Source: a virus (lineage: Duplodnaviria; Heunggongvirae; Uroviricota; Caudoviricetes). From it: a stretch of 35,105 bases of DNA. Under the pieces are notes generated by a model. That model saw nothing but the letters and a program-made list of their open reading frames with translations. It was not told the origin of the DNA and searched no databases. The first letter of the stretch is position 1. Each line of letters starts with the position of its first letter. Shown here piece by piece: positions 1 through 35,105 of this stretch. Both the position numbers and the translations under genes were made by a program. The stretch is from positions 1-35,105 of IMG/VR virus record IMGVR_UViG_2711768044_000007. One strand, given 5' to 3'.

Positions 1-267
1 ATGAGGGTATCCAGACAAGCATCGAATAATTTGTTTGTTCGAGAGGGGTGTGACTGGTCTGCTAAAGCGGTATATGCAGCCCTTGAAAACAAAGGCACAG
101 ACCTCCCTGAACTAGAAAGGGAGTTAGGATTAAAAAGCGGATCAATGCGCAACGTGTTTTACCGCCAGTGCCGTAAGTACGAAGCTGCCATCGCCGAAAA
201 AATAGGGGTTGAACCTGCTGTAATCTGGCCCAGCAGATACCAGGTGGACGCCAGAGAAGTGGCTTGA
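1..267 (+). CDS. ner: Ner-like DNA-binding transcriptional regulator (possibly 5' truncated by window edge)
   Basis: 88-aa ORF with C-terminal motif ...GVEPAVIWPSRYQ typical of Mu Ner/SfsB-family HTH proteins; sits directly upstream of the transposase gene as in Mu. Recognition from memory of the family, no search run. Confidence 0.75.
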   Translation: MRVSRQASNNLFVREGCDWSAKAVYAALENKGTDLPELERELGLKSGSMRNVFYRQCRKYEAAIAEKIGVEPAVIWPSRYQVDAREVA

Positions 268-280
268 TGGGGGGGGATGT

Positions 281-2371
281 ATGTGGGTAACAGCAAAAGA
301 ATGTGTTGGTCTTCCTGATTTACCAATGATGGAACATAACATTCGCCATAGACTCACAAAAGCAGCTGCGGGAAATGCAGCCATGTTACGCAAACGTAAG
401 GGAACAAAAGCCATCGAATTTAATATCGATTGTTTGCCTTATTGCGCACAACAAGTATTACGCGAACGTTACGCCCTGCAACTGATGACGCAAAAAGCCG
501 ATGAATCACCGGCTACGGCGGTGACAAAGGCCAGACGCTCACCTGCTGTGGTTGATGCGGTGGAGGCATATCGCGGTTCATCCCAACTGATGGTCGAACG
601 CCTCAATGCCCTGACTGAAAAACAGCGCCAGGTGGCTGATGCACGAATTGCGATTGTCAGCGAGGTGCTGAAATTCGCGCAACAACCCGGTTTCAACTGC
701 GCTAAAGCCATCCGTTTTATCGTTGACCGCCTGTCACGTTCGCAACTGGACGAACGCATTGTGGCAATGGTTGAAACGGCGAACGCCAAAAAGGGAAACC
801 GCCGCGCGTTGAGTGAAATCACGCTGAAACGCTGGATTGCGGCCTTTAACAAGGCGCAGAACGCCGCTGAACGCCTGCTTTTACTGGCACCGGGTAAACG
901 TCAGGAAATAAAAGCCGAAGATATTAGCTGGTTGCCCGAGTTTCTGGCGCAGTATCGCCAGTCAAACGGCCGACCAATGACCGAGGCTTACGAGGATTTT
1001 GTTGCTGAATGGCAGCACCGGCACGCTGATGAGCCTTATATGCTCGATATCATGCCCTCTTATGACACCATTCGCCGCGCAATGAAGAAACTGCCGGAAG
1101 TGGTGAAACAAAAAGGCCGGGTGACCGGCAGTGAATACCGCCAGCTTGAGGGATTCACGCGCCGCGACTGGTCAAAAATGCCGGTGAATTATGTCTGGAT
1201 TGGTGACGGTCACGGCATGAAGCTGAAATGCAGGCACCCGGTTCACGGGCGGCCATTTGCACCGGAAGTGACCTTTGTTATCGATGGCGGCACGCGCTTT
1301 GTGGTGGGCTGGAGCCTTGACCTGGCTGAAAATGTTTTCGCCGTAGCCGGTGCCATACAGCACGGCATTCGCCATCACGGCAAACCGTTTCTGTATTACT
1401 CGGATAATGGCTCGGGGGAAACGGCCGACATCCTGGATAAGGAGATTGTGGGGATACTGCCGCGACTGGGGATTAATCACCCGACCGGAATTGCCGGTAA
1501 TCCGCAGGGGCGAGGCATTATCGAACGGCTTAACCGCACATTACCGATGCGCATAGCCCGTAAATACCGCACCTATTTCGGGAAAGGAGCAGATCGCGAG
1601 ACGTTACGTAAAACCAACCGCGATTTACGCTCGGCATTCAGTGCCCTGCAACAGGGAAAACGGCTGAACGCCCGGCAGCAGTCAGCGATGCGTGATTTAC
1701 CGTCCTGGTCTGAACTGATTGATGCCATTCGTGACGGCGTTGAGTGGTACAACAACCGGCCGCACGATGAATTACCCATGAAGCCGAACGGTAAACATTA
1801 CAGCCCGGCGGAGTTCAGAAAAAAACGCCTGGCAGAAGAGGACACGGAAATTGAATGGCTGTCCGATGTGGAATTGCGGGATATGTTCCGGCCGATGGTG
1901 GAGCGCCCTGTAAGACGCTGTGAAATACGCTGGCTGAATAATATTTACTACGCGCCCGAGCTGCGTGATGAACATGGCCGCAAAGTGCTTATCAGCTATG
2001 ACATTCATGATGCCGAACGAATTACCGTGCGTCGCCCGGATGGCAGCGTGATTTGCGAGGCGGTATGGGACGGCAATAAACGCGAAGCCTTCCCTGTCAG
2101 CGCGGAATACTACAAACAGCAGCAGCGCCTTAAAGGTATGCGTAAACGCGCAGAGGAAAAAATCCGTGATGCCGAGGATGAGGTTGTCAACGTGCTGGAG
2201 CACAAGCCGCAGGAGCCATGGCTGGAAAACATATACCGCCCTGTGGGTAATACGGTGACCGTTCAGCAACCGGTCGCTGACGATGAACCTGACGAAGAAT
2301 ACGAGCGTAATTTCCAGCGGGGATTGCAACTGCTCGAAGCGAAATTAAAAGAAAGTGATCCGCTGGCCTGA
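281..2371 (+). CDS. A: Mu-type DDE transposase (MuA-like)
   Basis: 696-aa ORF; N-terminus MWVTAKECVGLPDLP resembles MuA MELWVSPKECANLPGLP; size and position (ner-A-B) match Mu. Confidence 0.9.
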   Translation: MWVTAKECVGLPDLPMMEHNIRHRLTKAAAGNAAMLRKRKGTKAIEFNIDCLPYCAQQVLRERYALQLMTQKADESPATAVTKARRSPAVVDAVEAYRGSSQLMVERLNALTEKQRQVADARIAIVSEVLKFAQQPGFNCAKAIRFIVDRLSRSQLDERIVAMVETANAKKGNRRALSEITLKRWIAAFNKAQNAAERLLLLAPGKRQEIKAEDISWLPEFLAQYRQSNGRPMTEAYEDFVAEWQHRHADEPYMLDIMPSYDTIRRAMKKLPEVVKQKGRVTGSEYRQLEGFTRRDWSKMPVNYVWIGDGHGMKLKCRHPVHGRPFAPEVTFVIDGGTRFVVGWSLDLAENVFAVAGAIQHGIRHHGKPFLYYSDNGSGETADILDKEIVGILPRLGINHPTGIAGNPQGRGIIERLNRTLPMRIARKYRTYFGKGADRETLRKTNRDLRSAFSALQQGKRLNARQQSAMRDLPSWSELIDAIRDGVEWYNNRPHDELPMKPNGKHYSPAEFRKKRLAEEDTEIEWLSDVELRDMFRPMVERPVRRCEIRWLNNIYYAPELRDEHGRKVLISYDIHDAERITVRRPDGSVICEAVWDGNKREAFPVSAEYYKQQQRLKGMRKRAEEKIRDAEDEVVNVLEHKPQEPWLENIYRPVGNTVTVQQPVADDEPDEEYERNFQRGLQLLEAKLKESDPLA

Positions 2372-2443
2372 AATAAAAAATAACCCGAGGGGTAACTCAG
2401 GTTATTTGAGGTTTCAGTCTCGGAGAATGCTGATTCAAGCGAG

Positions 2444-3385
2444 GTGAATAATATGACCGATATTAACGATGTAATCAAGACCATTGATGAACTTATTGAT
2501 GGTGGTGTACTGACGCAGTATGCCATCGCCAGAGAGGCGGGAATTTCCGACGGTACATTATCGGCTTTCCGCAAGGGGAAATATAAAGGCGATAACGTCG
2601 CTGTGGCTGCTTCCCTGCGTTCCTGGTATGAGAACTGGAATAAACAAAGCGCACTGCCCGAGCCGCCGCAGTTTGTGGAAACGCAGACAGTCCATGAACT
2701 GCGCGCACTGTTTCAGGCGGTTCGCCTGATGGGCTGTATTAACGTCATCGTGGGCGTACCGGGTGTGGGTAAAACGGCCACGGCCCGTAATTACTGTCAG
2801 GAGCAACCGAACACCTGGATGATCACCCTGTCGCCCGCGCATTCCAGCGTCACGGAGTGTCTGCTGGAGCTGGCAGAGGAACTGGGGATTGATTACACCC
2901 GCGCGAACAAAGGGGCATTATCCCGCGCCATCCGCCGTCGCCTGATGGGAACGCGTGGACTGGTGATTGTGGATGAGGCGGATCATCTTGGTATTGACGG
3001 TCTGGAGCAACTCCGGGCAATCCAGGACGCCACGGGGATCGGGATGGTGCTTATTGGTAACCCGCGCGGACTGTTTAAAGGTGGACGCCGCGCCGTTGAT
3101 GATTTATCGCGCCTGTTCAGCCGTCTTGCCCGTACAAAACAACTTCGCAAGGCCAAAAAGGCGGATGTGCTGGCCATTGCCAGGGCATGGGGTATCAGTG
3201 GTGAGGCCGAGCTGGCTGTCATGCAGGCTATCGCTGAAAAGCCGGGAGCCTTACGTGTTCTGACGCATACGCTTAACCAGGCGTGGATCACCGCCAGCGG
3301 TGAAGGTGCGGCGCTGACAGAAAAACATATTAATGCGGCCTTTAAAGAGGTTTATACCAACCCTGAATTACTCTCACAGGTGTGA
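2444..3385 (+). CDS. B: MuB-like transposition ATPase (AAA+ target DNA activator)
   Basis: 313 aa; Walker A GVPGVGKT; motifs LPEPPQFVETQTV, VIVDEADHLG, KKADV..IA, EKPGALRVL closely parallel Mu B. Confidence 0.9.
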   Translation: MNNMTDINDVIKTIDELIDGGVLTQYAIAREAGISDGTLSAFRKGKYKGDNVAVAASLRSWYENWNKQSALPEPPQFVETQTVHELRALFQAVRLMGCINVIVGVPGVGKTATARNYCQEQPNTWMITLSPAHSSVTECLLELAEELGIDYTRANKGALSRAIRRRLMGTRGLVIVDEADHLGIDGLEQLRAIQDATGIGMVLIGNPRGLFKGGRRAVDDLSRLFSRLARTKQLRKAKKADVLAIARAWGISGEAELAVMQAIAEKPGALRVLTHTLNQAWITASGEGAALTEKHINAAFKEVYTNPELLSQV

Positions 3386-3609
3386 TTATGGCTGCATTTA
3401 ATATTCCTGATATTTACGGACGATTTTACCTGGTGAATTTCGATAACGTGAAAGTGATTTCACTGGCCGAAAATAAAGAATGTGGCGATTTACTCTTTGA
3501 ATTTAATGATCGCACCCGAATAGCAATATCGGCAGGACTTGATCGCGAAGGTGCGACAGACGTTTACAGCGGAATATGCCGTTCTGTTGGTGCGAAACAA
3601 GTCAGATAA
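3382..3609 (+). CDS. small early protein, positional analogue of Mu Kil (hypothetical)
   Basis: 75-aa ORF overlapping the B stop codon (start GTG 3382 or ATG 3388); same position and approximate size as Mu kil. No sequence-level confirmation possible here. Confidence 0.45.
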   Translation: MIMAAFNIPDIYGRFYLVNFDNVKVISLAENKECGDLLFEFNDRTRIAISAGLDREGATDVYSGICRSVGAKQVR

Positions 3610-3621
3610 ACGAGGTGTTAT

Positions 3622-4041
3622 ATGAATACGCAGATACAGCAGGAAATCCATGTTCTCCACAGCTTTCGAGAGTTTAACGACAATGACTGTGAGGTTCGTG
3701 ATTATATCTATGAATTGATGATCGGTGATGGTGTGTGTTTTCTGTATATAGACCTGTATCAGTGGTATGCAGACATGCAACTTGATTCCATCAGACGCCG
3801 TTTTAATGGTGAGTGCTTTAATGAGGACGTATGGGAAGGCCTGCGCTTTGGTTTTCTGATCACCGGTAATTATCGCCGGGGGTGGCGACGCGGTTACTCC
3901 ATCCTTCGGGCAATCATGCGTGGCAAAACCCGGAAAATTCCGGGGATGGATAAGGTTAATCGAGGTCTCCTGTCAGAACTGGCTGCATCGCGCATGAATC
4001 CATTACTGATACAACCGGAGTTCACCTATGAATTTGTTTGA
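3622..4041 (+). CDS. hypothetical early-region protein
   Basis: 139-aa ORF, GAGGTG RBS 6-8 nt upstream of ATG, co-oriented with early operon. Confidence 0.5.
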   Translation: MNTQIQQEIHVLHSFREFNDNDCEVRDYIYELMIGDGVCFLYIDLYQWYADMQLDSIRRRFNGECFNEDVWEGLRFGFLITGNYRRGWRRGYSILRAIMRGKTRKIPGMDKVNRGLLSELAASRMNPLLIQPEFTYEFV

Positions 4042-4258
4042 TTCACTGAATAACGCCCGTCGCCTGACCGAACTTGCCGGTGCGGTACTGGAGCGCAGCA
4101 AACGCTACCCGCAACGCTTTGCACTGAAAACCACGCCGCCGCTAAGCAAGGTTCAGGGGACTGGGGAGGAAATTGAAATCACCGTTAAGACCAATGGCCT
4201 GCGCCGCCGTGTAAAAGCCACCCGCATCAGCGGCTGCACGGTTTACTGGGAAGTATGA
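4028..4258 (+). CDS. hypothetical early-region protein
   Basis: 76-aa ORF overlapping the previous stop; GGAG upstream. Confidence 0.4.
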   Translation: MNLFDSLNNARRLTELAGAVLERSKRYPQRFALKTTPPLSKVQGTGEEIEITVKTNGLRRRVKATRISGCTVYWEV

Positions 4259-4332
4259 AGTTGCTTCATGGTTCGGCTCTGTCATCAGGTCAGACGCCGG
4301 GTCAGTTATCCGAACAAAACGAGGACCAGAGG

Positions 4333-4605
4333 ATGAGTAAAGTCGTACGCATTATTTTCGAATATAGGGAGGACGTTATCCGTAAAAACGCTGATGGAAG
4401 CGTGCACAAGGGGGTAAGTCTGGATATACGGTCAACCGGAATAAAGAAGAAAGATAATGGACCCGCCATGATTTTTGGGGTGGTTATGCTGGCAGAAAGC
4501 AGAAACTTCGCAGAGTTTGTGGCAATGAAAGCCAGTGCATTCATGAAAGACAGAGGCATGGCTTCCGGGGTTATTAACGGTAATGAATTTAATCAACAGG
4601 GGTAA
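4333..4605 (+). CDS. hypothetical small protein (paralog 1 of tandem pair)
   Basis: Internal ATG 4333 preceded by GAGG; N-terminus MSKVVRIIFEY; the ORF-track start at 4255 lacks an RBS. Confidence 0.5.
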   Translation: MSKVVRIIFEYREDVIRKNADGSVHKGVSLDIRSTGIKKKDNGPAMIFGVVMLAESRNFAEFVAMKASAFMKDRGMASGVINGNEFNQQG

Positions 4606-4609
4606 TTCC

Positions 4610-4903
4610 ATGAGCAAAGTACGCGTTATTTTTGAATTTAATCATGTTTCGCATGACGAAAAGTTGGCAGGCAATGACTGTGTTGAAGTGCATGAAAAGA
4701 TTGGAGTGGATGTGAAAACAGAACGTGATACGGATAACAGGCCGACGTCACTCTGTGACGTTTATGCAAGTATTCTCCAGTATCACAGTCCTGCAATTAT
4801 TCAGTTTCTCTCAGCGGAATTTCAGGCATCTGCACAGGCTTTTGGAGCGGATGCCATCATTAAACGCCACCGCGTGCATAAAGCATCAGGCACACTGCAA
4901 TAA
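4610..4903 (+). CDS. hypothetical small protein (paralog 2 of tandem pair)
   Basis: ATG 4610; N-terminus MSKVRVIFEF nearly identical to the start of the preceding gene (atgagtaaagtcgtacgcattattttcgaa vs atgagcaaagtacgcgttatttttgaa). Confidence 0.5.
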   Translation: MSKVRVIFEFNHVSHDEKLAGNDCVEVHEKIGVDVKTERDTDNRPTSLCDVYASILQYHSPAIIQFLSAEFQASAQAFGADAIIKRHRVHKASGTLQ

Positions 4904-4914
4904 GGAAAAACAAA

Positions 4915-5445
4915 ATGGCAAAACGCGTTACAAAATTAAAGGCCGCAGCCGAGGCGGCACCGCAGACCCGTGAAGAGGTCAGCCGCGATATCCGCCGCTT
5001 TGGGGATATGCAGCGTGAGGCACTGCGCCTGGAAACGGCGATGAATGACGAAGTGGCAGAAATCACCGCCCGTTATACGCCGCAGATTGAAAACCTTAAA
5101 AAAGAAATCAAAGTGCTTTTTAAGGGGATTCATGACTGGTGTAAAACCAACCGCAATGAGCTGACGAACGGCGGTGAAACCAAAACTGCCAATCTGACCA
5201 CCGGAACGGTGTCATGGCGGCTGGGAAAACCATCATGCAGCGTCAGCCGTGATGTGGAAGGCGTGATTGAAATGCTGCGCCGTATGGGGCTTGAGCGATT
5301 CATCCGCACGAAAGAGGAAGTGAATAAGCAAGCTGTCCTGGCAGAGCCGGATGCGGTGAAAGGGATTGCCGGTATTAAGGTGAATAAAGGTACTGAAAAT
5401 TTTGAAGTCGAGCCTTTTGAACAGGATGCCGGACTGAATAAATAA
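4915..5445 (+). CDS. gam: Gam-like host-nuclease inhibitor (DNA end-binding, Ku-like)
   Basis: 176 aa; motifs RLETAMNDEVAEIT, NELTNGGETKTANLTTGTVSWR, ERFIRTKEEVNKQAVLAEP and EVEPFEQDAGL match Mu Gam as recalled; AAGGAAAAA RBS. Confidence 0.85.
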   Translation: MAKRVTKLKAAAEAAPQTREEVSRDIRRFGDMQREALRLETAMNDEVAEITARYTPQIENLKKEIKVLFKGIHDWCKTNRNELTNGGETKTANLTTGTVSWRLGKPSCSVSRDVEGVIEMLRRMGLERFIRTKEEVNKQAVLAEPDAVKGIAGIKVNKGTENFEVEPFEQDAGLNK

Positions 5446-5542
5446 CACCGCATTAAATCTTTAAATATCACATCGTTTTAATTATGGCGCTCGCGTCAGG
5501 TGACTGCCTGCGCCTGAAAGCTGAAAATAAGGAATCGTAAAC

Positions 5543-6085
5543 ATGACATACTTTTATTTCAAATTAGACAGAACTCAGACAAATAAATATTTCACCAAAT
5601 ATCAACAGACTGTTTTACCGCTACGCAACAGTATTCTTCGGGCGTTACTGAAAAATACAGGCGCTGCCGGATTGCGCTTAAAGCCGTTCGCCATGGACGT
5701 AATCAGTGAGTTTTATTTTTCTGGTGCTCTGCCTGCGGGCTGGCGTAAGCGCGATGATGTGGCTTTTATCGGTGGCGGACAGTGCTTTATAGCCAGACCT
5801 GATGAGTCATGCCCTGAAGGACCGGCGATTGCCGCAATGATTGAAGCCGCTGAACGCGAGTTAAGGAAGCGTCCTGATTTCCTTGTCTGGCTCTGTGAAA
5901 AGCTGGGGGTAATGAGAATCCCCTCCATGTTTAACACGGACTCCTGGTGGACCCCGTCGCTCTCCCGTGATGCTCTGTGTGTGGTGTTTAAAGTAGGCGC
6001 TTATGGCAGGGAAATAAACGGGTGTATTCCTGAAGAATGCCAGGAAATTAAACATTCTGAATATGTGGCGCTTACGGAGGAATAA
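5543..6085 (+). CDS. hypothetical early accessory protein
   Basis: 180-aa ORF, AAGGAA RBS; no recognisable motif. Confidence 0.5.
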   Translation: MTYFYFKLDRTQTNKYFTKYQQTVLPLRNSILRALLKNTGAAGLRLKPFAMDVISEFYFSGALPAGWRKRDDVAFIGGGQCFIARPDESCPEGPAIAAMIEAAERELRKRPDFLVWLCEKLGVMRIPSMFNTDSWWTPSLSRDALCVVFKVGAYGREINGCIPEECQEIKHSEYVALTEE

Positions 6086-6088
6086 TTC

Positions 6089-6622
6089 ATGATTGATGCA
6101 AAAGTGCTTGAAGGGGTTAAAAACTGGCTGCGTTTTTCTGGCCGTCTGACCAGCCGTTCTCTGGCAGAAAAAATGAATATGCCGCTATCCTCCATGGTTT
6201 ATTTTCTGCGTGATGCGGTTGATGCAGGCGTGCTGACGGAATGTAACGGTTTTTATGATATTCCGCGTCCCCGCCCGGTGCAGCCGGTTCGTCGCAAATG
6301 CAGCCAGGAATGTGCGGCTGATGATGTTCAGTGGTGCAGCTTCAGAAAATCCCTGCCGTGGATTGAGGGGCATGATATTCCGTCGATGGCGTGGGAATTT
6401 GCTCAGGGCGTTCTGACCTGTGAAACCGTTTATGTGGTGGCTGAAGTTGATGAGCAGGCCATGAAAGAAGGCGTGCCCCAGTTTGTGATGGCGTATATCG
6501 ACATACGCCTTGGTGTCATCATCTGCGGTTTAAGCGGCTGGAATATCACCGCGCGTGTTCTGCGCTACCTGATTGTTGACCGGACGGCAGCACCTGCCGG
6601 GATATCTGCGGAGGTGGCGTAA
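6089..6622 (+). CDS. hypothetical early accessory protein (possible N-terminal winged-helix)
   Basis: 177-aa ORF, GGAGG RBS; N-terminal LTSRSLAEKMNMPLSSMVYFLRDAVDAGVL resembles a wHTH. Confidence 0.5.
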   Translation: MIDAKVLEGVKNWLRFSGRLTSRSLAEKMNMPLSSMVYFLRDAVDAGVLTECNGFYDIPRPRPVQPVRRKCSQECAADDVQWCSFRKSLPWIEGHDIPSMAWEFAQGVLTCETVYVVAEVDEQAMKEGVPQFVMAYIDIRLGVIICGLSGWNITARVLRYLIVDRTAAPAGISAEVA

Positions 6623-7137
6623 TGTTCTTTAAAACATCAAACCCTTCCGCGCTGGCTGCGTGGCAAAAATACCAGCAGGACTGCCAGACGGTAAAAGATG
6701 AGGCAAAACGCCTTGAGGCCGTGCTGAATGTTGCGTGCCGCCCGGTATTTGTATCCGGTATCAGTGGATTTTGTTTTAAGGGGCTGCGCTTTATGGATGA
6801 CAAATATCCTTTTCATCGCGACTTATGGCGAAAACCGACTGCGTCGAATGGCTGGAGCTGCACGCCGCGCACATCACGTATACCTAAAACCCTGCGTGTT
6901 GCCTCTGATGAACTGAACATTCTGTGGCGTGAATATTCGCCCGTCACGTATGCCAGAACCGATGCCCTGTTGTTCTGGTTGGGCATTGACTTCTCAGCAA
7001 TACTGTTTGGCCCCGTGAACTGGTTCTGCGTTGACGATGTGATTTACCTTCAGTGCGAAGATGATTCCGCAAAACGGAAAATGACCGAAATACTGTCTGA
7101 TGAGTTTTATGCTGCTGAAAAGCGAGTCAGGGGGTGA
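6622..7137 (+). CDS. hypothetical early accessory protein
   Basis: 171-aa ORF, start overlaps upstream stop (gtaATG), GGAGGTG RBS. Confidence 0.5.
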   Translation: MFFKTSNPSALAAWQKYQQDCQTVKDEAKRLEAVLNVACRPVFVSGISGFCFKGLRFMDDKYPFHRDLWRKPTASNGWSCTPRTSRIPKTLRVASDELNILWREYSPVTYARTDALLFWLGIDFSAILFGPVNWFCVDDVIYLQCEDDSAKRKMTEILSDEFYAAEKRVRG

Positions 7138-7140
7138 TGC

Positions 7141-7692
7141 ATGATGATATTACAACCCATGGGACGAAAAGGTCGGGCACCCGCTCATGTCCGCGCATGG
7201 ACACCTGAAGAAGATGCGCTACTGATTGCGCTTTATTCGTCCACCCCGGTTAAGGATATTGCTGTCAGAGTAAAAAGAAGTTACTGGGGAGTATATAACC
7301 GGATTATTTTATTACGCGGTATTTACCCGCAGTTGCTCAAATGCAAACGTCCCAGATTTAAACCTGATGAAGATAAATTTATCCGAAAAAATGCCAGAAC
7401 GATGACCGGTAAGCAAATAGGAGAATATCTGGGGCGAGACCGGGACTCTGTTCATAATCGGGCGCGATATATGGGCATAAGCATGAAAAAATACGGAGAA
7501 TTGCTGCCCTTCACCCGTATACCTGACGATGATGTTCGTCTTATTCGTGAATTACGGGATGCAGAGTCGCCACGACGCCTTACCTTCCGGGAAATAGGCG
7601 AGAAATTTGAATTATCCGAGGGCACGGTGAGTTTTATTTATCACCGTCGTCGGACTGCCGGGGACGCTGTATTACAGGAGTTAACGCCATGA
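7141..7692 (+). CDS. putative DNA-binding protein with three tandem Myb/SANT-like HTH repeats
   Basis: 183 aa with three internal repeats: WTPEEDALLIALYSS..VKDIAVRVKRSYWGVYNR / FKPDEDKFIRKNARTMTGKQIGEYLGRDRDSVHNRARY / IPDDDVRLIRELRDAE..LTFREIGEKFELSEGTVSFIYHRR. Confidence 0.5.
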   Translation: MMILQPMGRKGRAPAHVRAWTPEEDALLIALYSSTPVKDIAVRVKRSYWGVYNRIILLRGIYPQLLKCKRPRFKPDEDKFIRKNARTMTGKQIGEYLGRDRDSVHNRARYMGISMKKYGELLPFTRIPDDDVRLIRELRDAESPRRLTFREIGEKFELSEGTVSFIYHRRRTAGDAVLQELTP

Positions 7693-8021
7693 TAACGACC
7701 TTATTTGTTGAATCAGATGAACCCTTGGTATGTGCCGCCGGAATGCCGCTCTGTGGCGGAACACTGACCGGCGTTTATTTCGGGGATTTACGCGGTTATC
7801 CCTGGCATTCACTGAATGATGCTTTCCCGCCTGATATGGAGGCTGTTGTGCTGATTGTTCAGTATGACCACCGGCAGGAACTGCGCATCGGTCATATGGG
7901 GTATGAAGGCTTTTTTGTTGATGAAGAAACCGGAGCCTGCCTTGAAGATGAGGATGGACAGGTGACGCACTGGTGCCATATTTCGGCTTTACCGGAATTA
8001 CGGGAGATACACAATGGATGA
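7689..8021 (+). CDS. hypothetical small phage protein (DUF551-like?)
   Basis: 110-aa ORF, AGGAG RBS, start overlaps upstream stop; C-terminal THWCHISALPEL reminiscent of DUF551-type phage proteins (weak recall). Confidence 0.45.
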   Translation: MITTLFVESDEPLVCAAGMPLCGGTLTGVYFGDLRGYPWHSLNDAFPPDMEAVVLIVQYDHRQELRIGHMGYEGFFVDEETGACLEDEDGQVTHWCHISALPELREIHNG

Positions 8022-8325
8022 GCAAATAACGGACAATATTTCTCTGCTGTTCTGGTGTTTATATATCACATCGTTTTTCGGCGCATTTGTTATCACCCGG
8101 TGGTTATGCCGGAAAATTATCAGCCATTTTGATAAAAGATATCTGCTTGAGCTGGCTGCGGATGCGCTTATTCAGCAGGCCATTGTGTTATACAGCGGCG
8201 AGTTTTTCTGTCGAATAACAACCAGAGATGGCTGGCACATAATGATTATTCCGCCAACGCATCATATCCGGTGGAATGAGCCAGAAAAGGCTTTCCATGT
8301 CCGTAAAAAGGTAAATACGGTATGA
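8014..8325 (+). CDS. hypothetical small membrane protein
   Basis: 103 aa, one predicted TM helix (ISLLFWCLYITSFFGAFVI); GGGAG RBS. Confidence 0.45.
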   Translation: MDEQITDNISLLFWCLYITSFFGAFVITRWLCRKIISHFDKRYLLELAADALIQQAIVLYSGEFFCRITTRDGWHIMIIPPTHHIRWNEPEKAFHVRKKVNTV

Positions 8326-8831
8326 GAGGAAAACTGATATCTGCCATTCATGTGGCAAAACGCGAGCTTGCTCTGGATGATGAAACCTATACATCCGCAC
8401 TGCTGGCAGCCACCGGTAAAGCCAGTTGCCGGGATATGTCACCGGATGAGTTATCCCGCGTACTGGATGTTTTCAAAAAACGCGGTTTTAAAGTGCGTCA
8501 TAAACCGGTTAACCGGGCCTTAAAGCCGGGTACGGTGACCGCCAAAATTCGCGCCATCTGGAAAGTGATGCACCGGCAGGGCTTTATTTCTGATGGTGCG
8601 GAAACGGCCCTTAACCGCTGGGTGAAATCGCAGACGGCCGCGCAGAACGGCGGCGAAGGTGTGGCTAACTGGCAGTGGCTGGAGCAACACCCCGAGCTGG
8701 CCTCTGATGTGCTGGAGCGTCTCAAACGCTGGCACCGCCGCAAAATGCTGGCAGCCCTGGATATGTCGGAGCGTGCAGTGATGAGTTATGAGCGCGTTTG
8801 CAGGCTGTATGAAAAATCATTCCCCTGTTAA
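8322..8831 (+). CDS. gemA: GemA-like protein (Mu gp16 family)
   Basis: 169 aa; N-terminal IHVAKRELALDDETYTSALLAATGKASCRDMSPDELSRVLDVFKKRGF matches the Mu gp16/GemA family pattern; position just upstream of mor. Confidence 0.7.
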   Translation: MRGKLISAIHVAKRELALDDETYTSALLAATGKASCRDMSPDELSRVLDVFKKRGFKVRHKPVNRALKPGTVTAKIRAIWKVMHRQGFISDGAETALNRWVKSQTAAQNGGEGVANWQWLEQHPELASDVLERLKRWHRRKMLAALDMSERAVMSYERVCRLYEKSFPC

Positions 8832-8834
8832 CTC

Positions 8835-8866
8835 AAATCCCGCCACAGTGCGGGATTTCTTATTTT
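8835..8866 (+). terminator. intrinsic terminator-like hairpin after gemA
   Basis: AAATCCCGC-cacagt-GCGGGATTT (9-bp stem, 6-nt loop) followed by cttatttt. Confidence 0.6.
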
Positions 8867-17512: not shown

Positions 17513-17550
17513 CCTGTTTATTTTATATTCATCCTTTATGCGGAGGCAAT

Positions 17551-18024
17551 ATGTCATCCATTGATGCGGCCGTGGTGGTGGACGTTACGCGTCTCCAGCG
17601 GGTGTTTGCCCGGCTTCAGTTTGTGGGCGGCGGAAAAGACCTGGCCCGCAGTGTGGCGGCGAGTCTGTTGTCATCGTCAGAAATGGCGTTTGAACAGGAA
17701 AAAGAGCCGGACGGCGAACGCTGGCATGACTGGTCAGATCCTTACCGCAAGTGGCGTACCCGTAAGGGATACACGCCCGGCAAAATCCTGACGCTGAACG
17801 GCGATCTGGCCCGCCGCCTGACCACGGATTATGGCGATACCTGGGCGCTGATTGGATCAAATGAGCCTTATGCAGCCATTCATCAGTGGGGTGGCCTGCC
17901 CGGTATGCCACCGGGACCAGCAGCCATTGGTGCGCGTCCGTATATGGGCTTTGATCAGGTGGCAGAACAGGAGATCATGGACGAAATCAGAAAACGCTTT
18001 AAAAAGGCCACAGAAACGCCGTAA
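17551..18024 (+). CDS. virion morphogenesis protein (Mu G/gp31-like)
   Basis: 157 aa, GGAGG RBS; position between F and I. Confidence 0.7.
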   Translation: MSSIDAAVVVDVTRLQRVFARLQFVGGGKDLARSVAASLLSSSEMAFEQEKEPDGERWHDWSDPYRKWRTRKGYTPGKILTLNGDLARRLTTDYGDTWALIGSNEPYAAIHQWGGLPGMPPGPAAIGARPYMGFDQVAEQEIMDEIRKRFKKATETP

Positions 18025-18201
18025 TGGTTTAAGGTATACAAACGCATTGCCTTACCCTCTTCAGGCGCGTGTCGTGATTTTCTAACCTGTATTTAACGGG
18101 CTTTAAAATCTGCGCGAAGCGCCTTTCTCATTTTTCCCCTGTCAGCACTTTCTGAAGTCCCGCAAAACCGGCCCCGAAAAACACCGGCTTATGCTGCCGG
18201 A

Positions 18202-19326
18202 ATGAAGACGAAAAACACGCCCAAACTTGCTTATGCCATTCTGAATGCCATCAGCCTGTCCGCAGACGGGGACGGTGACTGGTGTCAGATCATGCCAGCC
18301 GGTCGGGTAAAGGCCCGTGACGGTCGCCCGGAAAAACCGGCGGAAGGCTGGCTGATTAACCGTGCGACCGTTGAGCGCATGGTATCCCGGGTTGTGGCGC
18401 TCAATCAGCCGGTAAAAATTGACTACAACCACCAGACCCTGATTAAGGGGCATCCGGCACCGGCTGCCGGTTTTGTCATGGCCTCACCGGAAAACTTCCG
18501 CTTCAGTGAAGAGCGGGGTTTTGAAGTGCGTCCGGACTGGAACCCTCCGGCCATTGAACACCTGCGCAATAACGAATTTCCCTGGTTTTCCCCGGTGATT
18601 GGTTATGACGAAATCACCGGTGAACCTGTTGAGCTTCGGATGCTGGCTATTACCGGTGACCCCGGTCTGACTGGCATGAATCCTGTCGCCGCACTGTCGG
18701 CGGATGACCTTTATAACGCCTTAAACCCTCCTTTAAAGGACACCTCCATGAATGAGCAATTACGCCAGTTGCTGACGGCGCTCGGTCTGACCGTGGCTGA
18801 CGGTGACGAATTTACGCCGGAACTGGGCACGGCGGCGCTGTCTGCCCTTACCGGGATCAAAACCCGTGCGGATGCGCACGACACCCTGAAAACGCAGGTT
18901 GCCAGCCTGTCGGCAGAGCTGGAAACCGCAAAAGGCACACCAACTGGCGGCACTATTGATCTGACGAAATACGTGCCCGTTGAGACGTATAACGCCCTGC
19001 GTACCGAATATGTCGCGTTGTCGGCACAACACGGCAGCACCACGCTGGAGCAGTTGCTGGATAAGGCCGAGTCCGAAGGACGCATTTTCAAAAGCGAACG
19101 CGGATACATGGAAGGACTCGGACAACAGATTGGTGTTGCGGCACTTTCTGCACAGCTTGACGCCCGCCAGCCGGTTGCGGCTCTGACCACTCTTCAGACC
19201 GACACCGTAACCGTGCCGGATAAAAAGACCGCCACCGCTGCGCTGTCGGCTGAAGATATCGCCGCCGCCCATCTGCTGGGTAAAACCGAAGCCGAGTTCC
19301 TGAAAATGAAAGAGGAAATGCAATAA
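18202..19326 (+). CDS. head maturation protease/scaffold (Mu I/gp32-like)
   Basis: 374 aa immediately upstream of the major head gene; Ala-rich C-terminal scaffold-like region. Confidence 0.7.
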   Translation: MKTKNTPKLAYAILNAISLSADGDGDWCQIMPAGRVKARDGRPEKPAEGWLINRATVERMVSRVVALNQPVKIDYNHQTLIKGHPAPAAGFVMASPENFRFSEERGFEVRPDWNPPAIEHLRNNEFPWFSPVIGYDEITGEPVELRMLAITGDPGLTGMNPVAALSADDLYNALNPPLKDTSMNEQLRQLLTALGLTVADGDEFTPELGTAALSALTGIKTRADAHDTLKTQVASLSAELETAKGTPTGGTIDLTKYVPVETYNALRTEYVALSAQHGSTTLEQLLDKAESEGRIFKSERGYMEGLGQQIGVAALSAQLDARQPVAALTTLQTDTVTVPDKKTATAALSAEDIAAAHLLGKTEAEFLKMKEEMQ

Positions 19327-20273
19327 TGCCTACCCCGATTACACCGGCGATGATCACCGCCCTGATGACGGGCTACCGTTCTGATTTTCAGGCCGGGATG
19401 TCCATGGCTCCGTCTCAGTACCAGAAAATTGCGATGACTGTACCGTCCACGTCGAAATCCAACACCTACGGCTGGCTGGGGCAGTTCCCGCAGTTCCGTG
19501 AGTGGATCGGCTCCCGCGTCATCGAGAAGATGAAAGCCTATGGCTACGCCATCGTGAACAAAACCTTTGAAGGCACCGTTGCCATTAGCCGCGATGACTT
19601 TGAAGACGACAATCTTGGCATCTACTCCCCGTTGTTCCAGGAGATGGGGCGCGCTGCGGCGGCACAACCGGATGAACTGGTCTTTGCTGCACTGCGTGAT
19701 GGTCTGAATGCGGCCTGCTATGACGGCCAGAACTTCTTTGATACCGAACACCCTGTTTACCCCAAAGTGGATGGCTCCGGTGATGCACAGATGGTCAGCA
19801 ATATGTTTGTGGCAAAAACCGGCTCTGTCGGTGCACAGGCGGATTACAGTGGCCCGGCCTGGTATCTGCTCGACTGCTCCCGCGCGGTAAAACCGCTGAT
19901 TTATCAGGATCGCCGTAAGGCCGAACTGGTTGCCCAGACAAAAGTCGATGAAGGCCGTGCGTTTACTGATAACGAGTTTGTGTTCGGTGCTTCCGCCCGT
20001 CGCAATGTGGGCTACGGCTTCTGGCAGATGGCCTACATGATGCAGTCACCGCTGACGCTGGATGCGCTGTGGCACGGCTGGTCAGCCATGCGTGACTTTA
20101 AGGCTGACGGTGGCCGCAAACTCGGCATCAAACCCACCCATATTGTTGTCCCCACCTCGCTGGAAAAACAGGCGGTGCAGCTGCTGGAGCGCGAGCTGTT
20201 CGCGGACGGTAACACCACCGTCTCTAACGAGATGAAGGGCAAGCTGGAGCTGGTTGTCGCGGATTATCTGTAA
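19326..20273 (+). CDS. major head subunit (Mu T/gp34-like)
   Basis: 315 aa; GAGGAAA RBS; N-terminus MPTPITPAMITALMTGYRSDFQAGMS and overall pattern recall Mu T. Confidence 0.8.
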   Translation: MPTPITPAMITALMTGYRSDFQAGMSMAPSQYQKIAMTVPSTSKSNTYGWLGQFPQFREWIGSRVIEKMKAYGYAIVNKTFEGTVAISRDDFEDDNLGIYSPLFQEMGRAAAAQPDELVFAALRDGLNAACYDGQNFFDTEHPVYPKVDGSGDAQMVSNMFVAKTGSVGAQADYSGPAWYLLDCSRAVKPLIYQDRRKAELVAQTKVDEGRAFTDNEFVFGASARRNVGYGFWQMAYMMQSPLTLDALWHGWSAMRDFKADGGRKLGIKPTHIVVPTSLEKQAVQLLERELFADGNTTVSNEMKGKLELVVADYL

Positions 20274-20316
20274 ACGGTGAGCCGGGCTTACGGCCCGGCC
20301 CCTGCGGAGGGCAAAT

Positions 20317-20748
20317 ATGAATGAACATCACACTGTGGCAGCAACAGATGATTCAGGCCTTCAGGTCAGTGGTGACAGTCCTGTCACGGTTCTGGCAGAA
20401 GTGCGTTGCAGTCGTGCGCAGTTTCGTCGTGCGGGGTTCCTGTTCATGCGGGGACGCCAGCAGGTTGACGTCACCCCGGAGCAGCTTGCCCGACTGGAAG
20501 CGGAGCCATGCCTCACTGTACGAATACTACAGACGCCTGGTGATGATGCGGGAGCCGTGGCGGGTGTGGTTCATGCAGAGACCGGTGCAGATTTAGCTGA
20601 AGCCGAAGCCGAAGCCGAAGCCGAAGCCGAAGCCGAAGCCGAAGCCGAAGCCGAAGCCGAAGCCGAAGCCGAAGCCGAAGCCGGACAGGATGCTCCCCGG
20701 AAAAAGACCGGCAATAAAGCCAGACAGGAAAAAAAGGCGCGCGCATGA
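20317..20748 (+). CDS. hypothetical head-module protein with internal (Glu-Ala)n tract
   Basis: 143 aa; GGAGGG RBS; contains ~14 consecutive EA dipeptides encoded by a GCCGAA tandem repeat; basic C-terminal tail. Confidence 0.5.
   Translation: MNEHHTVAATDDSGLQVSGDSPVTVLAEVRCSRAQFRRAGFLFMRGRQQVDVTPEQLARLEAEPCLTVRILQTPGDDAGAVAGVVHAETGADLAEAEAEAEAEAEAEAEAEAEAEAEAEAEAGQDAPRKKTGNKARQEKKARA
20596..20685 (+). repeat. tandem hexanucleotide repeat (GCCGAA)~14-15 within coding sequence
   Basis: Perfect head-to-tail GCCGAA units visible directly in the sequence from about 20596 to 20685. Confidence 0.9.
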
Positions 20749-21164
20749 ATTACGCCACCGAAACCGATATGCGGGCGCGTTACCGCGAGGATTTGCTCAG
20801 GTCATTACTGGCCGTGCCCCGTTCGGATGAACCGGACACGCGCAAACTGAACCGGGCGCTGACGGACGCGTCTGCCCTTATCGACAGCTACCTGTCTGCC
20901 CGTTACACGCTGCCGCTGGCGGTGGTTCCGGCGGTCCTTGTTCAGCACTGCTGCGCGATTGCCTTTTATTACCTGTGCGATCAACGGGGAGCTGAACAGG
21001 CGCGTGACCGTTATCGTGAGGCGCTGGCCTGGCTGAAAGACGTCATGAACGGCAACGTGCCGGTCGGCGTGGATACCGACGGTGCGGCCCCTGAATCCGG
21101 GGACTTACCGCAGGTACAGTCTGATGCGGCGGTGTTCGGGCGCAACCAGAAGGGCTTTATATGA
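20745..21164 (+). CDS. Mu gp36-like protein (DUF1320-like; head-tail joining)
   Basis: 139 aa, start overlapping upstream stop; position after major head gene. Confidence 0.55.
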   Translation: MNYATETDMRARYREDLLRSLLAVPRSDEPDTRKLNRALTDASALIDSYLSARYTLPLAVVPAVLVQHCCAIAFYYLCDQRGAEQARDRYREALAWLKDVMNGNVPVGVDTDGAAPESGDLPQVQSDAAVFGRNQKGFI

Positions 21165-21718
21165 TTACGGAAACCGAACAGGCGTACATCGCCCGTATCC
21201 GTGAGTATTTCGGGAATGAACTGGTGTCAGTTGACACGCATCCCGGCGACTGGAGCGACAGTGTGCTGCGCACCATGCTGATTAGCGCCCCGGCGATCTA
21301 CGTTGCCTGGCTGGGTGCCGGTGAAGGGCGTACCCGTGGACGTCTGGTCAGCCACTGGGTGTTCTACGTCATCGGCGACATGCTCAATGGCCGTGAGGTC
21401 AGCCGTCCCGGACTTTATCAGATTGTGGCCCGCCTGATTACCGTGCTGGACGGTTTCAGGACAGAAAAAACCTCACCGCTTTACTTTGAAAAGGCGCTTA
21501 ACGGTTACACCGAAACGCAGGCAGACAGCGGTGCCGTGATGTACGCCCTGTATTTCTCATGCGAGGAAATGATCGACCCGCTGACGGATATCAGCTCGCT
21601 GGATGATTTCCTGCGCCATTACGAAACCTTTGTGGAGCCGCCCGGTACGTCGCCGTTTGAGGCACATATTCATCTTAAGGGTACAGGTGAAAACATGAAT
21701 CCCAACGAAGAGGTCTGA
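21161..21718 (+). CDS. Mu gp37-like protein (DUF1834-like)
   Basis: 185 aa, overlapping start; position. Confidence 0.55.
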   Translation: MITETEQAYIARIREYFGNELVSVDTHPGDWSDSVLRTMLISAPAIYVAWLGAGEGRTRGRLVSHWVFYVIGDMLNGREVSRPGLYQIVARLITVLDGFRTEKTSPLYFEKALNGYTETQADSGAVMYALYFSCEEMIDPLTDISSLDDFLRHYETFVEPPGTSPFEAHIHLKGTGENMNPNEEV

Positions 21719-21835
21719 CGATGGATAAACATCAGGATAATACGGCAGAAGCCATGGCGATGACTTCTGCCGGGAATCACAACTCATGGGTGGCATCCTG
21801 GCTGGTAAAGTCCCGTGCCGAATGCCTTCAGTTAA

Positions 21836-22102
21836 TTAGTGAGCTTGATTTGTCTGGTCGCTCTTCGTGGTCGTCACATACTCAAGCGATCCCAAAAGCA
21901 GGTTGACGCCATGAGCGATAGTTTTCTGGTTCTGTGCGAGTAAACCAGTGTGTTGCTGACGAAGTTTGTCCAGAAATTCATTCATGGACAGTGTTCCGTC
22001 CTGTTCCAGTTTCTGGATCAGAATATTCACCGCAATAGCTAACCCATTTACAAGGTCATGAGCGAACTGAATCTCTGGTGATGGTTGATTTTCTGATGAC
22101 AT
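21836..22102 (-). CDS. hypothetical protein, reverse-oriented moron inside the late operon (between gp37-like and gp38-like)
   Basis: 88-aa minus-strand ORF with strong SD (TAAGGAGTCTTT-ATG on the minus strand); region somewhat AT-richer; all Mu late genes are normally co-directional. Confidence 0.55.
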   Translation of the reverse strand: MSSENQPSPEIQFAHDLVNGLAIAVNILIQKLEQDGTLSMNEFLDKLRQQHTGLLAQNQKTIAHGVNLLLGSLEYVTTTKSDQTNQAH

Positions 22103-22177
22103 AAAGACTCCTTATGTTGGTGAAGAAACTATCAGAATGCCCGGTCAGGAAGCTCATCACAAGTACAAGGAGAGCAA

Positions 22178-22456
22178 GTGAAAACCATTTTTATTAAACC
22201 TGCGCCGGGATGCCTGATTCGCGATCCCGACACGATGAATCCGCTCTCACAGGACGGGGAAGAGAAACCCTTCACTCCGTTCTGGTGCCGCCGTCTTAAT
22301 GATGGCGACGTCATTGTGGTGGATAAAACGGCGGAGCCTGCCCCGGCTGCCACAACAGGTAATACCGGCGAGGCTGCAAAACCAGCGGGAGCGGCAGCAG
22401 AAAAACCTGCGGCGGCGGCTGAAAAACCCGCAGCATCAGATAAGGGGACGTCCTGA
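22178..22456 (+). CDS. Mu gp38-like small protein (DUF2635-like)
   Basis: GTG start with AAGGAG RBS; N-terminus MKTIFIKPAPGCLIRDPDTMNPL; Ala/Pro/Lys-rich C-terminus; precedes sheath. Confidence 0.55.
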   Translation: MKTIFIKPAPGCLIRDPDTMNPLSQDGEEKPFTPFWCRRLNDGDVIVVDKTAEPAPAATTGNTGEAAKPAGAAAEKPAAAAEKPAASDKGTS

Positions 22457-23937
22457 TGATTAACTTTGATTTTATCGGCGATAACAATCGCATCCCGCTG
22501 GTACAGATTGAAATCAATAACTCAATGGCCGTGACCGGCACGCCGCCACAGCGTCAGGCGGTGCTGTTATTTGGTCAGCGAAACCGTAATGCGTTTGGTG
22601 TTGTTGATTCTCCTGTCCGTATCACCCGCGCGTCTCAGGCGACAGAACTCTGGGGGCGTGGCTCCATGATTGCGCAGATGGTGGCAGCGTTTATTGCCAT
22701 TAACCCTGATACGGAGCTGTACGGCATTGCACAGGGGGAAGGCACCGGCACGGCCACATCCGGCACCATCACGCTTTCCGGTACAGCAACGGAAGACAAT
22801 GTGCTGAATCTCTATATCGCCGGACGTCCTTACCGTCTGGCCGTCAGCAAAGGCAAACCGGGTAATCTTCTGGCGGATGCGCTTGCCGCGATGATTAACG
22901 CAGACCAGGACTGTCCGGTCAGCGCCACGACCAGCGTCCCCCCGGATAATCAGGATCAGACAAAAAAAGTGATCACCCTGACGGCAAAATTTACCGGCGA
23001 ATGCTCCGTGCATGATATCCGGCTGAATTATTATTCCGGTGAAGTGACACCCGCCGGGATTGTTGTTTCCACTACCGGAGGCACCGCGCCGAAAAACCCG
23101 GATATTACCAACAGCATCGCTGCCATGGGGACGCGCCAGTATAACTATATTGTGATGCCCTATAAGGATGCGGCGAATCTCAAAATTCTGGCGGATGAAC
23201 TGCTGAAACGCTGGGGACCGGTAAAAATGTCAGACGGTATGGTCTGGATGGCGCATACCGGCACCTTCGGCACGGCAACCAGTTTTGGTGAGTCCCGTAA
23301 TGATTTCCTGTTTACCTGCACTTCCATTCCGAAGGCACCGGAGCCGGATTATGTCTGGGCAGCCTCCATTTGTGCAGTCTGTGCGCCGTCACTGTCCGCT
23401 GATCCTGCCCGCCCACTCCAGACGCTGGCGTTGCCTGCACGACTGGCACCGGCAGAATCAGATCGCCTGACACGGGAAGAGCGAAACAGCCTGCTTTATA
23501 CCGGCATGTCCACGGTGACCGTCGCAGCCGCTGATGTGGTGCAGATTGAACGTCAGGTGACGATGTACCGTCAGAATGCATACGGCGAAAGCGATCCCAG
23601 CTATCTGGATGTGGAAACCATCTACACCCTGTCATATCTGCGTTATTCCCTGCGCACCTTTATCACGCAGCGTTTCCCGCGCCACAAACTGGCCGATAAC
23701 GGCACCCCAGTCCGGCCCGGTCAGAATATTGTGACGCCGGAGATTATGACGCTCCAGCTGATTGCACTGGGGGAAGAATGGGTGGATCTGGGACTGGTCG
23801 AAAATCTGGACACCTTTAAAAAGAATCTGCTCGTGGAGCGCAACACAAAAGACCGTAACCGTCTGGATGTGATGTGTACACCGGATCTGGTTAACCAGTT
23901 CCGCTTCATGGCCGCGCAGATCCGTTTCATTTTGTGA
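22456..23937 (+). CDS. tail sheath protein (Mu L/gp39-like)
   Basis: 493 aa; AAGGGGA RBS; position immediately before tube. Confidence 0.8.
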   Translation: MINFDFIGDNNRIPLVQIEINNSMAVTGTPPQRQAVLLFGQRNRNAFGVVDSPVRITRASQATELWGRGSMIAQMVAAFIAINPDTELYGIAQGEGTGTATSGTITLSGTATEDNVLNLYIAGRPYRLAVSKGKPGNLLADALAAMINADQDCPVSATTSVPPDNQDQTKKVITLTAKFTGECSVHDIRLNYYSGEVTPAGIVVSTTGGTAPKNPDITNSIAAMGTRQYNYIVMPYKDAANLKILADELLKRWGPVKMSDGMVWMAHTGTFGTATSFGESRNDFLFTCTSIPKAPEPDYVWAASICAVCAPSLSADPARPLQTLALPARLAPAESDRLTREERNSLLYTGMSTVTVAAADVVQIERQVTMYRQNAYGESDPSYLDVETIYTLSYLRYSLRTFITQRFPRHKLADNGTPVRPGQNIVTPEIMTLQLIALGEEWVDLGLVENLDTFKKNLLVERNTKDRNRLDVMCTPDLVNQFRFMAAQIRFIL

Positions 23938-23945
23938 GGTAAGGC

Positions 23946-24311
23946 ATGAGCGGAAAACAGTATCAGGGCACGGCCACCATCCGTGTGAACGGACAGGAGT
24001 ACGCCACCCTTGAGGGGGCCACGTTCTCGCCGTCCGGCTTTGAGCGTGAAGTGGTGAAAGGCGCGAAAGTCTATGGCTATCGCGAGAAACCCCGTGAGGC
24101 GACGATGGACTGTAAATTTCCGGCGGGCGGAGAGGGTTCACCGGCTGCCGATGAAATCAACACCTGGACTGCGGTCACGATCGAGTTCGTGGCCGATACC
24201 GGTGAAGTCCACATGATGACGAAGGCCTGGAGCAGTGAACCGGCCTCGCTTGACGGTGGCGGTGATATCTCCGCGAAGTTCGCCAGCGCCACCAGTACCC
24301 GTGTCCAGTAA
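23946..24311 (+). CDS. tail tube protein (Mu M/gp40-like)
   Basis: 121 aa; GAGGTAAGG RBS; follows sheath. Confidence 0.75.
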   Translation: MSGKQYQGTATIRVNGQEYATLEGATFSPSGFEREVVKGAKVYGYREKPREATMDCKFPAGGEGSPAADEINTWTAVTIEFVADTGEVHMMTKAWSSEPASLDGGGDISAKFASATSTRVQ

Positions 24312-24325
24312 TCAGGAAAAATGTA

Positions 24326-24802
24326 ATGAGCACACGTAAGAAAAAAACGGCGGTTTCTGACGAGGCCGTGATGGAGGCTATCCGGGATGCACTTGAAGAC
24401 GGCGATCCCCGCACCGCCGGGCTGGCTGAACAGCTGGCGAACGGCTATGTGGATCTGCTCGACGGTCTGCCGTTCGGGGAATCCCGTGAATACCGCGTCA
24501 CCTTCCGCGAACTGACGGCGAAAGACAGCATTGATGCGGAGAGTGAGGCCGAGCGTCTTATGGAAACCCGAAACGGTCCGGTTCTGGTGGCCTCACCGGC
24601 ACTGCGCGGCATTGCGCTGCTGCGCCGTCAGATTGCCGCTGTCGGCCAGATTGAGGGGCCATTGTCTCCGCGTCAGATCGGACAGCTCAGCGAGCGCGAT
24701 CTCTCCCGTCTGATGGCGGCGGTAAGCCTGCTTGATTCCGCGATGGCAGGAAAGCTGGTCGCTGAACGGGGGCGACCAGATGCAGTGCCGGGATCAGATT
24801 GA
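24326..24802 (+). CDS. tail assembly chaperone (Mu gp41-like)
   Basis: 158 aa between tube and tape measure, the conserved chaperone position; overlapping +1-frame ORF 24732-24926 downstream. Confidence 0.5.
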   Translation: MSTRKKKTAVSDEAVMEAIRDALEDGDPRTAGLAEQLANGYVDLLDGLPFGESREYRVTFRELTAKDSIDAESEAERLMETRNGPVLVASPALRGIALLRRQIAAVGQIEGPLSPRQIGQLSERDLSRLMAAVSLLDSAMAGKLVAERGRPDAVPGSD

Positions 24803-24929
24803 AGAAGCCGCAATTGTGCTGGGGATGGTGACAAAAAGCGGCCCGGAGTGGGCGCTTAACCTCCCTTTATCGCAGCTTTACCGGCACTGCCGACAGACCG
24901 AAAAAATTCTCAGAACGAAGCAGTAACCC

Positions 24930-26987
24930 ATGGCAAAAAACCTGAAAGCCTCCCTGATTGTCGATTTACTCGGCAATATTTCTGCCAAATCCCGCCAGTG
25001 GTCACAGGAGCTGGGGGCGTTCTCCCGTTCCGGCAGGACGGGGCTGGGTGGTCTTGGAAATGCAGCCCGTCGTGCCGGTCAGGAAACAGAACTTGTCGGC
25101 TCCCGTATGCAGCGAACGCTTGCCGGTGTTCGTGGCAGCATCCGCACGGTAACGTCAGATTTTGACCGCCTGCAGGGCAGCATTACCGGCACCATCGGGC
25201 GGATAAGCAACCTTTACGGGATGCTGGCGGGAGGGGCTGCGGTCTACGGTTTTAATAAAGCCTTTATCCGCCCGGCCGCAGAGATGGAGAACTATATTCT
25301 GCGTCTCAACGCCATTAATCATGGCGATACGGCAAAAACGGAAGCGGTTAAAGCCTGGGCAGTACAGAACGCCAAAGACACCACCTGGGGGCTAGCGGGG
25401 GTTATGCAGGAATACGCCTCCAGTCGCGGGTTTGGCATGAGTGACAGGGAAGCCCGTCGCTTTATTACCATGCTTCAGGATCAGGGCGGCTATCACGGCT
25501 GGTCACTGTCAGATGCACAGGGTGCGTCCCTGCAACTCAAACAGATGTTTGCCCGCCAGAGTATCCAGGCAGCGGACGCCAATATTCTGACCGGATACGG
25601 GATTAACGTTTACCAGTTACTGGCCGATAAGCTGGGCGTAAACCAGAAGATCATCCGTGAGAAAGGCGAAAAAGGAAAACTGGGGCCGGACAGCATTCGC
25701 CTGTTATTTCAGGTGATGGCCGAACAGGCAAAAGGTGCCCAGAAAAACGCCATGAATTCCTGGACGGGAATGACGTCCATGATGGGCGACGTCTGGGATC
25801 AGTTTGCCCGTGAAGTGATGGCAAAGGGACCGTTTGACAGCCTGAAAAAGAGCCTGAAAGGCTTTCTGGATTATGCTGATGCAGCACAGAAAAGCGGCTT
25901 ACAGGATAAGCTGGCCACACAGACGGCCTCAGCCCTGAATCAGGGATTCGAGTATGCCAGAGACGCTGCAACCGGCTTTTACCGGGCCATTCAGAAAGTC
26001 AGGGAAACGCTTCAGGCACTGCGCGACGCCGGTTATGGCGATGCACTGGATCGTATTGGTCAGGGGGCGCAGACCGCCGCAAAATACCTGATGTATATGT
26101 ATCTCGCCTCCCGCGCGCTGAAGGTGCTCAGGTTTGCGGGGACGGGGGCATTACGTCTTGGTGCAACCCCCTTACGCTATGGTATGGCGATGACCTCCGT
26201 GCTGACGTCGCCCTTCCGCAAACCGCAGACCACTGTGCCGGGAACGCAGCCCGGACGCGCTGGCCGCTTCCTGAATTTCCTTACCGGGGTAAATCCTGCT
26301 GCCGTTCAGCCCGTGCTGGTCACCAACTGGCCTGCGGGTGGCATGGCCTCAGGTGGCGGGGATGTGGTGGTCAGCGGTGACGGCAAAACCGTGCGAGGCC
26401 GTAAAAAACGCGGCCCCGGACGCGGGCGGGGTGTCACGACCGTCGTGACCGCCGGTGAGCAGCTGGCGGAGAGCGCCGGTAAACAGGGCTTCTTCGGTCG
26501 TATGATGAGCCGTGCCGGTGGTCTGCTAACGGCTGCCGGAAACCGCATGGGGCTGGGGCGTTTTGCCGGGCTGTTCCGTGGTGCCGGTCGGCTGGGTGGT
26601 GGTGCCATGTGGGCCGGTGCCATGGCGGCTCCTGTACTGCTGGACAGCAGCGCCAGCGCAGCCGATAAAGCCGGTGCCGTGGGTTCCCTTGCCGGAAGTA
26701 TCGCCGGTGGCGCGCTGGGGGCTGCTGCCGGTCCGGTCGGGGTTGCCATTGGTTCCACGGTGGGCAGCTATCTCGGTGATTATCTGGGGGGCTGGCTGAC
26801 GCAGGCCTGGCAGAAACTGCGTGGCAGCAGTGACGAAAACGGCGGACAGGCCACCGCGAAAACCGCCGCACGGGTGGAGCTTGTGGCCCCTGAAGGCTGG
26901 CGGGCGCGCAGTATTGATGTGGATGATACCGCACAGCATGGCCTGGATGTGAACGTCTGGAACGGAGGGAACTATGGCCTCTACTGA
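24930..26987 (+). CDS. tail tape measure protein
   Basis: 685 aa, Gly/Ala-rich low-complexity C-terminal part; position after chaperone. Confidence 0.75.
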   Translation: MAKNLKASLIVDLLGNISAKSRQWSQELGAFSRSGRTGLGGLGNAARRAGQETELVGSRMQRTLAGVRGSIRTVTSDFDRLQGSITGTIGRISNLYGMLAGGAAVYGFNKAFIRPAAEMENYILRLNAINHGDTAKTEAVKAWAVQNAKDTTWGLAGVMQEYASSRGFGMSDREARRFITMLQDQGGYHGWSLSDAQGASLQLKQMFARQSIQAADANILTGYGINVYQLLADKLGVNQKIIREKGEKGKLGPDSIRLLFQVMAEQAKGAQKNAMNSWTGMTSMMGDVWDQFAREVMAKGPFDSLKKSLKGFLDYADAAQKSGLQDKLATQTASALNQGFEYARDAATGFYRAIQKVRETLQALRDAGYGDALDRIGQGAQTAAKYLMYMYLASRALKVLRFAGTGALRLGATPLRYGMAMTSVLTSPFRKPQTTVPGTQPGRAGRFLNFLTGVNPAAVQPVLVTNWPAGGMASGGGDVVVSGDGKTVRGRKKRGPGRGRGVTTVVTAGEQLAESAGKQGFFGRMMSRAGGLLTAAGNRMGLGRFAGLFRGAGRLGGGAMWAGAMAAPVLLDSSASAADKAGAVGSLAGSIAGGALGAAAGPVGVAIGSTVGSYLGDYLGGWLTQAWQKLRGSSDENGGQATAKTAARVELVAPEGWRARSIDVDDTAQHGLDVNVWNGGNYGLY

Positions 26988-35105: not shown

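Follow-up and report, generated by a model that had tools for sequence, protein, structure and literature searches.

The DNA analysed here, called the window below, is a stretch of 35,105 nucleotides, and the region shows a 100% match to a Mu-like prophage in the E. coli mouse strains M1 and M3, in whose genome the prophage interrupts flgL. Set against phage Mu, the window has retained ner, A, B, gam, gp11, gp12, gemA, a Mor/C-type activator and lysozyme, and is missing gp13-15. The gap between the gp12 and gemA homologues is filled by an open reading frame for a protein with three helix-turn-helix (HTH) repeats, referred to here as the triple-HTH protein, followed by two small open reading frames without an assigned role (7689-8021 and 8014-8325). 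The 183-aa reading frame described in an earlier note on this DNA was confirmed from the list of open reading frames and from the sequence itself (Table 1).

Table 1. Features of the triple-HTH gene, its product and its flanks; positions are those of the window.
Feature	Position	Strand	Details	Basis
CDS, 183-aa triple-HTH protein	7141..7692	+	ATG 7141, TGA 7690-7692	ORF list, sequence, PHROG 323 match, 100% match to E. coli M1/M3 prophage CDS, dN/dS
Shine-Dalgarno-like AGGGGG	7129..7134	+	6 nt 5' of ATG	read from sequence
Stop of upstream ORF (Mu gp12 homologue)	7135-7137	+		read from sequence
ATGA stop/start overlap	7689..7692	+	with next ORF (7689-8021)	read from sequence
Terminator-like hairpin, strong	8835..8858	+	3' of gemA homologue	promoter/terminator scan, gene order
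N-terminal basic arm, aa 1-19	7141..7197	+	pI 12; conserved G8, G11, P14, A15, H16, R18	residues 1-15 pLDDT <50
Repeat 1 (R1), aa 20-72	7198..7356	+	Myb/SANT/GcrA-like HTH; helices 22-32, 37-43, 48-61, plus linker	AlphaFold2, profiles
Repeat 2 (R2), aa 73-125	7357..7515	+	Myb/GcrA-like HTH; helices 75-84, 90-97, 101-111	AlphaFold2, profiles
R2 linker	within 7357..7515	+	conserved K117, G119, T125	conservation
Repeat 3 (R3), aa 126-183	7516..7689	+	divergent acidic HTH; helices 129-140, 149-156, 160-169	AlphaFold2, profiles
R3 C-terminal helix, aa 173-181	within 7516..7689	+		AlphaFold2

Between gam and the hairpin past gemA, the plus strand holds no strong terminator-like hairpin; the sole match there, at 7525-7540, is a weak 5-bp stem within the coding sequence. 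Promoter-like matches in the same interval are no more numerous than in shuffled sequences. No candidate binding site for the protein emerged from this promoter/terminator scan. Because the first strong plus-strand terminator downstream of the triple-HTH gene is found only at 8835, the gene is probably part of a long early transcript. Given the ATGA overlap with the following reading frame, the gene is probably coupled in translation to its neighbours inside the early operon. The sequence is that of a real gene, and pairwise dN/dS values of 0.14-0.26 indicate purifying selection in every domain of the product. In RefSeq the product is WP_053264800.1, named 'DNA-binding protein'; the names 'AsnC family protein' and 'SANT/Myb domain-containing protein' are in use for other alleles. 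The gene lies among variable, unannotated accessory reading frames.

The three repeats begin with W20-TPEED, F73-KPDED and I126-PDDD, and their period is 53 aa. The earlier note had given a repeat length of ~45 aa, a figure that fits only the helical core of each unit (~42-45 aa). Its start motif, W/F/I-x-P-[ED]-[ED]-D, is recovered by regular expression in the first two repeats and is off by one residue in the third. The basic segment it assigned to each repeat is present in R1 and R2, both with a pI of ~10, and missing from R3, which is acidic (pI 5.8); the whole protein has a pI of 10.15 and the N-terminal arm one of 12. Relative to the other repeats, R3 has five residues inserted between its first two helices, and its signature in the family is DxDVxLIRxLRD...LTFxEIxEKF.

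In the single sequence the similarity among repeats is marginal (Smith-Waterman against 2,000 shuffles, p=0.04, 0.19 and 0.01), and family profiles were therefore needed. Three blocks cut from a 41-sequence alignment were compared by hhalign, and a 19-sequence version was also run. With the 41-sequence blocks, the internal repeats that were marginal in one sequence became significant: R1 and R2 match at P=5.4e-17 (98.8%), R2 and R3 at P=5.8e-7 (92%), and R1 and R3 at P=1.2e-4 (55%). By these profiles R1 and R2 are clearly duplicated units and R3 is a divergent copy. The AlphaFold2 model, built on the 19-sequence alignment (mean pLDDT 83.8, pTM 0.54), consists of three 3-helix bundles and a C-terminal helix, with residues 1-15 disordered. 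Three tandem HTH repeats, as the earlier note proposed, are thus present both in the family-level comparison and in the predicted fold. The pTM of 0.54 means that the relative arrangement of the domains is not fixed by the model. A whole-chain Foldseek search of the PDB gave no match at E<=1e-3, as expected for domains arranged like beads on a string.

The resemblance to Myb is strongest in the first two repeats. A profile of the family matches c-Myb at E=1.5e-5, with R1 and R2 in register with Myb R2 and R3. A profile pooled from R1 and R2 units matches TvMyb3 (Trichomonas Myb3) at E=3e-6, the archaeal CRISPR-repeat binder Cbp2 (2lvs) at E=7e-6, c-Myb at E=2e-5 and B-Myb at E=3e-5, with Myb matches ranging up to 5e-5; the match to GcrA is not significant (E=0.27). 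Pfam Myb_DNA-binding (PF00249) is matched at E<=0.01 by 17 of 19 family members, the best at 6.3e-9. The triple-HTH protein itself stays under the gathering thresholds of PF00249 (17.5 vs 24.4 bits) and PF13921 (16.3 vs 22.9). The tryptophan triad of Myb is absent: W20 alone is invariant, position 73 is F or W, and the second and third Trp positions are aliphatic. The protein does have tandem, mutually homologous repeats of ~50-53 aa, and the three-helix HTH fold of the predicted model superposes on Myb or SANT repeats. Sequence and model together indicate that the protein is Myb-like in fold and repeat organisation and is not a canonical Myb. The Myb/SANT-like character claimed earlier for all three repeats is supported for R1 and R2; R3 is not Myb-like by sequence.

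R3 is nearer to sigma-70 region 4 or to AsnC-type HTHs, although all of these matches are sub-threshold. The best Pfam match of the whole protein is Sigma70_r4 (22.4 vs 24.1 bits, residues 145-169), which 13 of 19 homologues match too; the protein itself stays under every Pfam threshold. Against PDB sequences the R3 profile finds nothing significant and no solved DNA-binding domain. Membership of the sigma-70 family was rejected: region 2 or 3 was not found, and TIGR02937 scores 18.7 vs 42.9. The AsnC/Lrp family was rejected as well, with an HTH_AsnC-type score of 21 vs 27 bits and an all-helical model without the alpha/beta ligand-binding (RAM) domain. The NCBI label 'AsnC family', carried by most alleles, is a misnomer. 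The cell-cycle regulator GcrA (PF07750) does not fit either; its C-terminal sigma-70-interacting domain is absent from a model made of three HTH bundles and a terminal helix, and the Pfam GcrA model has no match in the protein. A fourth candidate, an HNH or homing endonuclease with an N-terminal HTH, was set aside since Pfam and the AlphaFold2 model contain no nuclease domain and the PADLOC HEase match is confined to the DNA-binding part (positions 3-148 of 266, E=0.0024). No NCBIfam family exceeds its cutoff.

The protein belongs instead, by profile comparison, to PHROG 323 ('transcriptional regulator, D5-like'), which it matches at E=1e-55, its residues 2-182 covering positions 80-256 of the 319 in the profile. 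This is a widespread and little-studied phage family that includes Mu gp9 and T5 gpD5. Mu gp9 itself matches PHROG 323 at 5e-29, and its relationship to the triple-HTH protein was established by BLASTP (2e-10) and by Smith-Waterman with shuffling (z=15.4); tblastn searches of phage genomes and of the window had missed it. R2 is homologous to the first half of Mu gp9. A gp9-type gene was not found at the Mu gp9 position in the phage of the window. T5 gpD5 is more remote: its residues 71-232 align with residues 17-171 of the triple-HTH protein by hhalign (97.3%, P=1.7e-11), with a score of 75.9, where 100 shuffles reached no more than 17.9. The T5 record annotates D5 as a DNA-binding protein that is required for DNA replication and late transcription and is involved in shut-off. 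According to a July 2026 preprint (doi 10.64898/2026.07.11.737809), T5 D5 triggers the type IX retron-Kva2, its HTH is predicted by AlphaFold3 to bind msdDNA in mimicry of the retron's winged-helix protein, its expression alone is mildly toxic, and a T5 escaper mutation in D5 is W74*. The position of W74 in T5 D5 is that of W20 in the triple-HTH protein. UniProt lists Mu gp9 as 'Uncharacterized protein gp9', and literature searches on DUF4406, Mu gp9, the semi-essential region and phage proteins resembling Myb or GcrA turned up nothing on the triple-HTH gene and no experiment on Mu gp9. A DRT4/ORF55 paper proved to concern an unrelated PriA-like ssDNA binder.

The family is too common to bear out the view, expressed in the earlier note, that a triple-HTH binder is unusual in this setting. 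Besides Mu gp9 and T5 gpD5 in the same PHROG, the gene is present in 220 of 5,426 complete E. coli genomes (~4%), and the 90%-identity cluster of the protein has 1,547 members. A profile search of 1.84 billion representatives gave 12,538 matches at E<=1e-3. Many of these are metagenomic proteins of 300-1,340 aa with 3-10 tandem R1/R2-type units, whose summed scores exceed the Pfam Myb threshold and in some cases the GcrA threshold. In BFVD there are 23 viral structural neighbours at E<=1e-3, among them several paralogues from the jumbo phage Goslar, phage endonucleases, a 'D5 protein' and a 'GcrA' protein. Within Mu-like phages the gene occupies a fixed slot, gp11-gp12-X-...-GemA-Mor, in ~40 IMG/VR contigs. 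One allele group is only 72% identical, with neighbouring genes at 90-97%, and the divergence sets in at an intragenic mosaic breakpoint near nt 7267. Positive selection was rejected as the source of this group, given a dN/dS of ~0.24 and that breakpoint.

Three-repeat homologues at 40-50% identity occur in P2-like prophages with Cox, integrase and GpA, where they lie in the early operon, upstream of gpA. In 21 P2-like viral contigs a D12-class Dam methyltransferase gene lies immediately upstream of the homologue, sometimes separated from it by a DUF4406 gene; the Dam proteins of these loci have diverged to 51-75% identity and the HTH proteins to 40-52%. A DUF4406 gene likewise lies ahead of the homologue in the P1-like phage D6 and in two distant Mu-like contigs. 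In phage C130_2 two methyltransferase genes lie upstream of the homologue in the same gene block, the nearer of them ending ~1.4 kb before its start. The window contains neither a Dam nor a DUF4406 partner, and no Dam gene lies beside the homologue in Mu, Citrobacter phage Shae_phiSM or Klebsiella phage LASTA. In cluster-J mycobacteriophages the R1R2 module is found in an ORF, often annotated as HNH, that splits a C5-methylase gene. The 'DNA methylase' matches in these phages were therefore rejected as a fusion partner, as the HTH-containing ORF interrupts the methylase gene, and the arrangement looks like a homing-endonuclease-type insertion and not a functional partnership.

The best explanation of these data, which we consider reasonably likely, is that the triple-HTH protein would be a monomeric, multi-groove dsDNA binder acting as an accessory early regulator of the Mu-like prophage. 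We infer DNA binding, specificity and a regulatory role from the sequence, the predicted structure and analogy. A single chain would bind dsDNA by setting its recognition helices, up to three of them, into consecutive major grooves in the manner of c-Myb R2R3 or Cbp1/Cbp2, and the disordered basic N-terminal arm could add DNA contacts. Bound to phage or host DNA at an early stage of lytic growth, the protein might modulate transcription, replication or both, in parallel to T5 gpD5. The function of T5 gpD5 may not transfer to this protein, because the link is remote (detected by hhalign only) and gpD5 has a 70-aa N-terminal extension.

Conservation points to a division of labour within the chain. 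In 34 non-redundant homologues, variability peaks in helix 3 of each repeat, the 'recognition' helix, with entropies of 2.4-2.7 bits, and conservation is strongest in helices 1-2 of R3 (1.0-1.1 bits); the R2-R3 linker is conserved too. Because of this distribution, it is suggested that R1 and R2, possibly with R3, read phage-specific DNA targets, and that R3 has a conserved role toward a partner or in the structure. R3 may not bind DNA at all, as it is acidic and its profile has no significant match to a solved DNA-binding domain.

A conserved partner of R3 could be RNA polymerase. The protein would then be a host-takeover factor in which R3 mimics sigma-70 region 4 on the beta-flap or an activator surface while R1 and R2 tether it to DNA, so that host transcription is redirected or inhibited by sigma appropriation. 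We regard this as unlikely. The rank of Sigma70_r4 as the best Pfam match, shared by 13 of the 19 homologues, speaks for it, and the conserved, acidic helices 1-2 of R3 are what a constant protein partner would lead one to expect. T5 D5 is annotated as needed for the switch from early to late transcription, and GcrA, a structural neighbour, is a cofactor of sigma-70. The Sigma70_r4 score is sub-threshold, however, and AsnC-type, MarR and other HTH models fit these residues about as well, which argues for generic HTH similarity; the R3 profile matches no sigma factor in the PDB significantly, and neither the sigma-interacting domain of GcrA nor the Pfam GcrA model is matched. GcrA also underlies a reading in which the HTH repeats tell N6-adenine-methylated from unmethylated DNA, as its DNA-binding domain does, and so time the early-to-late transition or discriminate replicated phage DNA from host DNA. 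The methylase involved would be a phage-encoded Dam in P2-like prophages and the host Dam in this Mu-like phage. Both parts of this proposal seem to us very unlikely. The adjacency to Dam in the 21 P2-like contigs has outlasted considerable divergence of both proteins, and C130_2 adds two upstream methyltransferase genes, but the P2-like loci are related to one another and their conserved order may be inherited synteny. No methylase is adjacent in the window, Mu, Shae_phiSM or LASTA, the similarity to GcrA is not significant, and the mycobacteriophage association looks like a homing-endonuclease insertion.

An interaction with host defence, improbable in our judgement, would have the protein bind to structured nucleic acids of defence systems, for instance retron msDNA, either as an anti-defence decoy or sponge or merely as a phage component that is sensed. 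The triggering of retron-Kva2 by the remote homologue T5 D5, with msdDNA binding predicted through its HTH, is consistent with this and is the only experimental link to defence, as are an escaper mutation at the residue equivalent to W20, the location of the gene among variable, unannotated accessory reading frames and the mosaic breakpoint inside one allele group. Being a trigger is not the same as being an anti-defence protein, however, and the annotated primary role of D5 is in replication and transcription; the dN/dS range gives no sign of positive selection. PADLOC gives just a weak homing-endonuclease match for the protein (HEase, residues 18-166) and no match for the neighbouring reading frames. 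That same match, together with weak matches to the HNH/homing-endonuclease families phrog_1891 and phrog_6156 (phrog_8446 for Mu gp9), would fit a nuclease-less relic of a homing-endonuclease DNA-binding module that has no dedicated phage function. Phage endonucleases among the BFVD neighbours and the R1R2 module in the HNH-annotated ORF of cluster-J mycobacteriophages point the same way. A relic is nevertheless extremely unlikely, as purifying selection extends over all three domains and the full three-repeat architecture, with its invariant residues, is kept from 91% down to 37% identity in Mu-like and P2-like backgrounds, and the T5 record describes D5 as necessary for replication and late transcription.

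A DNA-binding accessory early regulator remains the reading we prefer. Profile and sequence comparisons now link Mu gp9, an early gene of P2-like prophages and T5 gpD5, a connection absent from annotation. A common, uncharacterized prophage gene, mislabelled 'AsnC family', thereby acquires an identity in structural and evolutionary terms. Among the family members identified here, a function is described for T5 gpD5 alone, by annotation in the T5 record. The general picture, in which phages commonly have tandem Myb/homeodomain-like HTH proteins as DNA binders, is unchanged. Should the triple-HTH protein be a sequence-specific regulator, the semi-essential region of Mu-like phages, itself poorly understood, would gain a new control element. 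Should retrons sense it in the way they sense D5, temperate prophages that carry it could influence retron-mediated abortive infection. The Dam neighbourhood and the triggering of a retron by the homologue T5 D5 are two leads that follow from this work.

Several known systems share parts of this architecture. Myb R2R3/SANT proteins (PF00249, PF13921) likewise carry tri-helical HTHs in tandem, each repeat ~52 aa long and opening with W-T-x-E-E-D, and their monomeric binding across several major grooves is predicted as likely for the triple-HTH protein too. The base-contacting residues of c-Myb are not conserved here, and the third repeat is not Myb-like by sequence. Caulobacter GcrA (PDB 5yiu) has one HTH and the sigma-70-interacting domain that is missing here. 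Cbp1/Cbp2 are archaeal chromosomal proteins that target CRISPR repeats; the scores here, 17-25 bits, are far below their NCBIfam cutoff of 140, and there is no sign of a link to CRISPR.

The phage relatives are closer. Mu gp9 (E8, Mup09, 99 aa; UniProt GP9_BPMU) is homologous to R2 and R3, with 33% identity over residues 66-166, and likewise comes from the early region of a transposable phage. It has two repeats only, compared with three here, and its gene lies just upstream of gam, whereas the triple-HTH gene is downstream of gp12. T5 gpD5 (T5.118, 255 aa), from which PHROG 323 takes its name, was reportedly purified in 1979 as a cooperative dsDNA-binding protein. It differs in an extra N-terminal ~70 aa, an Ala/Lys-rich tail and an identity so low that the relationship is detectable only with profiles. 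D5 is required in T5, a virulent phage, whereas the triple-HTH gene belongs to a temperate transposable phage and lies there in a stretch that is variable and accessory. Both are early phage genes, and their products share the same three-HTH core in the same order, with a WTPE(E/Q) start to repeat 1.

The gene for the protein with three tandem helix-turn-helix (HTH) repeats has recurrent neighbours in other phages. In 21 P2-like prophage contigs (L087-L106 and L108), a D12-class N6-adenine (Dam) methyltransferase gene lies directly upstream of its homologue and replication gene A lies downstream. The Dam/three-HTH pairing is kept in these contigs even though both genes are only at ~40-75% identity. 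The HTH-repeat gene is immediately preceded by a DUF4406 gene in P1-like phage D6, in P2-like prophages and in distant Mu-like contigs, three backgrounds that are unrelated to one another. Within the window itself, the three-HTH gene is preceded by a gp11-type and a gp12-type ORF (see the table).

In one allele group the three-HTH gene is itself mosaic. When window positions 7267-7692 were compared with contigs L065-L083, this group showed ~65-81% nucleotide identity from about nt 7267 onward; over the gene's initial 125 nt and in the genes 5′ of it, identity was 90-99%. This drop puts a recombination breakpoint within the gene, at a position just 5′ of the sequence for the first recognition helix.

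Coordinates of the features discussed
Feature	Sequence	Position	Details
Dam/three-HTH pair	L087 (P2-like)	4683-6561	
Dam/three-HTH pair	L103 (P2-like)	5021-6483	
DUF4406 and HTH-repeat gene	L117 (phage D6)	2866-3791	
DUF4406 and HTH-repeat gene	L087 (P2-like)	5624-6561	
DUF4406 and HTH-repeat gene	L107 and L109 (distant Mu-like)	about 5264-6546	
Mu gp11 homologue	window	6089-6622	Pfam Gp11_C, 66% identity to Mu gp11
Mu gp12 homologue	window	6622-7137	PHROG 2314, 52% identity to Mu gp12
Terminator-like hairpin, first copy	window	8835-8858	
113-aa ORF	window	8865-9206	reverse strand, between both hairpins
Terminator-like hairpin, second copy	window	9480-9503	
Mor/C-family activator	window	9546-9968	
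flgL, incomplete pseudogene by annotation	L001 (E. coli M1 chromosome)	923-1576	just outside window
Apparently split C5-cytosine methylase gene	L112 (Mycobacterium phage Bombitas)	2004-3887	genes 109-110

Between the gemA and mor/C homologues, two almost identical hairpins (AAATCCCGCCACAG[T/C]GCGGGATTT, then a T-run) border ~645 bp. The reverse-strand ORF that they enclose had no match in Pfam, PHROG or PADLOC. This stretch looks like a moron-type insertion with a duplicated terminator at its borders. The activator beyond it is the single Mor/C-family member found in that part of the window, and is closer to Mu C (40% identity) than to Mu Mor (28%). In E. coli M1 the prophage is inserted in flgL, the remnant of which adjoins the phage repressor; with flgL interrupted, the lysogen is probably non-motile.

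HTH repeats of this type also occur within a methylase gene that appears to be split. Bombitas gene 109 encodes an N-terminal methylase half followed by Myb-like HTH repeats, gene 110 encodes a C-terminal methylase motif, and the annotation of this region differs among related phages, being DNA methylase/methyltransferase in some and HNH endonuclease in others. The arrangement is consistent with insertion of a homing endonuclease into the C5-cytosine methylase gene.

Finally, prokaryotes have thousands of uncharacterized proteins, 300-1,340 aa long, that consist of 3-10 tandem WTxEED...LGRS..SV..RA..LGL units and carry automatic names as Lrp or CsgD family regulators. Metagenomic examples include P0027, P0029, P0036 and P0066, among others. 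The three-HTH phage protein has this unit in common with them.

Follow-up and report, generated by a model that had tools for sequence, protein, structure and literature searches.

We analyzed a 35,105-nt stretch of DNA (IMG/VR record IMGVR_UViG_2711768044_000007, positions 1 to 35,105), referred to here as the window, which is a Mu-like transposable prophage of Escherichia coli. Its features are given below, with the support for each assignment in brackets.

281-2371: MuA-type transposase (Pfam)
2444-3385: MuB (Pfam)
14516-16114: Mu portal (Pfam)
16098-17429: gpF (Pfam)
17551-18024: gpG (Pfam)
18202-19326: protease/scaffold I (Pfam Mu-like_Pro)
19326-20273, plus strand: Mu-like major head subunit gpT, the upstream neighbor of the repeat gene (Pfam Mu-like_gpT)
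20306-20311, plus strand: Shine-Dalgarno-like GGAGGG, 5 nt before the ATG at 20317 (read from the sequence)
20317-20748, plus strand: repeat open reading frame (ORF), 143 aa, HI1506-related/FluMu_N protein and counterpart of Mu gp35 (Pfam PF17891, PHROG 3622, PDB 2OUT, RefSeq names)
20386-20535, plus strand: conserved FluMu_N core, residues 24-73, a beta-hairpin, helix, and strand; putative capsid-binding module by homology to JBD30 gp39
20596-20685, plus strand: hexanucleotide array GCTGAA, 13 x GCCGAA, GCCGGA; residues 94-123, (Ala-Glu)14-Ala-Gly
20686-20745, plus strand: basic C-terminal tail QDAPRKKTGNKARQEKKARA
20745-21164, plus strand: Mu gp36-type head-tail adaptor, the downstream neighbor (Pfam Phage_Mu_Gp36)
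21161-21718: gp37 (Pfam)
22178-22456, plus strand: DUF2635 (Pfam)
22456-23937: sheath (Pfam)

A preliminary description of this stretch, made from the sequence alone, had placed the repeat ORF between the major head and gp36-like genes, and the Pfam matches of both neighbors agree with this position. The stop codon of the ORF overlaps the start codon of gp36 (ATGA). The coordinates given for the array, 20596-20685, proved exact when the sequence was parsed with a script: a first unit GCTGAA (20596-20601) is followed by 13 copies of GCCGAA (20602-20679) and a last unit GCCGGA (20680-20685), a total of 15 hexamers (90 nt). The array had been called perfect, which holds for the 13 central units but not for the first, with its synonymous T, or for the last. 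Similarly, what had been read as a (Glu-Ala)~14 tract is in frame and does contain 14 dipeptides, but its register is Ala-Glu. The array starts at codon 94 of the ORF and encodes AEAEAEAEAEAEAEAEAEAEAEAEAEAEA, after which the protein continues with GQDAPRKKTGNKARQEKKARA. Counting the repeat with Tandem Repeats Finder, as had been suggested, gave 14.8 copies of period 6 at 20595-20683 (98% matches, score of 171), while the runner-up array in the 35-kb window scored only 49. The longest exact period-6 run was 85 nt, and no such run exceeded 18 nt when the window was shuffled 200 times. Such head-to-tail identical short units far exceed chance and are those of a coding variable-number tandem repeat (VNTR), or microsatellite.

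Alternative frames were also considered, namely, the plus-strand ORF 20321-20596 and minus-strand ORFs encoding (LR)n and (SA)n, and were rejected, as family matches were found in the 20317 frame only. The 91-aa ORF 20321-20596 starts 4 nt past the real ATG and stops exactly at the start of the repeat. Four database proteins (P0070, P0076, P0080, and P0081) are hybrids of the 20317 frame and this second frame, suggesting that some assemblies contain indel errors or pseudogenes.

The gene was carried by 228 of 5426 complete E. coli genomes, in which the match spans differed in 6-nt steps. Across complete genomes, the array occupies 267 places. The 16 loci fetched had 1, 2, 2, 9, 10, 11, 13, 13, 13, 14, 14, 14, 15, 16, 17, and 20 units. 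Nine of them, with 0 mismatches in 479 + 412 nt of flank, differed in unit number alone (10, 13, 13, 14, 14, 14, 15, 16, and 20 units), and six of these nine belonged to near-clonal cattle strains (118, 119, 120, 131, 132, and 136) that had the prophage at one shared chromosomal site and carried 13, 14, or 15 units. Sixty records taken at even spacing, with their spans converted to units, covered all values from 1 through 17 without a single mode, and alleles of 1 or 2 units accounted for 12 of the 60. Along similar lines, contigs encoding an identical gp36 protein had totals of 1, 5, 8, 11, 12, 13, and 14 units. Given that identical flanks carry different unit numbers, the array changes far faster than point substitutions arise, and because all steps are multiples of 6 nt, the reading frame is always kept; the ORF was intact in all 24 fetched loci with a complete gene. 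This fast 6-nt-step polymorphism had been predicted in the preliminary description, which proposed a comparison of copy number across related prophages and named an invariant length and an ORF absent from relatives as the outcome that would speak against it. The comparison gave the contrary result, with 1 to 20 units changing in whole-unit steps within a conserved ORF.

The units are nearly always one codon pair, GCC-GAA, a purity expected of recent slippage and not of an old low-complexity region. Interrupted alleles also exist (GTCGAA, GCCAAA, GCCGAC, and expanded GCCGGA), and the tail following the array has two forms among E. coli relatives, a long one (..KQAKKARA) and one 3 residues shorter (..QARA).

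An error of assembly or annotation, whether in the repeat length or in the existence of the ORF, is hardly conceivable. Short-read and k-mer assemblies do break within the array; for instance, three contigs of this kind (L027, L028, and L029) begin inside it at position 1, and a 92-aa partial protein (P0115) is found on 696 contigs. However, hundreds of independent complete genomes contain the array, with flanks in perfect agreement, and the reading frame is validated by a Pfam match and by homologs (see below). In addition, an independent assembly (GCA_001268265.1, contig L022, CXXI01000013.1 124997-127816) is identical to the window over 2820 nt, the 14-unit array included, which makes it a probable source or sibling of the window. 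The array is rather a systematic assembly breakpoint, and draft genomes consequently underreport long alleles. Hundreds of “partial” protein records end at or in the EA tract (P0115, P0064, and P0063). An exact-sequence lookup of the 143-aa protein in the protein collection found no entry, although it is encoded on CXXI01000013.1, and the two indexes disagree in this respect.

MLVA typing is built on well-known coding hexanucleotide VNTRs whose alleles differ between closely related E. coli isolates (PMC3768571). The array resembles the E. coli O157 MLVA loci O157-3, -9, -10, -17, -19, -25, and -37 in having 6-bp units, changing in whole-unit steps, and differing between close isolates (PMC3768571). 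Unlike them, it belongs to a transposable prophage that only 228 of the 5426 complete genomes carry, and most strains would therefore give null alleles. Among E. coli and STEC strains that do carry this Mu-like prophage, the locus is a highly discriminating length marker, separating even near-clonal isolates. We saw no sign of it in published MLVA schemes, whose locus tables gave no motif or location and whose primary locus tables were beyond reach. Among the matches listed in literature searches with every rotation of the repeat motif, none was relevant, and searches combining VNTR with prophage, or MLVA with Mu-like or Sp18, gave nothing on the locus. The simple-sequence contingency loci of Haemophilus and Neisseria are also short tandem repeats in coding regions that change by slippage. 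The difference is that here, with a unit length divisible by three, the changes never turn expression off and affect protein length alone. An on/off phase-variation switch was accordingly ruled out by the 6-nt unit and the intact ORF of all alleles. The repeat is a well-documented but ordinary coding microsatellite and no new kind of system.

The repeat ORF is a genuine gene of the FluMu_N/HI1506/Mu gp35 family. Residues 36-72 of its product matched Pfam FluMu_N (PF17891) with 36.3 bits against a gathering cutoff of 25.8 (E value of 4.3e-9), and the protein also matched PHROG 3622 (function unassigned in PHROG) and PDB 2OUT, the nuclear magnetic resonance (NMR) structure of HI1506 (FluMu gp35), with E values of 2.4e-4 as a single sequence and 4.3e-13 as a profile; NCBIfam models gave no match for it. 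The top Foldseek match was again 2OUT (probability of 1.0), and the core is a small alpha/beta fold like the N-domain of HI1506. Mu gp35 contains the FluMu_N domain as well (E value of 1.8e-10), the E. coli relatives bear the RefSeq name “HI1506-related protein,” and the ORF takes up the gene position of the family, flanked by the Mu-like major head and gp36 adaptor genes. Close relatives appear to be confined to E. coli and Shigella prophages. An exhaustive single-sequence search of 1.84 billion representatives returned only 18 matches, and profiles were needed to reach the Pseudomonas group from the repeat protein. Among species-representative genomes, the sole relative recovered was a two-domain form from Edwardsiella anguillarum, and none of the EA type was found.

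The layout in relatives consists of a variable N-terminal segment, a core of ca. 50 residues, an acidic or Pro/Ala-rich linker of 20 to 30 residues, and a helical C-terminal domain of ca. 45 residues. In the alignment, Mu gp35 and the Edwardsiella homolog follow this succession of core, linker, and C-domain, and a helical domain of ca. 45 to 50 residues (LNxRIRxAVAxL...GxPKVxAV...) ends Mu gp35, HI1506, and the Edwardsiella homolog. The window protein shares with HI1506 and Mu gp35 the Pfam family, the gene position, and a similar size, and in them, too, a variable acidic linker follows the core. In contrast to their two-domain architecture, it has no helical C-domain, and the microsatellite-encoded (AE)n tract and the basic tail stand in its place in the alignment. 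Variable-length low-complexity extensions flank the core in every lineage examined: Pseudomonas species members have A/K/P-rich N termini and D/E/A-rich C termini, and EAEAEA or AKAKAD stretches are present in unrelated members of the family. The (AE)n array is an extreme microsatellite version of this family habit of joining a small anchor domain to a weakly constrained disordered extension. The gp39-type proteins of Pseudomonas aeruginosa phages (JBD30/DMS3 type) fall into two length classes, one of 113 aa (P0147/P0154) and one of 146 aa (P0175, P0178, P0182, and others; L018 1833-2174), the difference being a tandem duplication of 33 residues within their N-terminal disordered extension, which parallels the length variation of the E. 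coli (AE)n protein. Two further database proteins are fusions: in P0085, the EA tract with the basic tail is fused to a fragment of an EAL domain, and in P0083, the first 41 residues of the repeat protein are fused to a PF10076 (Mu tail) domain. Both are probably chimeric assemblies or remnants of prophage deletions.

The family profile also reached the minor capsid protein gp39 of phage JBD30 in the PDB (8RKC chain B/8RQE; E value of 9.5e-5). Aligning the enterobacterial group with the Pseudomonas group (DMS3-34/gp39) by hhalign gave a probability of 96.5% and an E value of 8.8e-10 over 55 columns, pairing residues 26-78 of the window protein with residues 56-113 of DMS3-34; the ordered, capsid-bound domain of gp39 comprises residues 53-113. 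The gene order (protease, major capsid, FluMu_N protein, gp36) is the same in DMS3 and D14K, and the major capsid proteins of the two types, gpT of the window and that of DMS3/JBD30, are 52% identical. In JBD30, gp39 forms trimers at the three-fold and quasi-three-fold axes of the mature capsid, where it binds the capsid protein from the outer side of the shell; its fold is a Soc-like beta-tadpole, residues 1-52 are disordered, and only ca. 5 of 12 particles carried it (PMC11445458). JBD30 gp39/DMS3-34 and the window protein are thus alike in combining a FluMu_N-type core with a long disordered low-complexity extension (predicted as such in the latter) and in being encoded between the major capsid and gp36-type adaptor genes. 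They differ in that the gp39 extension is N-terminal and A/P/T/S/K-rich, whereas that of the window protein is C-terminal and made up of (AE)n and the basic tail, and in that JBD30 is a siphovirus, while the window prophage encodes a contractile tail.

At the level of individual residues the correspondence is limited. The gp39 contacts E91, S95, D96, and K100 align with A58, A62, E63, and T67 in the window protein (hhalign), where only D96 (as E63) and the adjacent Pro are kept of the reported contacts; the Cys67-Cys72 disulfide of gp39 is absent, and Lys66 of the capsid protein aligns with Glu. The JBD30-type proteins score 21.7 to 22.4 bits against PF17891, just below the cutoff of 25.8, and fold searches did not recover 8RKC_B.

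The preliminary description had proposed, in a phrase, a decoration or scaffolding-like protein. The first half of this proposal gains from the profile homology to JBD30 gp39 and from synteny. The second half does not hold up, because the Mu-type scaffold (gpZ) is the C-terminal part of protease gene I: Mu annotates Z inside I, the equivalent here is the Mu-like_Pro gene at 18202-19326, and the repeat ORF has no similarity to it. Capsid decoration would therefore be the best-supported role of the repeat protein in this phage, at roughly even odds, judging from homology and gene order. Decoration proteins built as an anchor, a linker, and a displayed part are known from other phages, such as pb10 of T5 and Hoc of T4. 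By functional analogy only, the window protein would share with them a small capsid-binding module, a flexible projecting extension, and dispensability of the protein for assembly, although pb10 and Hoc display Ig-like domains and the window protein a dipeptide repeat.

A different location, at the neck, is suggested by what has been written about Mu itself, whose gp35 is closer to the window protein than JBD30 gp39 is. In this alternative, the product would be a connector-associated or head completion accessory protein, and the tract would be a spacer near the portal vertex. In its GenBank record, Mu gp35 carries the annotation of a head-to-tail connector complex protein (with reference to PMID 29767456), and the Mu cryo-electron microscopy (cryo-EM) study again raises the possibility that it is a further protein related to the connector (PMC11915804). 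That study, at 3.3 to 3.8 Å, found a capsid without cement or decoration proteins and did not place gp35 (PMC11915804); furthermore, the ATGA overlap couples the repeat gene translationally to the adaptor gene gp36. However, the Mu connector resolved at 3.4 to 3.6 Å consists of gp29, gp36, and gp37 only, without gp35 (PMC11915804), and the only family member with an experimental location, JBD30 gp39, is found on the three-fold axes of the capsid. We regard a connector role as unlikely on balance. In any case, the homology joins what had been three islands in the databases, HI1506 (a structure without a function), Mu gp35 (a connector annotation), and JBD30 gp39 (decoration), and gives a concrete hypothesis for the role of Mu gp35-family proteins. 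This link was absent from the literature that we found: a search for “HI1506” returned no papers, and “FluMu” occurs 0 times in the JBD30 paper (PMC11445458).

The charges along the protein are markedly segregated, with net values of +3 for the core, -14 for the tract, and +6 for the 21-residue tail counted from Gly123. An AlphaFold model built with a 44-sequence alignment had core residues 21-72 at pLDDT values of 87 to 94 (hairpin, helix, and strand), with the tract and tail below 50 and in coil. The single-sequence model, in contrast, rendered the tract as one helix (pLDDT of 68 to 83). Nevertheless, a stable single helix at neutral pH is unlikely because the tract has no basic residues to pair with its glutamates. 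Most likely, then, as far as these models can indicate, the tract is a disordered, strongly acidic (polyanionic) spacer ending in a basic tail. The suggestion made beforehand, of a flexible acidic spacer that joins an N-terminal domain to a basic tail, is consistent with the charges, with the alignment-based pLDDT values, and with the variable linker that relatives have at the same position.

The same segregation of charges could be read as that of a nucleic-acid-binding protein, with DNA or RNA bound by the positively charged core and the basic tail and with the acidic tract between them serving as a DNA mimic or as a competitor within the molecule. The authors of the HI1506 structure reportedly proposed nucleic acid binding, with basic patches on both domains. 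We consider this highly improbable for the window protein, which showed no homology to any known nucleic-acid-binding family in Pfam, NCBIfam, or fold searches and whose basic tail is short and variable; moreover, its homolog in JBD30 binds capsid protein, outside the shell.

Taking these lines together, we propose, with a probability of roughly 0.6, that the locus is a hypermutable coding microsatellite at the gp35 position, driven by slippage and encoding a length-tolerant spacer after a decoration-type domain. Slipped-strand mispairing is the standard mechanism for whole-unit change in repeats, and during replication, it would add or remove whole GCCGAA units, the sole product of each event being a longer or shorter (Ala-Glu)n tract. 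This tract directly follows the FluMu_N domain, which in JBD30 is the ordered part of the capsid-bound gp39, and in the E. coli lineage, (AE)n plus a 20-residue basic tail stands for the linker and small helical C-domain of other members. The tract itself would be a disordered, strongly acidic spacer. The coexistence of a wide range of alleles, common ones of 1 or 2 units included, argues for a loosely constrained length, and weak constraint would in turn explain why alleles of 1 to 20 units coexist. Tract length would, most likely, be mostly neutral.

Neutrality is the point at which an adaptive explanation departs from this proposal. If the protein coats the capsid, tract length might be under diversifying or fluctuating selection, setting the thickness and charge of a polyanionic brush (ca. 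415 copies x 14 Glu) and with it aggregation, adhesion to mucus or surfaces, stability to pH and cations, or recognition by the host or the immune system; slippage would be a built-in generator of variants. The broad and nearly flat allele distribution (from 1 to 17 units, with a lone 20-unit allele and no single mode) would fit such tuning, but fast stepwise mutation under weak constraint produces a flat distribution too. Long pure arrays are kept in many lineages, and distant members (P0084, P0133, and P0134) independently show acidic stretches rich in E/A or D/A. Nonetheless, the abundance of 1- and 2-unit alleles (12/60) indicates that a long brush is not required, and the gene stays silent through most generations, carriers being mainly lysogens. 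Adaptive tuning is, in our estimation, distinctly unlikely.

The slippage-driven, length-tolerant spacer that we favor could also be one case of something broader. All members of the FluMu_N family, among them Mu gp35 and HI1506, might form a widespread class of labile capsid decoration proteins with a 50-residue anchor and a fast-evolving disordered extension, in which the displayed domain was replaced in E. coli Mu-like prophages by a slippage-driven (Ala-Glu)n brush of 2 to 40 residues on ca. 400 copies per virion, an evolvable setting for surface charge and gut behavior. This is a speculative extension and quite improbable as a whole; if true, the brush would be a nonswitching, graded counterpart of contingency loci on a virus particle. 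From a practical point of view, the alleles provide a natural series of acidic linkers with n = 1 to 20 at what may be a capsid display position, of possible interest for phage display or capsid engineering.

Some additional observations concern the surroundings of the gene. Directly past the stop codon of gpT, a GC-rich hairpin without a T-run lies at 20279-20301 (plus strand). In the Mu record, TransTermHP predicts a terminator at the same place, while the terminator scan of the window made no call at the hairpin, whose fold z-score was only -1.46. It could set the ratio of the major head protein to the downstream proteins. A 554-aa ORF (12861-14525, plus strand) directly precedes the portal gene, at the position expected for the large terminase, and has no Pfam match at an E value of 0.01. 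Further downstream, ca. 460 bp separate gp37 from the DUF2635 gene (21719-22177) and contain an orphan 88-aa ORF on the minus strand (21836-22102) without a Pfam or PHROG match. In the related prophages L021, L023, and L026, DUF2635 comes directly after gp37, and the segment resembles an inserted moron. The DUF2635 protein, at the position of Mu gp38, has an Ala/Lys/Pro/Glu-rich low-complexity tail with an imperfect AAEKPAA repeat and is another small virion-module protein with a disordered tail.

Follow-up and report, generated by a model that had tools for sequence, protein, structure and literature searches.

An orphan antisense gene in the late operon of Mu-like prophages of Escherichia coli and Salmonella, very probably a moron and possibly comparable to Tab

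Lambda bor and lom are classic morons. Mu-like phages of Pseudomonas carry anti-CRISPR loci in their late region, and such loci are typically followed by a helix-turn-helix (HTH) aca gene. In phage JBD26, the small genes lying between a virion morphogenesis gene and the next head genes mark what we take to be the anti-CRISPR locus site. The moron concept itself, with the definition of Juhala and Hendrix and the morons of HK97 and HK022, is cited in PMC10884400.

The closest described system is the Tab/anti-Tab pair (gp31/gp30) of the Pseudomonas Mu-like phage JBD26 (Nat Commun 2024, PMC10884400). Tab, a protein of 83 aa, is the product of a minus-strand gene within the late operon that has its own promoter, and it is made by the prophage; it acts on invading phages, whose tail assembly it blocks by way of the tape measure protein. 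The gene of anti-Tab (gp30), on the plus strand, overlaps the upstream late gene by 1 bp and is expressed with the late operon. It binds Tab, so that the prophage is still able to assemble. According to its authors, Tab has no known homologues outside the close relatives of JBD26, and further small-protein systems of this sort are to be expected (PMC10884400).

In the JBD26 record, atab (13377-13628, plus strand, 83 aa) and tab (13582-13833, minus strand) are convergent, with a 3' overlap of 47 nt. The GC content of both is below that of the phage, and atab contains a terminator-like hairpin that would serve tab.

The cassette and its antisense gene

The window, the whole stretch of 35,105 nucleotides analysed here, is a Mu-like prophage with genes for ner, transposase A/B, mor, lysozyme, portal, F, G, protease, gpT and gp36, its further late genes being gp37, DUF2635, sheath, tube, tape measure and baseplate. 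A first-pass annotation had proposed that a reverse-oriented moron sits inside this late operon, in a segment of about 460 bp between two co-directional genes. The segment was found to measure 459 bp: the last nucleotide of gp37 (PF08873, DUF1834) is 21718, and the DUF2635 gene, directly 5' of the tail sheath gene, starts with the GTG at 22178. The main features are the following.

21719..22177, no strand assigned: accessory cassette of 459 bp, from the gp37 stop to the DUF2635 (gp38-like) start
21836..22102, minus strand: gene of the 88-aa protein, an ATG ORF (PGAP WP_053264784.1, "hypothetical protein")
21632..21718, plus strand: variant 3' end of gp37 (last 29 codons), inherited together with the cassette
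22167..22180, plus strand: new DUF2635 translation start (AAGGAG, 5 nt, GTG at 22178), from the right end of the cassette

Base composition sets the segment apart, as is the case for morons. In 200-nt windows, local GC is 0.40–0.44 in the cassette region versus 0.55–0.63 in the flanks, and the cassette as a whole has a GC content of 0.464, versus 0.545 for the whole window. The GC3 of the 88-aa gene is 0.47, versus 0.52–0.70 for the neighbouring late genes, and the same trend was seen in the Salmonella copy described below.

The minus-strand ORF was confirmed as first described, and PGAP lists its product as a hypothetical protein (WP_053264784.1 and WP_047086396.1). An exhaustive HMMER scan (phmmer) of 1.84 billion representative proteins retrieved true relatives in two 50%-identity clusters only, one from E. 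coli and the other from Salmonella. The E. coli cluster contains five variants that are 95–99% identical, each 88 aa long and intact across some 90 contigs. The Salmonella protein (P0006, from Salmonella enterica serovar Reading) is also 88 aa long and aligns over its full length without gaps at 44% identity (BLASTP E-value 9e-27; phmmer E-value 1.8e-15 among 1.84e9 proteins). Its gene occupies the same slot between gp37 and DUF2635, also antisense, in a diverged Mu-like prophage (locus L018). The minus-strand ORF is therefore conserved as a protein; the first-pass annotation had named a lack of its conservation as a ground for refutation.

At the DNA level, the copies of the window and of Salmonella are 54% identical. 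Comparison in the 88-aa frame gave pN of 0.37 and pS of 0.75 (saturated), with 39, 26 and 57 differences at the first, second and third codon positions, a pattern absent from the other five frames. Among the E. coli haplotypes, four of the seven substitutions within the gene are synonymous. Together with the gap-free orthologue, this pattern makes it almost certain that 21836–22102 on the minus strand is a real protein-coding gene. The lack of homologues of known function, and the restriction to two clusters among so many representatives, could suggest an ORF that arose by chance or is in decay, within a junk insert. Such a reading is extremely improbable: it is opposed by a gap-free, full-length orthologue retained while synonymous sites became saturated, by the persistence of a Shine-Dalgarno sequence and of promoter-like and terminator-like elements, and by the five E. 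coli variants, all intact. The protein nevertheless diverges fast, with 44% identity between lineages versus 50–75% for the neighbouring structural proteins, which fits a conflict gene.

Distribution and mosaic structure

Among 5426 complete E. coli genomes, the flanking prophage region was present in 229, and three of these (M1, M3 and SCU-171) have the 459-bp segment, at 98–100% identity. A comparison of the gp37–gp38 junction, which the first-pass annotation had suggested, revealed that nearly all relatives join gp37 to DUF2635 directly; in those without the insert, 0–3 nt separate the gp37 stop from the DUF2635 start. The cassette is missing from all 26 informative IMG/VR relatives; prophages of Salmonella and Citrobacter that are close to the L018 backbone do not have it either. 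Searches of the GTDB species genomes, IMG/VR, the JGI metagenomes, a phage collection and a plasmid collection gave no further relatives. Far from being a core component, the gene is absent from nearly all related prophages. It was also seen in Mu-like remnants within lambdoid prophages, where it adjoins lambdoid lysis genes.

The boundaries of the exchanged block were inspected in pairwise comparisons. Past position 21632 or so, identity to the insert-less M18 falls from 0.88–0.98 to 0.68, and the insert-bearing SCU-171 is about 95% identical to the window over 21632..21718. The block that is unlike insert-less phages runs from about 21632, inside gp37, up to the DUF2635 start. The cassettes of the window and of SCU-171 share 98.0% identity, whereas the flanks share 91–93% on the left (gp36/gp37) and only 68–72% on the right (DUF2635/sheath). 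In insert-less relatives, DUF2635 starts with an ATG coupled to the gp37 stop. This translational coupling is replaced, in the window, by the AAGGAG-5 nt-GTG start that the cassette brings.

An 11-nt direct repeat, CA[GA]GTGAAAAC, found at 21684 and 22175, was considered as a target-site duplication and rejected. It is probably coincidental, since its left copy encodes the ancestral G-E-N of gp37, which is found in insert-less relatives too.

The slot between gp37 and DUF2635 was also inspected in close relatives of the Salmonella backbone. It is empty in two of them (L050 and L051). In those of Citrobacter (L046), Serratia (L054) and Salmonella (L052 and L053) it holds an ORF for a hydrophobic peptide of 31–36 aa, and in a further one (L049) it holds that peptide ORF plus a Cys-rich ORF of 60 aa. 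Because the cargo of the slot differs among close relatives, phages of this group have a hotspot for small accessory genes at the gp37|gp38 junction. The 60-aa ORF of L049 was examined as a homologue of the plus-strand ORF described below, and rejected, their similarity not being significant.

Expression signals and the convergent plus-strand ORF

Four putative signals surround the 88-aa gene.

22108..22114, minus strand: Shine-Dalgarno sequence TAAGGAG, its last G separated from the ATG by 5 nt
22134..22162, minus strand: promoter-like element, TTGTGA (22162-22157), 17-nt spacer, CATTCT (22139-22134)
21743..21772, minus strand: terminator-like hairpin of the minus-strand transcript, with 13-nt arms and a 4-nt loop, then UAUUAUCCUGAUGUUUAUCC
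21783..21805, no strand assigned: conserved 23-nt box CTCATGGGTGGCATCCTGGCTGG, between the hairpin and the stop codon of the 88-aa gene

The Shine-Dalgarno motif had been read correctly at first pass; the spacing of 7 nt given there becomes 5 nt, a difference in counting. Its AAGGAG is retained in the Salmonella copy, in the same spacing class. The promoter-like element is 31 nt from the ATG in the window, counted from CATTCT, and its Salmonella counterpart reads TTGTTA, 18 nt, CATTCT, then 28 nt to the ATG. The 10-mer GGGCATTCTG is identical in both lineages, the rest of the cassette being about 55% identical, and the three intergenic substitutions among the E. coli variants miss both hexamers and the Shine-Dalgarno sequence. 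The element matches about 7 of 12 consensus positions, which is under the threshold of the consensus scan. That scan flagged nothing in either cassette, nor upstream of JBD26 tab. It is insensitive, since the authors of the JBD26 study describe a promoter of tab's own.

The hairpin corresponds to an inverted repeat (I4), 92% complementary, and it is the dominant stem of the RNA fold. A hairpin of different sequence is present at the same place in Salmonella (GGGGG-A U8 A-CCCCC plus UUGAUUUUC). The U run 3' of the hairpin is imperfect, and the scan did not flag it. On the plus strand, no U run follows the hairpin in either lineage, so that late transcription should read through. The promoter-like and terminator-like signals would be the promoter and the terminator of the antisense gene.

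Taken with the composition, these signals resemble those of classic morons, as does the position of an extra gene between two genes that are adjacent in relatives, with the presence/absence pattern of a moron. The cassette is very probably a moron, that is an accessory, autonomously transcribed unit, in agreement with the original proposal. It differs from the classic morons of HK97, HK022 and lambda (bor/lom) in that its product is an orphan. What is new here is an orphan member of the moron class, which is itself a known kind.

The 23-nt box lies in the 3' untranslated region of the predicted antisense transcript. It shares 18 of 23 nt with the Salmonella copy, wobble positions included, and by our count its spacing to the stop codon of the 88-aa gene is the same in both lineages; the similarity does not prefer any reading frame. 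A search of Rfam gave no match for it. Such conservation at the nucleotide level would be expected if the antisense transcript, the protein, or both, tuned the prophage's own late expression or assembly, for example by silencing leaky tail genes in the lysogen, with no action on other phages or on the host. The antisense RNA would have its complement in the part of the late mRNA that immediately precedes the tail genes, and the replacement of the gp37-DUF2635 coupling by a new Shine-Dalgarno sequence and GTG points the same way. However, more than 98% of related prophages lack the cassette, constraint at the protein level extends over all 88 codons, which an RNA-only role would not need, and the energies of long-range pairing between the box and the 5' coding region of DUF2635 were no better than those of other windows. 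A self-regulatory element is therefore very unlikely.

Facing the antisense gene, the cassette contains a second ORF.

21721..21906, plus strand: 61-aa ORF, a possible partner of the 88-aa gene, starting 2 nt past the gp37 stop and overlapping the 3' end of the 88-aa gene by 71 nt

In Salmonella, the counterpart is 55 aa long and has the same relative frame; its overlap is 8 nt with gp37 and 59 nt with the 88-aa gene. A six-frame comparison upstream of the stop codon of the 88-aa gene revealed that this is the only frame open in both lineages. In our codon alignment, the indel that separates the two lineages is of 6 nt, in frame, and one Arg is kept through different codons (CGT versus AGA). 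The ORF is probably translated, because its GAGGT-7/8 nt-ATG corresponds by homology to the sequence at which, in insert-less relatives, translation of the gene after gp37 is initiated. Some submitters or gene callers annotate it (e.g. CAD5757956.1), whereas PGAP does not.

Similarity between the two plus-strand products is limited to 13 residues (SWVxxWLxxxRxE). This core is conserved at the nucleotide level, wobble positions included, and the other frames score similarly, so that it could be an RNA or DNA element. In the tail of the ORF, which overlaps the 88-aa gene, non-synonymous changes accumulate that are synonymous for the 88-aa frame. Two further arguments for coding were tried and rejected. 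The shared MDK start stems from ATGG[GA]TAAA, an ancestral junction and start region that is also found in insert-less relatives, and the six-frame similarity concerns the nucleotide sequence and gives the plus-strand frame no preference over the others. Since the ORF took over its start codon from the ancestral junction, it may be a by-product that happens to be translated.

This bears on an alternative in which the cassette is a single-gene moron that benefits the lysogen in another way, its protein being a small connector or regulator of host physiology, or an exclusion factor that needs no antidote. The plus-strand ORF would then be a by-product of insertion just after an existing start codon, perhaps kept open only so that ribosomes stay on the late mRNA and Rho-dependent polarity across 459 untranslated nt is limited. 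Such a moron is possible, if on the whole unlikely; it is opposed by the fact that both lineages have kept the ORF open, in the same relative frame and with a 6-nt in-frame indel. The first-pass annotation had considered the plus-strand ORF solely as a rival of the antisense gene. The ORF recurs in the Salmonella copy, and, although its coding evidence is weak, it may be a partner within the cassette and not just a competitor.

Comparison with Tab and possible functions

The gene layout of the cassette was compared with that of tab and atab. Both are part of the late operon in a Mu-like prophage and encode a small acidic protein on the minus strand (83 aa for Tab, with a pI of 4.7, and 88 aa here, with pI values of 5.3 in the window and 5.6 for Salmonella P0006). 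In both, the antisense gene has a promoter of its own, or here a promoter-like element, and a convergent plus-strand ORF begins at the stop of the upstream late gene: in JBD26 it overlaps that gene by 1 nt, in the window it starts 2 nt past the gp37 stop, and in Salmonella its overlap with gp37 is 8 nt. The 3' ends of the two ORFs overlap, by 47 nt in JBD26 and by 71 and 59 nt in the window and in Salmonella, and the terminator-like hairpin of the antisense gene lies inside the plus-strand ORF. The cassettes are of about 460–490 bp, have a lower GC content than the phage, and are present in only some close relatives.

In contrast, there is no detectable sequence similarity for either protein: BLASTP against Tab (YP_010299225) and anti-Tab (gp30) gave no alignment at E ≤ 100, and the hhalign probability was below 1%. 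The slots also differ, the gp37|gp38 junction between head completion and tail here versus the junction of small and large terminase genes in JBD26, and the candidate partner ORF is shorter than anti-Tab (61 and 55 versus 83 aa). As judged by sequence, the 88-aa gene is not a member of the Tab family. By analogy of layout, the cassette may work like Tab.

The first-pass annotation had instead drawn an analogy with the anti-CRISPR loci of Pseudomonas phages. The likeness is that small accessory proteins are encoded within the late region of Mu-like phages. In JBD26, the stretch from the virion morphogenesis gene to the next head genes contains three small co-directional genes and one minus-strand ORF of 38 aa. 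These three small genes are on the plus strand, whereas the gene of the cassette is antisense, which makes the anti-CRISPR loci a poor analogue for it. No HTH (aca-like) regulator was found in or next to the cassette. The antisense tab gene is the closer precedent (PMC10884400).

The 88-aa protein has a pI of 5.3 and a charge of about -4; it is hydrophilic, and hydropathy reveals no membrane segment. AlphaFold2, run on a 3-sequence alignment, predicts helices at residues 9–35, 40–56 and 60–86, arranged as a three-helix bundle (pLDDT 79, pTM 0.60). Fold matches of this model were generic only. Neither ORF of the cassette has a match in Pfam, PHROGs, NCBIfam or PADLOC, and among PDB sequence profiles no match of the 88-aa protein exceeded the chance level. 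The first pass saw no recognisable function in the sequence, and neither sequence nor fold methods identified the protein here. It bears no signature of catalysis, of DNA binding or of a membrane protein, which suggests that it would act by binding another protein.

Several weak resemblances were examined and set aside. A sub-threshold match to Y_phosphatase (E-value 0.096), with PDB PTP helices at E-values of 0.8–1.9, was judged to be due to chance. Distant phmmer matches to P0007, a protein of 1404 aa (11 stretches), and to P0008 were read as eukaryote-type EF-hand repeats. They were rejected because repeats inflate the E-value and because the calcium-ligand positions (1, 3, 5 and 12) are not conserved: position 1 is occupied by K31, and the Salmonella protein has L, D, R and D at the four positions. 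Pfam gave no EF-hand match in the 88-aa protein.

YmgB/AriR (PDB 2oxl), a small helical regulator-connector of E. coli, was compared as well, and gave no sequence-profile match. An identity of 10%, the absence of a Pfam match and the unspecific nature of three-helix matches speak against a YmgB-like regulator as the product of a single-gene moron; at the Z of the YmgB comparison, three-helix bundles match many unrelated folds.

A small, acidic, helical protein of an orphan, fast-diverging family would also suit an anti-defence role, in which an anti-CRISPR-like or anti-restriction-like protein, constitutively made from its own promoter and so available from the outset of infection, shields the phage or prophage from host immunity. 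The carrier is Mu-like, like the Pseudomonas phages with anti-CRISPR loci in their late region. We nevertheless regard this role as quite unlikely, given the antisense orientation, which is typical of morons expressed in the lysogen, the lack of an adjacent aca-like regulator, and the co-directionality of the three small JBD26 genes with the late operon.

The reading that we prefer, tentatively, is that the 88-aa protein could be a prophage-expressed inhibitor in phage-phage conflict. In the lysogen, where late promoters are silent, the weak sigma-70-type promoter would drive a short monocistronic antisense transcript, ending at the hairpin and encoding a small, acidic, cytoplasmic three-helix protein. 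This protein would bind another protein and thereby inhibit competing phages. After induction, late transcription would pass through the cassette, the hairpin being devoid of a U tract on the plus strand, and this read-through would dampen the antisense gene via collision and antisense pairing.

A further step, suggested by analogy with JBD26, is a two-gene logic of defence and antidote that would combine the 88-aa protein with the 61-aa ORF; we consider it doubtful. The 88-aa protein would sabotage a late step of competing phages, either virion assembly or another step involving structural proteins. The plus-strand ORF would encode an antidote, produced solely when the late operon is expressed, that neutralises the 88-aa protein and spares the prophage's own particles during its virion assembly. 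The cassette would then be a second, sequence-unrelated case of the Tab/anti-Tab principle, in enterobacterial Mu-like prophages, which is unlikely but conceivable. The gp37|gp38 junction would be a hotspot for the exchange of such small conflict genes.

Morons of prophages have already yielded new functions in phage defence and in the modification of the host, and they mostly encode small orphan proteins. The present system consists of a compact cassette, present in tractable E. coli strains (M1, M3 and SCU-171), with insert-less sister prophages and a diverged Salmonella orthologue for comparison. Should its function be a different one, the 88-aa protein would still be an uncharacterised factor, presumably expressed in the lysogen. 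If it does work like Tab, an assembly-blocking defence with an antidote in the late operon would be a recurrent design rather than a Pseudomonas curiosity, one that is invisible to sequence searches and may be found by gene layout.

Small ORFs in the gp37/DUF2635 slot of relatives

Inspection of the gp37/DUF2635 slot in Serratia, Citrobacter and Salmonella relatives without the cassette (the 459-bp accessory segment 21719-22177) revealed a conserved hydrophobic peptide ORF of 31-36 aa, together with a further ORF in one Salmonella diarizonae prophage (L049).

L054 (Serratia) 2539-2634: hydrophobic peptide ORF
L046 (Citrobacter) about 3537-3632: hydrophobic peptide ORF
L052 (Salmonella) about 2530-2640: hydrophobic peptide ORF
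L049 about 2540-2643: hydrophobic peptide ORF
L049 2640-2822 (+): 60-aa ORF with a CPCC motif

The peptide follows the pattern MGKL[LM]L.IAG.LA.AGN.AWPWFLLIG.., and its ORF overlaps the ends of both neighbouring genes. The ORF may encode a small late-operon membrane protein that has gone unannotated. The start region of the convergent 61-aa cassette ORF (21721-21906, +) is inherited from the start region of this peptide ORF. The 60-aa ORF of L049 is co-directional and brings the types of cargo known from the slot to three. No significant similarity was found between it and the cassette ORFs.

A direct repeat around the exchanged block

Most of the exchanged block is flanked by an 11-nt direct repeat, CA[GA]GTGAAAAC, the two copies of which are spaced by 491 nt.

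Window 21684-21694: left copy
Window 22175-22185: right copy

The left copy codes for an ancestral gp37 motif, found also in insert-less phages. The repeat is probably coincidental, but it could be microhomology used in recombination.

The 88-aa gene on Mu-like remnants

The exact 88-aa gene (21836-22102, -) is also present on truncated Mu-like remnants in four other prophage loci (L012, L014, L015 and L016). These remnants, which adjoin lambdoid lysis genes, retain gpT-gp36-gp37-cassette-DUF2635, most tail genes being deleted. An inserted Mu-like phage region is annotated in two Stx-converting phage records (LC727881.1 and LC727895.1); there, the match to the query is confined to the gp36-gp37 part, and no cassette match was found in either record.

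Other features

Three further features were recorded, two in the window and one in a related E. coli AST198 prophage (L006).

L006 441-520 (-): 'tRNA-OTHER' (PGAP annotation)
Window 20595-20683: tandem repeat AGCCGA x 14.8, inside ORF 20317-20748
Window 8865-9206 (-): 113-aa ORF, between the gp16-family gene and mor

The 'tRNA-OTHER' is flanked by the minor head protein (F) gene and the virion morphogenesis gene. An ARAGORN search of the whole window detected no tRNA. The hexanucleotide repeat is translated into a stretch of (AE)n within the FluMu_N/HI1506-related protein, whose length varies widely between otherwise near-identical prophages: 117 to 155 aa in E. coli loci, against 170 aa in L018 from Salmonella.

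The 113-aa ORF has no Pfam match. Among the 231 complete E. coli genomes with any match to the 1-kb region around it, only two cover at least 80% of that region, the cassette-bearing genome M3 being the one listed; in most of the others the match is limited to the first 268 nt. The 113-aa ORF appears to be a second accessory gene in antisense orientation in the window.
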